DNA from: Thermoleophilia bacterium
GTDB lineage: Bacteria > Actinomycetota > Thermoleophilia > Gaiellales > F1-60-MAGs149
Length of the DNA stretch: 64,000 bases
Direction of reading: 5' to 3'
Assembly: GCA_037133755.1 (NCBI GenBank)
Contig: JBAXNN010000007.1
Coordinates: 26,545 to 90,544, forward strand
Shown here: positions 1 to 64,000 of the stretch, piece by piece
Numbering within the stretch: position 1 is the stretch's first letter
How the letters are laid out: every line of letters starts with the position of its first letter
The notes under the pieces: generated by a model
Told to the model about the DNA's origin: nothing
Database searches by the model: none
What the model saw: only the letters and a program-made list of their open reading frames with translations
Program-made: the position numbers and the translations under genes

Positions 1-2
1 AC

Positions 3-1208
3 CGCGCCCGTGACACCGCTGCGCGCCAGGTCCGTACGGCTGCGTCGATCGCGCGGCTGCGGCTGCCGGGCGGTGCGACGGTCGCCCCGTCGGGCTCCTA
101 CGTCGTTACCGAGGATGGGGTCATTGGCGACGCTGCCATCGGGATTGGGCTACCTGCGCGCCTCAAGCAGCGCGTCGACGCCACGCCGGGGCATGTCTTC
201 ACGGAACCCGTCTTGGAGGGTACGCAGCCCGCGGTCTACGCGGGCACCCAGTTGCGCACGATCGGGTCGATCTACGCGAGCCAGTCGTTCATCGCGGATC
301 AACAGGAACTCGACGCACTGCGCGACGCGCTGATCCGCCTGACGGCCGCGGCGATCGTGATTGGTGGATTCCTGGGTGTCTTGGTTGCCTCGGCGCTGTC
401 ACGGCGTCTCCGTCGTTCTGCGGCGCTGGCACGCCAGCTCGCTGCTGGCGACCTCGACGCGCGGTTGCATCCGCGCGGGCGCGATGAGATCGCCGCGCTC
501 GGGCGCGCGCTCGACGACATGGCGGAGGCTCTCGGTCGTACCATCCGCGAGCTCGACGACGCGGCCGAACGGGAGCGCAGCTTCTCGGCCGACGTGGCGC
601 ACGAACTGCGGACGCCGATCACGGGTCTCGTCGCCGCGTCCTCGTTGCTCGATGAGACGCCGGAGGCGGTGATGGTGAAGGAGCGTGCTCGCGCGCTGGC
701 ACACCTGGTCGAGGATCTCCTCGAGGTCATGCGCCTGGACGCCGGCGCGGAGACGCCAATGGCGCAGCAGTTCGATCTCGTCCGTCTGGTCGGTGACGTC
801 GCGCGTGATCGTCTCCCTGAGGCAGAGCTGGTCCTGCCGGTCACGTGCCAGATCGAATCGGATCCGCGGCGCCTGGAACGCGTGTTGGTGAACCTCATGG
901 AGAACGCCCGCCGCTATGGCGCGGAGCCGTTTCGCGTGGTGGTCGATGCAGATGCCATGACGATCACGGTGCGAGACACCGGCACGGGCTTCGGAGCCTT
1001 TCTCGACCGGGCGGCCGATCGCTTTGCCATGGCCTCCCGTGATCGCGGCGGTGGCACAGGGCTCGGCTTGGCGATTGCCGAGGGGCAGTCGCGCGTGCTG
1101 GGGGGCGAGCTCGAGTTGCTCGACGACGACGGTGCGGTCGCCATCATCCGACTGCCCCGCACGGCCCGCGTCTCGATCGGCGCGGCGGTGGTGGGAGGAT
1201 CAGCGTGA
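3..1208 (+). CDS. HAMP-domain sensor histidine kinase (MtrB/MprB-like), 5' end outside the window
   Basis: Frame is open from the window edge. TM helix, then HAMP, H-box AHELRTP, N-box NLMENARRYG, D/G boxes DTGTGF and GTGLGLAI. Confidence 0.9.
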   Translation, partial: RARDTAARQVRTAASIARLRLPGGATVAPSGSYVVTEDGVIGDAAIGIGLPARLKQRVDATPGHVFTEPVLEGTQPAVYAGTQLRTIGSIYASQSFIADQQELDALRDALIRLTAAAIVIGGFLGVLVASALSRRLRRSAALARQLAAGDLDARLHPRGRDEIAALGRALDDMAEALGRTIRELDDAAERERSFSADVAHELRTPITGLVAASSLLDETPEAVMVKERARALAHLVEDLLEVMRLDAGAETPMAQQFDLVRLVGDVARDRLPEAELVLPVTCQIESDPRRLERVLVNLMENARRYGAEPFRVVVDADAMTITVRDTGTGFGAFLDRAADRFAMASRDRGGGTGLGLAIAEGQSRVLGGELELLDDDGAVAIIRLPRTARVSIGAAVVGGSA

Positions 1209-2152
1209 GGGGGGGCTTCGCCCTGGTCGCGGTGGCACTGATCCTCGCGGGCTGCGGCGCGGCGGGTAGCACGGTGCGCGACGAGGGACCCGCCGCCATT
1301 GGCGATAAGGCCGTCGTCTCGCCGGCGGCAGCCGCCGGCGAGGACACGGCGGCAGCAGTCCCGGCGACGCCGTCGCCAGGGGTGGCGTTCGTGTACTTCC
1401 TGCGCTACGACCAGCCCGAGCCGACGCGTCGGAGCATTCCGAGTGACTTGACCGTGCCCGAGGGCAGCCTACGTGCGTTGCTCAAGGGACCGTCGCTGGC
1501 AGAAGACGTCCTGCACTATTCGAGCGCGATTCCCGAGGAATCACGCCTGTTGGGGTTCTCCGTGCTCAACCGCACGGCGATTGTCGACCTGTCGGCGTTG
1601 CCGGCCATCTCCAGCGACCCGCAGAGCGACGGGTTGCTCGCGCTGTACCAAGTGGTCTACACCGTCACGGCAAGTGGTGCGATCGAGGCCGTGCAGGTGC
1701 GACTCAATGGGCGTCCGTATGGACTCAACTCGGTGGCCGGCGGCTCGAGTGCGCTGGAACCGCCGCTGACGCGTGCCGATCTCAGTTTCGTGATCGATGC
1801 GACCACCTTGCCCGGCAGCAGCGGCTGTGCGGTGGCGAAGGACGGCGCGGCGCCGTTCTCCGGTGTGCCCAGTGTCACGATTGCACGCCCGGCGAGCGGT
1901 GAGCAGGTCAAGACCGCGATCCAGCTGCGCGGCACGGTGCAGAGCAAGGGCGGACCTCTCGTGATCCGCATCCTGCAGAGCCAGATCGAGGTGGCCAATC
2001 GCGTGATCGACGAATCCTGTCGCGGCAGCTTTGCCGCCACAATTCCGGTTCCACGCACACTCACCGGCCCGGTCGATCTCGTCGTGATTGCGCCCGGCGT
2101 CGAGGGGCAACCCGCTGCGCAGGCCGAGCGGCAGATCGTGATCGTCGGGTAG
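1205..2152 (+). CDS. GerMN-domain lipoprotein with a C-terminal Ig-like (Gmad2-like) domain
   Basis: Lipobox LILAG-C; GerMN-like motif ALLKGPS...AIVDLS...QVVYTVT...AVQVRLNG; overlaps the kinase stop (GTGA). Confidence 0.75.
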   Translation: MRGGFALVAVALILAGCGAAGSTVRDEGPAAIGDKAVVSPAAAAGEDTAAAVPATPSPGVAFVYFLRYDQPEPTRRSIPSDLTVPEGSLRALLKGPSLAEDVLHYSSAIPEESRLLGFSVLNRTAIVDLSALPAISSDPQSDGLLALYQVVYTVTASGAIEAVQVRLNGRPYGLNSVAGGSSALEPPLTRADLSFVIDATTLPGSSGCAVAKDGAAPFSGVPSVTIARPASGEQVKTAIQLRGTVQSKGGPLVIRILQSQIEVANRVIDESCRGSFAATIPVPRTLTGPVDLVVIAPGVEGQPAAQAERQIVIVG

Positions 2153-2179
2153 CTCGCGTCCGCAGCGTAGGATGTGTTC

Positions 2180-2641
2180 ATGAGCGGTGAGGGCGAGCGC
2201 ACGGTCGCGCAGAATCGGCGGGCACGCCACGACTACTTCCTCGAAGACAACCTCGAGGCAGGCGTCGTCTTGACCGGCAGCGAGATCAAATCGCTGCGCG
2301 CCGGTGCCGCCAGCGTCAACGAGGCCTACGCGATGTTCCGGGGCGACGAGGTGTGGCTCGTGGGAGCCACCATCGAGCCGTACGCGCAGGCAGGCATGCG
2401 CAACCACGATCGTGCGCGTGATCGCAAGTTGCTGCTCCATCGGCGGGAGATCGAGAAGCTCCGCGCCCGCGTCGAGCAGAAGGGCTACACCCTCGTGCCG
2501 GTGCGCATCTATCTGAAGCAGGGGCGCGCGAAAGTTGAAGTCGCGCTCGGTCGGGGCAAGAACGTGATCGACAAGCGCGATACGGCCAAGGCGCGGGAGG
2601 CCAAGCGCGACGTCGATCGAGCCCTCAAGGAGCGCCGCTAG
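2180..2641 (+). CDS. smpB: SsrA-binding protein SmpB
   Basis: NRRARHDY, EAGVVLTGSEIKSLR, RDRKLLLHRREI motifs; TAGGAT lies 6 nt upstream of the ATG at 2180. Confidence 0.97.
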   Translation: MSGEGERTVAQNRRARHDYFLEDNLEAGVVLTGSEIKSLRAGAASVNEAYAMFRGDEVWLVGATIEPYAQAGMRNHDRARDRKLLLHRREIEKLRARVEQKGYTLVPVRIYLKQGRAKVEVALGRGKNVIDKRDTAKAREAKRDVDRALKERR

Positions 2642-2643
2642 TC

Positions 2644-3783
2644 ATGCGCCGCGCAAGCCTCGCACTCGTCGTCCTTGCCGCCGTCGTCGGCGTGGGCCTC
2701 GTCGCCGCGTTTGTGGCTCTGGGTGGCACGGACCGTCTGCGTTCGTCGCAGGCGGTTGCGACTGCTGATCCTTGCACGGCGACCGTCGTCGCGACAGAGG
2801 GCGGGAGCACCGAGGCCGAGGCGTCGACGATTCTGCTGTCCTCGCTCAACGCCGCGGCCTGCGAGCTCCACGTGTCGCGTGAAGACCTCGTGCTGGCGCT
2901 CACCGATGGCCAGGGCATTGCTGGCGCAGCGCAGATGCTCGGCGTGGAGCCACAGGCCTTGCAGGACAGCGTGATCGGGTCCATTACGAAGGCCGTCGAT
3001 GAAGAATCGGCCGCGGGGCGATTGACACCCACGACCGCACTGGCCATCAAGACGCTGATCGATGTCGTGCCGCCCGAGCAACTGCTGGCGGCCGTGCGCA
3101 ACGAGGACGGCGGGTGTGCGCCGCTCGAGTGGAAGCCCGTCGACGATCTGAAGCAGATCGCTGCCGAGGTCGGGGTGCTGACGGGTCTGCGCGCCGCATG
3201 TGCCTTGGGCGTCTCGCCGATCGAAGCGGTCTCGGCCCTCGCGGATCCCGCCGGACTCCAGGGGCTGGCAGAGCGTTCCGGCAAGTCGCAGGCCGAGGTC
3301 GAGCAGGCCGTGCGGACCGCGATGATTGCGTCCGTCGAGCAGGCGCAGCAGGCCGGCGCGTTGTCGGGTACCGAAGGCAGCGTGCTCGGCGCTGCAGCCG
3401 CAGTGGCCCCGGTCGATCGCATTCTCTCGATCGTGCGTGGAGACGACGACCCGTGCTCGGAGTTTCCCTGGTCGACAACGTCGAGCACGAGTCAGGCCCT
3501 CGCCGAGGTCGCCCTGATCGGCGTCGTCGACGCGGCCTGTCAGCTCGGGGCGCCCACCTTCGACGTCTTTGCGGCGCTGGCCAATCCCGGGGAGTTGACC
3601 ACGCTCGAACAGACCACGGGCAAGAGCGAGGAAGAGATCAACGCCGCGATCAAGAGTGGTTTGCAGAAGGGGCTCACGGAAGGGCAGGACGCCGGGGATG
3701 TCTCCGGCCTCGTGGCCTTCGGCCTCAACCTTGCGCTCTCGCAGGCCAACGTGCTCGATCTGCTGTCGAACTTCGTCGGCTAG
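2644..3783 (+). CDS. Membrane-anchored or secreted hypothetical protein with three ~113-aa helical repeats
   Basis: N-terminal hydrophobic helix; three copies of C-x27/28-AAC-x-L-[GH] units. Confidence 0.75.
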   Translation: MRRASLALVVLAAVVGVGLVAAFVALGGTDRLRSSQAVATADPCTATVVATEGGSTEAEASTILLSSLNAAACELHVSREDLVLALTDGQGIAGAAQMLGVEPQALQDSVIGSITKAVDEESAAGRLTPTTALAIKTLIDVVPPEQLLAAVRNEDGGCAPLEWKPVDDLKQIAAEVGVLTGLRAACALGVSPIEAVSALADPAGLQGLAERSGKSQAEVEQAVRTAMIASVEQAQQAGALSGTEGSVLGAAAAVAPVDRILSIVRGDDDPCSEFPWSTTSSTSQALAEVALIGVVDAACQLGAPTFDVFAALANPGELTTLEQTTGKSEEEINAAIKSGLQKGLTEGQDAGDVSGLVAFGLNLALSQANVLDLLSNFVG

Positions 3784-3786
3784 CGC

Positions 3787-5976
3787 CTACTCCTCGCTGA
3801 TGCCGATGCGGTCGTGAACGCGTCGGAGCCAGGAGGGCGCCCACCAGTTGGCTTCGCCCGCCACGCGCATGAAGGTCGGGACGAGGACGCTGCGCACGAG
3901 GGTGGCGTCGATCAGGATCGCGAAGGCGGCGCCGAAGCCGAGTTGCTTGATGTTCGTCACACCACTCGAGAGGAACGATGCGAAGACGATGGCGATCAGG
4001 AGGGCCGCCGCGGTGATGATGCGCCCCGTGCGCTGCAGGCCGAAGGCCACGGAGTCGACGGTGTTGTGCCCCGCCTCATGCTCCTCTTTGATCCGTGACA
4101 GGAGGAAGAGTTCGTAGTCCATCGAGAGGGCGAACGCGATCACGGCGACGAGTGCTAGCGACGAGAGGTCGACGGTGCCGGTGACGACGTAGTCGCCCGT
4201 CAGCCACTGCAGGCGTCCGTACTGGAAGACCCACACGAGGACCCCGAGTGTCGCCGCCAAGCTGAGGATGTTGAGGAGCAGCGCCTTGAGCGGGAGCAGC
4301 ACGCTGCCCGTGTACAGGAAGATGATCAGCAGGGTGGTGAGTCCGATCCACAGGGCCACGATCCAGGTGTTACCGACAATGCCGTTGTTCGAGTCGCCGT
4401 ACTCGGCCGCGATGCCGCCAACGAGCACTTCCGAGGCGGGAGCGGGGTAGGCGCGGAGGCTGTTGGCCAGGGCGACTCCGCGATCGTCGCGCGGCGGCAC
4501 GTCGCCGATCACAACAACGCGGGCGAGGTGGTCCTTGAACCAGCTCTTGCCGGCGGGGTTGGGGCCGAGGACGTCGCCCTTGGCGACAATCGTGTCCGGC
4601 GTCGAGACGCGCGTCACGCCTGGCAGTTTGGAGAGGTCGCGCGCATACCCCGTCAGGGCCGCCGTGCTCTCGGGGTTGCGGAGCAGGAGCTCGTACGGCG
4701 CGCCGTCATAGCCGGGGAAGCGCTCGTCGAGATAGCGGCTCGAGACTGCGGCGCGATCGTCGACCGGCAGTGCGCGATCATCGATCTGGCCGACGACCAG
4801 CGACATCGCGGGATACGCGAGGATCAGCATGATCGCGACGCCGCCGAGGAGGTACGGCAGAGGACGACGCATCGTGGTGCGAGCCACGCGCGACCAGACA
4901 CCGTCGTCGCGTGGCGACAGGTCGCCGCGGAGCAGCTTCAGTCGATTCACGTTCGGACCGAGTATGGCGAGCATGGCGGGGATGATCGTGAGGGCGCCGA
5001 GGACCGCCATCAGACTCACCGCGACTCCCGCATACGCGAAGGATTTGAGGAAGTACTGCGGAAAGATGATCAGCGAGGCGAGCGTGAACGCGACCGTGAT
5101 GCCGGAGATGAATACGGTCTTGCCCGCGGTGCGCACGGTGGTGACGACGGCATCCTCTGTCGTCGCCCCACGATGGAGTTCCTCGCGGAAGCGGTTGATC
5201 ATCAGCAGCGCGTAGTCGATGCCGAGGCCAAGACCGAGGGCGGTGACGAGGTTGAGCGCGAACACGGAGACATCGGTGATCTGCGTGACGACCAGCAGGA
5301 GCGTGAAGCTGCCGAGGATGCCGACCAGCGCAACGAGGAAGGGAAGTCCCGCGGCGACGAGCGAGCCGAAGACGAAGAGCAGGAGGATCAGCGTGATCGG
5401 GATGGCGATCATCTCGGCCTTCGCCAGGTCCTCACGCACGCGTCCGTCGACGGCGTTGAAGACCGCTCCGAAGCCGGCGATGTGGATCTCGAGCCCGTTG
5501 TGGGAGCCGTCGAAGCGCGTCGTCAGCTCCTTCGCAATCGCGATGTTGTCGACGCCGGGCTTGCCGTAGACGAGGATCTCCCCGGTACGACCGTCGCGCC
5601 CCTTGAGCTCGTCGGGTTTGTCCGATGTCCAGTAGGACATGACACTGCCGACACCGGGCTGAGCCGCAATCTCCTTGACGAGCTGCTTGGCGGCCTTCGT
5701 GGTCTCGTCGCTATCGATCTTGCCCGTTCCCGTGGCGCCGATCACGGCGAGCGGCTGGCTGGACTTGAAGTCCTTTTGCAGGAGCCCTGCGACTTCGCCG
5801 GACTGGCTGTCAGGGTTGTTGAAGCCCTCGGCTTTGAGTGCGGGGAGCACCTGCACACCAACCGAGCCGAGTGCAAGCACGGCGACGACGTAGCCGATCA
5901 GGAAGGCTTTGCGCCGGCGTACGACGACGCGCGCGTAACGCTCGAACAGGGATGCGGCGGGGGCTTCGGAGGTCAT
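3787..5976 (-). CDS. MMPL family (RND superfamily) transporter
   Basis: Duplicated TM blocks with GLGLGIDYALL and FALSMDYELFL motifs; 729 aa. Confidence 0.92.
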   Translation of the reverse strand: MTSEAPAASLFERYARVVVRRRKAFLIGYVVAVLALGSVGVQVLPALKAEGFNNPDSQSGEVAGLLQKDFKSSQPLAVIGATGTGKIDSDETTKAAKQLVKEIAAQPGVGSVMSYWTSDKPDELKGRDGRTGEILVYGKPGVDNIAIAKELTTRFDGSHNGLEIHIAGFGAVFNAVDGRVREDLAKAEMIAIPITLILLLFVFGSLVAAGLPFLVALVGILGSFTLLLVVTQITDVSVFALNLVTALGLGLGIDYALLMINRFREELHRGATTEDAVVTTVRTAGKTVFISGITVAFTLASLIIFPQYFLKSFAYAGVAVSLMAVLGALTIIPAMLAILGPNVNRLKLLRGDLSPRDDGVWSRVARTTMRRPLPYLLGGVAIMLILAYPAMSLVVGQIDDRALPVDDRAAVSSRYLDERFPGYDGAPYELLLRNPESTAALTGYARDLSKLPGVTRVSTPDTIVAKGDVLGPNPAGKSWFKDHLARVVVIGDVPPRDDRGVALANSLRAYPAPASEVLVGGIAAEYGDSNNGIVGNTWIVALWIGLTTLLIIFLYTGSVLLPLKALLLNILSLAATLGVLVWVFQYGRLQWLTGDYVVTGTVDLSSLALVAVIAFALSMDYELFLLSRIKEEHEAGHNTVDSVAFGLQRTGRIITAAALLIAIVFASFLSSGVTNIKQLGFGAAFAILIDATLVRSVLVPTFMRVAGEANWWAPSWLRRVHDRIGISEE

Positions 5977-6106
5977 GTCGCTCGCAGTAGGGTGCCACGG
6001 TTCACACGTGTCGTCGTGAGGTGTAGGGCTACCCGTACATCGTCAGATGCATGTGTAACGCCACTGTTCGCGTCGGGTCGGCAGGGTCTGGGCCAGCGTG
6101 TTCCTG

Positions 6107-6112
6107 TAGGAT
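6107..6112 (+). promoter_or_regulatory. Probable -10 element of ssrA
   Basis: TAGGAT 13 nt upstream of the mature tmRNA 5' end; the same hexamer precedes smpB and infB. Confidence 0.55.
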
Positions 6113-6125
6113 GGTGCTGTCCACA

Positions 6126-6489
<364 letters not shown>

Positions 6490-6508
6490 TGCTCCCAGGG
6501 CATTCGAT

Positions 6509-6541
6509 CCGCCTCCCCGACCGGGGAGGCGGTCTCGTTTC
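6509..6541 (+). terminator. Intrinsic terminator-like hairpin after ssrA
   Basis: CCGCCTCCCC-GACC-GGGGAGGCGG followed by TCTCGTTT. Confidence 0.7.
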
Positions 6542-6574
6542 GCGGCGTGTTCAGCCGGCGGTAGGCTTTTGGGC

Positions 6575-7306
6575 ATGGACGAAGCGGCGCACGAGGGGAT
6601 CGATCGTCGTGGCCTGCTGGCCGTCGGACTTGGCGGTGTGGTCGCCGCGGGGATGATCGGCGCGAGGACGGCCGACGCTGCCACCGGCAGCACGAAGGAT
6701 GGTCTGCCGAACACCGCCCACTTCCGCGTGGTGGATCGCATGGCGCGGCAGCGCGCGATCCCCGTCATCCGCGACTCCTCGTGGCGTGCGGCGCTCGCGT
6801 CGGCCCGTCGTTGGGTGGCGGCGGGGGCCACCATCGTCGAGCTGACGACGAGTACCGCCGACGTCCACCGCGCTACCCGCGCGCTCGTCGCCGAGGGCGT
6901 CGCCGTCGGGGTCGGCACGATGCGCACGCGCGACGATGTCCGCCGGGCGGCAGCAGCGGGCGCCTCGGTCGTCTTCGCACCAGGTACCTTCCCGGCGTTG
7001 ATCGACGAGGCCCTGGCACAGGGGATCGTCCCGGTACCCGGCACGATGACGCCCACCGAGGTCTATCAGTCGCTGGCGGCGCCGATGGTCAAGATCTATC
7101 CCGCCGAGGTCGTGGGCATCCCGTACCTCAAGGCACTGCTGGCGGTCTATCCGGATTTGCGCACGTATCCCAACGGCGGGTTCACGGCTGACCCTTCGGT
7201 GGCGCGAGCGTGGCTGGACGCAGGTGCCACCGCGATTGGAATCTCGGCTGGCACGTTCGACGACGAGGCCGCGATCCGCGCGTACCTCGCCGCCGTGCGT
7301 GCTTAG
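6575..7306 (+). CDS. KDPG/KHG aldolase (Eda)-family protein with a twin-arginine-type signal peptide
   Basis: IPVIR, IVELT, VGVGT, VPGTMTPTEV, VKIYPA (Schiff-base Lys) and PNGG motifs; N-terminus DRRGLL + hydrophobic stretch + ADA; TAGGCT 7 nt before the ATG. Confidence 0.8.
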   Translation: MDEAAHEGIDRRGLLAVGLGGVVAAGMIGARTADAATGSTKDGLPNTAHFRVVDRMARQRAIPVIRDSSWRAALASARRWVAAGATIVELTTSTADVHRATRALVAEGVAVGVGTMRTRDDVRRAAAAGASVVFAPGTFPALIDEALAQGIVPVPGTMTPTEVYQSLAAPMVKIYPAEVVGIPYLKALLAVYPDLRTYPNGGFTADPSVARAWLDAGATAIGISAGTFDDEAAIRAYLAAVRA

Positions 7307-7590
7307 TCCTGCAGGCCCTCGACGCCCGGTGCGGCGAACGCGACCGAGTACTCGCGGACGTCGTACTCGAAGACGCCGTTGATGATGAACGGGTCGGCGG
7401 CAATCCAGGCCTCGACTTCGCTGCGGCTGCCGGCCTTCGCGACGATCGCACCACCTGCGCCACCCTCCTCGAGTGCGCCAGCGAGGAAATGGCCCGCGCC
7501 GGCGTGCTCTTGCACCCAAGCCACGTGGCCGTCGCGGTGGGGGTCGACCTCGTCGAGCGGGGCGGTGTAACGACCGAGCAGCAGGAACAT
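7303..7590 (-). CDS. YciI family protein
   Basis: H...WV...G.FLAG, GGAIV, ADPF...GV motifs; GGAGG Shine-Dalgarno. Confidence 0.88.
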   Translation of the reverse strand: MFLLLGRYTAPLDEVDPHRDGHVAWVQEHAGAGHFLAGALEEGGAGGAIVAKAGSRSEVEAWIAADPFIINGVFEYDVREYSVAFAAPGVEGLQD

Positions 7591-7705
7591 GCGGAACCTC
7601 CGGGAGGGGCACCGGTGTGGTGCCGATGACGTGGCGCGACGGTACCAGAGCCGCGGCTGCCTGACGAGGTCGGCGGTGGGATCCGCGTGGCACTAGGCTG
7701 CAGCC

Positions 7706-8122
7706 ATGACCCTAATCGCCTCTGCCCGCTCCACGCCGCGCCTCCTCAAGCAGGACGTCCTCGTCGACGGCCGTTTTCATGTCATCACCGATGAGCCCGA
7801 GCATCTCGGCGGGACCGACGAGGGCCCTTCGCCCCACGAGTTGCTCGTCGCTGCCCTCGCGGCCTGCACCGCCACGGCCGTCTCGGCCTACGTGCGCACC
7901 AAGGAATGGGATGTCGGCGGGATCCGCGTGGACGTGGAGTACGAGCAGAAAGCCGAGCCGCGCGAGTTCCGCCTCACAATCAACCTTGAGAAGCCGATCA
8001 CCGACGAGCAACGGGATCGACTCGACAAGGTCGCCGAGAGCTGCGCCGTGCGTCGCGCATTGCTGACGGGCTTTGACATCCGCGAGTGCATCGTTGCCCA
8101 CAGCGTGGGGGATTGCGGGTAG
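7706..8122 (+). CDS. OsmC/Ohr family protein
   Basis: DEP..LGG.D.GPSPHELLVAALAACT and a second Cys in SCAVRRAL. Confidence 0.9.
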   Translation: MTLIASARSTPRLLKQDVLVDGRFHVITDEPEHLGGTDEGPSPHELLVAALAACTATAVSAYVRTKEWDVGGIRVDVEYEQKAEPREFRLTINLEKPITDEQRDRLDKVAESCAVRRALLTGFDIRECIVAHSVGDCG

Positions 8123-8176
8123 TTGTGCGAGGTAGACGCGCTGTCGAAGCGCTGGGGCAGCGAGTAGGCTTTCGCC

Positions 8177-10552
8177 ATGGCCATCTCTCCGCCGCGCACT
8201 GAACTGCCTGCCGACGAACTGGAGACGCTCGACGCGATCCAGCGACGCGTCCTCTGGCTGGCGACGCGCATGATCGACTACGCCAACCATGAGCGTCCGT
8301 CCGACGACGACCTCAAGGTCGGCGGCCACCAAGCCTCCTCGGCGTCGATGGTGACGGCGATGACCGCACTGTATTTCCACTGGCTCAAGGCGGGTGACCG
8401 CGTCGCCGTCAAACCGCACGCCTCGCCGGTGCTGCACTCGATCAACTACCTGCTCGGTCGTCTGGATCGCGAGTACCTCACGACGCTGCGGGCGTTCGGT
8501 GGGCTGCAGTCGTACCCGTCGCGCACGAAGGATCCCGATCCGATCGACTTCTCGACCGGGTCCGTGGGGCTGGGAGCGGCGGCTCCGCTCTTTGCCAGCG
8601 TTGTCGATCGCTACGTCAACGCGCATTTCGATGCTGAGCCGGGTCGCCGCTTCGTGGCGCTGATGGGCGATGCCGAACTCGACGAGGGCAACGTCTGGGA
8701 GGCGCTCGCCGATCCGGCTGCGCGTGGCCTCGGTCAGCTCACCTGGATCGTCGACTTCAATCGCCAGAGCCTCGACCGTGTGATCCCCGGCGTGCGCTCG
8801 CAGGAGTTCACGCACGTCTTCCGCGACCACGGCTGGCAGGTCGAGATCGTCAAGTACGGCTCGAAGCTGCGCGAGGCCTTTGCGCGCGAGGGCGGCGACG
8901 CGCTCGAGCGCCGCATCGATGAGATGCCGAATCCCGAGTATCAGAGCCTGCTGCGCAAGAGTGGCGCCGACATTCGCAAGCTCGTGGTCGAGAACGCTCC
9001 GGCGGGCGACCGTACGGCGCTCGGGCGGGTGCTCGAGGCCTACGAGGATGCCGCGTTGCCCGAGTTGATTGGCGACCTCGGCGGGCACGATCTCGGCGAC
9101 ATGATTGCGGCGCTGAACCGCGCCGACGCCGACCCGACGCGCCCGACCGTGATCTTCGCCTTCACCGTCAAGGGGTGGGGGCTCCCGATGGCCGGGCATC
9201 CCATGAACCACTCCGCAATTCTCTCCACGCCGCAGATCGACGAGTTGCGGTCGCAGCTCGCCGATCCCAGCGACGAGTGGGCGGGCTTCGCGTCCGACTC
9301 TGCCGCAGGGCGTGTCTGCGTGGCCTCGGCCGAGCGCCTGAGCGAGCAGCATGCCGCGGCGCCAAAGCGTGTCGACCCGTACGCGATCCCGAACGAGTTT
9401 GGCCCGGTCACGTCGCGCAAGACGTCGAGCCAGGATGCGTTTGCCCGCGTCCTGCAGGACATCGCCAACGTCGAGGAGGTCGCGCGCAGCATCGTCACGA
9501 CCAGTCCCGACGTGTCGATCTCGACGGGTCTGGGTGGCTGGATCAACAAGCGCGGCGTGTTCAGCCCCGAGATCGAGGAGGTCTTCGAGATTGAAGACGC
9601 GGGCCCGCTCAAGTGGGAGCCGTCGCCGAAGGGCCAGCACATCGAGCTCGGCATCTCGGAGATGAACCTCTTCCTGCTGCTCGGCCAGCTCGGCCTCGGC
9701 GCCGAGTTGCATGGCCACCAGCTGCTGCCGGTCGGCACGGTCTACGACCCGTTCGTCTGCCGCGGTCTCGATGCGCTGATCTACTCGGTCTACTCCGGCG
9801 CCCGTTTTGTCTTCGCGGGTACGCCGTCCGGCGTCTCGCTGTCCCGTGAGGGTGGCGCGCACCAGTCGTCGATCACCGCCTCGATCGGTATGGAGTTGCC
9901 AGGCCTGACGATGTGGGAGCCCTGCTACGCCCTCGAAACCGAGTGGGTGATGCTCCACGGCCTGCGCGACATCGTGCTGCCCGATGGCGAGGCCCACTAC
10001 CTGCGCCTGTCGACCACGCCGGTCGCGCAGGATGCCTTCACCGGTCTCCTGGAGCGCAGCGACCGCGCGTCGCTACGCGACGACGTGCTGGCTGGCGGCT
10101 ACCGCCTGGCTGAGGCCGAGGTCGGCGGACCTGGCTCGCGCGTGGTGATCGCCGCGTGCGGTGCCATGATTCCGCAGGCGCTGGCGGCACGCGAGTTGCT
10201 CGCCGCCGAGGACATCGGCGCATCGATTGTCAACGTGACGAGTCCCGATCGCCTGTTCCGCGCACTCCGGACGCGGACGAACACGCTGCGGAGCGGACGC
10301 CTGAGCGACCCGTCGATTCTCGAGCGTCTCGTGCTGCCCGAGGAGCGCGGCGTGCCGCTCGTCACCGTGCATGACGCGGCACCGCACGCGCTGTCGTTCC
10401 TCGGGGCGGCATTCGCGGCACCGCTGATCCCGCTCGGTGTTGACCGCTTCGGCCAGTGCGGCTCGCAGCCTGAGGTCTACGAGTGGCTCGACCTCAGTGC
10501 CGAGGCGATCGCGGAGGCGGCCATCGCCGGCCTCTGGCGTCCCGACGCGTGA
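8177..10552 (+). CDS. Pyruvate dehydrogenase E1 (AceE-like) / transketolase-like ThDP enzyme
   Basis: GGHQASSAS, KPHASP, STGSVGLG, ThDP motif GDAELDEG...N(RQSLD), ELGISEMN, REGGAHQS, GVDRFGQ. Confidence 0.85.
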   Translation: MAISPPRTELPADELETLDAIQRRVLWLATRMIDYANHERPSDDDLKVGGHQASSASMVTAMTALYFHWLKAGDRVAVKPHASPVLHSINYLLGRLDREYLTTLRAFGGLQSYPSRTKDPDPIDFSTGSVGLGAAAPLFASVVDRYVNAHFDAEPGRRFVALMGDAELDEGNVWEALADPAARGLGQLTWIVDFNRQSLDRVIPGVRSQEFTHVFRDHGWQVEIVKYGSKLREAFAREGGDALERRIDEMPNPEYQSLLRKSGADIRKLVVENAPAGDRTALGRVLEAYEDAALPELIGDLGGHDLGDMIAALNRADADPTRPTVIFAFTVKGWGLPMAGHPMNHSAILSTPQIDELRSQLADPSDEWAGFASDSAAGRVCVASAERLSEQHAAAPKRVDPYAIPNEFGPVTSRKTSSQDAFARVLQDIANVEEVARSIVTTSPDVSISTGLGGWINKRGVFSPEIEEVFEIEDAGPLKWEPSPKGQHIELGISEMNLFLLLGQLGLGAELHGHQLLPVGTVYDPFVCRGLDALIYSVYSGARFVFAGTPSGVSLSREGGAHQSSITASIGMELPGLTMWEPCYALETEWVMLHGLRDIVLPDGEAHYLRLSTTPVAQDAFTGLLERSDRASLRDDVLAGGYRLAEAEVGGPGSRVVIAACGAMIPQALAARELLAAEDIGASIVNVTSPDRLFRALRTRTNTLRSGRLSDPSILERLVLPEERGVPLVTVHDAAPHALSFLGAAFAAPLIPLGVDRFGQCGSQPEVYEWLDLSAEAIAEAAIAGLWRPDA

Positions 10553-11313
10553 CCGACCTGCCCGAGCACGTTGCCGCGAATGCGCGGTACTGGAACGGTC
10601 GAGCGGCGAGCTTCGCTGTGGCCGGCGAGGAGGCCTGGTCGAGCGAGCCGCACTGGGGCATCTTCGGCGTGCCGGACGTGGAGGTCGGCGTCTTGCCTGC
10701 GTCGGTGGAGGGGTTGGACACGATCGAGCTCGGGTGCGGCACGGCGTACGTGTCGGCGTGGCTCGCGCGGCGTGGAGCGCGGCCCGCGGGTATCGATATC
10801 TCCGAGGAGCAGCTCGCGACTGCCCGCCGGCTGCAAGCAGCTCACGCACTGGAGTTCCCGCTGCTGCACGGCAACGCGGAGCGGACGCCGTTTGCCGACG
10901 ATTCGTTCGACCTGGCAATCTCCGAGTTCGGCGCGAGCATCTGGTGCGATCCGCACGTCTGGATTCCGGAGGCAGCGCGCATCCTGCGGCCTGGTGGCGA
11001 GCTCATCTTCCTCGTCGGTTCGGTGATCGGCATGCTCTGCGTCGGTGATCTCGCCGATGACGTCGTAGGGACCGAGCTGATGCGACCGCAACGCGGCATG
11101 GGCGTGTTCGACTGGCCGGACGAGGATGCCGTGGAGTTCCACGTGTCGCACGGCGAGCAGATCCGCATCCTGCGCGAGAGTGGCTTCGAGCTGGAGGAGC
11201 TGATCGAGCTCTACGTCTCGGCAGATGCCACGACGCGTTTCCCGTACGTCACGGGCGAGTGGGCCTCGCAGTGGCCTGTCGAAGAGGTGTGGCGGGCGCG
11301 CCTGCGCGGCTGA
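10549..11313 (+). CDS. Class I SAM-dependent methyltransferase
   Basis: Motif I IELGCGTA, GIDIS, NAERTPFADDSFDL, RILRPGG; GTG start overlaps the upstream TGA. Confidence 0.9.
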   Translation: MTDLPEHVAANARYWNGRAASFAVAGEEAWSSEPHWGIFGVPDVEVGVLPASVEGLDTIELGCGTAYVSAWLARRGARPAGIDISEEQLATARRLQAAHALEFPLLHGNAERTPFADDSFDLAISEFGASIWCDPHVWIPEAARILRPGGELIFLVGSVIGMLCVGDLADDVVGTELMRPQRGMGVFDWPDEDAVEFHVSHGEQIRILRESGFELEELIELYVSADATTRFPYVTGEWASQWPVEEVWRARLRG

Positions 11314-11314
11314 G

Positions 11315-12454
11315 TTATCTCAGTCGGCGGACGATCACCAGCGAGACGACGGCCACCACGCAGAGCAGCAGCAGTGCGCGCTCGGCTCCGACGGAACCGT
11401 GCACGAGGCCTGCGCTGATGGCGCCAAGGGCGGCAGCGGGGCCCCACGTGACGTTCATCAGGAAGGTGCCGTGGGCAGGATCCCCGCCCAGGTCGCTGAT
11501 GCCGTCACCGACGAGTGCGAGGCCTGGACCGGCGACGGCCAGCAGGAACGCGCCGGCAATGGCGATCAAGGCGACGGTCGAGACCTCGAACGCCACGGCG
11601 ACGATCAGGAAGATCGCGATGGCCGCTACGACCAACGCGAGCATGAGCGGCTTGCGACGCCCAAGGCGATCGCTGGCCTTGCCGATGCGCGGGGCGACGA
11701 AGACATTGATGACGGCGATACCGCTGAAGGCGATCGCGATGATCGTCGAGCCTGCTCCGATCTCGTCGAGACGGTACGTCCCCGACAGCGTCAGCACACC
11801 GAGTGCGAAGCCCGGGACCGACGTGATCCAGAGGCCGGTGCGCACCTTCTTCGAGGAAAGGTACGACCACATCTCGCGCATCGGTGCGTGCTCCGTGTTC
11901 GGTACCGTCGGCAGCCGGGTGAGGAGGGCTGCGACGACCGCCTGTCCACCTGCCACGACCGTGAAGACCGGAGCGCGTCCGAATTCCACGGCCAGCGAAC
12001 CGATCAACGGGCCGACTGCCGAGCCTGCGGCCGACCCGCTGTAGACGGTCCCGATCGCCCCGCCGCGTTGTTCACTGCCGGCCATCGCACCGGCTGCCGC
12101 GAGGAGTCCGGTGTAGGCCGTCACGCTGCCGGCGCCCACGATGATGCGGGCGACCATCAGTACCGCGAAGGTATCGCCAACCGCGAAACCCAAGGTCGCG
12201 ATGGCCACCATACCGATGCCGATCGTCGCGGTGGCGCGTGGCCCAAAGCGCGCGGCAAGCCGATAGGCCGGGTAGGCCCCGAGCCAGTATCCGATTGCGA
12301 AGCCCGCGACGAGCAGGCCCGCTTTGTCCTGCTTGAAGCCGAACTCGTCGTCGAGTGTCGTGAGCATCGGCGCGAGCGCGGTGTAGAACAGCGCCTCGGA
12401 CATTGCGCCGAGGGCGCAGATGAGGATCGCGAGACGAAGGTTCGTGATGCGCAT
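11315..12454 (-). CDS. MFS transporter
   Basis: About 12 hydrophobic segments; motif-A-like LAARFGPR and GKASDRLGRR. Confidence 0.9.
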   Translation of the reverse strand: MRITNLRLAILICALGAMSEALFYTALAPMLTTLDDEFGFKQDKAGLLVAGFAIGYWLGAYPAYRLAARFGPRATATIGIGMVAIATLGFAVGDTFAVLMVARIIVGAGSVTAYTGLLAAAGAMAGSEQRGGAIGTVYSGSAAGSAVGPLIGSLAVEFGRAPVFTVVAGGQAVVAALLTRLPTVPNTEHAPMREMWSYLSSKKVRTGLWITSVPGFALGVLTLSGTYRLDEIGAGSTIIAIAFSGIAVINVFVAPRIGKASDRLGRRKPLMLALVVAAIAIFLIVAVAFEVSTVALIAIAGAFLLAVAGPGLALVGDGISDLGGDPAHGTFLMNVTWGPAAALGAISAGLVHGSVGAERALLLLCVVAVVSLVIVRRLR

Positions 12455-12491
12455 ATCCGCGCCATCCTACTCGCCGCGCTACGGTGGCTCA

Positions 12492-13439
12492 ATGAGCAGC
12501 ATTCCGGCCCAGTTTCCGCGCGAGACCGATCCAGTGGGGCGCTTTGTCCGACAACAGAGCAGGTTCTTGGATCACGTCTGCCCCAACGGCACGACGAACT
12601 ACCCGGCCACGAAGGACCGGTATGTGCTCTACGTGTCGTATGCCTGCCCGTGGGCGCACCGCGCGATCATCGTGCGCCGGCTCAAGCGCCTGGAGGACGT
12701 GGTGCCGATGGTCGCGGTCAATCCCTACCGGGACGAGCGTGGCTGGGGGTTCGGCGATCCCGTCGGCTCCGACGCTGAGCCGTACGAGGGCTTCCGCTTC
12801 CTCTCCGAGGCGTACGCGATCGCCGACCCGGCGTTCGAGGGGCGCGTCACCGTCCCGACGATGTGGGATCGCGAGACCCGCACGATCGTGTGCAACGAGT
12901 CCGCCCTCATCATGCGCATGCTCGACAAGGCCTTCGACGCCTTCACCGACGTGCGCCTCGACTTGCGCCCGCAGGAGCTGATCGCCGAGATCGACGCACT
13001 CGAGGAGCGCATCTACGACGCGGTCAACAACGGCGTCTACCGGAGCGGCTTCGCCAGCACGCAGGAGGCGTACGATGAGGCCGTCAGCGAGCTGTTCGCC
13101 ATGCTCGACGAGCTCGACGAGCGCCTGGCCACGCGTCGCTATCTGATGGGGCCCGCGATCACCGAGGTCGATTGGCGCCTCTTCACGACGCTGGCACGCT
13201 TCGACCCCGTGTACGTCGGCCACTTCAAGACCAACATCCGCCGCATCAGCGACTACCCGAACCTCGGGCCGTACTTCCGCGACCTGTACCAGCAGCCGGA
13301 TGTCGCCGAAACCGTCTGGCTCGACCACATCAAGACGCACTACTACACGACCCATCTGCAGCTGAATCCGACGGGGATCATCCCGGCCGGCCCGGCGCTC
13401 GATTGGGATGCGCCGCACGGGCGCGAGCAGCTGAGCTAG
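12492..13439 (+). CDS. Glutathionyl-hydroquinone reductase (Xi-class GST, YqjG-like)
   Basis: YVSYACPWAHR, TVPTMWD, CNES, NNGVYRSGFA, TLARFDPVY, NPTGIIPAGP. Confidence 0.92.
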   Translation: MSSIPAQFPRETDPVGRFVRQQSRFLDHVCPNGTTNYPATKDRYVLYVSYACPWAHRAIIVRRLKRLEDVVPMVAVNPYRDERGWGFGDPVGSDAEPYEGFRFLSEAYAIADPAFEGRVTVPTMWDRETRTIVCNESALIMRMLDKAFDAFTDVRLDLRPQELIAEIDALEERIYDAVNNGVYRSGFASTQEAYDEAVSELFAMLDELDERLATRRYLMGPAITEVDWRLFTTLARFDPVYVGHFKTNIRRISDYPNLGPYFRDLYQQPDVAETVWLDHIKTHYYTTHLQLNPTGIIPAGPALDWDAPHGREQLS

Positions 13440-14632
13440 CCCGCGTCGCGCTGCTGCGGCATGCCGCCCGCGTAGACGGCCGTCTCGAATTCGAGATACG
13501 CGCCGAGCGCGTGGTCGTCGCAGAACGGCAGGAGCTGCGTTGCCCACACGCCGCCGAGGCTATTGCGGCGGTCGATCCAGAGAAACACGTTTGCGAGGCC
13601 GCCCCAGGCGAGCGAACCAGCAGCACGCCCGGTCGGTGCGTCCTCGTCGTTCACCATGAAGCTGTACGCCCACGACTTGTTCAGGCCGGGGAAGAACTCG
13701 ACGGGGCGCGACAGGGTGAGGTCGGTCGAGGGCAGCCCAACGACGCGTTGATCTCCCTGCAGTCCGTTTTCCACAGCGAAGGCGATCGTCTCGGGGCGCA
13801 GCACGGTGTGGCCGAGCGCCGTTCCGTCACCCAGCCAGACGGGGAGAAATCGCATGTAGTCGGCCACGGTGGAGTAGAGACCACTGCCACCCATGTGCAC
13901 TTCGGGGTCCGTAAGCGGCTCGAGCTCGAGCGGCACGAGGACGCCGTCGCCGCGCGCGTGGATCGTCGCGAGGCGAGAGCGCATTGACGGTGAGCACGTG
14001 AAGCCCGTGTCGATCATGCCGAGCGGGCCGAAGATGCGTTCGGCCATCACGTCGCCGAGCCGCTGGCCGCGAATAGCCTCGACGACGAGCCCCGCCCAGT
14101 CCATGCTGATCCCGTACTCCCAGCGCTCGCCGGGATCGAAGAGCAGCGGGGACATCAGTGAGGCCATTTGCGCCGACCCGACGGACGGCATGAACCCGAG
14201 CTTCGTGAGGCGGCTGTAGGACTCGTTGAAGACGTCGTAGGCGAAACCAGCGGTGTGCAGCATCAGCATCCGCGTCGTGATCTCACGGCACGGCGCACGC
14301 AAGACGGGTTGCTCATCCGCATCGAAGCCGACCAACACGTGGAGGTCGCCGATCGCCGGCACATACTGCGACGCGGGTGCGTCGAGATTGAGCAGCCCCT
14401 CTTCCACGCATTGCAGCACGGCGGTTGCCGTTAGCGGCTTGGTCGCGGAGAACAGGGCAAACACCGTGTCTGTCGTCATCGGCGCGTCGGCGCCGAGGCT
14501 GCGGACTCCGACGCTGCCGCTGTAGAGCGTCTGCTCGCGGCTTGTGACCATCGCGACGGCGCCTGCGAGGCGCTCCCCGTCACCCACCGCGCGGTGCAGC
14601 ACGGCATCGAGCGTTCCGTCGAATGCGTTCAA
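13436..14632 (-). CDS. Serine hydrolase / esterase (beta-lactamase fold, EstB/LovD-like)
   Basis: SxxK = SATK, LMLHTAG, PGERWEYG, GGSGLYST, WGG. TTG start inferred from AGGGAG upstream; start uncertain. Confidence 0.85.
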   Translation of the reverse strand: MNAFDGTLDAVLHRAVGDGERLAGAVAMVTSREQTLYSGSVGVRSLGADAPMTTDTVFALFSATKPLTATAVLQCVEEGLLNLDAPASQYVPAIGDLHVLVGFDADEQPVLRAPCREITTRMLMLHTAGFAYDVFNESYSRLTKLGFMPSVGSAQMASLMSPLLFDPGERWEYGISMDWAGLVVEAIRGQRLGDVMAERIFGPLGMIDTGFTCSPSMRSRLATIHARGDGVLVPLELEPLTDPEVHMGGSGLYSTVADYMRFLPVWLGDGTALGHTVLRPETIAFAVENGLQGDQRVVGLPSTDLTLSRPVEFFPGLNKSWAYSFMVNDEDAPTGRAAGSLAWGGLANVFLWIDRRNSLGGVWATQLLPFCDDHALGAYLEFETAVYAGGMPQQRDAG

Positions 14633-14757
14633 GGGCTGCTCCCTGGTCGTGGGTGGGGAGCGTCGCCGCGACCGCCCGTCGGATCCCGATGGTATCCCGA
14701 CGCGCGAGCGGTATGCAACCGGCGCGACTGCTCGCTGGGTCGTGCCCCGAGAACGAG

Positions 14758-14782
14758 AAAAGCCCCGCCGAAGCGGGGCTTT
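14758..14782 (-). terminator. Intrinsic terminator of tRNA-Gly (cUUCGg loop, possibly bidirectional)
   Basis: AAAGCCCCGC-TTCG-GCGGGGCTTTT on the minus strand. Confidence 0.85.
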
Positions 14783-14788
14783 CACGAG

Positions 14789-14862
14789 AGCGGATGATGG
14801 GGCTCGAACCCACGACCTTCGCCATGGCAAGGCGACGCTCTAGCCAACTGAGCTACATCCGC
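14789..14862 (-). tRNA. tRNA-Gly (GCC)
   Basis: GCGGATG/CATCCGC acceptor stem, D-arm GCTC...GAGC, anticodon loop TT-GCC-AT, T-loop TTCGAGC; CCA not encoded; TATACT upstream. Confidence 0.96.
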
Positions 14863-14987
14863 GTGGAACGGGAGTATAGCCAGAGGCTGCTTTGGGACGC
14901 GACGATCTGTCGCGCGTTCGGATACGCACGGTAGGCTGCCGCTATACGGGCAGATGACTGTCCCGTCTAGCGCCTGAAGGAGTCGGC

Positions 14988-16649
14988 ATGTCGGAAGCAC
15001 CCCCGGTCGTACGCGCACCGCGCGGTACGGAGCTCACCTGCAAGGGGTGGCTTCAGGAAGCCGCGCTCCGCATGCTGATGAACAACCTCGATCCGGATGT
15101 CGCCGAGGCACCGGAGAAGCTGGTCGTCTATGGCGGTACGGGCAAGGCCGCTCGCTCGTGGCCCGACTTTCACAAGATCGTGGAGACGCTCAAGCGCCTT
15201 GAGAACGACGAGACCATGCTCGTGCAGTCGGGGCGTGCCGTCGGCGTCTTTCGCACGCACGAGCTCGCGCCGCGCGTGCTGCTCGCCAACTCGCTGCTCG
15301 TGCCCGAGTGGGGCACGTGGGAGGAGTTCCGGCGCCTCGAGGCGATGGGACTGACGATGTACGGCCAGATGACGGCCGGCTCGTGGATCTACATCGGCTC
15401 GCAGGGCATCGTGCAGGGCACGTATGAGACGTTCGCGGCGATCGCCGAGCAGCGGTTTGGCGGGTCGCTCAAGGGACGCATCGTGCTGACCGCTGGCCTC
15501 GGCGGCATGGGTGGCGCCCAGCCGCTCGCCGTCACCCTCAACGGTGGTGTCGCGCTGTGCGTCGAGATCGACGCCGACCACATCGATCGGCGCATTCGGG
15601 AGCGCTACTGCGACGAGCGCTACGACGATATCGACGAGGCGATCGCCCGCGTCGAGGAGGCGCGTGCCAACGGCGAGGCCGTCTCGATCGGCCTGCTTGG
15701 CAACGCCGCCGAGGTGCTGCCCGCACTCCTCGAGCGCAACTTCCTGCCCGACATCGTCACCGACCAGACATCGGCACACGACCCGCTCGTCGGCTACATC
15801 CCCGTGGGCTTCAGCGTCGAGGGTGCCGAGGATCTCCGCGAGGTGCATCCCGACAAGTACATCGACCTGGCCCGACAGTCGATCGTCCGCCACGTGCAGG
15901 CGATGATCGAATTCAAGGCCCGTGGCGCCGAGGTATTCGACTACGGTAATGCGCTGCGGACCGAGGCACGGACTGGCGGCCTGAGGAACGCCTTCGACTA
16001 TCCCGGCTTCGTCGAGGCCTACGTACGCCCGCTGTTCTGCCGCGGCATTGGCCCGTTCCGCTGGGCCGCGCTGTCCGGCGACCCGAACGACATCGCGGTC
16101 ACCGACAACGCGATGCGCGAGCTGTTCCCTGACAACGAGCGCCTGCAGCGCTGGCTCGACGGTGCGCAGGAGAAGATCGCTTTCCAGGGCCTGCCGGCGC
16201 GCATCTGCTGGATCGGCCACGGCGATCGCCATCGTGCCGGTCTGCGCTTCAACGAGCTCGTCGCCTCGGGCGAGGTCTCGGCGCCGCTCGTGATCGGCCG
16301 CGACCACCTCGATTCCGGCTCTGTCGCCTCGCCGTACCGCGAGACGGAGGGCATGATGGACGGCTCCGACGCGATCGCCGACTGGCCCGTGCTCAACGCG
16401 ATGCTCAACGTCGCCTCAGGCGCCGCCTGGGTGGCGCTGCATCACGGCGGCGGCGTCGGCATCGGCCGCTCGATCCATTCGGGCGCCCAGGTCGTCGCCG
16501 ACGGCACGGAAGAGGGAGCGTTCCGCGTGGAGCGCGTCCTCTGGAACGACCCCGGTACGGGCGTCATGCGCCACGCCCACGCCGGTTACGACATCGCCAA
16601 GCAGGCTGCCAAGAGCGGCGGCCTCGACCTCCCGGGGATCACCACATGA
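14988..16649 (+). CDS. hutU: Urocanate hydratase
   Basis: [70 protein letters not shown]. Confidence 0.97.
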
Positions 16650-17941
16650 CCTGGCTCCTGCCCGACCTCGTCCTCGACGCCGATGGCGTCCGCCGCGATA
16701 TCGCCGTGCAGCTGGAGGACGGCATGATCAGCGCCGTTGTCCCCGCTGCCGACGCGCCTGCTGACGCACTGCGTCTCACGCGCTCTGCGCTGCTGCCCGG
16801 CTTCGTCAACGCGCACTCGCACGCCTTCCAGCGCGACCTGCGCGGTGCCGTCGAGCGGATCGACCCGGCCAATCCCGACGACGACTTCTGGACGTGGCGC
16901 GACGAGATGTACGCCCAGGCCGGCAGCATGACGCCGGAGAAGATCCACGACGTGGCGCGCCGCTGCTACCGCCAGATGCGCGCCAGCGGTGCCACCAGCG
17001 TGGGTGAGTTTCATTACGTGCACCATCAGCCCGACGGCACGTACTACGACAATCCGAACGCGCTGTCGGAAGCCGTCTGCGAGGCGGCTGAGGCCGAAGG
17101 GCTGCGCATCGTGATGCTGCTCGTGGCCTACGAACGCGGCGGCAAGGACATCGAGCCGACGCCGGGTCAGCGGCGGTTCTGCGATCCGAGCGTCGAGGCG
17201 TACCTCGCGCGCCTGGAGTCGATGCGCGTCTGGGCGGAGGATCGCCCACTCGTGACCGTCGGCTCGGCGCCGCACTCCATGCGTGCCGTCTCGCCTGAGT
17301 GGCTCACGGCGATCAGCGAGTACACCCGCAAGCACGAGTTGCCGCTGCACATCCACGCCGATGAGCAGCCGCGCGAGATCCGCGAGTCGCTCGAGTGGTA
17401 CGACCTGCGTCCCGTCCAGGTGATCGACAAGGCGGGTGCGCTCGACCACCGCACGGTGATCGTGCACGGGACGCACTGCGATGACGCCGAGCTCGACCTG
17501 CTCGCCGCGCGTAAGGCGGGCGTCTGCGTGTGCCCGACGACCGAGGCCAACCTCGGCGACGGCTACGCGCCGGTCAAGCGGATGTTCGAGCGCGGCATCT
17601 CGGTGTCACTCGGCTCCGACTCGAACACGATTCTCGACCCGATCGTCGAGGCGCGCGAGCTGGAGGCAATGGCTCGTCGCACCGCCGGGCAGCGCAACGT
17701 CCTGGTCCGCAAGGGCGATCCCGGCCCGGCCGGCTACCTGCTTGAGGCCTCGTGGGACGCGGGCGCGCGTGCGCTCGGATTGCCCATGCCGCGCATCGCG
17801 GTCGGCGCTCCCGCCGACCTGATCGCGCTCGATCTCGACAACGACGAGATCCTCGGCGTCGCCGACGAGCACCTGGCCGCCGCGATCATGCTGGCGGGCT
17901 CCTGCCAACTGGTCACGCGCACCTGGGTCGCCGGCGTCTAA
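16646..17941 (+). CDS. hutF: Formimidoylglutamate deiminase (amidohydrolase)
   Basis: [49 protein letters not shown]; coupled to hutU (ATGA). Confidence 0.88.
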
Positions 17942-17947
17942 CGATCC

Positions 17948-17998
17948 TGACGTTCGGCTTTGCTTTGGTGCCTGGCACCAAAGCAAAGCCGTGCGTCA
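17948..17998. repeat. Long inverted repeat between convergent genes (bidirectional terminator or REP-like)
   Basis: Perfect 18-bp arms CGGCTTTGCTTTGGTGCC-T-GGCACCAAAGCAAAGCCG (17955-17991), with further TGACG/CGTCA pairing outside. Confidence 0.9.
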
Positions 17999-19417
17999 GT
18001 GTCCGGTCAGCCAGTCGACGAACGTGCCGGCGCGCGAGGTCTTCGTGCCGGTCTCTTCCTGTGCCTCGGCGATGCGGAGCAGCTTGAGTGAGCCGTTGGC
18101 GGCGATCCACCGGGCCGGCTCCGGCTCCCACTTGCGCGAGTGGTGGTTGACCCACGGCAGCGTGGTGATGTCCGTGTCGCGCTGCAGGATCAGGTCGGCG
18201 AGCGTACGGCCGGCGAGGTTCGTGACCGCCACGCCGTCGCCGACGTAGCCGCCGGCCCAGCCCATGCCGGTGCGGCGATCGAGTCCGACGGACGATTGGA
18301 AGTCGCGCGGGATGCCGAGGACGCCGCCCCACGTATGAGTGATCTTGGCGTCGGCCGCAGCAGGGAAGAGCTTCGCGATGACGCCCTGCAGTCGGTCATG
18401 CACGGGCAGGTCGTAGAACTTCGTCTCGAGGCGACTGCCGAAGATGTACGGATGCCCGCGGCCGCCGAGGGCGATGCGATCGTCGGCCGTGCGCTGCGAA
18501 TAGATGAACAGTCGACGGCCATCGGAGAGAACCTCGCGACCGTTCCAGCCAATCTCGTCCCAAACGGACTGCGGCAGCGGCTCGGTCGCGACCATGCAGG
18601 AGGCGAAGGGCATCAGCTGGCGCTTTTCTCCCTTGAGCTCGGGTGTGAAACCCTCCGTGGCACGAATGACGATCTCGGCGTGCACGGTGCCGCGGTCCGT
18701 GAGCACCCGGCCCTGCTCGATCTTCGTGACGTTCGTGCCCTCGTAGATGCCGACACCACGGCGCTCGACGACGTCGGCGAGCCCGCGCGCCAGACGGGCG
18801 GGGTGGATGCGAGCGGCATGTGGGCAGAAGACCGTGCCGAGCGCTCCGGGCACGTTCGTCCTCGCGAGCGTCTCGTCGGCGGAGAGCAGCCGGTAATCGG
18901 CGTCCGTGTGGCCGAACGCATGGTGCGCCTCAACGGCATGCTGGGCATGCTGGAGGCCCACGTGTGTCATCGCGAGCGTAGACCAACCGCCCTTGAAGTA
19001 CTGGGCGTCGATGCCCTCCTTTACGAGCGCCGCGCCAATGACGTCGACCGTCTCGAAGCACGTTCGCTCGTACCGCATGACTGCGTCGTGGCCGTGATCC
19101 TTGACGAAGCGCGCGCGGCTGCCGGGGAGGCCGCCATAGCACCAGCCACCGTTACGACCGGAGGCGCCAAACCCGGCAATCTCCCGCTCCACGATGACGA
19201 TGCGCAGCGTTGGGTCGAGCTCGGTGAGGTAGTAGGCCGTCCACAGCCCCGTGAAGCCCGCGCCGACGATGGCGATATCTGCCTGGGTGTCGCCGGGCAG
19301 CGGGGCGCGCTGCGTGAGGGAGCCGGGTACCGAGTCGTGCCAGTAGCTGGTTGTGCGATAGCGCGCGTCCTCTCCCGTCGAACCGGGAGAGGCGGTGGAG
19401 GTCTCAGTCGTCGCCAT
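17996..19417 (-). CDS. FAD-dependent amine oxidoreductase (PuuB/DadA-like)
   Basis: IVGAGFTGLWTAYYL, GASGRNGG, IHPARLARGL, WGG, GYVGDGV; TACACT 6 nt before the ATG. Confidence 0.88.
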   Translation of the reverse strand: MATTETSTASPGSTGEDARYRTTSYWHDSVPGSLTQRAPLPGDTQADIAIVGAGFTGLWTAYYLTELDPTLRIVIVEREIAGFGASGRNGGWCYGGLPGSRARFVKDHGHDAVMRYERTCFETVDVIGAALVKEGIDAQYFKGGWSTLAMTHVGLQHAQHAVEAHHAFGHTDADYRLLSADETLARTNVPGALGTVFCPHAARIHPARLARGLADVVERRGVGIYEGTNVTKIEQGRVLTDRGTVHAEIVIRATEGFTPELKGEKRQLMPFASCMVATEPLPQSVWDEIGWNGREVLSDGRRLFIYSQRTADDRIALGGRGHPYIFGSRLETKFYDLPVHDRLQGVIAKLFPAAADAKITHTWGGVLGIPRDFQSSVGLDRRTGMGWAGGYVGDGVAVTNLAGRTLADLILQRDTDITTLPWVNHHSRKWEPEPARWIAANGSLKLLRIAEAQEETGTKTSRAGTFVDWLTGH

Positions 19418-19437
19418 GCGGCGAGTGTACCGCGACG

Positions 19438-20007
19438 CTAGGCGGGCTGGTCGACGGCGTCGAGTATGGCCGCATCGACGATCCCGAGCCGAAATGCGCG
19501 GCTGACCGCCTCGGCACGGGTCGTGCAGCACAGGCGGCGATAGATGCCGCGTAGGTGATTCTCGACGGTGGTCTCGGCAATCCAGAGGCGACGGCCAATC
19601 TCGCGGGAGGGAAGCCCGAGGCAGAGCAGGTGCAGGATCTCGAGTTGGCGATCGGTCAGGGCGACCGGTGCCTGGTGGTCGCGATCAAGCGCGAGCAGCA
19701 CCACGAGCGCACCGTCGTCGTGAGGACGGGCGTCGAGCAACAGCGCTGTGCCATCGAGGACGACGCGCCGACGGATCGTGTGGCCGGCGATGGCCTCACG
19801 GAGTGCGGGTGCCAGCTGTGCATGTCGGCTGTTCAGATCAAGCCCCTCAGAGAGCTCGACCGAACCGGCGAGCGCGGTACCGCCTGTGAGTTCCGTCACG
19901 ACGAGTGCGCTATCGACGGCGAAGGCGACGGCGGGGAGGTCGGCGAAGGTGGGTGTGAGGGTCTGCACGGGATGGGCGGTTGCGCGGTGTGCGCAGTCGT
20001 AACCCAT
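19438..20007 (-). CDS. LuxR-family HTH regulator with a degenerate PAS-like N-terminus
   Basis: LTDRQLEILHLLCLG...EIGRRLWIAETTVENHLRGIYRRL...RAEAV; the ATG abuts the upstream TAG (alternative GTG at 19968). Confidence 0.82.
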   Translation of the reverse strand: MGYDCAHRATAHPVQTLTPTFADLPAVAFAVDSALVVTELTGGTALAGSVELSEGLDLNSRHAQLAPALREAIAGHTIRRRVVLDGTALLLDARPHDDGALVVLLALDRDHQAPVALTDRQLEILHLLCLGLPSREIGRRLWIAETTVENHLRGIYRRLCCTTRAEAVSRAFRLGIVDAAILDAVDQPA

Positions 20008-20664
20008 CTATCGCGGCGGCACTGCGCCTGGCCGAACCGGCGGGCGAATCTCGAGCTGGACCGATCCGTCAGGAAGCGCGATGGCGTTCCAGTCGCGCCA
20101 GCGCGGCGCGAGCTCGGCGAGGGAGTCACCACGCTCGTCGAGGCGAACGGCCGGGACGCCGCCTGGTTCCACGAGATACCGGTACCAAGAGAGATCCCAG
20201 ACGATCGTGACGGCCGCACCCGGCCGGCGACCGCCGAAGGCCACGACGCTCACGCGAGCCTGGCCGAGGCTTTTGGAGATGCCCGAAACGGTGCCGCGAT
20301 AGGGGCTGGCGTTGAATGTCTCAACGCTGATCAGCATGGTCGTGGCGCGGGCCAGCTCGTCTGCCGTCCCGAGGCCGTTCGGCGCGCGGATCGGATCGTG
20401 CAGATCGATGGCCTCCGCGGACGTACGTCGGCGCAGACGTTCGAGGACGCTCTCGCGGCGGGTATCAACGGGGGGTGGCGCAGCTCGACCCTCCTCGACC
20501 CAGCCGTCAGCACGCGCCTCGGAGGCGCAGAGTCGGCAGACTGTGCGCGTGTGGCCGTGGCGGCTGAAGCGCAGTGGTTCTTCGCCAAGCAGGATCGTTC
20601 GCTCGCAGATCGCGCAGGCCAGCAGCCGTTCGGTGCTCGTCAATCGGTCGCGGGTCATCGCCAT
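20008..20664 (-). CDS. Hypothetical protein with an N-terminal CxxC...CxxC (possible Zn ribbon)
   Basis: CAIC-x22-CRLC; globular C-terminus with WDLSWYRY; TATCAT upstream. Confidence 0.7.
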   Translation of the reverse strand: MAMTRDRLTSTERLLACAICERTILLGEEPLRFSRHGHTRTVCRLCASEARADGWVEEGRAAPPPVDTRRESVLERLRRRTSAEAIDLHDPIRAPNGLGTADELARATTMLISVETFNASPYRGTVSGISKSLGQARVSVVAFGGRRPGAAVTIVWDLSWYRYLVEPGGVPAVRLDERGDSLAELAPRWRDWNAIALPDGSVQLEIRPPVRPGAVPPR

Positions 20665-20693
20665 CGGAACAGCATGATAGGGCCCCGGCGGTG

Positions 20694-21587
20694 TCAGCCG
20701 TCGGGTTGCCCGTCACCGCGAGGATGGGCCTGCGCGTGGGCGCGACGTAGGTGAGGAAGTCCGAGATGGGTATAGATCTCGGTCGTGGCAAGCGAGGCGT
20801 GGCCGAGGAGTTCCTGAATTGCTCGCAGATCACCGCCGCCCTCAAGCATGTGTGTGGCATAGGCGTGGCGCAAGGCGTGTGGGCCATGCCCCTCGAGGCC
20901 GACTGCGCGCAGGCGCTTGTGCAAGGCGCGGCGCACACCCGATGTATCGAGCCGCTTGCCGCGTGTAGACAGCAGGAGGGCCGGTGGGGAATCGGCAGTG
21001 ACGAGTTCTGGGCGGCCACGCGCGAGCCAGGCGTTGACGGCGTCGCTGGCTGGCTCGCCGATCGGGACCAGCCGCGTCTTGCCGCCTTTACCGCGTACGC
21101 GAAGCGTGCGGTTATCGAGGCTCGACAGATCCAACGCGCAAGCCTCTGCGGCACGCAGGCCGGCGCCATACAGCAGTTCGAGCAGGGCTCGATCGCGCAG
21201 GCCGAGTGCGCTATCAGGCCATGCGACATCGAGCATGCGTGTCGTGTCGCGCGTTGGTGGCACGACCGGGAGGCGACGCTGGCGCTTTGGCCCTGGGATC
21301 TCTGCGGCAGGGTCGCCATCGCTCTCGCCGGCGAGTCGTCGATGGAATCCCCGGACAGCCGACAGCCTGCGGGCGCGGGTCGCGGCGGCGAGCTCGCGGG
21401 CGGCGAGATCGGCCGCGTAGGCGCGCACGTCGGCACGGGTGGCGCGTGTCGGATCGGCGGCGCGAGACTCGAGCCAGTCGCAGTAGTCACGGAGATCCGC
21501 GCGGTACGCGCGAAGCGTCTGCGGACTGGCGCCACGCGCGCTGAGTGCCGTGAGGTACTGCTCAATCGGATCGGTCAGGAGTGCCAC
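20694..21587 (-). CDS. xerC: Tyrosine recombinase, XerC-like
   Basis: SAM-like N-domain (TLRAYRADL); catalytic R (YGAGLR), K (GKGGK), HxxR (HALRH), H/Y (LGH...TEIY); 297 aa. XerC versus XerD is not certain. Confidence 0.8.
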   Translation of the reverse strand: MALLTDPIEQYLTALSARGASPQTLRAYRADLRDYCDWLESRAADPTRATRADVRAYAADLAARELAAATRARRLSAVRGFHRRLAGESDGDPAAEIPGPKRQRRLPVVPPTRDTTRMLDVAWPDSALGLRDRALLELLYGAGLRAAEACALDLSSLDNRTLRVRGKGGKTRLVPIGEPASDAVNAWLARGRPELVTADSPPALLLSTRGKRLDTSGVRRALHKRLRAVGLEGHGPHALRHAYATHMLEGGGDLRAIQELLGHASLATTEIYTHLGLPHLRRAHAQAHPRGDGQPDG

Positions 21588-21623
21588 AGTCGATCGTTCG
21601 CCGTAGGCAGCGGGTCTCTTGCC

Positions 21624-21785
21624 TCAGCTGCGGCGGCGGCGCAGCCCGCCGGCAGCCAGTGATGCCATCCAGATGCCGATGATGGCGGCCCCAATCGCGG
21701 GAATGCGTTGACCGCCATTCCACGCGGCCCACGCGACAACAAGCAGTCCGAGCGCGAGCACGGCGAAGAGGATCCGCGTGGCCAT
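21624..21785 (-). CDS. Small (53-aa) two-helix membrane protein
   Basis: Two hydrophobic helices and a basic tail RRRRS; CACGGT 6 nt before the ATG. Confidence 0.65.
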   Translation of the reverse strand: MATRILFAVLALGLLVVAWAAWNGGQRIPAIGAAIIGIWMASLAAGGLRRRRS

Positions 21786-21857
21786 GACTGCACCGTGGCA
21801 TGTGAGCACGCTTTCGTCCAGCCCATCGAGAGGCTCGTGACGCATACAGTTCGCGCA

Positions 21858-23015
21858 ATGCGTCTGTTTCGTCACCTGGTGCTCCTCTCGATCTTGGTCG
21901 CGATGCTCGCTGCGGCTCTGCCGGCCGCAGCCGCGCAGCCGCATGTCCGCGTCGTCGGCGGCCAACCGGTTGCCATGACGGACATGCCGTGGGCGGTCTA
22001 CCTCGAGGCCGATCTCGGGGCGGGCAACTCCTGGTCTTGCGGGGGCACGATTGTGGGCCCGCACTTCATCCTGACGGCCGCGCACTGCGTGGTGGACAAG
22101 CAGAACACCATCAAGCCCGGCCAGATCAGCGGTGTCGCCGGTCGCGCCGATCTTCGTTCCGCAGACGGCACGGAGTTTGACGTGGTTCGTATTGCCGTCA
22201 ATCCGAGCTACAACCGCACGCGCGGGTCGGAAGGCGGCCCGGGTGACGCCGCGCTCCTCTGGACGAGCGTTGATCTACCGTACGCACCGCTGCCACTCGC
22301 AACCACTGCCGATGCGCCCTTCTACGCCGCCGGAGTGATGGCTCGTATCGCGGGCTGGGGGCTCACCTCTGCGTCGGGTGGTACGACGGAGGTCCTCTTG
22401 ACGGCGTCGGTGCCGATCGTCTCGGACGCCGAGTGCTCCACGAGTGATCAGGTCTCCATCGGCGAAGCGCAGGCGATGGTCTGTGCGGGGTTCGCGGCTG
22501 GGGGCATCGATTCGTGTCAGGGCGACAGTGGTGGGCCCCTGACCGTTCTCAATGGGTCGGGCGCCACGATCCTCGCTGGCGTCGTCTCGTGGGGGTACGA
22601 GTGCGCGGCAGCTGGGCGCCCGGGGCTCTATACGCGCGTGGCGACGCTCACGTCGTGGATCACGCCGCTCCTCACCGGCGACGAGAAGGCCTGGAGCGCC
22701 GCCGCGGATCAGTCCCCGCCTCGCGTGCGCATGTCGCGCACTCGTATGGACGCCAAGTCCTACGCGAAGTTCACCTATCGCATCCTCGGCGAGACCGGTC
22801 CCACGCGCGAGACGATCTCTATTCGGCGTACGCGTGGTGGCACCGTCTTGAAGCGCTTCTCGACGAAGGTGGCACTCAATCCGCCCGGTAAGAACGCCGT
22901 CGTCTCGTGGCGCGTGCCCAACTCGCTCCCGTTCGGCGCGTACGTGTGGTGCATGACGTCGAGGGATGCGTCCGGCAACACCTCGGCGCTGCAGTGCGCT
23001 CCGTTCGCTGTCTGA
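21858..23015 (+). CDS. Secreted trypsin-like (S1) serine protease with a C-terminal Ig-like domain
   Basis: Signal peptide, VVGG mature N-terminus, LTAAHC, DAALL, DSCQGDSGGP (Asp at the S1 pocket position), GVVSWG. Confidence 0.93.
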   Translation: MRLFRHLVLLSILVAMLAAALPAAAAQPHVRVVGGQPVAMTDMPWAVYLEADLGAGNSWSCGGTIVGPHFILTAAHCVVDKQNTIKPGQISGVAGRADLRSADGTEFDVVRIAVNPSYNRTRGSEGGPGDAALLWTSVDLPYAPLPLATTADAPFYAAGVMARIAGWGLTSASGGTTEVLLTASVPIVSDAECSTSDQVSIGEAQAMVCAGFAAGGIDSCQGDSGGPLTVLNGSGATILAGVVSWGYECAAAGRPGLYTRVATLTSWITPLLTGDEKAWSAAADQSPPRVRMSRTRMDAKSYAKFTYRILGETGPTRETISIRRTRGGTVLKRFSTKVALNPPGKNAVVSWRVPNSLPFGAYVWCMTSRDASGNTSALQCAPFAV

Positions 23016-23056
23016 CCTGCATTGGCGTGACCGCGGGCGCGTGGTAGGTTGCCCCT

Positions 23057-23806
23057 ATGGCTTCCCACACCGTTGATAAGAAGGTGCTCGCGCAGGGTCG
23101 CGAGGATCTGACCGCGCTGTTCCGTATCTCCGCCATGCATGGCTACAACGAGGCGATTGACAACCACTACTCGCTGGCGATCGACGGTCACGACGACCTC
23201 TTTCTCCTCAACGCGTACGGACCGCACTGGTCTGAGATGCGGCCGAGCAACATCGTGCTCGTCGATCTCGACGGCAACGTCGTTGAGGGCCAGGGTTCCG
23301 GCGCGATTACGGCCATGCAGATCCATCGGCAGATTCATCGCGCACGACCCGATGCGCGCTGCATCATGCATACCCACATGCCGTACGCATCGGCCGTGGC
23401 GTGCACGAAGGGCGGCTTCAATCAGCGCCTGACGCAGAACGCCATGAGTTTCTATGGCACCGTCGCCACGTTGGGGTACGGCGGCCAGGTCGAAGGTGAT
23501 GGCGAGGGGCTGCGGCTGGCCAAGGCGGTCGCCAAGGGCGCCAACGTCATCTTCCTGCAGAACCATGGTGTCATCGTGATCGGCAAGACGCCGGCCCAGG
23601 CGTGGCTGCGCACGTACTTTCTTGAGCGCGCCTGCGAGGTGCAGATCCTTGCGCAGTCCACACGAGACGAACTGGTGCTGGCGCCGAAAAAGGTTGCGCA
23701 ATTCACCAACAGCCAGTGGGAGAAGAACACCGACGAGGAGGCGCCTCCGCTGTTTGCGGCGATGAAGCGCCTGCTCGATCGGGATCAGCCCGGCTGGAAC
23801 CGTTGA
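23057..23806 (+). CDS. Class II aldolase/adducin family protein
   Basis: NHYS, IHRQIH, CIMHTH and FLQNHG metal-binding histidines. Confidence 0.9.
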   Translation: MASHTVDKKVLAQGREDLTALFRISAMHGYNEAIDNHYSLAIDGHDDLFLLNAYGPHWSEMRPSNIVLVDLDGNVVEGQGSGAITAMQIHRQIHRARPDARCIMHTHMPYASAVACTKGGFNQRLTQNAMSFYGTVATLGYGGQVEGDGEGLRLAKAVAKGANVIFLQNHGVIVIGKTPAQAWLRTYFLERACEVQILAQSTRDELVLAPKKVAQFTNSQWEKNTDEEAPPLFAAMKRLLDRDQPGWNR

Positions 23807-23880
23807 CACGGGATGTCACGACTCTCGTGACCTGATATTCGGCGAGTGAGCCGACACGCTTTGGCGAGCGAAAGGGTGGC

Positions 23881-25035
23881 ATGGCTGGAGCAACCGTCGG
23901 CGTACCGCTTGAGGTGGAAAAGCACGAGCAGCGCGTGGCCCTTGTGCCTGCCGTCGTGGCCGCGCTGATTCAGCACGGTCTCTCGGTAGTGATCCAACGT
24001 GGCGCCGGCGTCGCTGCGGGCTACAGTGATGACGACTACAGCGAGGCGGGTGCGCACCTCGTCGACGACGTCGACGCGATACTGGACCAAGCCGACGTGA
24101 TCGCCGCTGTCGGCCCCCTCGCTCCCGAGGCTCAGGCGCGCATCACGTCGCGCCACACCCTGCTTGGCTTCCACGATCCGCTCGGCAGCCCGTCTGCGCT
24201 CCAGCAACTCGCAACGTCGGGTGCGACGGTGTTCGCGTTCGAATTCGTGCCGCGCACCACGCGAGCGCAGTCGATGGACGCGCTTTCGTCGCAGGCCACG
24301 ATCGCCGGATACCATGCGGTGCTGCTCGCCGCCGAGCGCTCGCCGCGTCTCTTCCCGCTCCTGATGACGGCAGCGGGCACCGTCAAGGCTCGGAATGTCC
24401 TTGTCCTCGGTGCCGGCGTGGCCGGTCTGCAGGCGATCGCAACGGCGCGCAGGCTGGGTGCCGTGGTGACCGCGTTTGACGTGCGACCTGCCGTAAAAGA
24501 GCAGGTTGAGTCTCTCGGTGCGCGCTTCCTCGCGATCGACGTCGCGGGCGAGGAGCAGGCTGGCGGGTACGCCACCGGCCTCGACGAAGAGCAGCACCGA
24601 TTGGAGCAGGAGGCCTTGGCGCGCGCCTGTGCCGACGCGGATGTCGTGATCGCCACTGCGCAGATCCCAGGCGCTGCGGCGCCCGAGTTGGTCACCAAGG
24701 AGGCCGTCGCGTCGATGCGGCGTGGGGCGGTCATCGTGGATCTCGCTGCGTCGACGGGAGGCAACTGTGCCTGTACCCGCGCCGACGAGGAGGTCCTTGT
24801 CGACGGAGTGCTCGTCCTGGGCCCTTCGAACCCGGCAGCGACGATGCCCGGCAGCGCCAGCGATCTCTACGCCGCCAACGTGCGTGCGTTCCTGCAGTTG
24901 ATCTGCCCCGAGGGCGTTCTGGCGCCGGACTGGGACGACGAAATCGTCGCGGGGGCACTCGTGGCGCGCGATGGCCACATCACCGCGGAGCGCGTCCTGC
25001 AGCGCCTCGCCGACCAAGGAGCAGACCGGGCATGA
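23881..25035 (+). CDS. pntA: NAD(P) transhydrogenase subunit alpha, part 1
   Basis: EQRVALVP, RAQSMDALSSQATIAGY, MTAAGT, VLGAGVAGLQA, VDLAASTGGN. Confidence 0.95.
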   Translation: MAGATVGVPLEVEKHEQRVALVPAVVAALIQHGLSVVIQRGAGVAAGYSDDDYSEAGAHLVDDVDAILDQADVIAAVGPLAPEAQARITSRHTLLGFHDPLGSPSALQQLATSGATVFAFEFVPRTTRAQSMDALSSQATIAGYHAVLLAAERSPRLFPLLMTAAGTVKARNVLVLGAGVAGLQAIATARRLGAVVTAFDVRPAVKEQVESLGARFLAIDVAGEEQAGGYATGLDEEQHRLEQEALARACADADVVIATAQIPGAAAPELVTKEAVASMRRGAVIVDLAASTGGNCACTRADEEVLVDGVLVLGPSNPAATMPGSASDLYAANVRAFLQLICPEGVLAPDWDDEIVAGALVARDGHITAERVLQRLADQGADRA

Positions 25036-25337
25036 GCTTCATCACCGAACTGGTCATCCTCGTCTTGGCCGCCTGGGTCGGCATCGAGGTCGTGTCCAAG
25101 GTGCCGCAGATGCTGCATACACCGCTGATGAGCGGCACCAACGCCATCCACGGCGTCGTGCTCGTCGGCGCGATCCTCGTGCTGGGCGCTGCCGCCGGCG
25201 GCACGATTGAAGTCGTCTGCGGCATCGTCGCCGTTGCCTTTGGTGCCGCGAACGTCGTCGGTGGCTTCGTAGTCACGGATCGCATGCTCCAGATGTTCAA
25301 GCGACGTCCCGAGCCGAAGGACGGAGGCGCAGAGTGA
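25032..25337 (+). CDS. pntA: NAD(P) transhydrogenase subunit alpha, part 2 (membrane)
   Basis: LHTPLMSGTNAIHG, NVVGGFVVTDRML. Confidence 0.95.
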   Translation: MSFITELVILVLAAWVGIEVVSKVPQMLHTPLMSGTNAIHGVVLVGAILVLGAAAGGTIEVVCGIVAVAFGAANVVGGFVVTDRMLQMFKRRPEPKDGGAE

Positions 25338-26731
25338 GTCGCGCCGATCTGATCCAGCTCGCCTACCTCGTGGCGGCGGTGTGCTTCATCCTCGGCCTCA
25401 AGTGGCTGTCGTCACCCCGCTCGGCGCGTCGTGGCAACCAAGTCGCTGCCATCGGCATGGCGATTGCAATTGCAGCGACGCTGATCGATAGGCGCGTCGT
25501 CGACTACACCTGGATCGTCATCGCAGCAGTCGTGGGTGGCTCGATCGGCGCGGTGATCGCCCGTCGCGTCCAGATGACGGCGATGCCGCAACTGGTCGCG
25601 CTCCTCAACGGTCTCGGCGGCGGCGCAGCGGCGCTGATCGCGATCTCGGAGTATCACGCCCACGGTGCGCTCGGCGAGACGTCCCTTGGTGCGGTGACCG
25701 CCGTCTCGGTGATGTTCTCGGCGGTCGTGGGCTCGGTTTCGTTTGCCGGCAGTCTGATCGCCTTCGGCAAGCTGCAGGAGCTCCTCCCGGGACGCCCCAT
25801 CACGTGGCCGGCGCAGAAGGTGCTCAACGCGATCATCGGCATTGTGATCCTCGCCCTCGCGGTGTGGGCCTCGCTCGACGTGAACGATCCTGTCCTCTGG
25901 GTTGCGGTGGGGCTCGCGCTCGTCCTCGGTGCGGCTGCCGTACTGCCGATTGGCGGCGCCGACATGCCCGTCGTGATCGCGTTTCTGAATGCGTGCACCG
26001 GGCTTGCTGCCGCTGCGACGGGCTTCGCGCTTGGCAACGTGCTCCTCATCATCGCGGGCGTGCTGGTTGGTGCGAGCGGCACGATGCTGACGCAGTTGAT
26101 GTCGAAGGCGATGAACCGCTCGCTGACCAGCGTCCTGTTCGGTGCGTTCGGCGGCGGCGCCACGGGCGCGGCGTCCGGTGGGAGCGGTGGAGAGGCGTTG
26201 CCGGTGCTCGAGATTTCGCCCGCCGATCTCGCGGCGCAGCTCGTCTACGCGCGTCGCGTCGTGATCGTGCCGGGCTACGGGCTTGCCGTCGCGCAGGCAC
26301 AGCATCCGGTGCGCGAGCTGGCCGACCTTCTCGGTGAGCGAGGGGTCGACGTGACGTTCGCGATCCATCCCGTGGCTGGTCGCATGCCTGGGCACATGAA
26401 CGTGCTGCTCGCCGAAGCCGACGTGCCGTACGACAAGCTTCTTGAGATGGAAGAGGCCAATCCGGACTTCCCCCAGACCGACGTGGTGCTGGTGATCGGT
26501 GCCAACGATGTGGTGAATCCCGCCGCACGCGACGATCCGGACAGTCCCTTGCACGGTATGCCGATTCTCGAGGTGGATCACGCCGAGCACGTCATCGTCT
26601 TCAAGCGCTCGATGGCCTCCGGGTTCGCTGGTGTTGAGAACATGCTCTTCCACGATCCCAAGACCCGCATGCTGTTCGGCGATGCGCGCAAGAGCCTGAC
26701 GCAGCTCGTCCAAGACGTGCAGGCCGTCTAG
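25334..26731 (+). CDS. pntB: NAD(P) transhydrogenase subunit beta
   Basis: MTAMPQLVA, IGGADMPVVI, AMNRSL, PGYGLAVAQAQ, HPVAGRMPGHMNVLLAEA, GANDVVNPAA. Confidence 0.97.
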   Translation: MSRADLIQLAYLVAAVCFILGLKWLSSPRSARRGNQVAAIGMAIAIAATLIDRRVVDYTWIVIAAVVGGSIGAVIARRVQMTAMPQLVALLNGLGGGAAALIAISEYHAHGALGETSLGAVTAVSVMFSAVVGSVSFAGSLIAFGKLQELLPGRPITWPAQKVLNAIIGIVILALAVWASLDVNDPVLWVAVGLALVLGAAAVLPIGGADMPVVIAFLNACTGLAAAATGFALGNVLLIIAGVLVGASGTMLTQLMSKAMNRSLTSVLFGAFGGGATGAASGGSGGEALPVLEISPADLAAQLVYARRVVIVPGYGLAVAQAQHPVRELADLLGERGVDVTFAIHPVAGRMPGHMNVLLAEADVPYDKLLEMEEANPDFPQTDVVLVIGANDVVNPAARDDPDSPLHGMPILEVDHAEHVIVFKRSMASGFAGVENMLFHDPKTRMLFGDARKSLTQLVQDVQAV

Positions 26732-26748
26732 GCCGCTACGGTTCGCGC

Positions 26749-27210
26749 ATGGTTGGCGATACCGACCCGAAGCACACCTCTCTGTCTGGGCTCGAGCTAT
26801 TCCAGCAGCTCAAGGACGGGCAGATCACGCCGAGCCCGTGGGCGGTGCTCGCCGATCTGCACGTGCAGGATCTTGGCGAGGGACGCGCGGTGCTTGGCGC
26901 CACCCCCGATGAGCGTCATCTCAACCAGATTGGCCTCGTCCACGGCGGCTGGGTCACGACGCTGATGGACTCCGCGCTTGGCGGAGCCGCACATACGCTC
27001 CTGCCGGCCGGTCGGCGTGCCGTGACGATCGAAATCAAGGTGAACCTCACGCGCCCGGTCATCCCCGGCACACCGATCACGGCGACGGGTGAGGTGCAGC
27101 ACCACGGGCGCCGGACGATCGTCGCCGAGGGCAAGATGCGCGATGACCAGGATCGTATTCTCGCAATTGCGCTGGCCACGTTCGCGGTGGTTGAGGTGCC
27201 GACGGAGTGA
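26749..27210 (+). CDS. PaaI family thioesterase (hotdog fold)
   Basis: HLNQIGLVHGGW...LMDSALG, TIEIKVNLTRP. Confidence 0.9.
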   Translation: MVGDTDPKHTSLSGLELFQQLKDGQITPSPWAVLADLHVQDLGEGRAVLGATPDERHLNQIGLVHGGWVTTLMDSALGGAAHTLLPAGRRAVTIEIKVNLTRPVIPGTPITATGEVQHHGRRTIVAEGKMRDDQDRILAIALATFAVVEVPTE

Positions 27211-27760
27211 GTCGTCGCATCGCCGATGCGGCGACGCACGGCGACGTCGAGGTGCGGCGGTGGCGGCCAGAAGACGGTGCCGAGCTGCGTGCGGTGATCT
27301 TGTCGTCCGACGCACATCTACGGCCGCGCATGGCGTGGCTGGACCTCTGGGCACCAGCCGACTGCGATCCGGCCGCGACGATCGTCGGGTGGAATGCCGA
27401 GTGGGATGACGGTGGCGATCTCTATGCCGGCATCTTCGAGCGGGGCATCATCGCGGGGGCCGTCGGGTTGCATCGCCGCATCGGACCGACGGGCCTTGAG
27501 GTCGGCTACTGGCTCGGCGCGCACGCCACGGGGCGTGGGCTGGCGACGATTGCCTCGGGTCTTGCCACCGACCTCGCGTTCGCCGATCCCGCGATCGATC
27601 ACGTGCGCATCGCGCACGACATCACGAACGAGGCGAGCGAGGGCGTGCCGCGACGCCTCGGCTATGCGCTCATCGGTGAAGTCGCCTGCGAGCGTGCTCT
27701 CGGTCCTGCGGATACGGGCACTGATCGAATCTGGGAGGTCACGCGCGCGGCGTGGCCGGG

Positions 27761-27779
<19 letters not shown>
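27207..27779 (+). CDS. GNAT (RimJ/RimL-like) N-acetyltransferase
   Basis: EVGYWL...[18 protein letters not shown]. Confidence 0.88.
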
Positions 27780-29338
<1,559 letters not shown>

Positions 29339-29439
29339 GATGGGTCTCCGATAACTAATAGGCTATTGCCTATGTCCCGTAGGCAGGAACCGAATAGTTG
29401 CACATGGCGTCGCAGTCGTGACGGTGGTACAACGCAGCC

Positions 29440-30399
29440 GTGAGCACCCGCATCGTCCATGTCGCCATCGCTCAGGCCGCTCCGCGCATGCTTGATCTCG
29501 AAGGCTGCCTGTCCGAGGTCGAGCGCCTCGCCACAGCCGCGGCGAAGGATGGCGCCCAACTGGTGGTGTTCCCCGAGACGTGGATCCCCGGCTACCCGGT
29601 CTGGATGTACGGGCAGGCACCATGGGATGGCGAGTTGCAGAAGAGCGCCTACGCTCGCATGCTCGACAACGCGATCGAGGTGCCCGGCCCGGCCACTGAG
29701 CGGCTCGGCACGCTGGCCCGCGAGCTCGGTGTGCAGCTCCACCTCGGCATCCACGAGCGCGATCTCCTGTCCGGCGGCACGCTGTTCAACAGCCTGCTCT
29801 CGATCGGTGCGGACGGCTCGGTGCTGGGGTGTCATCGCAAGCTGATGCCCACGCACGCCGAGCGCATGATCTGGGGTCGCGGGGACGGCAGCACCCTCAA
29901 CGTCTACGACACCGAGCTCGGGCGCATCGGCGGCCTGATCTGCTGGGAGCACTGGATGCCGCTCACGCGCATGGCGATGCATTCGCTGCGCGAGCAGATC
30001 CACATCGCCGTCTGGCCGGACGTTGGCCCCAACGCCACGCTCGCCAGCCGCCACTACGCCTTCGAGGGTCGCTGCTACGTGATTGCGGCGGGCTCGTCGC
30101 TGTCGATCGAGGAGATCCCCGAGGACCTCAAGGAGCAGACGCTACTCGGCACGTGGAACGACCAGGTCGCCAACGACGGGCTGCTGCTGTCGGGTGGCTC
30201 TGGCGTGATCGGCCCCGACGGGGAGTGGGTCGTCGGCCCAGCGGGCTCGGGCGAGGAGATCATCCACGCGGAACTCGACCTCGGCCGGCTCGACGGTGAG
30301 TTCCAGCACTTCGACGCTGTCGGGCATTACAACCGGCCCGACGTTTTTAGCTTCTCGGTTGATCGCACTCCGCGCAACGCCGTTGACTGGCGTGGCTGA
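29440..30399 (+). CDS. Nitrilase (carbon-nitrogen hydrolase)
   Basis: Catalytic E (FPETW), K (HRKLMPT), C (ICWEH); D.VGHY.RPD tail. Confidence 0.92.
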   Translation: MSTRIVHVAIAQAAPRMLDLEGCLSEVERLATAAAKDGAQLVVFPETWIPGYPVWMYGQAPWDGELQKSAYARMLDNAIEVPGPATERLGTLARELGVQLHLGIHERDLLSGGTLFNSLLSIGADGSVLGCHRKLMPTHAERMIWGRGDGSTLNVYDTELGRIGGLICWEHWMPLTRMAMHSLREQIHIAVWPDVGPNATLASRHYAFEGRCYVIAAGSSLSIEEIPEDLKEQTLLGTWNDQVANDGLLLSGGSGVIGPDGEWVVGPAGSGEEIIHAELDLGRLDGEFQHFDAVGHYNRPDVFSFSVDRTPRNAVDWRG

Positions 30400-30525
30400 G
30401 ACGCTGTAGTCCGCATCACCGCTGCGTGGGGATACCCGTACGCGTGTTGCGCTGCGGTCGCACAGGGTTCATGCTGCCGCCATGCGGTGCGTCGCTCCGC
30501 GAAGGATGAGCCGAGAGGAACTCCC

Positions 30526-31482
30526 ATGAAGCGCTCCCTGCGCCTACTCACGCTATTCGCACTCGTCGCTGTCGCCTTCTTGGCTGCCGCGAATATCGGT
30601 GTGGCAAAGCCGCACTCGGCAGCGACGCGCCAGGTGCCAAACTGCACCCCGAACCCCGTGCAGACCTACCCCTGCGCCATCGCGGGGACCACGGCGTCGT
30701 CGGCGGAACAGCTCGTGCAGATCTGTAACGCAAACCCCATGGCGTGTGGCATGGCTCCCGGCGAGGAAATCAAGCCGTGCGAGCCGGGCAAGATGCCCAC
30801 GCGCGACAAGCCATGCATCCCGGCTACGGAGGGCGGCAACGGCGGTACCGGTGGAGGTATGCCGAACATCGACTGGGGCAAGTTGCAGCCGTGCGCGGTA
30901 GGCCAGCTGCCGACGCCGACCGCACCGTGCAAGGTTGACCTGCCGGATTGTGCGGCGGGGCAAAAGCCTTCGGCGAATTCGCCCTGCAAGCCGGCGCCGT
31001 GTGCGCCGGGGGTTACGCCGTCGCGGGACGCCCCGTGCCTGCCCGCGGGACTCGACGGCGGCTTCGAGGCGCAGCCGACGAACGACATCAAGAAGCAGCT
31101 CAACAACAAGTTCATCGTCGTGAACATGAACGTCGAGGGCAGCAGCGATGCGAACGGCTCGTTTGAAGTCACCTTCAAGAGCGTTGAGGACGGCGTCAAC
31201 AAGCAGACCAAGGCATACCTCAACGACCAGCTCGAGGGCGAGTCGTTCGTCATCAACACCAACGCCGCCACCAAGTGCTTCGCCGACACCACCGACCCGG
31301 ACAAGATCCCGGACCTCGTGTCGTGCAGGGAGCTCGATGACGCGGCCAACAATGCGCCCGGCTCGATCAAGGCGCAGTTCCGCGGCAAGGTGACGTTCGA
31401 CGCGGCGACCTACCAGCCGACGTTCAAGGCACAGAAGATCGTGTTCCTGAAGGGCGTCTTCAACGTCGCGAAGATCAGCTAG
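30526..31482 (+). CDS. Secreted hypothetical protein with Cys/Pro repeats and a C-terminal beta domain
   Basis: Signal peptide; four C-x2-G-x2-P-[ST]-x3-P-C units; Shine-Dalgarno AGAGGA. Confidence 0.75.
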   Translation: MKRSLRLLTLFALVAVAFLAAANIGVAKPHSAATRQVPNCTPNPVQTYPCAIAGTTASSAEQLVQICNANPMACGMAPGEEIKPCEPGKMPTRDKPCIPATEGGNGGTGGGMPNIDWGKLQPCAVGQLPTPTAPCKVDLPDCAAGQKPSANSPCKPAPCAPGVTPSRDAPCLPAGLDGGFEAQPTNDIKKQLNNKFIVVNMNVEGSSDANGSFEVTFKSVEDGVNKQTKAYLNDQLEGESFVINTNAATKCFADTTDPDKIPDLVSCRELDDAANNAPGSIKAQFRGKVTFDAATYQPTFKAQKIVFLKGVFNVAKIS

Positions 31483-31521
31483 CACCGCAGGCGCGCTGCG
31501 CCCCGCGTGACCGCGCGATAC

Positions 31522-31551
31522 GAGGGCCCGCTCCAGCCGGAGCGGGCCCTC
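31522..31551. terminator. 13-bp hairpin between convergent genes
   Basis: GAGGGCCCGCTCC-AGCC-GGAGCGGGCCCTC. Confidence 0.75.
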
Positions 31552-31564
31552 CGTCGTTCTCGGT

Positions 31565-32989
31565 CTACTCCTGGACGACGAGGACTGTCGCGAGCATCGG
31601 GTCGCCGCAGTAGGCGATGCGCGTGCCGCTCTGGGCCTCGGCCTGCAGCGCTGCGAGTACGTCGCCGTTGATGCGCTCACCCGGTGCCAGCGCGGGCACG
31701 CCGGGCGGGTAGGGGACAGCGGACTCCGCGGCGATGCGACCGATCGCGTCGGCAGCCGAGACGCGCTCGTGGTCGGCGAAGAACGCATCGCGCGGCGTCA
31801 TCGCCGTATCTGGGTCGAGCGTCCAAGCGATCGTGTGGACGAGCTTGCGCGGCTCGCCGCGGTGCTCTTCGATCGCGCGGATGATCTCGGTGGTCATGAA
31901 ATCGACGGACTCCGGCGTGTCGCCGAGGGTGATGACGGGGCAAAACGTGTCGCGGTCGGCGAACTCGAGGTGGAGGCCACGCTGCTCGAGGACGTCGGCG
32001 ACGGCCTGCCCGTCCGCGCCCGTGCCACTCAGCGTGAGCACGATCTTGGTGGGATCGTGCTGGAACAGGGCGGGAGAGCGATTGGCGATCTCCATGCCGA
32101 CGACGCCGAGTCCCGGCACCTGGCGGAAGCGCACGCGCGCCTCCTCCGCAAGGCGGATGGCCTGGCCGAGCAGTTCCTCGCCACGCTCCTGGAGGAGGTC
32201 GCGGGCCAGGTCGATGCTCGCGAAGATCGCGCCGGACGGGCTGGTCGTGTGCAGACCCTCAAACGCCGCCTCGAGTCGCTCGAGGTCGATGCGCTCGCCC
32301 TGCGCCAGCACCATGGACGACTGCGTGAAGCCCGTGATGTGCTTGTGGATGCTCGTCACGAGCACGTCGGCACCCGCCTGAATGGCGTGCGGCGGCAGGT
32401 CGGGGTGGAAGCCGAGGTGTGCGCCCCAGGCGGCATCGACGGTGAGGGGAATGCCATGGGCGTGTGCCAGCTCGGCGTGCGCCGCAACATCGGAGACGCC
32501 GCCGACGTAGCTCGGCTCGACGAGCATCACGGCCTTGGCGTCCGGATGCTCCTTGAGTGCGTCCGCGACGCGACTGACCGGCATGCCGGCCGTCAGGCCC
32601 GTCTCCTCATCGATATCGGGACGGATCCAGACGGGCACGAGACCGGCCAGCACGATCCCGAAGAACAGCGACTTGTGGATCGTGCGTGCGACGATCACCT
32701 TGTCGCCCGGCTTGCCGAGCGAGAGGCAGATCGCCTCGTTGCCATGGGAGGAGCCCTGGACGGAGAAGCCGCACCAGTCAGCGCCCCACAGCTCGCCCGC
32801 GATGCGCTCGGCGGTAGCGAGGCGCTTGGTCGACACGCGGCGATCCTCGACGCCCGTGTAGTGGGGGACGTCGAGTGCCAGGAGGTCGTCGATCAGCTCT
32901 GGATTGCGCTTGTGGCCGGGCACCGTGAACGGCGTGCCGGCATCAGCGAGGAAGTTCCTGTAGGCGTCGTACAGCGGGGTTTCGCTCAT
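31565..32989 (-). CDS. PLP-dependent Orn/Lys/Arg decarboxylase (fold type I)
   Basis: FTVPGHK, GSSHGN, RTIHKS, VDAAWGAH, TSIHK (PLP Lys), TTSPS, PYPPGVP..PGE. Confidence 0.9.
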   Translation of the reverse strand: MSETPLYDAYRNFLADAGTPFTVPGHKRNPELIDDLLALDVPHYTGVEDRRVSTKRLATAERIAGELWGADWCGFSVQGSSHGNEAICLSLGKPGDKVIVARTIHKSLFFGIVLAGLVPVWIRPDIDEETGLTAGMPVSRVADALKEHPDAKAVMLVEPSYVGGVSDVAAHAELAHAHGIPLTVDAAWGAHLGFHPDLPPHAIQAGADVLVTSIHKHITGFTQSSMVLAQGERIDLERLEAAFEGLHTTSPSGAIFASIDLARDLLQERGEELLGQAIRLAEEARVRFRQVPGLGVVGMEIANRSPALFQHDPTKIVLTLSGTGADGQAVADVLEQRGLHLEFADRDTFCPVITLGDTPESVDFMTTEIIRAIEEHRGEPRKLVHTIAWTLDPDTAMTPRDAFFADHERVSAADAIGRIAAESAVPYPPGVPALAPGERINGDVLAALQAEAQSGTRIAYCGDPMLATVLVVQE

Positions 32990-33154
32990 CGTTGCGGTCT
33001 CCAGCGATCGGCCGTCGAACCTCGGCGGCGTCTTTTCGGATTACGGATGTGAGCCGCCCAGACCGCCGATTGCGCGGGCAGGGCTCCCGTGGACGTGCTG
33101 GGTGAGCGTACCCCACCGACCGGCCGCATGGGGGCGATCTGGCACCCTCTGGGC

Positions 33155-33592
33155 ATGCGCCTCGTCCTGCAGCGGGTTTCGGAAGCCTCCGTCTCGGTGG
33201 GCGGCGAAGTTGTCGGCGCGATTGGTCACGGACTCGTGGCGCTCGTGGGCATCGGCGAGGGCGACGACGCGAAGACCGTGACGCGCGCAGCCGAGAAGAC
33301 CGCCGAGATGCGCATCTTCCGCGACGATGACGGGCGCTTTGATCGTTCGGTGATCGACGTCGAGGGCTCGGTGCTCGTCATCTCGCAGTTCACGCTGCTC
33401 GCCGACACCCGGCGTGGCAACCGCCCGTCGTTTACGTGGGCGGCCGACCCCGCGGTCGCCGAACCGCTCGTGAGCCTGTACATCGAGACCCTGAAGGGCC
33501 TTGGCGCGACCGTGGCCGGCGGTCGTTTTGGCGCCGACATGCAGGTTGCGCTCGTCAACGACGGTCCGGTCACGATCGTCCACGACTCCTGA
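33155..33592 (+). CDS. dtd: D-aminoacyl-tRNA deacylase
   Basis: MRLVLQRVSEASV, SQFTL, GNRPSF, FGADMQV.LVNDGPVT. Confidence 0.97.
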   Translation: MRLVLQRVSEASVSVGGEVVGAIGHGLVALVGIGEGDDAKTVTRAAEKTAEMRIFRDDDGRFDRSVIDVEGSVLVISQFTLLADTRRGNRPSFTWAADPAVAEPLVSLYIETLKGLGATVAGGRFGADMQVALVNDGPVTIVHDS

Positions 33593-33658
33593 GCGACACC
33601 CCCGAAGCCTCACGTCTGGTAGCGTTCGACACGAGCGCGGCAGTGATGCGCTCGGCCG

Positions 33659-33686
33659 AGACGGGCCAAGAGCCCGTCTTTTTTTT
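33659..33686 (+). promoter_or_regulatory. rimP-leader-type terminator/attenuator hairpin
   Basis: AGACGGGC-CAAGA-GCCCGTCT followed by a T run, 29 nt before the rimP start. Confidence 0.75.
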
Positions 33687-33715
33687 GGGAAAACGCAGAC
33701 GAAAGGGGGTGCCAG

Positions 33716-34159
33716 ATGAGCGCAGCAGCGGATCCTCGTGAGCAGGTTGTGCAGCTGATCAGCGCGGCGCGCCCCGACATCTACGTGTGGGACGTCATCG
33801 CGGATCCTGGCCATGGCCAGTTGCGCGTGATGATCGATCGCGAAGGCGGCGTCGACCTCGGCGTGTGCGAGGAGATCTCCAAGGTGCTGCTGCCGATCCG
33901 CGAGGAGTGGGCGCTCGAGGTTTCGTCGCCCGGTCTTGATCGCGCGCTCACGCGTCCCGAGCACTACACGCGCATGATCGGACGCGAGGCGTCCTTCGTC
34001 ATGCGTGTTCCGGTCGACGGCCAGACGTCCTTCGAGGGCGTGCTGGTAGCGGCCGGCCCCGATTCCGTCACGGTCGAAACCGGCAGCGGGCGCCTCGAGG
34101 TGCCCTATGCCGACGTCAAGAAGTCAACCCTCATGTGGAAGCTGGTGAAGTCACGATGA
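33716..34159 (+). CDS. rimP: Ribosome maturation factor RimP
   Basis: LRVMIDREGGVDL..C..IS, LEVSSPGLDR.L; first gene of the nusA operon. Confidence 0.93.
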   Translation: MSAAADPREQVVQLISAARPDIYVWDVIADPGHGQLRVMIDREGGVDLGVCEEISKVLLPIREEWALEVSSPGLDRALTRPEHYTRMIGREASFVMRVPVDGQTSFEGVLVAAGPDSVTVETGSGRLEVPYADVKKSTLMWKLVKSR

Positions 34160-35700
34160 GCAAGGAAATCCTGGAAGCAGTCCGCGAGCTCGAGGCGCAG
34201 AAGTCGATCGACGCCGAGGTGCTGCTCGTCGCTCTCGAGGAGGCGCTTGGCGCCGCCTATCGCAAGAGCCCCGAATCCAAGGGCAAACACGCCCGCGTCG
34301 AGATCGATCGCGACACCGGCGACTTCCGCGTCATGCAGATCGACGCCGACGACGATCAGCTCGAGGCCCTCGGCCTGCTCGAGTATCCGCTGCCGCCGGA
34401 GATGAGTGAGATCCCGGTCGCCGAGCCCGAGCGCCCGCGCCGCGAGCGCCCCGCGTTCTACATTCGCGCCGATCGTGATCCCGATCCGATCGACAACGAG
34501 CCCGAGCCGATCATCGAGTGGGACCAGCTGGCCCAGCACGGCATCGTCGCCTACGACGCGACGCCGAAGAACTTCGGCCGGATCGCCGCGCAGACCGCCA
34601 AGCAGGTCATCCTGCAGCGGATCCGCGAGGTCGAGCGCGACATGATGTACGAGGAGTACCAGGACCGCGTGGGCGACGTCGTGACCGGCATCGTCCAGCA
34701 GGCCGACAATCGCTACTGCCTCGTCGATCTCGGCAAGGTCGAGGCGCTGCTGCCCGGCTCCGAGCAGGTGCCCGGTGAGCGCTACGAGCACGGCGCGCGC
34801 ATCAAGGCCGTCATCATCGAGGTTCGCAACGGCACGCGCGGACCCCAGATCGTCCTGTCGCGTCGCTCCGAGGAGCTCATCCGCGAGATGTTCACCCTCG
34901 AGGTGCCGGAGATCAGCGACGGCCTCGTCGAGATCCGCCAGGTCGCCCGCGAAGCCGGCTACCGCGCCAAGATCGCCGTCGAGTCGAAGGTTCAGGGCGT
35001 CGACCCGGTCGGCGCCTGCGTCGGCCCCCGTGGCTCGCGTGTGCGCATGGTCGTCGGCGAGCTCCGCGGCGAGAAGATCGACATCATCCCGTGGAACGAC
35101 GAGCCCGCTCGTTTCATTGCGAAGGCGCTGGCCCCGGCCCGCGTCCGCGAGGTCCTCGTCGACGACGAGAGCATGCAGGCAACGGTGATCGTGCCCGACG
35201 ACCAGCTGTCGCTGGCGATCGGCCGTGAGGGCCAGAACGCGCGTCTCGCCGCGAAGCTGACCGGCTGGCGCATCGACATCAAGTCGGAGACCGAGTTCGC
35301 CATGGAGGGCGACGAGGAGTACGCCGGCGCGGACAACATCGCCAAGTTCCTCGAGGCCAGCGGCTACGACGAGCGTGGGATGAAGGGCCTGCTCAAGGAG
35401 GGTCGCGTGTCGATCAACGGCATCGTGATTCGCCGCTACGAGCGCCTGGTCGGTCCTGAGGACATCGTGACCGTCGATGGTGACGAGCTCGAGCGTCCGC
35501 GCGCGAGCGCCGTGGCGACGCCGGCCGAACAGGCTGAGGTCGCCGAGGAGATCGCAGGCGAGATCGACGCCGAGCTCGAGGCCGAAGAGGCCGCTGAGGT
35601 CGTCGAACAGGTTGCGGCCGAGGTTGAGGCCGAGGTCGAGGCCGAACTCGAAGGTGAGTCCGACGTCGAGCTCCAGGCTGACGAGGGCGACAACGCCTAG
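34156..35700 (+). CDS. nusA: Transcription factor NusA with a C-terminal S4-like domain and acidic tail
   Basis: FGRIAAQTAKQV, S1 domain, KH1/KH2 (REAGYRAKIAV, ACVGPRGSRV, EKIDII, LSLAIGREGQNARLA); extra domain KFL...LLKEGRVSING...PEDIVTVDG. Confidence 0.96.
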   Translation: MSKEILEAVRELEAQKSIDAEVLLVALEEALGAAYRKSPESKGKHARVEIDRDTGDFRVMQIDADDDQLEALGLLEYPLPPEMSEIPVAEPERPRRERPAFYIRADRDPDPIDNEPEPIIEWDQLAQHGIVAYDATPKNFGRIAAQTAKQVILQRIREVERDMMYEEYQDRVGDVVTGIVQQADNRYCLVDLGKVEALLPGSEQVPGERYEHGARIKAVIIEVRNGTRGPQIVLSRRSEELIREMFTLEVPEISDGLVEIRQVAREAGYRAKIAVESKVQGVDPVGACVGPRGSRVRMVVGELRGEKIDIIPWNDEPARFIAKALAPARVREVLVDDESMQATVIVPDDQLSLAIGREGQNARLAAKLTGWRIDIKSETEFAMEGDEEYAGADNIAKFLEASGYDERGMKGLLKEGRVSINGIVIRRYERLVGPEDIVTVDGDELERPRASAVATPAEQAEVAEEIAGEIDAELEAEEAAEVVEQVAAEVEAEVEAELEGESDVELQADEGDNA

Positions 35701-35962
35701 CGCGACTGCGCCCGAGCCCGAGCGCACGTGCTCGGGTTGCGGGCAGCGTCGACCGCAGAGCCGTCTCGTGCGGCTCTCGGTCGACGCTGCCGGCGCGCTT
35801 GTGATCGGCGGGACGACGGGGCGGGGGACGTACCTCTGCTCGTCAGAGTCATGCGTTGACGCTGCGCTGCGATCGCGTGCCATTCAGCGGCGTCTACGGG
35901 CGTCCGTCGAGATCCCGGAAGGCCTTGCGGCGCTTGTGATTGCGGCGCTGCCGGGGGGCTGA
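35654..35962 (+). CDS. ylxR: YlxR/RnpM (DUF448) family protein
   Basis: PERTCSGC, LVRL, GRGTYLC...C motifs; operon position. Start uncertain: the nearest in-frame GTG overlaps nusA by 47 nt. Confidence 0.82.
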   Translation: MSPTSSSRLTRATTPSATAPEPERTCSGCGQRRPQSRLVRLSVDAAGALVIGGTTGRGTYLCSSESCVDAALRSRAIQRRLRASVEIPEGLAALVIAALPGG

Positions 35963-35992
35963 AATCCGCATGGCTGATAGGATCCTCGGCTG

Positions 35993-38326
35993 ATGGCAAA
36001 ACGACGAATCGTTGAAATCGCGCGCGAGCGTGGGCTCGATCCCAATGAGGTCGCCCGCGTTCTCTTCGAGGCTGGCGTGCCGATTCAGCGGGACATGGTC
36101 GATGAGGTCGCCGCGGCGCGCGCGCTGGCTGGCTCCAAGCCCAAGCAGGCACCCACAAAGAAGAAGCCTGCCGCCGCCGCAAAGAAGCCCGCTGCCTCGG
36201 CCAAGGGTGCGGTTGAGGCCAAGCCGGTCGATCCGGCCGCTGCGCATCCCAACGCAATCAAGCCCGAGACCGTTGAGCCGCCCAAGAAGAAGGAAGAGGC
36301 CGCTCCTGCTGCGGCAGCTGGTGAGCGCCCCGCCCGCGATAGTCGCCCGCCCCGTCCGACCTCGGGTGGCAGCCGCTTCGCGCCGCCGCCGCCTCCGGGT
36401 GGGGCTCCCGCTGGCCGTGCGCGTCCTCAGCGTGGTGTGCCGCAGGGCAAGAAGCGTCGCGTCGTCATCGATTCGCAGGCAGCACGTGGTCCCCGCGAGC
36501 GCCCGCAGCGCGGTGGGCGCGGAGGTGGCGATCGTGAGGTCCGCGAGGAGAAGGTTGTCGTCCGTCCGACCGGACCGGTCACGGTGCCCAGTGGAGTCAC
36601 GGTCAAGGAGTACGCGGAGAAGCTCGGTGTCTCCACGGCCGAGATCATCAAGACGATGATGGGTCTCGGCGAGTTCGTGACCATCACGCAGTCTCTCACC
36701 GATGAGGCGATCGAGATTATCGCCGCCGAGTTTGAGCGCCCCGTCACGATCCAGAGCGCAGAGGAAGAGATCGATGACATCGTCATCGAAGACGATGTCG
36801 CCGACCTGAAGCCGCGCGCTCCCGTCATCACCGTCATGGGCCATGTCGACCACGGCAAGACCACGCTGCTCGACGCGATTCGCAAAACCAGCGTCGTCGC
36901 AGGCGAGGCCGGTGGCATCACCCAGCACATCGGCGCGTACCAGGTCGACGTTGGCGATCGTCAGGTCACGTTCCTCGACACCCCGGGTCATGAGGCGTTC
37001 ACCGCCCTGCGTGCCCGTGGCGCGAAGCTCACCGATGTCGCAGTGCTCGTCGTCGCCGCCGACGACAGCGTGATGCCGCAGACGCTCGAGGCGATCGACC
37101 ATGCGAAGGCCGCCGAGGTGCCGATCGTCGTCGCCGTCAACAAGATTGATAAGCCGGGTGCAAACCCGCAGAAGACCCGCCAGGATCTCGTCACGCACGG
37201 TCTTCAGCCTGAGGACTGGGGCGGCGACACGGTGTTCGTCGACGTCTCCGCCAAGGAGGGGACCGGCCTCGATCAGCTGCTCGAGATGCTGCTGCTGCAG
37301 GCCGATGTCCTCGAGCTCACGGCCAACCCCGACGCGCCGGCCTCCGGCCCGATCGTCGAATCGCGTCTCGATGTCGGCCGCGGCCCCGTCGCCACGATGC
37401 TCGTTCAGCGCGGCACGCTCAAGCAGGGCGATGCCGTTGTGGCTGGCGACGCCTGGGGCAAGGTTCGCGTCATGCTCGACGAGCACGGCATCAAGCTGGA
37501 GTCGGCTGGTCCGGCCGAGCCCGTCGAGATCGTCGGCTTCGACAAGCCGCCGCCGGCCGGCGAGGTCTGCCGTGTCGTCGATTCGGAGCGCGATGCGCGT
37601 CACCTCGCCCAGAAGCGCGCCGCGCGTCTGCGCGCCGAGGAGCTCTCGCGCCGCAGCCAGAAGTCGATCTCGCTCGAGGACCTCTTCAAGCAGGTTTCCG
37701 ACGGCAAGGTGCGCGACCTCAACCTCGTCATCAAGGGCGACGTGCAGGGCTCTGTCGAGGCTGCCGTCTCCGAACTCGACAAGATCAAGAGCGAGGAAGT
37801 CGCCGTCCGCGTCATTCACACGGGCGTCGGTGGCATCACCGAGTCCGACATCATGCTCGCTGCTGCCTCGAAGGCAATTGTCGTCGGCTTCAACGTCCGC
37901 CCGAACGCCGAGGCCAAGGTGCTCGCCGATCGCGAGGGCGTCGACATCCGCACCTACAAGGTCATCTACAAGCTGACCGAGGACATCGAGGCTGCGCTCG
38001 TCGGCATGCTCAGGCCGGACATCGTCGAGGAGATCACGGGCACCGCCGAGGTGCGCCAGCTCTTCAAGGCCTCCAAGATCGGAACGATCGCCGGCTGCAT
38101 GGTCACCAGCGGTCTGATCACGCGCGGCTCCAACGCCCGCGTCATCCGCGACGGCGTGATCACCTGGGATGGCGAGATCGACTCGATCCGCCACCTCAAG
38201 GACGAGGTCAAGGAGATCAAGGAGGGCTTCGAGTGCGGCATCGTGCTCAAGGGCTTCTCCGAGCTCGAAGAGGGCGACATCCTCGAGGGCTACATCTCCA
38301 AGTCCGTCGAGCGCACGGAGCTCTAG
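35993..38326 (+). CDS. infB: Translation initiation factor IF-2
   Basis: [49 protein letters not shown]. Confidence 0.98.
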
Positions 38327-38335
38327 GCCCGGCAT

Positions 38336-39298
38336 ATGGCGCGGGAGTTCGAGCTCGCAGACCTCGGTGGGGGCGCGCATCGCATCACGATGCCGCTGCC
38401 GTGGGCGCTCGACCACACGCACTGCTACGCGCTCGAGGCACCCGAGGGCTGGACGATCATCGACACCGGTCTCGGCACACCGGGCACGGTACGCCGCTGG
38501 TCCGAGGCGCTCGAGCAGCTTGGCGATCCATCGATTCATCGCATCGTCATCACCCATTACCACCCCGATCACATCGGCTGTGGTGGGCTGCTCGCGGACC
38601 TCGTCCAGCCGAATGAGGTCGTGCAAGGGCGGCTCGACGCCGCGCTGTCCCAGAACGCCTGGGTCGACATGGACATCGAGGGCGTCTACGACCACATGTT
38701 CGGGAACGGCATGTCGGCCGAGATGGCGCGCGAGGCTGCAGACGATGAGGGGGGGTCGCCGGTCACGATCCCCGAGCCGACGCACCTCGTCGACGAGGGC
38801 GACGTCGTCCGCATCGGTGACGAGGACTTTCGCATCCTCCATCTGCCGGGCCACGCCGATGGCCACATCGCGCTGCATGGCCAGACGACCGACCGCCTAT
38901 TCGGAGGCGATGTGATCCTCGCGACGATCAGCCCGAACGTCGGCCGCTGGGAAGACACGGACTTCGATCCACTTGGTCGGTACTTCGAGACCCTCGAACG
39001 TCTCGCCGAGCTCTCGCCTGCCGTCGTGCATGGCGGCCATCGCCAGCCGATCGAAGATGTGGCCGGTCGCGCCCGCGAGATCAGGGCCATGCACGACGAG
39101 CGACTCCTGATCGCCCACGGGGCACTCCAGAACGGTGCTGTTTCCGCGATGGACGTCGCCAGCGTCATCTGGCCGAACGGCCACGGCATGCATGAGCGCC
39201 GCTTCGCGCTCGTCGAGGCTCTCGCGCATCTCGAGCGCCTTGTCGCCGACGGCCGGGCCACGGTCTCGGACGACGGCTACCGCTTCGCCGCGGCCTAA
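38336..39298 (+). CDS. MBL-fold metallo-hydrolase
   Basis: IDTG, THYHPDHIG (HxHxDH), [16 protein letters not shown]; C-terminal winged-helix-like tail. Confidence 0.9.
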   Translation: MAREFELADLGGGAHRITMPLPWALDHTHCYALEAPEGWTIIDTGLGTPGTVRRWSEALEQLGDPSIHRIVITHYHPDHIGCGGLLADLVQPNEVVQGRLDAALSQNAWVDMDIEGVYDHMFGNGMSAEMAREAADDEGGSPVTIPEPTHLVDEGDVVRIGDEDFRILHLPGHADGHIALHGQTTDRLFGGDVILATISPNVGRWEDTDFDPLGRYFETLERLAELSPAVVHGGHRQPIEDVAGRAREIRAMHDERLLIAHGALQNGAVSAMDVASVIWPNGHGMHERRFALVEALAHLERLVADGRATVSDDGYRFAAA

Positions 39299-39321
39299 GC
39301 GCTGCGAGCGCACAAGCGGCC

Positions 39322-39348
39322 TCACAGGCTGCTCTCAGGTCCTCAGAG
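39322..39348 (+). promoter_or_regulatory. Candidate OmpR/PhoB-family direct-repeat box
   Basis: TCACAG-N5-TCTCAG-N4-TCAGAG upstream of the 39433 gene. Confidence 0.5.
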
Positions 39349-39432
39349 ATTCTTCATGGTCGCATCGCATCCTTGAGTGCGGAGGACGTCATGTCACTCC
39401 ATCAACCACACACTCCAAGGAGGAGTTCTTCC

Positions 39433-40002
39433 ATGCACCGCAAGCTCATCGCCCTTACGGCCGTCACCGCCAGCCTGATGGTTCCGGCGGCCTCGTTCGC
39501 ACAGTCCAGCACGGCCCCGCAGGGCTCGACCTCGGCTGCGAGTTCCACCGCTCGTGTTGGCAATCACCCCAAGATCGACTTCGCGGCGATCGCCAAGGAG
39601 CTCGGTCTCGACACGACGGTGGTCCGCAAGGCGTTCCACGACAATCGCCCGCCCAAGACGGGTACGCGTCCCACCGCTGAGCAGCGCGCCGCGGCGATCG
39701 CTGCGACGGCCGCTCAGCTTGGCGTCTCGGTCGACACGCTGAAGGATCTCGTCAGCGAGTACGGTGGTGCGCCTGCGAACGGAACCGCCACCAACGGCAA
39801 GAAGCCGCCGGCGCCGATCGCGGGTATTGCCGCCAAGCTCGGCATCGACGTCAGCGTCGTGCAGGCGGCCTTCGACGCCAATCGCCCGCCGGCTGGCGTC
39901 ACGCCCACCACGGCTCAGCGTGAGGCCATCGCCAATGCGATCGGCATCACCGGCGAGCAGCTGCACCAGATCGTGCAGGAGCTCAAGGCGTCGCAGTCCT
40001 AG
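39433..40002 (+). CDS. Secreted helical two-repeat protein
   Basis: Strong AAGGAGGAG Shine-Dalgarno; signal peptide; two copies of AxIAxxLGxDxxVVxxAFxxNRPP. Confidence 0.8.
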   Translation: MHRKLIALTAVTASLMVPAASFAQSSTAPQGSTSAASSTARVGNHPKIDFAAIAKELGLDTTVVRKAFHDNRPPKTGTRPTAEQRAAAIAATAAQLGVSVDTLKDLVSEYGGAPANGTATNGKKPPAPIAGIAAKLGIDVSVVQAAFDANRPPAGVTPTTAQREAIANAIGITGEQLHQIVQELKASQS

Positions 40003-40043
40003 CGACTGCTCGCCCGCGCCTCGCGGGGTCGTCAGTCCGCGAC

Positions 40044-40075
40044 GAGCGCTCCCCGGCTCCGGCCGGGGAGCGCTC
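40044..40075. terminator. 14-bp hairpin between convergent genes
   Basis: GAGCGCTCCCCGGC-TCCG-GCCGGGGAGCGCTC. Confidence 0.75.
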
Positions 40076-40101
40076 CGCGTTCTGACCCAAGCAGGGGTGC
40101 C

Positions 40102-41769
40102 TCAGTCGAGGACGGCGCCGCTCGAAGCGGGGCCGACGAGCTGGGCGTACTTGTGCAGTGCGCCACGCGTGTACTTCGGCGTGGGGCGCTGGTACTTCTT
40201 GCGGCGCTCTTCGAGCACGGCCTCATCGACCTCGAGGTCAAGGCGCAGCTCGGCGACGTTGATGTTGATGATGTCGCCCTCTTCCATCAGACCAATCGGG
40301 CCGCCCTCGACGCTCTCGGGGCAGACGTGGCCGATGCAGAAGCCGCGCGTGGCGCCACTGAAACGCCCGTCGGTGATCAGCGCGACGGTCTCGCCGAGAC
40401 CAGCGCCCATCACCGCGCCGGTGACACCAAGCATTTCGCGCATGCCGGGGCCGCCGATCGGTCCCTCATCGCGGATGACGATGACATCGCCGTCGGTGAT
40501 GCGCCCCTCGACGACCGCGTCCATCGCGGCTTCTTCGCCCGAGAACACGCGGGCGGGGCCGCGGAACTCGCGGATACCGGTTGACGCGACCTTGACGACG
40601 CCGCCTTCCGGCGCAGCCGTGCCGCGCAGGACGAGCAGGCCGCCGTCGGAGTGCACGGGATTCGAGAACGGTCGGACGATGGTGCCATCGGCACCAGGGG
40701 AGTCGGCAAGAGCCTCGGCCATCGTCTGGCCCGTCACCGTCAGCGTGTCGCCGTGCAGATGGCCGGCATCGAGAAGCTCCTTGAGGATCGCCGGGACGCC
40801 GCCAACCTTGTCGAGATCGGCCATCACGTACTGGCCACCCGGCTTGAGGTCCGCGATATGCGGCGTGCGTGCTGCGAGGCGATTGAAGTCGTCGAGCGTG
40901 AGGTCGACGCCGCACTCGTGCGCGATCGCCAGCAGATGCAGGACGGCGTTCGTCGACCCGCCGCCGGCGTTGACCGCCATGATCGCGTTCTCGAAGGCCT
41001 TCTTGGTCATGATGCGGCGCGGCGTGAGCTCCTGCTCGACGGCCTGCACGGCAATCTGGCCAGCCTTCTGCGACCACTCGAGGCGGCGCGCATGCGTGGC
41101 GGGTGCGGAGGAAGAGCCGATCGGCGCCATGCCGATGGCCTCGCCGATCGTCGCCATCGTATTGGCGGTGAACATGCCGCCGCACGACCCCGAACCGGGG
41201 CAGGCGACCTTCTCGAGCTCGAGCAGGTCTTCCTCGCTCATCGTGCCACGTGCCACCGCACCGACGGCCTCGAAGACGTCCTGGATATTGACGTCCTTGC
41301 CGCGGAACTTGCCGGGCATGATCGTGCCGCCGTAGAGGAAGCAGCCCGGGAGGTTCAGGCGGGCCATGCCCATCAGCATGCCCGGGAGGCTCTTGTCGCA
41401 GCCAGCGATCGTGACGGCGCCGTCGAAGCGCTCGGCGTGCATCACCAGTTCATAGGCGTCGGCGATGTTCTCGCGCGAGACGAGCGAGGCGCGCATGCCT
41501 TCATGGCCCATCGCGATACCGTCGGAGACGGCGATGGTGTTGAAGATCAGCGCGACTGCACCGGCGTCCTGGACGCCCTTCTGGGCCTCAATCGCGAGCT
41601 TGTCGAGGTGGTAGTTGCACGGCGTGACCTGATTCCACGACGTTGCAACCGCCAACTGCGGCTTGGAGAAGTCCTCATCGGTGAGACCGACGGCACGGAG
41701 CATCGCGCGCGCGGGGGCGCGGCGGAAGCCCTTGGTGATCTCGTCGGAGGGGCGCTGGTTGTTGCTCAT
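40102..41769 (-). CDS. ilvD: Dihydroxy-acid dehydratase
   Basis: [65 protein letters not shown]; TACGAT 6 nt before the ATG at 41769. Confidence 0.97.
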
Positions 41770-41875
41770 GGCGGCATCGTAATGGGTTGTGGCCATTGAG
41801 CGGCGTGGTCGCGGTGAGGCTGGTGCGAGCTCATCGAACTACACGGCACGAGGCGCGTGCCACACCAGCGGTGGC

Positions 41876-44800
41876 TTAGATCGAGAAGCCACCGATGCCG
41901 TTGATGTAGATGCTGAACTGTGGCGGGTACGTCCCGAGGTTGACGCTAATTCCGGTGTTGTACCAGCCCCAGTTGTCCCAACTGTCCCACCCGCCGTTGT
42001 AGCAGGTGCTGCAGCATGGAGAACCGACGTCTTGTGCGACCTGGCACGTCGTTCCCGTGACGCAGTTGCACTGGTACGGATTGGCAAACGCATTCCAGGC
42101 AGCGGACTGGATCTCGACGCTTTCCCCGGAGGAAATCGTGAAATTCCCCGTACTCGAAATGCCGACGTACTCCGTATACGAGAAGCACCCTTGGTAAAGG
42201 ACGCCCCCGACGTCCTGCGCGGATGAGCACCCGCTGCCCGAAGCGGAGGAAGAGGCACTGAAGCTGCCATCGGTGCCGATGGAGAACCACCCAAATTCGT
42301 AGCTGATGCCATACAGGTCGATCGAGCCGCTGGCGTCAAGATACGGGTCTCCGGTCTGCGTGCAGCTTGGCGAAGTGCAGTTCGACATGAAGAAGCTCAT
42401 ACCGAACCAGCCCGCGCCGTAGATGCCGATCGACCCATTGACGCCGATGATGTATCCGGGGGTCGCGCCACTGTCGCTGGCATAGAACGCCACACCGGCG
42501 GAGAACGAGATGAGCGTTTCCGAGTAGGTGATCGTTGCTGTCAGCCCCACATCCGACGGCGTCTGCATGAGTGCGACGGTTGTACTTCCCATGTCGAACC
42601 CGCCGAGGTTCATGTCGGCCGAGGCGCTCGCGGCCGTTTGTGGGATCCCGCTCTGCACCGAGAAGCCCATGTCGAAGGTGAAGGTGTTCTCGCCGATCGC
42701 CAACGTCGAGATACCGGTCACGGCCATGCTGCCTGCGGTCTGCGTGGCCGTGATGGCCGCGTCAAAATCGAAGCCAGCAAGATTGAGCGTTCCTGTACCG
42801 GTAAACGAGAAGTCGTCGTTGGTGTCGAACGATCCCGCTACGCCTACGGTGGTGTTCGCGCTCTGTGGTGACAGGACAATTGCCGTGCTGACGGTCTCAT
42901 ATTCGTTGCCGCCGACATTGCCCACTGCGACGGAACCCGTGGCAAGCAAACCGTAGAAGGTCATTCCTACGTTGTCGGCGGCAAACGAGAAGTCGCCGGC
43001 GCTTCCTGTTACGAGCTGTCCTTGATTGTTGGTGACCTGCTCGGTACAACCAGAGGCGTAGACCATGGTGCCTTCGAGCGTGGCGGTGAAGACCGTGCTG
43101 AGGCTTATGTCGCCGCTGAACGCTACGCATTGGGGCGAGATGTCGAGCGTGGCCGGGTTGGCCTGCGAGCCGATCGTGAAGCCGGCGGCGGTCGTCATCA
43201 CGACGCTGGCGCTCAGATCGAATGTGGAGTCGGAGGCGGTCCAGCTTACGTCGAAGCCGCCGTTTACCGTGGCTGTGGTGCCGAAGTTGAGATTGGCCGT
43301 GACATCGGCGGTGACGTCCTCCGCCACACCGTTGTCGATCGTCACATCGAACGTAGTGATGTCGACGCTGCTGCCCATGATGTTGAGATCACCCGATGCC
43401 GCAATGGACACGTTGTCGGCGGTGGGGCTCGATTGGATCGTCGTCGTGAATTCGGCGTTCGAGAGTGAGAAGCCGTTGATGTTCAGTGATTGCGGTGATG
43501 CCACCGTGAGGCTGGCGTTGGTCGTCTGGGTGCCGCCGTTGTAGGAGAGAGCTCCGCTGAGATCGATGACGTCGCCGAAGATCGACAGGCCGCCGGCGAA
43601 CGTCACGCTGTCTGCGTTCGTGCCGGTGTTGATCGAGACGCCGATCGTTGTCGATTGGAACTGCAGGTTGCCGCTCGTGCCCGGCGTCGTGAACGCACCG
43701 ATGTTCGCCGTGCCGACGAAGACGGTGGGCGAGAGCGTCAGCGAAGCGGCGACATCGACCTCTGTGCCGAGCACGGTGCCGTCGAAGGCCATGGCGAAGC
43801 CGGGGGAGATAGTCACCTGCTGGCCATTGACGGTGCCGAGGCTGCAGCCGTCGGGAGCCGCGACGAACTCGAAGTACGTGGCTGTCATTGCCCCACCGCC
43901 GACGCTCAGGATCTGTTGCGTCCCCGTCGTGGAGCCGGCGGCGACCTCGAGGCAGGGAGTGTCGAGCGAGAGATCGGCGCCGACCGAGATCGGCACACCA
44001 CCCGGGACGCCGAAAGCCTCGGTGATGGACGAGGGTAGGGTGCCCGAGGCGGCGAGAGCGATCGTCGGCGTCTCGGTGTCGAGATTGAAGCCGATGGCCA
44101 CGTCGGCCTCGGTCACCGTAAGGCCCGTTGCGCCGAAGGCGTTCTGCCAGCCCGCGGAATCGAGCACAGCGAATGTGCCGGTAACCGTGTTGGTGGTGAT
44201 GTCGTAGGAGAGATCCACCGACAGGCTCGGCGCGCTCGACGTGCCACCGCCGACGGAGGGCACGCTGAGCGCGCCGGTACCACCGGCGAAGACGGAGAAG
44301 CCGCTGGCGTTGTTCGACAGACCGAAGTTGAGGGTGGGTACCGAGACGTTCGAGCCGCCGGAGGGGATCGTGAAGCTGCCGGGGACGTCAATCGTGGCGT
44401 CGTAGAAGCCGGTGGTCGGATCGAGGACGATCGTGCCGAGCACGCTCGGCAACGTGACGCCGGTCATCTGGCCGAACCACGTGGGCGAGGCGAAGCCGCC
44501 GGCTACGGAGAAATTGCTCGCCGTCAACCCGAGAGTCTGGGAACCAAAGCCCTCGATCGTCGCGGTCATCGAGGCTGAGGTCAGCGTGGTGTACCCGAAG
44601 GCGGCGTTCGACTGCTGGCCGTTGCTACCGCCGCCACTGCCTCCGCCACCGCCACTACCGCCGAGTGAGACGCCGTCAGGATCGAAGCCGCCGATGCTCA
44701 CGCCCTGTGAGGTGATGTTCGAGGCGATCGTCGAGAAGCTGCCGAGCCCGCTGATGTTCATGCCGCCGACCGTGTTGATCGACCAACCCGACTCGGTCGA

Positions 44801-47800
44801 GCCGGTGAAGGTCGGTTGGCCGGTTGTGGGCGTGACGGCAGAGGAGGGGAGTGCGTACGACGCGTTGAGCGACGGTGCCGTGAAGGAGATTCCAGGTGCC
44901 ACGTTGATTGCATTGGGTAGGCCCGCGTACAGGGAGAAGCCCTTGCCGCCTCCGATGCCGAACACCGCAGCGCTGGCGACTTGGATTGAGTCTCCGACGG
45001 GCGGCGTGAGATTGGCGGTTGTGCCCACGATCATGAAGAGATCGGCATTGGGGCAGGTCAGATTCGGGTTGGAGCACGAGCTTGTCAGCTGCAGGGACGT
45101 GTCCGTAAGCGAGAAGATGCTCGTCGGCTGCCATGAGGCGATCGAAGCCTCCAGATCCCACTGCCACGCGCCCTTCGCCTGACCGATCGAGCCCGAGAAG
45201 TCCGACGGCGAGACGTTCAGGCCCGGTAGTGGTGTCCAGGTCGGACCGCCGCTACTGGTGAGTGTGACCAGCCAGTTGTTTGCATTGGAGTACGTGAACG
45301 TCGCGGTGAGTGCTGTCGGCGTCTCGGAGCCGCTGTTGATGGCGACCGTGGCGGAGCCGGTGATGCCATCACCGGTGGTAGAGGCATCCCAGTTGGCCGT
45401 GAGTGCCGTCAGGTTGACGCCCGGCGAAAGTTGGAGCGTGCTGTTGATTGAGCCCGTAATCGTCGATGTGGTGCCTGCGATCGTGCCGGTCGTGTTGGTC
45501 ACGGTGCCAGCGACATTGATGGTCGTCCCGTTGATGGACAGCAGGCTGTCGGCCTTGATCGATGCGGAGAACGTGCCGGACGTTGCGGCGGTGGCGGTGA
45601 AGGTGAAGCTCTTGTCACCAGAGGCGGCCTTGGCGGTGATGCTCACGGAGGTCGACTGCGTGGTCGTGTTCGGCGTGAAGGTGACGGTCGACGAGCCGGT
45701 CCAGTCGCTTGGCAGCGTCAGGAACGGGAAGGCGCTCACATCGATCGTGCCGGAAAGCGCGGTGTTTGAGCCATTGAGGTAGGTGATGGTGAGGCCGTCA
45801 GAACCGACGCTGGTGGCCGGCAGGTTCCAACTGGCCGGCATGTTGACGGTTCCGGAGGTGATCGTGGTGGATGACGTTGACGTCGTGCCGCTGGCGCCCG
45901 TCACAGTCACGTCGCCGAACGTGAACGTCGAGTTAGAGAATGAGGTCAACTGGGTGCCACCGGCCTGGCGGGGAGCCGCTCCCCCGCAGCCACTCTTGCC
46001 GCGGATTGACCCGAACACGACCGTGGCACCGTGCCCGAGCGTGATCTTCTGCTTCGGCTTGGCACGCGAGACGGCACAGGTCGCGGCGCCCGTGGGATCA
46101 GGATCGACGCTGATAGTCGCGATCGTCGAGGCGACAATGCCACTGTGGTCGGTGGCTGTCACGCGGTAGACCTGTACGCCGCGGGACGCGGGCATAGTCG
46201 CCTGCAGCGTGGCCGTCTCGGCGCCCGAAACTGGTGCGTCGACGCCGCTGACGCGAGCCCAGACGTACCTGACATCGCCCGTGCCGCCGGTCGTCTGCGC
46301 GGCGATGGTCACGGTCTCGCCGCGAGTGGCGGTGCGTGCGGCGCCATTGGCAATGCGGATGTGGAGCGCGTTGCGGATCGTGGCCTGGCCTGCGCTGATG
46401 CGCTGACGCTGGGCCGCCTGGGCGGCCTTCGTGGCCGAGCGCGTCGCCGATTGGCGCTTCTGCTCAGCGGTGCGCTGCGCGGCCTTGGCATCGCTGATGC
46501 GCTTGGCGGCCTCGGGCGAGCGGCCGGAGGATCGAGAATCCTTGGCGTCAAGCGTGGTGCGCGGCACGGCAGTCACGCGCACGGTCTTCGTCGACGTCGC
46601 GCTGCGATCGGTCACGGTCAGTTGGAAGACGAGGACGGTGCGCTTGGCAACCGTCGGGATTTCTGCCGTCGTCCGATGAATGTGGGGCGCCTTGATCGTT
46701 GCGGCCGGGGCGGGGGTGCTGCTCGGGCAGCTGCCGAATGTCGCGATGTCCTGGGCTGTCGTGCAGCGTTGCGTCCATGTGTAGTCGAGCGAAACACCGT
46801 TGCGAGCGCTTTGGCCGCCGTCGAGCACGACGATGCGGGGGTGCTTCGGGTTGCGAGCCGGCAGCACCACGGCAGGGGTCGCCGTAGCCTTGGCGAGGAT
46901 CCCGCGACGCACGGCCAATTGCGTGGTCGCACTACCGGACGCGCGCACTGCAGCGGCGGCGTCGCCCACGACGGTCCAGCGCAGAGCAACCAGCCCGGAC
47001 TTGGCGGTTGGTGCGACGCGAAGGCCGATCGCCGTGGACGTCGAAGTGCGCCCGCGCGCAATGTTGCCGGCGTATGCGCACGAGAGCGCGCGGCCCGCAA
47101 CTGTGCAGACCCAGCCGGTGCCGGTCGCCGATTCGACCGCTAGGCCCGGGGGCAGGGTGGTGCGGACGACGATGCCCGAAACGGGCGTGGTCGCGTCCTG
47201 GTTGCGCACGCGCATGGCGATCCGCCCTGCCCCGCCGACGCTCGGGATGGCGAGTATGTCGGTCGACACACGCAACGAACGCGGGGTTGCGGCGACGCGC
47301 ACCTTCAGCCCGGCGCGGCGCGTGGTCTTCTGGCTCGGGACGCGCACCACTACCTCACTCGTGAGCGGCAGCGTGGTGGCGCGCGTCGGCGTGGCGGACA
47401 CTTCGATCCAGCCTGCCGAGGCGCCCGGTTTCACCACCGAGGCGGAGGTGAGACTGCAGGACAGGCCGCCCGCTGTCGAACACGAGCCGAGCGTCGACGA
47501 CGCGGAGTCGACGTGCAACGCGGCGCCGAGCTGGTGCTCGACGAGCATGGCGGTGCCGGCTGGCAGCACGTCACCGCCGGTGTTCGTCAGCTCGATCCGG
47601 TACGAGAAGCGCTGTCCCACCTGCGTGCGGAATGGTCCACCGCGCGTCCACGGCTGCCAGTTTCCCGGCTTCGTCTCGAACCTCAGGCGCGGCTCGATCA
47701 CCGGATCGCCGATGTCGCCGACCACCAGCGAGGCCTTGGCGATATGTCCCTTGGCGTCGCCGGCGGCGGTCGGCGTGATCGTCATCACCTGCGTGCCATC

Positions 47801-49234
47801 GGGCGCATCGCGCGCGGCGGTCACCTGCAATGGGAGACTGACTGTTGCTCCGGCGTCAAGCGTGGCGGTCACGAGATCGCAGGCCAGGCCCGCATCGCTC
47901 GCGCTGCACGACCAGCCTTTGGCGCTGCTCTTCACGGTGAGCCCCGTCGGAGGGGCGATCGACAGCGCCACGCCTTGGGCGGGGTACTGACCGCCGTTGC
48001 GCACCTTGAGGGTCATCGCGGCTCGCTTGCCCTGCGTGATGCTGCTGCCCTTCTTCTGGTCGAACTCCGACGTGACGCGCAGATCGGGTGCTGCGCCAGT
48101 GGACGCCCGCCAGCGCAGCGGCCTGTCAAACGGGCAGGTGCCGTGCACGCGCACGACCTTGCCGTCCTGCAGCGTCGTGGTCTGCCAGCCGCCGCGCCCC
48201 TTGATATCCCAGGTGACGTGCTTGCCGTCGCGTGCCAGCGCGGCTGGTAGGTGATCCCACCGGATCGTGAGATCCGGCATGGCTTCGCCGAGCCCGATCG
48301 CCTGATCGGTGTAGCACTTCGTGGGGCGTGCGGCCGGGAGGCAGCGCCAGCCCTTGCCGCCGGCAGAGTACGTCGTGTCACTCGTGACCTTCGGTAGGAG
48401 CTGCGTCATAGTCGCCGCGTGCACACCGTTGTTTGCGGTTACTGGTAGGCCTCCGACGTTGCGGCCCCGGATGACGATCTCCTGATTGCCGTCGACCTGC
48501 CGCGCGCTGTCAAGGAAGAGTCGAAGCGCCGGACGCGAGTACCTCGACATCGCAAACGCGCTCTGCGTCAGCGCGGCGCTGAGCGGTCCGGCTGCGCTGG
48601 GCATCGTTGCCGCCACGCGCACGTCGCCGAGTAACCTGGAGAGGCCCTTCGAGCCCGTTGGTGGCGGCGAGGTGGCGGTGATTGGGGGCACGAGCCCCTT
48701 CGCGGCGCGCACCACGAGGTACAGATCCATGGTCTGGTCTGCCGGGAGGACGGCCAGCTGGCCGATGTTGTCGCCCATGCGCAGCGTGCAGGTGACGACC
48801 TGACCTTGCGCGGAGCAGGCGTACTGGTACAGGAGATCGTCGAGCGCGTGCAGCCCCGAGGTCGCCCGGGCGTACGTCAGACCGTTGGGGAGCGTGACGG
48901 TGACGGTCAATGCGCCGTTGACCATCGTGGTGCCGGTGTAGCGCACACCGATCGGCAGCACGCCCTCTGCGCCCTGTTGGATCGCGAAATTCGGCGTGCG
49001 GGAGTTGTCGGTGTCGGGCCGGTGTGTCGGATCCACGACGAAGGCGCTCAGGGCAGGCGTCGCGGGCTGACTGTTCGGTGCGGCTGCCATTGCAGCGGTA
49101 GCGCCGAACGACAACATGATGGCGAAGACGAGCGACGCGGCAGCCAAACGGTGACGCGAGAAGGCGCGTGCACCGGCTCGCGCACGGGTATGAACCTGCT
49201 CATTCTCCGACGACACCGGAAGATTTTTCACCAT
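41876..49234 (-). CDS. Giant (~2,450 aa) secreted protein: about five DUF11-like and two PKD-like Ig domains, then ~1,350 aa of beta-rich sequence
   Basis: One uninterrupted 7.3-kb ORF with a Sec-type signal peptide, five CxnC-containing Ig-like repeats and no TM or LPxTG anchor. Start is 49234 or 49264. Confidence 0.85.
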   Translation of the reverse strand: MVKNLPVSSENEQVHTRARAGARAFSRHRLAAASLVFAIMLSFGATAAMAAAPNSQPATPALSAFVVDPTHRPDTDNSRTPNFAIQQGAEGVLPIGVRYTGTTMVNGALTVTVTLPNGLTYARATSGLHALDDLLYQYACSAQGQVVTCTLRMGDNIGQLAVLPADQTMDLYLVVRAAKGLVPPITATSPPPTGSKGLSRLLGDVRVAATMPSAAGPLSAALTQSAFAMSRYSRPALRLFLDSARQVDGNQEIVIRGRNVGGLPVTANNGVHAATMTQLLPKVTSDTTYSAGGKGWRCLPAARPTKCYTDQAIGLGEAMPDLTIRWDHLPAALARDGKHVTWDIKGRGGWQTTTLQDGKVVRVHGTCPFDRPLRWRASTGAAPDLRVTSEFDQKKGSSITQGKRAAMTLKVRNGGQYPAQGVALSIAPPTGLTVKSSAKGWSCSASDAGLACDLVTATLDAGATVSLPLQVTAARDAPDGTQVMTITPTAAGDAKGHIAKASLVVGDIGDPVIEPRLRFETKPGNWQPWTRGGPFRTQVGQRFSYRIELTNTGGDVLPAGTAMLVEHQLGAALHVDSASSTLGSCSTAGGLSCSLTSASVVKPGASAGWIEVSATPTRATTLPLTSEVVVRVPSQKTTRRAGLKVRVAATPRSLRVSTDILAIPSVGGAGRIAMRVRNQDATTPVSGIVVRTTLPPGLAVESATGTGWVCTVAGRALSCAYAGNIARGRTSTSTAIGLRVAPTAKSGLVALRWTVVGDAAAAVRASGSATTQLAVRRGILAKATATPAVVLPARNPKHPRIVVLDGGQSARNGVSLDYTWTQRCTTAQDIATFGSCPSSTPAPAATIKAPHIHRTTAEIPTVAKRTVLVFQLTVTDRSATSTKTVRVTAVPRTTLDAKDSRSSGRSPEAAKRISDAKAAQRTAEQKRQSATRSATKAAQAAQRQRISAGQATIRNALHIRIANGAARTATRGETVTIAAQTTGGTGDVRYVWARVSGVDAPVSGAETATLQATMPASRGVQVYRVTATDHSGIVASTIATISVDPDPTGAATCAVSRAKPKQKITLGHGATVVFGSIRGKSGCGGAAPRQAGGTQLTSFSNSTFTFGDVTVTGASGTTSTSSTTITSGTVNMPASWNLPATSVGSDGLTITYLNGSNTALSGTIDVSAFPFLTLPSDWTGSSTVTFTPNTTTQSTSVSITAKAASGDKSFTFTATAATSGTFSASIKADSLLSINGTTINVAGTVTNTTGTIAGTTSTITGSINSTLQLSPGVNLTALTANWDASTTGDGITGSATVAINSGSETPTALTATFTYSNANNWLVTLTSSGGPTWTPLPGLNVSPSDFSGSIGQAKGAWQWDLEASIASWQPTSIFSLTDTSLQLTSSCSNPNLTCPNADLFMIVGTTANLTPPVGDSIQVASAAVFGIGGGKGFSLYAGLPNAINVAPGISFTAPSLNASYALPSSAVTPTTGQPTFTGSTESGWSINTVGGMNISGLGSFSTIASNITSQGVSIGGFDPDGVSLGGSGGGGGSGGGSNGQQSNAAFGYTTLTSASMTATIEGFGSQTLGLTASNFSVAGGFASPTWFGQMTGVTLPSVLGTIVLDPTTGFYDATIDVPGSFTIPSGGSNVSVPTLNFGLSNNASGFSVFAGGTGALSVPSVGGGTSSAPSLSVDLSYDITTNTVTGTFAVLDSAGWQNAFGATGLTVTEADVAIGFNLDTETPTIALAASGTLPSSITEAFGVPGGVPISVGADLSLDTPCLEVAAGSTTGTQQILSVGGGAMTATYFEFVAAPDGCSLGTVNGQQVTISPGFAMAFDGTVLGTEVDVAASLTLSPTVFVGTANIGAFTTPGTSGNLQFQSTTIGVSINTGTNADSVTFAGGLSIFGDVIDLSGALSYNGGTQTTNASLTVASPQSLNINGFSLSNAEFTTTIQSSPTADNVSIAASGDLNIMGSSVDITTFDVTIDNGVAEDVTADVTANLNFGTTATVNGGFDVSWTASDSTFDLSASVVMTTAAGFTIGSQANPATLDISPQCVAFSGDISLSTVFTATLEGTMVYASGCTEQVTNNQGQLVTGSAGDFSFAADNVGMTFYGLLATGSVAVGNVGGNEYETVSTAIVLSPQSANTTVGVAGSFDTNDDFSFTGTGTLNLAGFDFDAAITATQTAGSMAVTGISTLAIGENTFTFDMGFSVQSGIPQTAASASADMNLGGFDMGSTTVALMQTPSDVGLTATITYSETLISFSAGVAFYASDSGATPGYIIGVNGSIGIYGAGWFGMSFFMSNCTSPSCTQTGDPYLDASGSIDLYGISYEFGWFSIGTDGSFSASSSASGSGCSSAQDVGGVLYQGCFSYTEYVGISSTGNFTISSGESVEIQSAAWNAFANPYQCNCVTGTTCQVAQDVGSPCCSTCYNGGWDSWDNWGWYNTGISVNLGTYPPQFSIYINGIGGFSI

Positions 49235-49330
49235 TGCGGCGGAATACGCAATTGAATTGGGCATTCGGTGTCACCTATGTGAGGAAAACCCCCCATCACG
49301 GGAAGGATGTCCGCGACGAAGCGCGCCGGA

Positions 49331-51136
49331 CTACGCGGCGATTGGGTCGTCGTGCCCGGCCAGCACGCTGAGGACCGCATCGGCGTGCCGCTCGAGGAAC
49401 GCCGGGCCAACCCCGGGGAGCAGGCTTAGGGCATCGGGCGTGGTCGGGCGCGTCGCCGCGATCGCGTGCAGCGTGGTGTCCTTGCCGATCACATAGGCCG
49501 GGACGCCCGCCTCCTTGGCGGCCGCGCTGCGCCAGGCCTTGAGAGCGATCAGGAGATCCTCGGGGACGTCGTCGGGGATCGGTGGGGCAGCCGACTTGCG
49601 CTTGGAACGCGTGCGCGTCGCGGCGGTCTCGGCCAGGATCTCGATCGGGCTGCAGATGTCGCAGCAGCGGCCGTCGGCAATCGGCTCCTGCTGGTCGCCG
49701 AAGTAGCGCAGCAACGTCAGGCGACGGCAGGAATCGCCCGCGGCGAAGGCCTGCGCCGAGTCGAGGCGATCCCACCGGCCGCCATCGATCTTGCGGGCAC
49801 GCAGGCGCACCTCTTCGGCACGGTCGGCACCCAGTCTGCGCAGCTTGATGCGGCCACGCCACAGCTGGCTCGAGCCGGGGAACAGCTCGGCGGCCCCGAC
49901 GGCCTCGGCCGAGGCCAGCCAGGCGCGGGCGTCGTCTTCGAAGGCGTCGAGCATGCGCGCGAGCTCGCTCGGGTTGGCAGAGAACTCGCCGGTGTCCTGA
50001 TCGGCGAGGTGGGCGAGCGCTGCGAGTACACGGTTGACCTCGTCGGCGCCGAAGTGCGCGCGGCGGATGAGTGCCCCGAGCACGCCACGGTCGCCACTGG
50101 AATGCAGCAGGACACACCGTGACGGCAGCCCGTCGCGGCCGGCACGGCCCGACTCCTGCGAGTACGCCTCAAGCGATTGGGGCAGACCCCAGTGCCAGAC
50201 CTGGCGGATGTCGGCCTTATCGACACCCATGCCGAAGGCGGTCGTGGCCACGATGATGCCGTCGTCCGACTCCATAAAGCGGTCCTGGCGGCGCTGGCGC
50301 TCGCTGCGCTCGAGTCCTGCGTGGTATGCCTGTGCCGGCAGGCCGACGGCGGCAAGTTCTTCGGCCACCATCTCGCTGTCTTTGCGCGTGCGCACGTAGA
50401 CGATCGCAGGTCGCATCGCGGCGTCGCGCATGCCGTCCTCAAGCAATTGCAGACGGCGTGCCTTACCGCTGGCCTCGATCGCATCGAACGTGAGGTTCGG
50501 GCGGTCGAAGCCGGTGTGCACCTCGACGGGATCCTGCATGGCGAGGCGACGGATGATGTCGATGCCCGTGGCGGTCGTGGCCGTGGCCGTCAGCGCCATC
50601 ACCGCAGTGGGCCGGATCTGCTCGCGCACCTGCGCGAGGCGTCCGTAGTCGGGTCGGAAGTCGTGGCCCCACTCAGACAGACAGTGCGCCTCGTCGACGA
50701 CGAGGAGATCCACACGCGCCTCGGCAAGCGCTGCGGCGAAGCGGGCGTTGGCGAAACGCTCGGGCGCCACGTAGAGCAGGCGTACGGCGGGGCCGGCGTC
50801 GAGCAGGTTGCCGCCATTGCCGCGCAGCGACTGCAGGATCGCCTCGACGTCCTCGCTGCTGGTATCGCTCGAGAGCGCAGCGACATCGGTGCGTCCGAGC
50901 TTGCGCAGCGCCTCGATCTGGTCGCGCATCAGGGCGAGTAGGGGCGAGACCACGATCGTGAGGCGCAGGGCGCCGAGCGCGGGCAGCTGATAGCAAAGCG
51001 ACTTGCCCGAGCCCGTGGGCATCACCACCAATGCATCGCGCCCGTCGAGCACGGCCTGCACCGCCTGCTCCTGGCCGGGGCGGAAGTCGTCGTGCCCGAA
51101 GACCTCGCGCAGCAGCTGATGTGGGTCGGCAGGCAC
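49331..51136 (-). CDS. recQ: RecQ family ATP-dependent DNA helicase with HRDC domain
   Basis: FRPGQ, MPTGSGKSLCYQ, VDEAHCLSEWGHDFRPDY, AFGMGVDK, QESGRAGRDG, CDIC Zn motif, C-terminal HRDC. Confidence 0.93.
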   Translation of the reverse strand: MPADPHQLLREVFGHDDFRPGQEQAVQAVLDGRDALVVMPTGSGKSLCYQLPALGALRLTIVVSPLLALMRDQIEALRKLGRTDVAALSSDTSSEDVEAILQSLRGNGGNLLDAGPAVRLLYVAPERFANARFAAALAEARVDLLVVDEAHCLSEWGHDFRPDYGRLAQVREQIRPTAVMALTATATTATGIDIIRRLAMQDPVEVHTGFDRPNLTFDAIEASGKARRLQLLEDGMRDAAMRPAIVYVRTRKDSEMVAEELAAVGLPAQAYHAGLERSERQRRQDRFMESDDGIIVATTAFGMGVDKADIRQVWHWGLPQSLEAYSQESGRAGRDGLPSRCVLLHSSGDRGVLGALIRRAHFGADEVNRVLAALAHLADQDTGEFSANPSELARMLDAFEDDARAWLASAEAVGAAELFPGSSQLWRGRIKLRRLGADRAEEVRLRARKIDGGRWDRLDSAQAFAAGDSCRRLTLLRYFGDQQEPIADGRCCDICSPIEILAETAATRTRSKRKSAAPPIPDDVPEDLLIALKAWRSAAAKEAGVPAYVIGKDTTLHAIAATRPTTPDALSLLPGVGPAFLERHADAVLSVLAGHDDPIAA

Positions 51137-51191
51137 AGATCGCAGTCTACGAACCGCGTCCCCACACGGCTGTGCCGGACTGTGCCGAGTT

Positions 51192-52136
51192 TCAGACGAG
51201 GATGCAGGCGGCGCGGTGGCCGTCGCCGCCTGCGGGCCGCAGCTGTGGGTCCTCGGACGAACAGGCCGCTGTGGCGACCGGGCAGCGCGGGTGGAAGCGG
51301 CAGCCGGTGGGTACGTCGGCGGGGTTCGGCGTCTCGCCCTGCAGGATCTCGGGCTGCATCGACTGCTCGGGATCAGGCTGGGGGACGACCGAGACCAGGG
51401 CCTTCGTATACGGGTGCTGCGGATTGCGGATGACCTCGTGGGCTGGGCCCTCTTCGACGATGCGGCCCAGGTACATCACGCAGATACGGTCGGCGTAGTG
51501 GGCAGCGGTGGAGAGGTCATGCGTGATCATCAGGATGCCCAGGCCGCTGGAGCGCAGTTCGTCGAGCAGTCCGAGGATGCCGGCGCGTACCGAGACGTCG
51601 AGCATGGAGACCGGCTCGTCGGCCAGTAGCATCGTGGGCTCGAGGGCGAGTGCGGCCGCGATCGAGACACGCTGGCGCTGCCCGCCCGACAGTTCGTGGG
51701 GGTAGCGCTCGAGGTACAGGTCGGCGGGAGTCAGGCCCGCACGCTCCATGGCGGCGCGAACGCGCTCGTCGCGGTTGTCGAGACCGTGGATCTCGAGCGG
51801 CTCGGCGACGATGTCCTTCACGCGGAAGCGCGGATCCAGCGACTCGTACGGATCCTGGAAGATGATCTGCAGCTCGCGCCGGATCGGGCGCATCTCGCGT
51901 TGCGTGGCGTTGGTGATGTCGCGATCGCGGTAGGTGATCGTGCCGCTCGTCGCCGGCACCATGCGCATCGCGGTCTGCGCCGTCGTCGTCTTGCCGCAGC
52001 CGGATTCGCCCACGAGTGCCACGAACTCACCGGCCGCGACCGTCAGCGAGACGCCGTCAACGGCCTTGACGACCTTCTTGCGTCCCTGGCGGTACTGGAC
52101 GACCAGGTCCTGGATCGTGAGCAGCGTCTCGCTCAT
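51192..52136 (-). CDS. Peptide/nickel ABC transporter ATP-binding protein (OppF/DppF-like)
   Basis: [45 protein letters not shown]. Confidence 0.93.
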
Positions 52137-53089
52137 GCGCTGACCTCGACGAAGCACGAGCCGCTGTGGCCTGGCTCGGCTGTGCGGGTGGGGGGATACG
52201 CCAGGGCACAGGCGTCGATCGCCGAATCGCAGCGGGGCCGGAACGGGCAGCCTGCAATCGGTTCGTCGAGGCGCGGGGGGGAACCGGGGATCGAGACGAC
52301 ATCGCGCTCGGCCAGCAGATCGGGTGTGGCGCCGAACAGCATGCGCGTGTACGGGTGCAGCGGGTGGTGGTACAGCTCGTTCGTCGTGCCGAGCTCGGTG
52401 ATGTGCCCGGCGTACATGACGGCTGCGCGCTGGCAGATCTGCGAGACCAGCGGCAGGTCGTGCGTGACCATGATCATCGCGAGACCGAGTTCGTCGGTGA
52501 GCCGCACGAGGAGCTCGAGGATCTGGGCCTGCACCATCACGTCGAGTGCGGTGGTGGGTTCGTCGGCGAGCAGCACCTTGGGCTGACAGGCCAGTGCCAT
52601 GGCGATCGCGGCGCGCTGACGCATGCCGCCCGAGAACTCGTGGGGGAAGCGATCCTGACGCTCGCCGCTGATGCCAACCAATTCCAGCAACTCGGCTGTG
52701 CGGGCGCGCGCGGCCTTGCCCTTGGCGAGGCCGGCGGTCTCGATCGGCTCCTGGATCTGCGAGCCGATGGTCTTGACCGGGTCGAACGCGTTCATCGCGC
52801 CTTGGAACACCATCGCGATGTCGTTCCAGCGGTGCAGGCGCATCGTCGCGTCTCCGCCCGCGAGGATGTCCTCGCCGTCGAGCAGGATGCGGCCGGCCGC
52901 GCTGGCGTTCGGCGGCAGGAGCCCCATCATCGCGAGGATCGCCGTGGTCTTGCCGCACCCGGACTCGCCCACGAGGCCCATGCGCTCGCCGCGTTCGAGT
53001 CCGAACGAGATGCCCTGCACGGCGTGCAGCTCCTTGTCGTCCGGCAGCTCGAACCAGACGTGGAGGTCTTCGACCGCGAGCACGCTCAC
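52133..53089 (-). CDS. Peptide/nickel ABC transporter ATP-binding protein (OppD/DppD-like)
   Basis: [38 protein letters not shown]. Confidence 0.93.
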   Translation of the reverse strand: MSVLAVEDLHVWFELPDDKELHAVQGISFGLERGERMGLVGESGCGKTTAILAMMGLLPPNASAAGRILLDGEDILAGGDATMRLHRWNDIAMVFQGAMNAFDPVKTIGSQIQEPIETAGLAKGKAARARTAELLELVGISGERQDRFPHEFSGGMRQRAAIAMALACQPKVLLADEPTTALDVMVQAQILELLVRLTDELGLAMIMVTHDLPLVSQICQRAAVMYAGHITELGTTNELYHHPLHPYTRMLFGATPDLLAERDVVSIPGSPPRLDEPIAGCPFRPRCDSAIDACALAYPPTRTAEPGHSGSCFVEVSA

Positions 53090-54039
53090 GAGCGATCCTC
53101 CTTGTCGGGCAAGGGGCGCAGACGAAAGTGTCGGCGGGAGAGGTGGCTCACCTTGAGGCGTGGGTTAAGCGAATCCTCGACGGCGGTCCCGAGCATGTTG
53201 AAGGCCATAATCACGAGGGCAACGGCGATACCCGGCGGCACGATCGCCCACCAGGCGCCGTACGAGATCGCGCTGCGCGAGAACGCGTTCTCGATCATCT
53301 TGCCCCAGCTCGTCACGCTCGGGTCGCCGAGGCCGAGGAACGAGATCGCCGTCTCGAGGAAGATCGCGAGGGCGACCATGAGCACCGTCTGCGCAAGCAG
53401 CAGCGGCATGATCTGCGGGATCACGTGCTTGAAGATGATCCGCGTGTGCGAGGCACCGAGCGCCTGGGCGCGCTTCACGTACGCGCGCTCGCGCACGACC
53501 TTCACCTGCGAGCGGATGAGCCGCGCCATGAAGGTCCAGTAGATCAGCCCGATGATCAGGATGATGTTGCGGAGACTGCGGCCCCAGATCGACGCGATCA
53601 CGATCATCAGCACGAGGTCGGGGATGACGAGGAAGTAGTCGGTGACGCGCATCAGCGCGTTGTCGACCTTGCCGCCGAAGTAGCCCGCGACGATGCCGAT
53701 CGTGCCGCCCACGAGCATGGCGACGACCGCGCCGGCGAAGCCGACGATCAGGGTGACGCGCGCGCCGTAGATGAGGAGCGACAGCATGTCGATGCCGCCG
53801 TCGTCGAGGCCTAGCGGATGCGCGCCCGATGGCGTACCGAAGATCGGACCGACCTGCTGGCGCTCGCCGTAGGGTGCGAGGTACGGCCCAAAGATGGCGA
53901 TGAACACGAACGCCAGCAGGATGATCGCGCCGACGACGGCCTGCGGGTGGTGGCGCAGAAACGACAGCGTGGCGCGCAGGCGCGAGGGCGGGCGCACGAC
54001 GTCGGGCAAGGCGGCTTGGGGTGGGTCGACGAAGCTCAC
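53086..54039 (-). CDS. ABC transporter permease (OppC/DppC-like)
   Basis: HPLGLD, GYFGGKVD, EAA loop YVKRAQALGAS, SFLGLG..SWG; GTG overlaps the upstream TGA. Confidence 0.92.
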   Translation of the reverse strand: MSFVDPPQAALPDVVRPPSRLRATLSFLRHHPQAVVGAIILLAFVFIAIFGPYLAPYGERQQVGPIFGTPSGAHPLGLDDGGIDMLSLLIYGARVTLIVGFAGAVVAMLVGGTIGIVAGYFGGKVDNALMRVTDYFLVIPDLVLMIVIASIWGRSLRNIILIIGLIYWTFMARLIRSQVKVVRERAYVKRAQALGASHTRIIFKHVIPQIMPLLLAQTVLMVALAIFLETAISFLGLGDPSVTSWGKMIENAFSRSAISYGAWWAIVPPGIAVALVIMAFNMLGTAVEDSLNPRLKVSHLSRRHFRLRPLPDKEDRS

Positions 54040-55010
54040 TCGGTCACCCGCGGGTCGAGTTTGAAGTAGAGGAGGTCGGCGATGAAGTTCATGATGATCA
54101 CCATCAGCGTCAGCAGTAGGAAGGCGCCCTGCAGCACCGGGTAGTCGCGGTTGCCGACGCTCTCGTATATCTGCAGGCCGATGCCGGGATAGTTGAAGAC
54201 CGTCTCGATCAGGATCGCGCCGCCGAGGATGAAGCCCAGCGAGAGGAAGATCAGCGTGACGATCGGCAGCATCGAGTTGCGCAAGGCGTGCTTGCGCACG
54301 ATCTCCCAGTTGGACAGGCCCTTCGCTCGCGCCGTGAGGATGTAGTCCTCGCCGAGCGCCTCGAGCATGGAGGAGCGCACGATCAGCGTGTATTCGCCGA
54401 ACAGCACGAGTCCGATGGTCGCGGCGGGCAGGATCATGTGCTTGAAGCGGTCGACGAGTTCGTTCCACGTGCCGGGGTTGTTGTACGCGAGGTAGGGATC
54501 GGCGATGTCGCTCGTCGGCAGGTGCAGCGGCCCGGCGAGATAAAGGATTAGCATCAACGCAAGCCATTGGGTCGGCAGGCTGTAGAAGAGGAGCCCGCCC
54601 CAGACCACGCCCTTGTCCGACAGCGTCCCGCGTCTCCACGCGGCTAAGACACCCGTGGTGATGCCGAGCATGATCGAGAGGATCGTGCCGAGCAGGATCA
54701 TCGGCACGGTGTTCTTGATCGGCTGCCAGAGCTCGTCGATGACCGGCTGCTCGGTGACGAACGACCGCCCGAGATCGCCCTTCGCCGTCTGCTCCAGGTA
54801 GATGACGTACTGCTCGGGAATCGACTTGTCGAGCCCGTACTCCTTCTTGAGGTTCTGCTTGAACTCCTCGGTGCAGCCCTGGCAGCGCAGGGCCGACGTG
54901 CGGTCACCCGGGGCGAGGCGGAACAGTACGAAGTTGAGGCTGATCGCGACGAAGATCGTGATCAGCGCGAACAACGCGCGTCGCCCGACGTACGACCAGC
55001 CTGCCCGCAT
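54036..55010 (-). CDS. ABC transporter permease (OppB/DppB-like)
   Basis: RRAL..., APGD, YGLDK, GDLGRS, EDYILTARAKGLS, ETVFNYPGIG, RDYPV. Confidence 0.93.
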   Translation of the reverse strand: MRAGWSYVGRRALFALITIFVAISLNFVLFRLAPGDRTSALRCQGCTEEFKQNLKKEYGLDKSIPEQYVIYLEQTAKGDLGRSFVTEQPVIDELWQPIKNTVPMILLGTILSIMLGITTGVLAAWRRGTLSDKGVVWGGLLFYSLPTQWLALMLILYLAGPLHLPTSDIADPYLAYNNPGTWNELVDRFKHMILPAATIGLVLFGEYTLIVRSSMLEALGEDYILTARAKGLSNWEIVRKHALRNSMLPIVTLIFLSLGFILGGAILIETVFNYPGIGLQIYESVGNRDYPVLQGAFLLLTLMVIIMNFIADLLYFKLDPRVTE

Positions 55011-55043
55011 CTAACGATCCTTGAATGCGGGCAGGCTGGTCGT
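54992..55043. repeat. Perfect 19-bp inverted repeat covering the permease start codon
   Basis: ACGACCAGCCTGCCCGCAT (54992-55010) / ATGCGGGCAGGCTGGTCGT (55025-55043), 14-nt loop. Confidence 0.95.
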
Positions 55044-55046
55044 CAT
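55011..55046 (-). CDS. Candidate 11-aa coupling mini-ORF MTTSLPAFKDR
   Basis: ATG overlaps the binding-protein stop (TGATG); its TAG directly abuts the permease ATG. Confidence 0.45.
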   Translation of the reverse strand: MTTSLPAFKDR

Positions 55047-56731
55047 CAGCCGTTCTGGTGGATGATGTCCCACGGGATCTTGGACAGGCCGATCAGGAAG
55101 GGCTCGCTGAGCCCGCCCCAGTTCTTGGAGTAGGCCGCAATCGACTGCTTCTGGGCGACCCAGAGGTAGGGGAGATCCGTGTTGAGGGTGTCCTGCATCT
55201 GCCAGACGATGTCCTTGCGCTTGGCAGCGTCGAGCGTCACGCCCTGCTCCGCGTAGAGCTTGTCGTACGCCGGGTTGCAGTAGCCCGTGTCGCTCCAGCC
55301 ACCAAGCTGGTTGCACAGGACGACGGAGAGCATGAAGTCCGGATCGATGTAGCCGACCCAGTCCCAGATCGCCATGTCGAAGTCCTCGTACTTCCAGTCC
55401 GGCGCACCGATCGCCTCGAAGGCGGCGGTGGAGTCGAGCTTCTTCGACGTGATCGTGATGCCGAGCTCGGCCCACGAGGTCTTGAGGATCTCGAAGAGGC
55501 GGTCGATGCCCTCGACGTTCTCGGGGGTGATGACCTCCCACTCGAACTTGGACCCGTCGGGACCGACGCGGATGCCGTCGGCGCCACGCTTGTACCCGGC
55601 GTCGTCGAGCATCTTGTTGGCAGCGGCGATGTCGTACGCCGGCGGCTTGATGTCCGTGTTCATGTACGGCGCCGAGAGGGGCGTGAGCAGCGTCGCCGAC
55701 GGCACGCCGTAGCCGGCGAGCACCGTGTCGATGATCTGCTGACGGTCGACGGCCACGTTGAGCGCCTGCTTGACCTTGGGGTCGAGCAGTTCCTTGTGGT
55801 TCTTCTTGTTCTTGTTGGAGTTGATCGGGATGTCGTAGAGGAACGACGAGTCGCCAATCTGGAGCGTGAACTTGGGATCAGCTGACCACTGTTTGGCGAG
55901 CGTCGGCGGCACCGTATCGGCCGAGTCGAGCTGACCACCCTTGAGCGCTGCCAGCATGGCGTCGGCGTTCTGGTACACGGTGATGCCGATCGCGTCGACG
56001 TGCGGCGCGGTGCGGTAATAGCCCGGGTTCTTCTTGAGGATCGTGGTGCCCTTCTTTTCGAACTTGTCGATGAAGAACGAGCCGCCGCCAACCTGTGGGC
56101 CGTCGCCGGTGGGATCCCACTTCTTGAGGCCCTTGCCCTTGTCGCCGACGATCGGCTCGACGATGTGCTGCGGGAGGATGAAGAACTGCTGCAGCTGCGG
56201 CAGCACATTGGAGGCGGCCTTGTCGTAGGTGATCACGACCGTCGTGTCGTCCGGTGCCTCGAGCTTCGTGGCATGCGCAAGGAACGGCGCGAGCATGGCA
56301 GCGGGGCCATCGGAGTACTTGATGATCAGGTTGCCCGTGAAGGCCGCGTCGGCCGCCGTCATCGGCTTGCCGTCGGACCACGTGGCGCCCGGGGCGAGCT
56401 TGAACGTCCAGACCTTGCCATCGGCCGAGGTCTCCCATGAGTCGGCCCAGTCGCCGGTGATCTTGTAGTCGGCGTCGTACTGGACGAGCGTGGGGTAGGT
56501 CTCGGTCCAGAGGATGTAGGACAGTGCCGAGAAGCCCACGAAGGGGTTGATCGAGTCGGGGTACGACGTCGTACCCATGCGGAAGATGCCGCCTTCCTTC
56601 ACGGGTGTGTCGCCGGTCGCCGCAGTGTTGCCGCCTCCGCCACCGCCTGGGGTTGTGGACGCGCCGCCGCCACACGCAGCCAGCACGGCCATTGTGAGCA
56701 GTAGCACTGCTCCGATGATGATCTTGCGCAT
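55046..56731 (-). CDS. ABC substrate-binding lipoprotein, family 5 (OppA/DppA-like)
   Basis: Lipobox LAA-C; WSDGKPMTAAD, GGGSF, VRQAL-like VKQAL. Alternative ATG at 56749. Confidence 0.92.
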   Translation of the reverse strand: MRKIIIGAVLLLTMAVLAACGGGASTTPGGGGGGNTAATGDTPVKEGGIFRMGTTSYPDSINPFVGFSALSYILWTETYPTLVQYDADYKITGDWADSWETSADGKVWTFKLAPGATWSDGKPMTAADAAFTGNLIIKYSDGPAAMLAPFLAHATKLEAPDDTTVVITYDKAASNVLPQLQQFFILPQHIVEPIVGDKGKGLKKWDPTGDGPQVGGGSFFIDKFEKKGTTILKKNPGYYRTAPHVDAIGITVYQNADAMLAALKGGQLDSADTVPPTLAKQWSADPKFTLQIGDSSFLYDIPINSNKNKKNHKELLDPKVKQALNVAVDRQQIIDTVLAGYGVPSATLLTPLSAPYMNTDIKPPAYDIAAANKMLDDAGYKRGADGIRVGPDGSKFEWEVITPENVEGIDRLFEILKTSWAELGITITSKKLDSTAAFEAIGAPDWKYEDFDMAIWDWVGYIDPDFMLSVVLCNQLGGWSDTGYCNPAYDKLYAEQGVTLDAAKRKDIVWQMQDTLNTDLPYLWVAQKQSIAAYSKNWGGLSEPFLIGLSKIPWDIIHQNG

Positions 56732-56847
56732 CGAACCCTCCCTCTCCATGGAACCCTCCTCAGGGTGCTGCGCAGTCTAACCGCTTGGTCAGGAGGTGTG
56801 TACTGGTCGAGTGATCAGCGCCGCCGCGGCTGTGCGAGAATCGAACG

Positions 56848-57906
56848 GTGCAGTTGGACCTTGACGTCATCTCGCTCTACGCCGAGGGCTGTGCAATTCT
56901 CGGCACGGGTGGCGGTGGCGACATCTACGTGCCGACGCTCATCGCGCGCGAGGCACTGGCCGAATGTGGCGCTGTGCCAGTGATCGCCGCTACAGATCTG
57001 CCGGACGATGCACTGGTGCTCCCCGTCGGTGGCTGGGGCGCGCCAACGGTCTGCATCGAGAAGTTCGACTCGGGGGACGAAGGCCGGCTGCTGTGCGAGG
57101 CAGCCGAGGCGTGGTTTGGTCGCAAGGTCGATGCGCTCATGCCGTCGGAGATCGGTGGGGGAAACGGGGTGCAGTTGGTCTCCTGGTGCGCGCGGCTCGG
57201 GTTGCCGATGGTGGATGCCGACGGCATGGGCCGAGCATTCCCCGAAGGTGACATGTGCTCCATGCATCTGATGAACGTGCCGCCCTCGCCGGGCTTTTTC
57301 GCCGACGAGCGTGGTCGCGTCGTCACGGTGACGCCCGACGATGCGCACGGCCTCGAGGTGGCGGCGCGCCAGTGTGTGATCGAGTCGGGCGGTGTCTGCG
57401 CTGGCGCCGATCACCCGATGGACGGTGCGACCGTACGCGCCGCGACGATCCATGGCAGCGTGTCGCTGGCGCTTGCCATCGGCACAGCGCTTGAGGAGGG
57501 CGGTGTCGACGGTGTGCTCGAAGCCACGGCTGGTGTCCGCCTTGCCACGGGCAAAGTCGTGGATGTTGAGCGCCTGACGACCGACGGTTTCGCTCGCGGC
57601 GTGGTGCGGCTCGAGGGGACCGGCGACGATGCGGGGCGCTCGCTCACGATTCAGGTGCAGAACGAGAACCTGATCGCGACGGAGGGCGACCGCGTGCTCG
57701 CGTCGACGCCCGACCTGATCACGATTCTCGATGCCGGTACCGGCCGGGCTGTACCGACCGAACGCGTTCGCTACGGGCAGCGCGTCGCGATCGTCGGCAT
57801 CCCGTGCGCGCCGATCTGGCGCACGCAGCGCGGCCTCGAAGTCGCCGGGCCCGAGCGCTTCGGCTATCCCGGCCCGTGGCGACCGGTCGAGGAGCTCGCA
57901 CGATGA
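56848..57906 (+). CDS. DUF917 family protein
   Basis: GCAILGTGGGG, GAP, EIGGGNG, VDADGMGRAFPE, QNENL, PDLITILD, YGQRV. Confidence 0.88.
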   Translation: MQLDLDVISLYAEGCAILGTGGGGDIYVPTLIAREALAECGAVPVIAATDLPDDALVLPVGGWGAPTVCIEKFDSGDEGRLLCEAAEAWFGRKVDALMPSEIGGGNGVQLVSWCARLGLPMVDADGMGRAFPEGDMCSMHLMNVPPSPGFFADERGRVVTVTPDDAHGLEVAARQCVIESGGVCAGADHPMDGATVRAATIHGSVSLALAIGTALEEGGVDGVLEATAGVRLATGKVVDVERLTTDGFARGVVRLEGTGDDAGRSLTIQVQNENLIATEGDRVLASTPDLITILDAGTGRAVPTERVRYGQRVAIVGIPCAPIWRTQRGLEVAGPERFGYPGPWRPVEELAR

Positions 57907-59417
57907 GCGATCTGCGCATCGGGATCGACGTCGGCGGCACCAACACCGACGCCGTGCTGCTCGGCCCTGACAACGCATTGCTCGCCCGCTGCAAGACGCC
58001 GACGACCGCCGACCCGCTCGACGGCATCGCGACGGCGCTGGCCGCGGTCGCGCCCGACGATCGCAGCTCGGTGGGTATGGCCGCGCTCGGCACCACCCAC
58101 GCGTTGAACGCCATCCTGCGCCGCCGCGAGCTCGGCCGCGTCGCGGTGCTGCGACTCGCCGCACCGGCGACGCTGTCCGTGCCGCTCTTCGCCGACTGGC
58201 CTGCCGACCTGCGCGCGGCGATCGACGGCGGGGGCGCGATCGTGGCAGGCGGCGTGGAGATCGACGGACGGACGCACGCGCTTGACCCTGACGAGATCCG
58301 ACGTGTGCTCGCGGCCTGTGGTCCGGTGGATGCCGTGGCGATCGCGGGCATTTTCTCGATGCAGGATCCCTCGCAGGAGCTCGAGGCAGCGGCGCTTGTG
58401 CGCGCCGAGCTCGGCGACGACGTCGGCATCTCGCTGGGGCACCTGGTCGGTGGAGTGGGCCTCCTGGAGCGCGAGAACGCTGCGATTCTCAATGGTGCGC
58501 TCGGCGGCGTGGCGCGTCGCGTGATCGACGGCTTCGAGCAGGCGCTCGCCGGCTGCGGCCTTGCGGCTACGCCATTCCTCACGCAGAACGACGGCACGCT
58601 GATGTCGATCGAGCAGGCACGCGAACTGCCGGTGCTGACGATTGGCGGCGGCGCGTCCAATTCGATTCGTGGCGCCGGCGTGTTGACGGGCCTGACCGAC
58701 GCGCTGGTCATCGACGTGGGTGGCACCAGCACCGACGTTGGCGCGATCAGTGGTGGCTTTCCGCGCGAGTCGGCCTTCGGCGTGGAGCTTGGCGGAGTGC
58801 AGACGAATTTCCGCATGCCCGACGTCGTCTCCGTGGCGATTGGCGGTGGCACGATCGTGCATTCGAACGGCTCGCTCGGGCCGGAGAGCGTGGGGTACCG
58901 CATCGCCAACGACGCGCGCATCTTCGGCGGTGCTGTCGAGACCCTGTCGGACCTCGCGGTCGCTGCGGGGCGCGCGACGATGGGTGATCCCGCCCTGGCA
59001 GGAGCGCCACGACCGGAGGTGCTCGCGGCCGCCGACGCAATGGTGGCCGATGCCGTCGACCGCATGAAGCTCGTTGCGGGAGACACGCCGCTGATCGCGG
59101 TGGGCGGGGGCAGCGCGGTACTGCCCGATCAGATTCCCGGGTGCTCCGAGGTCCTGCGCCCTGCCGACTACGACGTGGCGAACGCGATCGGTGCCGCCGT
59201 CGGTCTGGTGAGTGGCGACGCCGAGCATGTGCTCGATCTGGGAGCCGATCGTGCGGCCGGCATAGAAGCCGTGCGGGCCGATGCCGCCGAACGTGCCCGC
59301 CGCGCCGGTGCGGCCGTCGAACTCCTCGAGGTGATCCGTGTGGATGAGGTGCCGCTGGCGTACACCGATCCGCCGATGTCGCGCGTGCGCGTCAAGGTCG
59401 CCGGACCGCCCGCCTAG
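57903..59417 (+). CDS. Hydantoinase/oxoprolinase family protein (A-type)
   Basis: IGIDVGGTNTDAVL, LGTTHALNAI, ERENAAILN, QNDGT, SNSIRGA, DVGGTSTDVG, GGGS, VANAIGAA. Confidence 0.9.
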   Translation: MSDLRIGIDVGGTNTDAVLLGPDNALLARCKTPTTADPLDGIATALAAVAPDDRSSVGMAALGTTHALNAILRRRELGRVAVLRLAAPATLSVPLFADWPADLRAAIDGGGAIVAGGVEIDGRTHALDPDEIRRVLAACGPVDAVAIAGIFSMQDPSQELEAAALVRAELGDDVGISLGHLVGGVGLLERENAAILNGALGGVARRVIDGFEQALAGCGLAATPFLTQNDGTLMSIEQARELPVLTIGGGASNSIRGAGVLTGLTDALVIDVGGTSTDVGAISGGFPRESAFGVELGGVQTNFRMPDVVSVAIGGGTIVHSNGSLGPESVGYRIANDARIFGGAVETLSDLAVAAGRATMGDPALAGAPRPEVLAAADAMVADAVDRMKLVAGDTPLIAVGGGSAVLPDQIPGCSEVLRPADYDVANAIGAAVGLVSGDAEHVLDLGADRAAGIEAVRADAAERARRAGAAVELLEVIRVDEVPLAYTDPPMSRVRVKVAGPPA

Positions 59418-59440
59418 CCCTCAGCGCCGCCCACGGGTGC

Positions 59441-61126
59441 TCAGCCGGTGTGGCCGATCGTGTCCCACGGGAGCTTCGAGACGTACACGAGGTACGGCGG
59501 GGTGATGCCGCCCCATGCGCCCTTGTAGGCGCGGATGAACTCGGACTGCGCGATGAAGATGTACGGGTGGTCGCGGTAGAGGATCTGTTGCATCTCGTGC
59601 ACGATCGCCTGCCGCTTGACCGGATCCATCTCGGTCGCCTGCTGGGCGTAGAGCGCGTCGTACTCCGGATTGCAGTACCCCGTATCCGACCAGTTGCCGT
59701 ACTGGTTGCACATCACCGTCGTCAGCATGAAGTCCGGGTCGATGTAGCCGATCCACGACCACATGTGGATGTCGAAATTCAGGTACTTGCCGTCCGGCGC
59801 CATCATCTCGTCCCAGGCGGCTGAGCCGTCCATCGGCTTGCCCGTTACCTCGATGCCGATCTTCTGCCAGTCGCCCTGCACGATCTCGAACTTGCGCTGC
59901 TGCCCCTGGATGTCGCTCGGCAGGATCACGTCGTAGCTCATGCGATCGCCGCTAGGCGTAAGGCGGATGCCGTCGGCGCCCTTCGGGTACCCGGCGTCGT
60001 CGAGGAGCTTGTTGGCGAGCGAGAGGTCGTACGTCTCGGGCGTGATCGTCTTGTCAAGGTACTCGCCGGCGATCGGCGTGAGGATGCTCGCTGCGGGCTC
60101 GGCGTACCCGTTGTAGACCGTCGCGATGATCTTCTCGCGATTGACGGCGTGCGCCATCGCCAGCTTCACCTGCGGGTCCAGCAACTCGCGGTGCTTCGTC
60201 TTCTTGGGATTCGAGTTGAAGCCGATGTTCACGACGTCGGGCACGAGGCCCTCGACGACCTGCACATCCGGCATCGCCTTGACCTGATCGACGAGCGTGA
60301 CCGGCACCTTGTCCATGGCGTCGATCTCACCGGCCTTGAACGCACTGACCATGGCATCGGGATTCTGGTAGACGGTCATGCCGACGGCATCGAGGTGCGG
60401 CTTGGGGCCGTAGTACCCGGGGTTGCGCTCGAGCAGGGTGGTGCCCTTCTCGTCGTACTGCTTGACGGTGAAGGGACCGCCACCGACCAGGGTTCCCTCG
60501 GCCTTCATGTCCCAAGTCAGGAGCTCTTTGCCGTTGTTGCCGACGTGCTGCTCGAAGACGTGCTTCGGCAGGATGTAGAACGGCTGCAGGTTCGACAGCG
60601 CGGTCGCCTTCGGCTTGGCGAACGTCACCTCGAGCGTGAGATCATCGATCGCCTTGACGGACTGCACGCCCGCGATGTAGGCGGCCATCAGGCCGGTGGC
60701 GCCCTTCCCGAACTTCTGCACGGTCTCGAACGTCCACACGGCATCGGCTGCGGTCAGCGGCTGGCCATCCGACCACTTGCCGGGGCGCAACGAGAACGTG
60801 TAGGTGCGGTTGTCATCGGAGACCGTCCACGATTCGGCCCAGTCGCCCGTCAACTGGTAGTTCTCGTCGTACTGGACGAGCGCTGGGTACATCTCCTGGA
60901 AGATGATGTACGAGACCTGATTCGATCCGACGAACGGGCTGATGCCGTCGGGCGGATCGGTGTAGCCGATGCGGAGAATGCCGCCGTCGACGACCTTCGC
61001 GGACGCGGTGGGTGCGTTGCCGTCACCGCCACCCGGCGTCGTGGAGGCTCCGCCGCCGCAGCCGGCAAGGACGAGGGCGAGCACGGAGAGCGCCAGCAGG
61101 GGGAGCGCGAGGCGGATCTTGATCAT
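59441..61126 (-). CDS. Second, orphan family-5 ABC substrate-binding lipoprotein (paralog of 55046-56731)
   Basis: Lipobox LAG-C; shares CGGGASTTPGGG and many blocks with the first binding protein; TAGGCT 6 nt before the ATG. Confidence 0.92.
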   Translation of the reverse strand: MIKIRLALPLLALSVLALVLAGCGGGASTTPGGGDGNAPTASAKVVDGGILRIGYTDPPDGISPFVGSNQVSYIIFQEMYPALVQYDENYQLTGDWAESWTVSDDNRTYTFSLRPGKWSDGQPLTAADAVWTFETVQKFGKGATGLMAAYIAGVQSVKAIDDLTLEVTFAKPKATALSNLQPFYILPKHVFEQHVGNNGKELLTWDMKAEGTLVGGGPFTVKQYDEKGTTLLERNPGYYGPKPHLDAVGMTVYQNPDAMVSAFKAGEIDAMDKVPVTLVDQVKAMPDVQVVEGLVPDVVNIGFNSNPKKTKHRELLDPQVKLAMAHAVNREKIIATVYNGYAEPAASILTPIAGEYLDKTITPETYDLSLANKLLDDAGYPKGADGIRLTPSGDRMSYDVILPSDIQGQQRKFEIVQGDWQKIGIEVTGKPMDGSAAWDEMMAPDGKYLNFDIHMWSWIGYIDPDFMLTTVMCNQYGNWSDTGYCNPEYDALYAQQATEMDPVKRQAIVHEMQQILYRDHPYIFIAQSEFIRAYKGAWGGITPPYLVYVSKLPWDTIGHTG

Positions 61127-61205
61127 GCAGTCAGCCTACCGCGACGTGTGGTTGTGGGCTAGGCCTGAAGAGCGTTTCTCACCGCCTCGGTACACTGCGC
61201 CCTCA

Positions 61206-63797
61206 ATGGACCGCCGCGCAGAACTCGAAGAACGCACCCGCTACGAGGCCCCTGAGGTCGAGGGGCGGATCTTCGCCGCGTGGCAGCAGGCCGACCTGTT
61301 CACGGCCAACCCCGAGGCTCCGGGCAAGCCGTACTGCATCCAGTTGCCGCCCCCCAACGTGACGGGCTCGCTGCACATGGGCCACGCCCTCAACGGTTCC
61401 GTGCAGGATCTGCTGATCCGCTGGCGCCGCATGCAGGGCCGCAACGTCCTCTGGCAGCCGGGCACCGACCACGCCGGCATCGCCACGCAGATGGTCGTCG
61501 AGCGCCAGCTCGCCGCCGACGGCATCACGCGGCACGACCTCGGCCGCGAGGCCTTCGTCGAGCGTGTCTGGGAGTGGAAGGAGTCGACCGGCTCCACGAT
61601 CATCGAGCAGTACAAGCGCCTCGGCACGTCGATGGACTACTCCCGCGAGCGCTTCACCATGGATGATCGCTACGCGCCCGCCGTGCAGCAGGTCTTCGTC
61701 GAGCTGCACGAGCGCGGCTACATCTATCGCGACAACTACCTCGTCAACTGGAGCGTGCCGCTGGCCACGGCGATCTCGGACCTCGAGGTCGAGCACAAGG
61801 ATGTGGATGACGTCCTCTACGAGGTTGCGTACGCGGTCGAGGGTGGCGGCGAGATTGTGATTGCCACGGTGCGGCCGGCCACGATTCTGGCCGACGTTGC
61901 GATCGCAGTGCACCCCGAGGATCCGCGCTACGCCGCCATGATCGGCAAGCAGGCGATCGTGCCGATGGTCCACCGCCGCATCCCGATCATCGCCGACGAG
62001 CGCGTCGAGATCGAGTTCGGCACCGGCGCGCTGAAGATCACACCGGGCCACGACCCCGTCGACTTCGAAGTCGGCCGCGACCATGGGCTCGAGGCGCTGT
62101 CGGCGATCGGCCTTGACGGCAAGATGACCGGCCTGATGCCCGAGTGGGAGGGTCTCACTGCGGAAGAGGGCCACGAGCGCGCCGTCGAGCATCTGCGTGC
62201 CAGCGGCGAATTGCGCGAGGAGATCCCGTACCGGCACTCCGTCGGCTTCTGCCAGCGGTCCGGTGCCCGCATCGAGCCGCTCATCTCGCTCCAATGGTTC
62301 TGCCGCATGGACGAGCTCGCCAAGCCGGCGATCGATGTCGTCAAGTCGAAGGAGGTGCGCTTCCACCCGGAGCGCATGGAGAAGATCTACCTCGACTGGA
62401 TGGAGGCGATCCGCCCCTGGTGCGTCTCGCGCCAGCTCTGGTGGGGCCACCGTCTGCCCGTCTGGTTCGCGCCCGACGGCTCGTACGTCGTGCAGGTCGA
62501 GCGCCCCGAGGGCGAGGGCTGGGAGCAGTCGACCGACGTGCTCGACACCTGGTTCTCGTCGGCGTTGTGGCCCTACGCGACGCTCGGCTGGCCCGAGCAG
62601 ACGCCCGAGCTCGCGAAGTGGTATCCGGGTGACGTCCTCGTCACCGGCCGCGACATCATCAACCTCTGGGTGGCGCGAATGATCATGACCGGCATCGCCT
62701 TTGCCGGTGGGATTCCCTTCACCGACGTCTACATCAACTCCACGATCCAGGCGGCCGACGGCCGGCGCATGTCGAAGTCGCTCGGCACGGGCGTCGATCC
62801 GCTCGACCTGATCGACCAGTACGGTGCCGACGCCACGCGCTACGGCCTGCTCAAGATGTGCTCCACGCAGGACGTGCGGTTCGCCGAGGGCATGATCGAC
62901 GAGGGTCGCGGGCTCGCCAACAAGCTGTTCAACGCCACGCGCCTCGTGCTGCTCAATGCGGATGCTGAGGCGCTCCCCGCGGCGAATGGTCTCCTGTCGG
63001 CTGATCGCTGGATCCTCGACCGCCTGGCGGCCACGATCGACGAGGTGACCGGCCAGTACGAGGAGTTCCAGTTCTCGGCGGCCACCAAGACCCTCTACTC
63101 CTTCATCTGGAACGAGTTCTGTGACTGGTACCTCGAGGCGATCAAAGCGCGCCTCTACGGCGACGACGCAGCCTCCAAGCGCGCGGCGTCCGAGACGGCA
63201 CTGCTCGTGATCGAGCGCACGCTCGGTTTGCTGCACCCGATGTGCCCCTTCGTGACGGAAGAGCTGTGGTCATTCCTGCCGCAGCGTGAGGGGCTCCTCG
63301 CCGTTGCCGCCTTCCCGACGACGGACGGCATTCCGCGCGATTCCGCTGCGGCGGCGACGGTTGGCGCGATCATCGAGGCCATCACCGGTCTGCGACGCCT
63401 GCGCCAGGACGCCGACCTCGGACCGAAGGCGCCCCTGACCGCCACGCTGTCTGGCGACGCCGACGCCGTGCGTGCCGAAGCGCCGCTGCTCGCCGCGTTG
63501 GGTGCCATCGAGCTGGTCGACACTGCCGCTGATGGGCCTGCAGTCCCGCTACCGGCGGGTACCGCCACGCTGCACATTCAGGGTGACGGGCTTGCCGGCA
63601 AACTGCGCGATCGCCTCGCCAAGCGCCTCGAAGAGGCCCGCGCCGAGGCGAAGAAGGCCGAGTCGAAGCTGGGCAACGCCAAGTTCGTCGAGCGCGCCCC
63701 GGAAGAGGTCGTTGCGGAGGAGCGCGAGCGCGTCGAGCGCTTTACGCGGGATGCCGCCGAGCTTGAGGCGCAGCTGGTCGCGCTCGACGCGGGCTGA
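61206..63797 (+). CDS. valS: Valine--tRNA ligase
   Basis: PPPNVTGSLHMGHAL (HIGH), DHAGIATQ, WCVSRQLWWGH, DVLDTWFSS, RMSKSLG (KMSKS), C-terminal coiled coil. Confidence 0.98.
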   Translation: MDRRAELEERTRYEAPEVEGRIFAAWQQADLFTANPEAPGKPYCIQLPPPNVTGSLHMGHALNGSVQDLLIRWRRMQGRNVLWQPGTDHAGIATQMVVERQLAADGITRHDLGREAFVERVWEWKESTGSTIIEQYKRLGTSMDYSRERFTMDDRYAPAVQQVFVELHERGYIYRDNYLVNWSVPLATAISDLEVEHKDVDDVLYEVAYAVEGGGEIVIATVRPATILADVAIAVHPEDPRYAAMIGKQAIVPMVHRRIPIIADERVEIEFGTGALKITPGHDPVDFEVGRDHGLEALSAIGLDGKMTGLMPEWEGLTAEEGHERAVEHLRASGELREEIPYRHSVGFCQRSGARIEPLISLQWFCRMDELAKPAIDVVKSKEVRFHPERMEKIYLDWMEAIRPWCVSRQLWWGHRLPVWFAPDGSYVVQVERPEGEGWEQSTDVLDTWFSSALWPYATLGWPEQTPELAKWYPGDVLVTGRDIINLWVARMIMTGIAFAGGIPFTDVYINSTIQAADGRRMSKSLGTGVDPLDLIDQYGADATRYGLLKMCSTQDVRFAEGMIDEGRGLANKLFNATRLVLLNADAEALPAANGLLSADRWILDRLAATIDEVTGQYEEFQFSAATKTLYSFIWNEFCDWYLEAIKARLYGDDAASKRAASETALLVIERTLGLLHPMCPFVTEELWSFLPQREGLLAVAAFPTTDGIPRDSAAAATVGAIIEAITGLRRLRQDADLGPKAPLTATLSGDADAVRAEAPLLAALGAIELVDTAADGPAVPLPAGTATLHIQGDGLAGKLRDRLAKRLEEARAEAKKAESKLGNAKFVERAPEEVVAEERERVERFTRDAAELEAQLVALDAG

Positions 63798-63802
63798 GCC
63801 TG

Positions 63803-64000
63803 ATGGATCGCGCCGGCGAGATCCTTCAGACCCGCACGATGTTCGGGATGGAGCTCGGGCTCGAGCGCATCACCGCGATCCTCGAGCACCTTGACAACCC
63901 GCAGCGCTCCTTCCACGCGATCCATGTCGTGGGGACCAACGGGAAGTCGTCGACGACGCGCTTTATCGCCGCGGCACTCGCCGCTCAGGGGGCAAAGACC
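63803..64000 (+). CDS. folC: Folylpolyglutamate synthase/dihydrofolate synthase, 3' end outside the window
   Basis: Manual translation MDRAGEILQTRTMFGMELGLERI...IHVVGTNGKSST; usual position after valS. Confidence 0.92.
   Translation, partial: MDRAGEILQTRTMFGMELGLERITAILEHLDNPQRSFHAIHVVGTNGKSSTTRFIAAALAAQGAKT

Follow-up and report, generated by a model that had tools for sequence, protein, structure and literature searches.

The window, the whole 64,000-nucleotide stretch of DNA analysed here, comes from a freshwater actinobacterium and encodes an aldolase of the Eda family behind a conserved twin-arginine leader. The protein is probably a catalytically competent class I pyruvate aldolase that is exported from the cell and that acts, most likely, on non-phosphorylated acids. 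Eda-family aldolases are cytoplasmic enzymes of the Entner–Doudoroff and hydroxyproline routes, and they also find use as biocatalysts and as nanocage scaffolds. No paper on an exported Eda-type aldolase was found in the literature.

Gene, locus and metabolic setting

The coding sequence of the predicted exported aldolase occupies positions 6575–7306 of the window on the forward strand. Its 243 codons are open throughout and are followed by a stop; the 243-residue product is identical to protein P0001. An alternative start, TTG, lies two codons before the ATG, at 6569. The hexamer TAGGCT (6562–6567, forward strand), a possible −10 element of the form TANNNT, is found 7 nt before the ATG. In four orthologues, a TANNNT hexamer precedes the long-form start codon by 6–7 nt, and the flanking bases vary. 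A sigma-70 consensus scan upstream of the gene found no promoter. The position of the hexamer would fit a leaderless mRNA of the actinobacterial type.

The surroundings of the gene include an MMPL transporter, the tmRNA, a YCII-domain gene, OsmC and a pyruvate-dehydrogenase E1-like gene (AceE). The tmRNA gene ssrA (6126–6491, forward strand; ARAGORN; Rfam RF00023, 165.6 bits) is the upstream neighbour, 84 nt from the aldolase gene. A GC-rich hairpin with a T-rich tail (6509–6532, forward strand) is the likely ssrA terminator and would separate the two. The YCII-domain gene (7303–7590, reverse strand; Pfam PF03795) is convergent and overlaps the aldolase stop codon. The sequence-only reading had described a gene standing alone beside ssrA with no Entner–Doudoroff genes, and the locus and genome agree: the tmRNA is directly upstream, and the sole ILVD/EDD-family gene of the genome is IlvD (639 bits on TIGR00110, above its cut-off; 221 vs 708 on the Edd model). 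The genome, a metagenome-assembled genome (MAG) of 2.45 Mb, is 95% complete; the 6-phosphogluconate dehydratase Edd was not found in it, and the assembly holds no second PF01081 gene. The aldolase therefore cannot serve an Entner–Doudoroff route.

The stretch that follows ssrA was compared across 27 genomes of the genus, in which three layouts are seen. (i) The aldolase is present, intact in four genomes (G000, G008, G009 and G024) and broken in a fifth (G042), where frameshifts and an in-frame stop leave a pseudogene. (ii) The aldolase is missing and YCII and OsmC are present (G005 and G006). (iii) The tmRNA is directly followed by the E1 gene, as in nine genomes. What is left of the gene in G006 is a remnant: fragments from the 5′ end, 54 bp of internal sequence and the 3′ end, with one deletion junction at a CGTACCTC direct repeat. 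Loss in G042 and G006 means that the gene is dispensable there. The aldolase gene is thus an accessory one, which some lineages are losing and whose intact copies are under purifying selection. An operon link with YCII and OsmC was rejected, as G005 and G006 have both but lack the aldolase. An integrase-borne ssrA island was also considered and rejected: the aldolase gene is not flanked by a direct repeat of the tmRNA 3′ end, which was looked for, and there is no integrase-sized open reading frame between the tmRNA and AceE.

The leader and its probable export route

Residues 1–35 (6575–6679, forward strand) form a predicted signal peptide, conserved across a clade of homologues, and residues 1–37 have pLDDT values below 50 in the structural model considered below. 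The leader reads M1...I9-D-R11-R12-G-L-L, with 18 uncharged, Gly/Ala-rich residues, R31, A33-D-A35 and A36. The N-terminus reported by the sequence-only reading, with its Tat-type motif, h-region and AxA site, is therefore present in every part: the twin-arginine codons R11-R12 (6605–6610, forward strand), the uncharged core G13–A30 (mean Kyte–Doolittle value 1.96), R31, A33-D34-A35 (6671–6679, forward strand) and then A36, before which signal peptidase I is predicted to cut. The mature protein opens with the motif D42-G-L-P-N46 (6698–6712, forward strand), of which G43, P45 and N46 are clade-specific positions. The window protein contains no Cys.

Homologues were sought among 5.8 billion proteins, with loci added from genome and metagenome collections. 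Twelve close relatives (74–100% identity) have the same length and all carry the paired arginines. A more distant group (44–53% identity) keeps the RR and the hydrophobic core, and its leader ends in a lipobox. In a maximum-likelihood tree from which the leader columns were excluded, the exported forms make up one clade (SH-aLRT 100, stem length 0.6), inside which the AxA and lipobox forms separate. P0020 is the single apparent exception on the tree, and its gene call is truncated at the N-terminus. When 1.84 billion representatives were searched with a profile, 8741 family members were returned, and the leader occurs in just three clusters at 50% identity: P0001, P0121 (lipobox) and P0122 (a second AxA lineage). 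Members of the clade come only from Actinomycetota MAGs (Gaiellales and others), mostly aquatic, and their sample origins include Lac Pavin, Lake Mendota and Shark River Slough.

Gene neighbourhoods differ among these lineages and include an epoxide hydrolase, an MFS protein with acyltransferase-3, DUF347, an FAA hydrolase with DUF4915, and cytochrome bd with CydDC. A divergently transcribed epoxide hydrolase gene, whose product has no leader, accompanies the lipobox group in six loci from at least two lineages. A conserved partner gene (transporter, dehydratase or oxidase) was sought across lineages and none was found.

Whether orthologues keep the RR extension is answered by the alignment, in which the pair is invariant: all 31 complete clade members have it, followed by 17–35 uncharged residues. 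The cores are Gly/Ala-rich and weakly hydrophobic throughout (mean Kyte–Doolittle values of 1.0–2.0). An AxA site near residue 35 follows in 13 of the 31, which are all 13 members of the subclade of the window protein. In the other 18 a lipobox Cys lies 17–21 residues past the RR, and in this sister subclade the motif [LVI][ASTG][GAS]C (L-A-G-C and variants) ends the leader in every member. After a linker of variable length, the motif [D/N/S]-G-[L/F/Y]-P-N is present in every clade member, and the mature domain begins there. The 228 relatives of leaderless length used for comparison are gapped both at the leader columns and at this motif. With RR and hydrophobic core kept in 31 of 31 complete members, the alignment indicates that the leader is not a chance feature. 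If the leader were not an export signal, it would be hard to see why one orthologous group should have swapped one signal-peptidase class for another.

For the leader (codons 1–37, four orthologues of the genus), five of the six pairwise dN/dS values fall at 0.20–0.27 and one is 0.66. The N-terminal extension therefore evolves as coding sequence and, by these ratios, is under purifying selection. The values bear on another account, already contemplated by the sequence-only reading, in which the start is mis-called downstream of the RR: the real protein would begin near M55 (DRMARQR...) and be an ordinary cytoplasmic KDPG/KHG aldolase. An in-frame Met55 does sit about where leaderless relatives start, and the first tblastn match in two relatives began a few codons into the query. 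Against this, the 54 upstream codons are conserved at the protein level with dN/dS of about 0.2, and the RR, hydrophobic core, AxA or lipobox and DGLPN motif are retained across all 31 members. In the lipobox subclade Met55 itself is missing, and AFARQ, ILAAQ or the like stands in its place. The conserved TANNNT hexamer is spaced from the long-form start, and the genome has no Edd for an ordinary KDPG aldolase. A mis-called start is accordingly very improbable.

Export of the aldolase across the cytoplasmic membrane is thus predicted on well-supported grounds, and the Tat route is the likely one. The genome encodes TatC (197 bits) and two adjacent TatA/B genes on contig C1. A loose, crude scan of the genome for RR leaders found similar ones on other proteins. 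Four of the clearer candidates were annotated, and they look like classical Tat substrates: a Dyp-type peroxidase and a BBE/FAD oxidase have the RR leader, and a flavin amine oxidase and a solute-binding protein combine it with a lipobox. There is no sugar-acid dehydratase with an RR leader among the clearer candidates, and a periplasmic-style sugar-acid pathway is to that extent unsupported. Profile scans with PF10518 and TIGR01409 gave no match for the window protein. Sub-threshold matches were obtained elsewhere in the clade, for one orthologue on PF10518 (14.8 vs 22.7) and for one lipobox member on TIGR01409 (15 vs 16.7). The earlier claim of an exported aldolase is strongly supported as to export, by the retained RR, the AxA/lipobox swap, purifying selection and the Tat genes; as to Tat recognition, the profile models stay below threshold.

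In high-GC actinobacteria, paired arginines are also found in Sec leaders, and a Sec route has to be weighed for this reason. The pair would then be no more specific than the positive n-region of a signal peptide in an Arg-rich, high-GC proteome. In keeping with such a route, no Tat model reaches its cut-off, and in the loose genome scan RR or KR also turned up at many N-termini of ordinary Sec-like or membrane type. The clade alignment points the other way: RR is invariant over 31 sequences down to about 45% identity, while other n-region positions vary, and [FIL][DN]RRx[LF][LF]A, the motif that contains the pair, looks like the Tat consensus. The weak hydrophobicity of the Gly/Ala-rich core and the basic residue R31 in the c-region of the window protein also speak against Sec. 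Eda-type barrels reach their folded, trimeric state in the cytoplasm, which would suit Tat. Sec export is on these grounds unlikely, and Tat remains the preferred route.

Tat substrates have been grouped into classes that include class I, cleaved by signal peptidase I, class II, the lipoproteins, and uncleaved signal anchors (review, PMC13673990). Class I and II substrates have the same RR motif, weakly hydrophobic core and AxA or lipobox site as the aldolase clade, within which, as one orthologous group, both types occur. The aldolase leader differs from them in scoring below the PF10518 and TIGR01409 cut-offs, and in having neither Ser/Thr before the RR nor Lys after the FL. The third class suggests another outcome for the genus, in which the leader stays on as an N-terminal membrane anchor (class III Tat substrate) and holds the enzyme on the outside. 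Uncleaved anchors are a recognised class in the same review, and the lipobox is predicted to tether the sister subclade to the membrane. Yet AxA stands at the right distance from the RR in 13 of 13 subclade members, and a core of 18 uncharged, Gly-rich residues is weak for a stable anchor. Retention of the leader is quite improbable, and cleavage after A35 is the outcome predicted here.

Barrel, active site and acceptor pocket

The remainder of the protein is a KDPG/KHG aldolase (β/α)8 barrel, matched by Pfam PF01081 over residues 54–222 (6734–7240, forward strand) at 83 bits, where the cut-off is 27.8. Eight NCBIfam Eda models match as well, PRK07455 among them, all below their curated cut-offs; the best is TIGR01182 (103 vs 156 bits). 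An AlphaFold2 model built from 24 homologues has a mean pLDDT of 87 and values of 87–99 from residue 41, giving a confident eight-stranded barrel behind a disordered leader. Foldseek aligns it with the KDPG aldolase TM0066 of Thermotoga maritima (1vlw, 1wa3) and engineered derivatives of it, with E about 1e-15 and target-normalised TM scores of 0.84–0.87. An ESM Atlas feature search returned just weak matches (0.87 or less), to other TIM-barrel families.

Active-site positions were read from an alignment of 19 exported proteins, E. coli Eda (from NC_000913) and 228 relatives of leaderless length (185–240 residues). R66 (6770–6772, forward strand) is the family-wide Arg on strand β1, present in all 19 exported proteins and in 221 of the 228 compared, and presumably corresponds to T. 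maritima R17. E. coli Eda has Val at this position and uses R49 instead; the R49 position is Ser in the exported clade. The remaining three catalytic positions are likewise invariant among the 19 exported proteins: E89 (6839–6841, forward strand) aligns with the general base E45 of E. coli Eda (Glu in 227 of 228 compared), T115 (6917–6919, forward strand) with T73 (217 of 228), and K173 (7091–7093, forward strand) with the Schiff-base lysine K133 (225 of 228). The complete Eda-type barrel of the sequence-only reading, with its catalytic Glu in IVEL and Lys in VKIYPA, is hence present, these residues being E89 and K173. In E. coli Eda, the catalytic and recognition residues are K133, E45, R49, T73 and F135 (PMC5334617).

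The exported aldolase shares with the Eda enzymes of T. maritima (TM0066) and E. coli the (β/α)8 fold, the Schiff-base Lys, the general-base Glu and the Thr, as well as the T. maritima-type β1 Arg and the Gly-Gly of the acceptor loop. It differs from them in its 35-residue leader, its DGLPN motif and its sub-cut-off NCBIfam scores, and further in the change of T161 to Asn, the remodelled G183/S184 loop and the lack of Edd in its genome. At about fifteen other positions the clade also has residues of its own; W80 and R211 are examples, as are D67, adjacent to the Arg, and T92, adjacent to the R49 position. A two-residue deletion precedes the catalytic Lys (SLAAPxxK) in the exported clade.

Another reading is that the exported protein is no longer an enzyme. 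The barrel could have become a ligand-binding or structural envelope protein, and repurposing as a binding protein was one of the two roles first proposed for it. The long stem branch (0.6) and the many clade-specific substitutions would be in line with such a change, as would the absence of metabolic partner genes and the dispensability of the gene in the genus. What tells against it is that the Schiff-base Lys, the general-base Glu and the pyruvate-site Arg and Thr are invariant in 19 of 19 exported proteins, as in active family members, and that dN/dS of the barrel among four orthologues is 0.12–0.17. Given this invariance across the clade, a binding role is disfavoured and a non-enzymatic protein improbable; a catalytically competent aldolase is the reading preferred here.

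The phosphoryl-binding site of E. coli Eda consists of G162, G163 and S184, plus the bridging T161, and the substitutions S184L/F and T161S raise the activity of that enzyme on non-phosphorylated substrates (PMC3962226). E. coli T161-G162-G163, in this acceptor/phosphate pocket, aligns with N200-G201-G202 of the window protein (7172–7180, forward strand), so that T161 is replaced by Asn in the subclade and both Gly are kept. E. coli G182-G183-S184 aligns with a remodelled loop, G222-I-S-A225 (7238–7249, forward strand). Gly occupies the G183 position in none of the 19 exported proteins and in 215 of the 228 relatives compared. At the S184 position these 19 have Ala or Gly, never Ser, and the window protein has A225; 83 of the 228 compared relatives likewise have no Ser there. 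Of the four acceptor-pocket positions of E. coli Eda, the window protein thus keeps two (G162 and G163) and differs at the others (T161 to N, S184 to A). Because both of these Gly are retained and 83 of 228 relatives also do without the S184 Ser, the pocket change is suggestive only; the data fit a changed acceptor specificity.

Proposed function, precedents and ancestry

The following sequence of events is proposed for the exported aldolase. (i) The 35-residue twin-arginine leader would send the folded protein, perhaps as an assembled trimer, through TatABC. (ii) In the genus of the window, signal peptidase I would cut after A-D-A, and the enzyme would be freed in soluble form, either into the wall zone or into the medium; its counterpart in the sister lineages would be held on the outside of the membrane by the lipobox cysteine. 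(iii) Since class I (Schiff-base) aldolases function without any cofactor, whether metal, nucleotide or other, activity outside the cell would be feasible. (iv) Non-phosphorylated 4-hydroxy-2-oxo or 2-keto-3-deoxy acids would be cleaved into, or formed from, pyruvate plus an aldehyde, and the cell would take up the cleavage products. A non-phosphorylated substrate is the most likely kind because the genome has no Edd, no supply of sugar phosphates is expected outside the cell, and the acceptor pocket is partly remodelled; the argument draws on the predicted location, the absence of Edd and the changes at two of four pocket positions taken together. A more specific role can be offered tentatively. 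The clade may be a cofactor-free extracellular scavenger in aquatic actinobacteria, which would split dissolved non-phosphorylated acids to pyruvate plus a small aldehyde, both to be taken up. On that reading the Eda family would gain its first extracytoplasmic member, and the aldol cleavage outside the cell would be a step not described before.

In its logic, the case has its nearest precedent in Rv0132c of Mycobacterium tuberculosis. This homologue of a sugar-phosphate enzyme carries a 38-residue leader with Tat motif and lipobox and is Tat-exported; it is inactive on glucose-6-phosphate and differs from Fgd1 at the phosphate-binding residues (PMC3478262). Both cases would involve an enzyme of a cytoplasmic family with an RR leader and altered phosphate-binding residues, put to work in the envelope on another substrate. 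Fold and chemistry are unrelated, and Rv0132c uses the cofactor F420. Export of Rv0132c is shown experimentally, whereas the aldolase is known from sequence. If the proposal for the aldolase is correct, keto-acid aldol cleavage can happen outside the cell in monoderm bacteria. The automatic labels 'KDPG aldolase' and 'Entner–Doudoroff aldolase' would then probably be wrong for the clade, as with Rv0132c, and the clade would offer a natural variant with a different specificity, for non-phosphorylated substrates. Since the clade is small, the reach of these points is moderate.

The likely origin of the exported forms can be read from their nearest relatives, both by sequence (about 40–43% identity) and on the tree, which are a leaderless actinobacterial group with proteins of about 200 residues (for example, P0021 and P0124). 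This sister group shares the R-E-T-K set and the motif ELT[TM][ST]T with the exported clade; it differs in having no leader and in keeping a G-[LVI]-G-[SG] loop. Some of its members are fusion proteins (P0123, P0127), which join the aldolase with a PfkB sugar kinase and with an SMP-30/gluconolactonase domain. These fusion partners tie the leaderless relatives to cytoplasmic sugar-acid catabolism, which the ancestor of the exported clade therefore probably served.

The variable stretch downstream of ssrA

The stretch 3' of ssrA (window 6126–8176) is a variable spot at the level of the genus. Comparison with loci L048–L067 from 20 genomes revealed three layouts. (i) The tmRNA is followed by the aldolase (window 6575–7306, plus strand), YCII, OsmC and the pyruvate-dehydrogenase E1-like gene. 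(ii) The same order is found without the aldolase. (iii) The tmRNA is followed directly by E1. Neither an integrase nor an att-like repeat was found at this spot. The longest open reading frame of the gene following E1 (window 10483–11313) overlaps the end of the E1-like gene by 70 nt. Its true start probably lies further downstream, since a later start is used in the L008 and L010 orthologues, which are 254 aa long.

Broken copies of the aldolase gene

In G006, a very close relative with 98% tmRNA identity, only fragments of the aldolase gene are present (L049, reverse strand, about 590–830), matching window 6400–6598, 7076–7129 and 7281 onward. A direct repeat, CGTACCTC, is located at one deletion junction of this remnant; its copies in the window lie at the ends of 7102–7129 and 7261–7288. 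The copy in genome G042 (L059 1940–2700) carries frameshifts close to both ends and an in-frame stop at the position of the window protein's Trp70, and therefore is a pseudogene. Separately, the database protein P0006 has a frameshifted C-terminus.

Neighbours and fusions of related aldolases

The lipobox-type aldolase, whose leader ends in a lipobox Cys, lies about 40 bp from a divergently oriented epoxide hydrolase gene encoding EHN and alpha/beta-hydrolase domains and no leader. This pairing recurs at six loci (L013 6032–7183, L016 738–1919, L075, L076, L078 and L079) in at least two lineages differing in GC content. Leaderless aldolase relatives occur as fusions in the database proteins P0123 and P0127, joined to an SMP-30/gluconolactonase domain or to a PfkB kinase, of which the C-terminal portion is present.

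Other RR leaders in G000

In G000, a 2.45-Mb MAG with an intact aldolase, RR leaders ending in a lipobox are carried by a flavin amine oxidase (L157, C6:91215–92564) and a solute-binding protein (L156, C5:36875–38164); Tat-type lipoproteins thus seem to exist in the window's organism too. The RR-leader scan also encountered two identical 283-codon open reading frames, 1.85 kb apart on contig C1 (30934–31785 and 32788–33639), which suggest either that a tandem duplication occurred recently or that the assembly contains a repeat.

Follow-up and report, generated by a model that had tools for sequence, protein, structure and literature searches.

How an ABC importer operon yields its binding protein in excess over the translocator is only partly understood, and the answers known so far, internal terminators and REP stabilisers, operate on transcripts. 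In enterobacteria, such REP elements stand at malE-malF and hisJ-hisQ. In Ruminiclostridium, internal terminators lie downstream of the binding-protein (SBP) genes of ABC importer operons (PMC9045158). At the level of translation, models of RNA unfolding and of reinitiation, including short ORFs 'delivering' ribosomes, are established, and E. coli rpmI-rplT, the coat-lysis/replicase genes of phage MS2 and genes VII-IX of phage f1 are examples of coupling by RNA unfolding (PMC12548453, PMC6728339). A 2025 review calls the question of RNA unfolding versus ribosome reinitiation unresolved (PMC12548453). Leader-coupled replication genes are known from plasmids, namely tap-repA of R1, repY-repZ and repB-repA of IncI/IncB and repR-repA of IncI2 (PMC8053102 and references therein), and the summary of Supply et al. 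(1997) given in PMC12548453 describes the MIRU of mycobacteria, in which a small ORF overlaps the stop of the gene before it and the start of the gene after it. Finally, synTCE is a synthetic device combining a hairpin, an RBS and stop/start coupling, which works by unwinding (PMC11602170). The locus presented here suggests a translational answer to the problem of binding-protein excess, in which a hairpin would silence independent initiation of the permease and a doubly coupled tiny frame would meter the ribosomes that reach it.

The locus belongs to freshwater Gaiellales bacteria that are uncultured; it is an operon for a peptide-type ABC importer and lies, with all the features described below, on the minus strand of the window (the whole stretch of 64,000 nucleotides that was analysed). 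The gene of an SBP_bac_5 family-5 solute-binding lipoprotein (55046-56749, 567 aa, from the ORF list; Pfam PF00496, E = 1.2e-72), in whose N-terminus the lipobox LAAC can be read, ends with a TGA at 55048-55046 and is followed, after an intergenic gap of 35 nt, by the gene of a DppB/OppB-type permease (54036-55010, 324 aa; Pfam PF00528 and PF19300) with its ATG at 55010-55008. The permease stop overlaps the GTG of a second permease gene (GTGA, 54039-54036), and the remaining genes of the operon are also joined via GTGA overlaps. In alignments, the permease start coincides with the M-R at which distant orthologues begin. A later start, which would make the hairpin purely intergenic, was rejected: none of codons 2-12 is an ATG, GTG or TTG, and the starts of the outgroups are homologous to this M-R. 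An own promoter or a leaderless permease mRNA was rejected as well, since a scan of both strands of 50500-58500 gave no promoter-like site and no TANNNT box precedes the ATG, unlike at a GST locus of the same genome.

The minus-strand junction reads ...AACGGC TGA-TG ACGACCAGCCTGCCCGCAT TCAAGGATCGTTAG ATGCGGGCAGGCTGGTCGT ACG.... A mini-ORF (55011-55046) is read directly from this sequence: its ATG (55046-55044) shares the A with the binding-protein TGA, 10 further sense codons follow (the whole giving MTTSLPAFKDR), and its TAG (55013-55011) adjoins the permease ATG in frame. Both junctions have the form of a termination-reinitiation site, TGATG at the first and TAG followed by ATG at 0 nt at the second. 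The first block is the 5' arm of the stem (55025-55043, from sequence, folding and covariation with the 3' arm) and corresponds to codons 2-8 of the mini-ORF; the second is a 14-nt loop (55011-55024), which contains the mini-ORF stop and a Shine-Dalgarno-like AAGGA (55022-55018, positions -12 to -8, 7 nt ahead of the permease ATG); the third is the 3' arm (54992-55010, from sequence and folding), made of the permease start codon and the next 16 nt (M R A G W S and 1 nt). Positions 55043-55025 thus pair with 55010-54992 in a perfect 19-bp stem that includes 13 G-C pairs. Since the gap is only 35 nt long, the hairpin takes the first 19 nt of the permease as its 3' arm. Beneath the stem, the MFE structure adds a lower helix, of which the 5' strand (CG.CTGATG, 55044-55052) contains the stop of the binding-protein gene together with the mini-ORF ATG and is also seen in the pair counts of columns 10-15 with 78-83, and the 3' strand (CGTCGG.CG, 54982-54990) lies in permease codons 7-10. 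The binding-protein gene itself covers only this lower helix, whereas the mini-ORF covers the entire 5' arm and the loop. Inspection of the sequence upstream of the mini-ORF AUG revealed no recognisable Shine-Dalgarno motif. In most orthologues a purine-rich GGA/GAGG core occupies the same position of the loop. The anatomy proposed in the preliminary description, i.e. the two stop/start junctions, the stem with its G-C count, the loop and AAGGA, was thus recovered element by element.

Compared with the described systems, the coupling principle is already known and the arrangement is new. [quoted passage not shown] However, the known unwinding frame is a real protein gene, whereas here it is a dedicated frame of 10-11 codons without conserved product; moreover, the protein gene here ends below the top of the helix and the mini-ORF is coupled at both ends. 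The plasmid leaders (PMC8053102) are likewise short ORFs without known peptide function that end at the structured initiation region of the main gene, and this gene needs leader translation and reinitiation, as proposed here for the permease. Those leaders stand at the 5' end of the mRNA, with their own ribosome-binding site and as the target of an antisense RNA, whereas the mini-ORF is intercistronic, lacks a Shine-Dalgarno sequence, would receive its ribosomes from termination at the gene before it and has no evident regulator. The MIRU, in the summary of PMC12548453, are also actinobacterial, with an intercistronic small ORF and a coupling that survives the insert, but they are dispersed and often tandemly repeated, whereas the element of the window is single-copy and half of it is permease coding sequence. 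Like the stem-loops that follow other binding-protein genes, the hairpin is GC-rich and placed directly after the binding-protein gene, with binding-protein excess as the presumed purpose. The described stem-loops, however, occupy a spacer, work on the transcript, and either precede a U-tract, if only a weak one, or are members of a repeat family; the hairpin of the window lacks a U-tract, extends over the first 19 nt of the permease and occludes the start codon there. The locus appears as a natural counterpart of bicistronic designs and synTCE, with which it shares an initiation-suppressing hairpin, an RBS placed in its loop, closely spaced stop and start codons and an unwinding upstream frame (PMC11602170, PMC12548453); the engineered devices have stems of 6-12 bp and a full upstream cistron, in contrast to the natural stems of 13-19 bp and the second coupling step found here. 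In uPPE2-PPE2 of Mycobacterium tuberculosis, likewise an actinobacterium, the gene has no independent initiation and depends for its expression on a short ORF ahead of it, joined by a tight stop/start junction, but the uORF lies in a riboswitch-controlled 5' leader with its own Shine-Dalgarno sequence, and neither a start-codon hairpin nor coupling to an upstream gene is involved (PMC11260477).

Folding of 131 nt around the junction with RNAfold, proposed at the outset, gave -70.6 kcal/mol versus -47.0 +/- 3.9 for 200 shuffles (z = -6.06), no shuffle being as good. In the predicted fold the helix gains 8 pairs beneath the 19-bp stem (about 27 bp in total), the whole helix covering the permease AUG, and the loop with AAGGA is about 70% unpaired. 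By our own estimate for a genome of 2.45 Mb with 67.6% GC, chance alone would yield about 0.003 hairpins with a perfect 19-bp stem and a loop of 3-30 nt. The genome is nevertheless rich in long hairpins, 114 of them, dispersed families included, reaching 13 bp or more of perfect stem; therefore stem length alone is not special, and it is the position and the conservation that are. Among the 10 doubly coupled mini-ORFs of the genome, that of the window has by far the strongest fold (-55.7 versus -16 to -37 kcal/mol), none of the nine others showing a notable one. The Rfam covariance models gave only sub-threshold matches, to miRNA hairpin models, and a known RNA family was rejected, no curated covariance model matching above threshold. 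An intrinsic terminator with a U-tract was also rejected, the terminator scan giving no match at the junction, where the 3' flank is ACGUCGGGCGAC and contains no U-tract.

The hairpin was found in all 24 distinct genus-level junction sequences (different MAGs and metagenome assemblies), with stems of 13-19 bp plus extensions, and was absent from 42 more distant orthologues and from two other genera of the same family. The mean MFE is -48.5 kcal/mol for the 24 genus-level junctions, versus -25.2 for the 42 orthologues, which are 50-68% identical and of equal GC. The preliminary description had considered an inverted duplication created by the assembly, which was rejected in view of 24 distinct versions, differing in sequence, in independent assemblies. 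It had also called for a search for compensatory changes at orthologous junctions, and these were found at four or five pairs of the stem (alignment A2): two-sided changes occur at columns 23-69, 26-66 (with three pair types), 29-63 and 34-58; at 34-58, an ATG start faces T and a GTG start faces C. The 12 pairs of the core are paired in nearly every alignment cell, and overall 84.5% of the cells are paired, versus 30-40% when the partners are slid. G.U occurs in 80 cells versus A.C in 8, which fits an RNA of the sense strand. In permease codons 2-6, the third positions are fixed within groups, and between groups they change only together with the partner base. These sequence comparisons indicate a genuine hairpin under selection; how the stem is built, that it is conserved and that its pairs covary are themselves direct observations.

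The same data bear on the possibility of a DNA palindrome without function, left either by a template switch that recently duplicated the permease start in inverted orientation or by a MIRU- or MITE-like mobile remnant that landed on the start codon. The 5' arm is the exact reverse complement of the first 19 nt of the gene, the genome contains the 114 long perfect hairpins with their dispersed families, and start-codon-targeting elements with built-in coupled ORFs are known in the MIRU (PMC12548453). However, the 19-mer is found nowhere else in the genome of the window, and a covariance model run over 27 genomes gave exactly one strong match in each, always at this junction, which also led us to reject a dispersed repeat, REP, MIRU or MITE. 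Furthermore, the permeases of the genus are only 80% identical and their synonymous sites extensively changed, yet the stem persists, with compensatory and G.U-biased changes. We thus regard a functionless palindrome as very improbable; inverted duplication is plausible as the origin, yet insufficient to explain the maintenance. In a DNA palindrome, template-switch correction could help to produce compensatory changes, rather than selection on the RNA alone. A palindromic protein operator is unlikely, the pairing being conserved and the sequence not.

The mini-ORF is kept in 17 of the 17 sequences of the window's subclade, and its ATG overlaps the binding-protein TGA in all of them; these sequences are phylogenetically related, so that they amount to few independent events. 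Two solutions of the overlap exist, TGATGA in groups A and L051 and GGATGA in groups B and D, GGA representing only 5.1% of the Gly codons. The stop adjoining the permease start is TAG in 11 sequences, TGA in 5 and TAA in 1, and the frame counts 10-11 codons, the sole indel being of 3 nt and preserving the frame. The conservation of the ORF start, frame and stop within this one subclade is likewise an observation, and since the mini-ORF ATG also stands in the lower helix, part of it could be structural. Among the 42 outgroup junctions, only 2 have similar doubly coupled frames, which lack conservation. An open frame of 11 codons is in itself unremarkable at 68% GC.

The peptides encoded by the mini-ORF differ entirely between groups A, B, D and L051 (MTTSLPAFKDR, MISNRRATNGL, MNDRQPATIEY and MISRPAHEER), and a conserved functional or stalling micropeptide was rejected on this ground. 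The preliminary description had offered amber read-through as an alternative, and indeed the mini-ORF is in frame with the permease with one stop codon between them. An N-extended permease produced in this way is scarcely credible, because TAG, TGA and TAA all occur at the stop, the would-be extension is not conserved, and the homologous M-R start is common to outgroups that have no upstream frame. In the cat/cmlA and ermC leaders, the initiation region of the next gene is sequestered by a hairpin whose 5' arm carries a short ORF. The layout of the junction resembles theirs, and an analogy between RNA unfolding and attenuation has been drawn (PMC12548453), so that the mini-ORF could be thought of as a translation-attenuation leader on which a ribosome stalled by a ligand or by tRNA charging would open the stem and induce the permease. 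Such a leader seems highly unlikely here: the peptide varies between groups without recurrent stalling motif, its middle codons are dictated by complementarity to permease codons, and the frame spans both the arm and the loop, so that any translating ribosome would open the stem with no need of a stall.

The explanation that we favour, with a modest degree of confidence and somewhat above an even chance, is that the hairpin is a binding-protein-distal mRNA element that occludes the permease start and that coupling is restored by the mini-ORF, which serves as a translational bridge. With the permease AUG buried, free 30S subunits could not start the permease. Part of the ribosomes ending at the binding-protein TGA would restart on the overlapping, Shine-Dalgarno-less AUG of the mini-ORF, read its 10-11 codons through the 5' arm and the loop while melting the stem, terminate at the stop adjoining the permease AUG and restart there, aided by the Shine-Dalgarno sequence of the loop. 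The further genes would follow via their ordinary GTGA overlaps, the mini-ORF keeping the chain of coupling intact across the hairpin. Two serial restarts of low yield would set permease output at a small fixed fraction of binding-protein output, and the hairpin would probably act also as a 3'-end barrier or partial terminator favouring binding-protein transcripts. We infer translation of the mini-ORF, both reinitiation steps and any effect on stoichiometry or mRNA stability. A Shine-Dalgarno sequence upstream of the restart codon is important in most, although not all, of the bacterial pairs tested; in several E. coli gene pairs, reinitiation was lower in its absence (PMC6728339), which is the situation at the mini-ORF start. 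We propose only tentatively, as a possibility below even odds, that the locus is a natural hard-wired two-step relay, in which the bridge ORF evolved or was retained to carry ribosomes across a transcript-level hairpin that invaded the start of the next gene in a streamlined genome, the stoichiometry being the product of two reinitiation efficiencies. If so, bridge ORFs would be an overlooked class of small ORFs within operons that do not encode peptides.

The preliminary description had gone further, in proposing that the permease is translated only when this relay runs. Constraint folding supports the relay: with a ribosome on the binding-protein stop, the top 12 bp stay closed, the probability of an unpaired start being about 8e-4, and only translation of the mini-ORF is predicted to expose the permease AUG. 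The word 'only' is nevertheless too strong, because most of the sister subclade and the paralogous C13 operon have the lock without mini-ORF. In the sister subclade the hairpin is kept and equally strong or stronger (-49 to -61 kcal/mol), but six of the seven sequences (five of group C, and L019) lack the ORF and any start codon for it; in group C, a search for a non-canonical start of the bridge frame found none. The seventh, L058, has a GTGA-coupled frame of 9 codons through the 5' arm. Retention of the two junctions thus extends over the whole of the window's subclade (TGATG or ATGA with an abutting stop in 17 of 17) and fails in most of its sister, and a stem without ORF, considered beforehand as evidence against the relay, is found in the sister subclade and not in that of the window. 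It follows from the bridge-less cases that the relay is not needed for maintenance of the hairpin and that hairpin-locked permease starts are viable without it. If the relay is true, a hairpin without bridge, as in group C and the C13 paralogue, would be an alternative setting with the permease almost off. A genus with both types of the junction offers a comparative series for the models of RNA unfolding and ribosome reinitiation.

These cases also bring in the rival that the hairpin is solely a binding-protein-distal mRNA element (3'-end stabiliser, partial terminator without U-tract or RNase III site), giving excess binding-protein transcript and a strongly damped permease, with the mini-ORF untranslated or an irrelevant by-product of sequence constraints. 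A strong hairpin is borne by all four family-5 binding-protein/permease junctions of the genome, the mini-ORF being present only at that of the window; at the three paralogous junctions, two hairpins are purely intergenic and one, that of C13, locks the permease Shine-Dalgarno sequence and GTG; for a comparison of covariation, only three near-identical genomes carry the C13 hairpin. The stem is retained without bridging frame in 6 of the 24 genus-level orthologues, and the helix in the window, of about 27 bp, has the length that RNase III requires. In Clostridia, stem-loops downstream of SBP genes are internal terminators and stabilisers (PMC9045158). On the other hand, this reading leaves unexplained an ATG overlap kept by two solutions, one with the rare GGA, and a constant stop of changing identity with a sole indel of 3 nt, and neither a U-tract nor a terminator match exists at the site. 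As a complete account we consider it rather unlikely; it is compatible with the bridge and does not exclude it. Should the mini-ORF be irrelevant, the locus would be merely another binding-protein-distal hairpin, notable solely for entering the next gene. In this respect, among the perfect stems of at least 13 bp in the genome, only that of the GST locus also buries a start codon, a hairpin that likewise borrows the first codons of the next gene and so is in line with the mRNA element alone; rather than a second relay, which we rejected, the GST locus resembles a leaderless gene whose first codons serve the upstream hairpin.

At the binding-protein/permease junction, which reads ...CAG AAC GGC TGA TG ACGACCAGCCTGCCCGCAT TCAAGGATCGTTAG ATGCGGGCAGGCTGGTCGT ACG... 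on the minus strand, the elements named in the preliminary description are all present: a perfect 19-bp stem with 13 G-C pairs, a 14-nt loop with AAGGA lying 7 nt before the permease ATG, and an 11-codon frame (MTTSLPAFKDR) whose ATG shares one base with the binding-protein TGA and whose TAG adjoins the permease ATG in frame. The upstream gene (55046-56749, minus strand) encodes a family-5 solute-binding protein with a lipoprotein signal (PF00496, E = 1.2e-72) and is separated by 35 nt from the gene of a DppB/OppB-type permease (54036-55010, minus strand; PF00528 and PF19300). The operon order is binding protein, mini-ORF, permease 1, permease 2 and ATPases. Since 4-nt GTGA overlaps link permease 1 with permease 2 (54036-54039) and the latter with the first ATPase gene (53086-53089), a tight stop/start arrangement is found at every junction of the operon. 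Upstream of permease codon 13 no other in-frame start codon is present, and the M-R start aligns with those of distant orthologues; the start assignment is secure. Near-identical loci occur in MAGs of uncultured freshwater Gaiellales (Actinomycetota), the genus being represented in lake samples such as those from Loclat and Lac Pavin, and the genome is 2.45 Mb in size with a GC content of 67.6%. Just upstream of the gene for the binding protein lies an ORF of 449 aa (56815-58164, minus strand) that has no Pfam match at E <= 0.001.

RNAfold predicts the stem, adding eight pairs to the 19-bp helix, and gives -70.6 kcal/mol for 131 nt against -47.0 +/- 3.9 kcal/mol for shuffles (z = -6.06). Junctions were gathered from species genomes of the genus and family, named genome records and metagenome contigs, and deduplication left 24 distinct junctions at genus level, with permeases at least 79% identical, and 42 whose identity is 50-68%. 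The same hairpin was found in all 24 of the former, with a mean MFE (80 nt) of -48.5 kcal/mol; it has no counterpart in the 42 more distant junctions (-25.2 kcal/mol at equal GC) and was not found in two other genera of the same family. The 25 helix pairs are intact in 84.5% of the cells of the junction alignment; shifting the 3' partners by 1-3 columns lowers this share to 30-40%. For the 12 core pairs, nearly every cell is paired. Compensatory changes, which the preliminary description had proposed to look for at orthologous junctions, are observed as both-sided changes at columns 23-69 (G-C / A-U), 26-66 (G-C / U-A / A-U, the third position of Ala3 being GCC, GCA or GCT with its partner), 29-63 (C-G / G-C) and 34-58 (U-A / C-G), the last where the start codon changes from ATG to GTG and the opposite base from T to C. 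The third positions of permease codons 2-6 are frozen inside groups, those of codons 8-20 being free to vary. Non-Watson-Crick cells comprise 80 G.U and 8 A.C, an excess that fits a sense-strand RNA helix and is taken as supportive only, the arm composition favoring G.U opportunities.

The 19-mer of the stem occurs once in the genome, and a covariance model built from the alignment gave one strong match per genome, always at this junction, in 27 genomes of the genus, which leads us to reject a dispersed repeat. An assembly artefact was likewise rejected, as the covarying hairpin lies at the same junction across the genus. No family match was obtained in the Rfam search. Given its conservation, pairing, uniqueness and the covariance-model results, the predicted hairpin is a single-copy, locus-specific, genus-wide and covarying structure. 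We consider it very probable that it acts as a functional RNA element blocking independent initiation at the permease start.

In a permease tree from which the stem codons had been left out, the genus falls into two parts: the subclade of the window, with 17 distinct junctions (groups A, B, D and the locus L051), and a sister subclade, with 7 (groups C and E). In the subclade of the window, the stop/start frame, whose retention at orthologous junctions had also been proposed as a check, is kept in 17 of 17 junctions, which are related sequences and not independent events: each of them has an ATG overlapping the binding-protein TGA and, from there, 10-11 open codons closed by a stop codon that adjoins the permease start. 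The overlap is GGC TGA TGA (TGATG) in group A and L051 and GGA TGA (ATGA) in groups B and D, GGA being a rare glycine codon (5.1%). The abutting stop is TAG in 11 cases, TGA in 5 and TAA in 1, and the sole change in frame length is one of 3 nt in L051. The peptides are unrelated between groups, the middle codons being the complement of the permease M-R-A-G-W codons. The two overlap solutions, the varied stops, the 3-nt indel and the unrelated peptides argue for selection acting on the translation of the frame and not on its sequence. Doubly coupled frames were found at this junction in only 2 of the 42 outgroup sequences and are absent from their relatives. Two distant orthologues of other Gaiellales families (L025 and L064) have such frames, of 13-14 codons, overlapping on one side the stop of the binding-protein gene (ATGA or GTGA) and on the other the start of the permease (GTGA), with no hairpin present; these are probably due to chance since close relatives do not have them.

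In the sister subclade, five group-C sequences retain a TAG adjoining a GTG permease start, and no start codon for a bridging frame, canonical or near-cognate, is found in them. Locus L019 has no bridging frame, and L058 has a GTGA-coupled 9-codon frame across the 5' arm with its stop 9 nt before the ATG. Within the genome of the window, the paralogous junction on contig C13 (L129:1455-1535; also L130 and L131) forms a hairpin of -47 kcal/mol, in which permease codons 2-7 are paired with the Shine-Dalgarno region GGAGGGGGAAGA and the apex holds the GTG start; there is no mini-ORF at this junction. Three genomes possess this operon, and the hairpin is kept in all of them, with G.U to G-C / A-U changes. 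As the sister subclade and the C13 paralogue demonstrate, the putative lock can persist without a bridge, and this is what speaks most strongly against an essential relay. By the criterion set in the preliminary description (orthologues that keep the stem and not the ORF), it partly refutes the strong form of the hypothesis, in which the permease is translated only through the relay.

Constraint folding indicates how the two elements could work together. The probability of being unpaired in free RNA is about 8e-4 for the permease AUG and about 70% for the loop Shine-Dalgarno sequence. With a ribosome placed on the stop of the binding-protein gene, only the lower helix and the initial third of the stem are melted; twelve G-C-rich pairs persist, and the permease AUG is still closed. 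By the same logic, a ribosome at the mini-ORF stop has passed the whole 5' arm, with the AUG region in its channel and the Shine-Dalgarno sequence just behind. Ribosomes ending the binding protein would thus restart at the overlapping mini-ORF AUG, unwind the stem, terminate beside the permease AUG and restart there. The first restart is probably of low yield because this AUG has no Shine-Dalgarno sequence. Experimental precedent exists elsewhere both for the unfolding of RNA by ribosomes translating upstream and for reinitiation after termination where stop and start codons lie close together (PMC12548453, PMC6728339, PMC11260477), and the synthetic synTCE, whose parts are a hairpin, an RBS in the loop and a stop/start junction, works along these lines (PMC11602170). 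The interpretation given in the preliminary description is partly supported: the conserved, covarying stem and the frame kept throughout the subclade of the window favor it, and the relay is weakened by the lock kept without the ORF in the sister subclade and on C13. Ribosome bridging appears to us the most economical reading of the junction, and we lean slightly towards it as the role of the mini-ORF in the lineage of the window.

Strong hairpins are found at all four family-5 binding-protein/permease junctions of the genome, two of them wholly intergenic (contigs C12 and C3) and the other two being those of C13 and of the present locus. REP elements favor binding-protein transcripts. Stem-loops after binding-protein genes are a known means to the same end (PMC9045158). 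Based on these four junctions and this precedent, we think that the primary, genus-wide role of the hairpin would be exerted on the transcript, as a barrier at its 3' end or as a partial terminator lacking a U-tract, none being detected at the present hairpin by a terminator scan. Because the gap is only 35 nt, the first codons of the permease itself would have had to form the 3' arm; the permease start would then be occluded, and the bridging frame would compensate for it.

The junction resembles, in its working, structure-dependent translational coupling and leader-peptide coupling (tap-repA and relatives; PMC8053102). The differences lie in the unwinding frame, which here stands between two cistrons, has no Shine-Dalgarno sequence and itself receives its ribosomes through coupling. 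As in MIRUs, the frame overlaps both neighbors; unlike them, the element does not belong to a dispersed family. It is also comparable to binding-protein-distal terminators in general, here without a U-tract and reaching into the next gene. An attenuation leader was rejected, no conserved stalling motif being present. Searches of the open-access literature turned up no mini-ORF that is coupled at both ends and spans a start-codon hairpin between binding-protein and permease genes. Although assembled from well-known principles, the locus would be a neat natural design; it has good comparative support and comes with its own series of evolutionary controls.

Over the whole genome, 114 hairpins were counted whose stems are perfect for at least 13 bp (17947-17999 in the window, for example), where about 5 would be expected by estimate; the stems reach 40 bp. 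They include dispersed palindromic families, with units containing TTTGGATCCGGATCCAAA and GGGTCAGACCC, and have the look of REP-like intergenic elements. A perfect hairpin of 21 bp that lies outside the window (L141; contig C8:82953-83005, minus strand) holds the ATG and the first 16 nt of a glutathione-S-transferase-like gene, and in its 5' arm a frame of 8 codons ends in a TGA overlapping the same ATG. Among relatives, the start-containing stem recurs in some lineages with a compensatory change (GAGGGTG/CACCCTC against GAGAGTG/CACTCTC), whereas other lineages lack it. A TANNNT box conserved 6-7 nt before the ATG in all lineages suggests that this gene is leaderless, in which case the hairpin would be an upstream terminator or a REP-like element borrowing the first codons of the gene.
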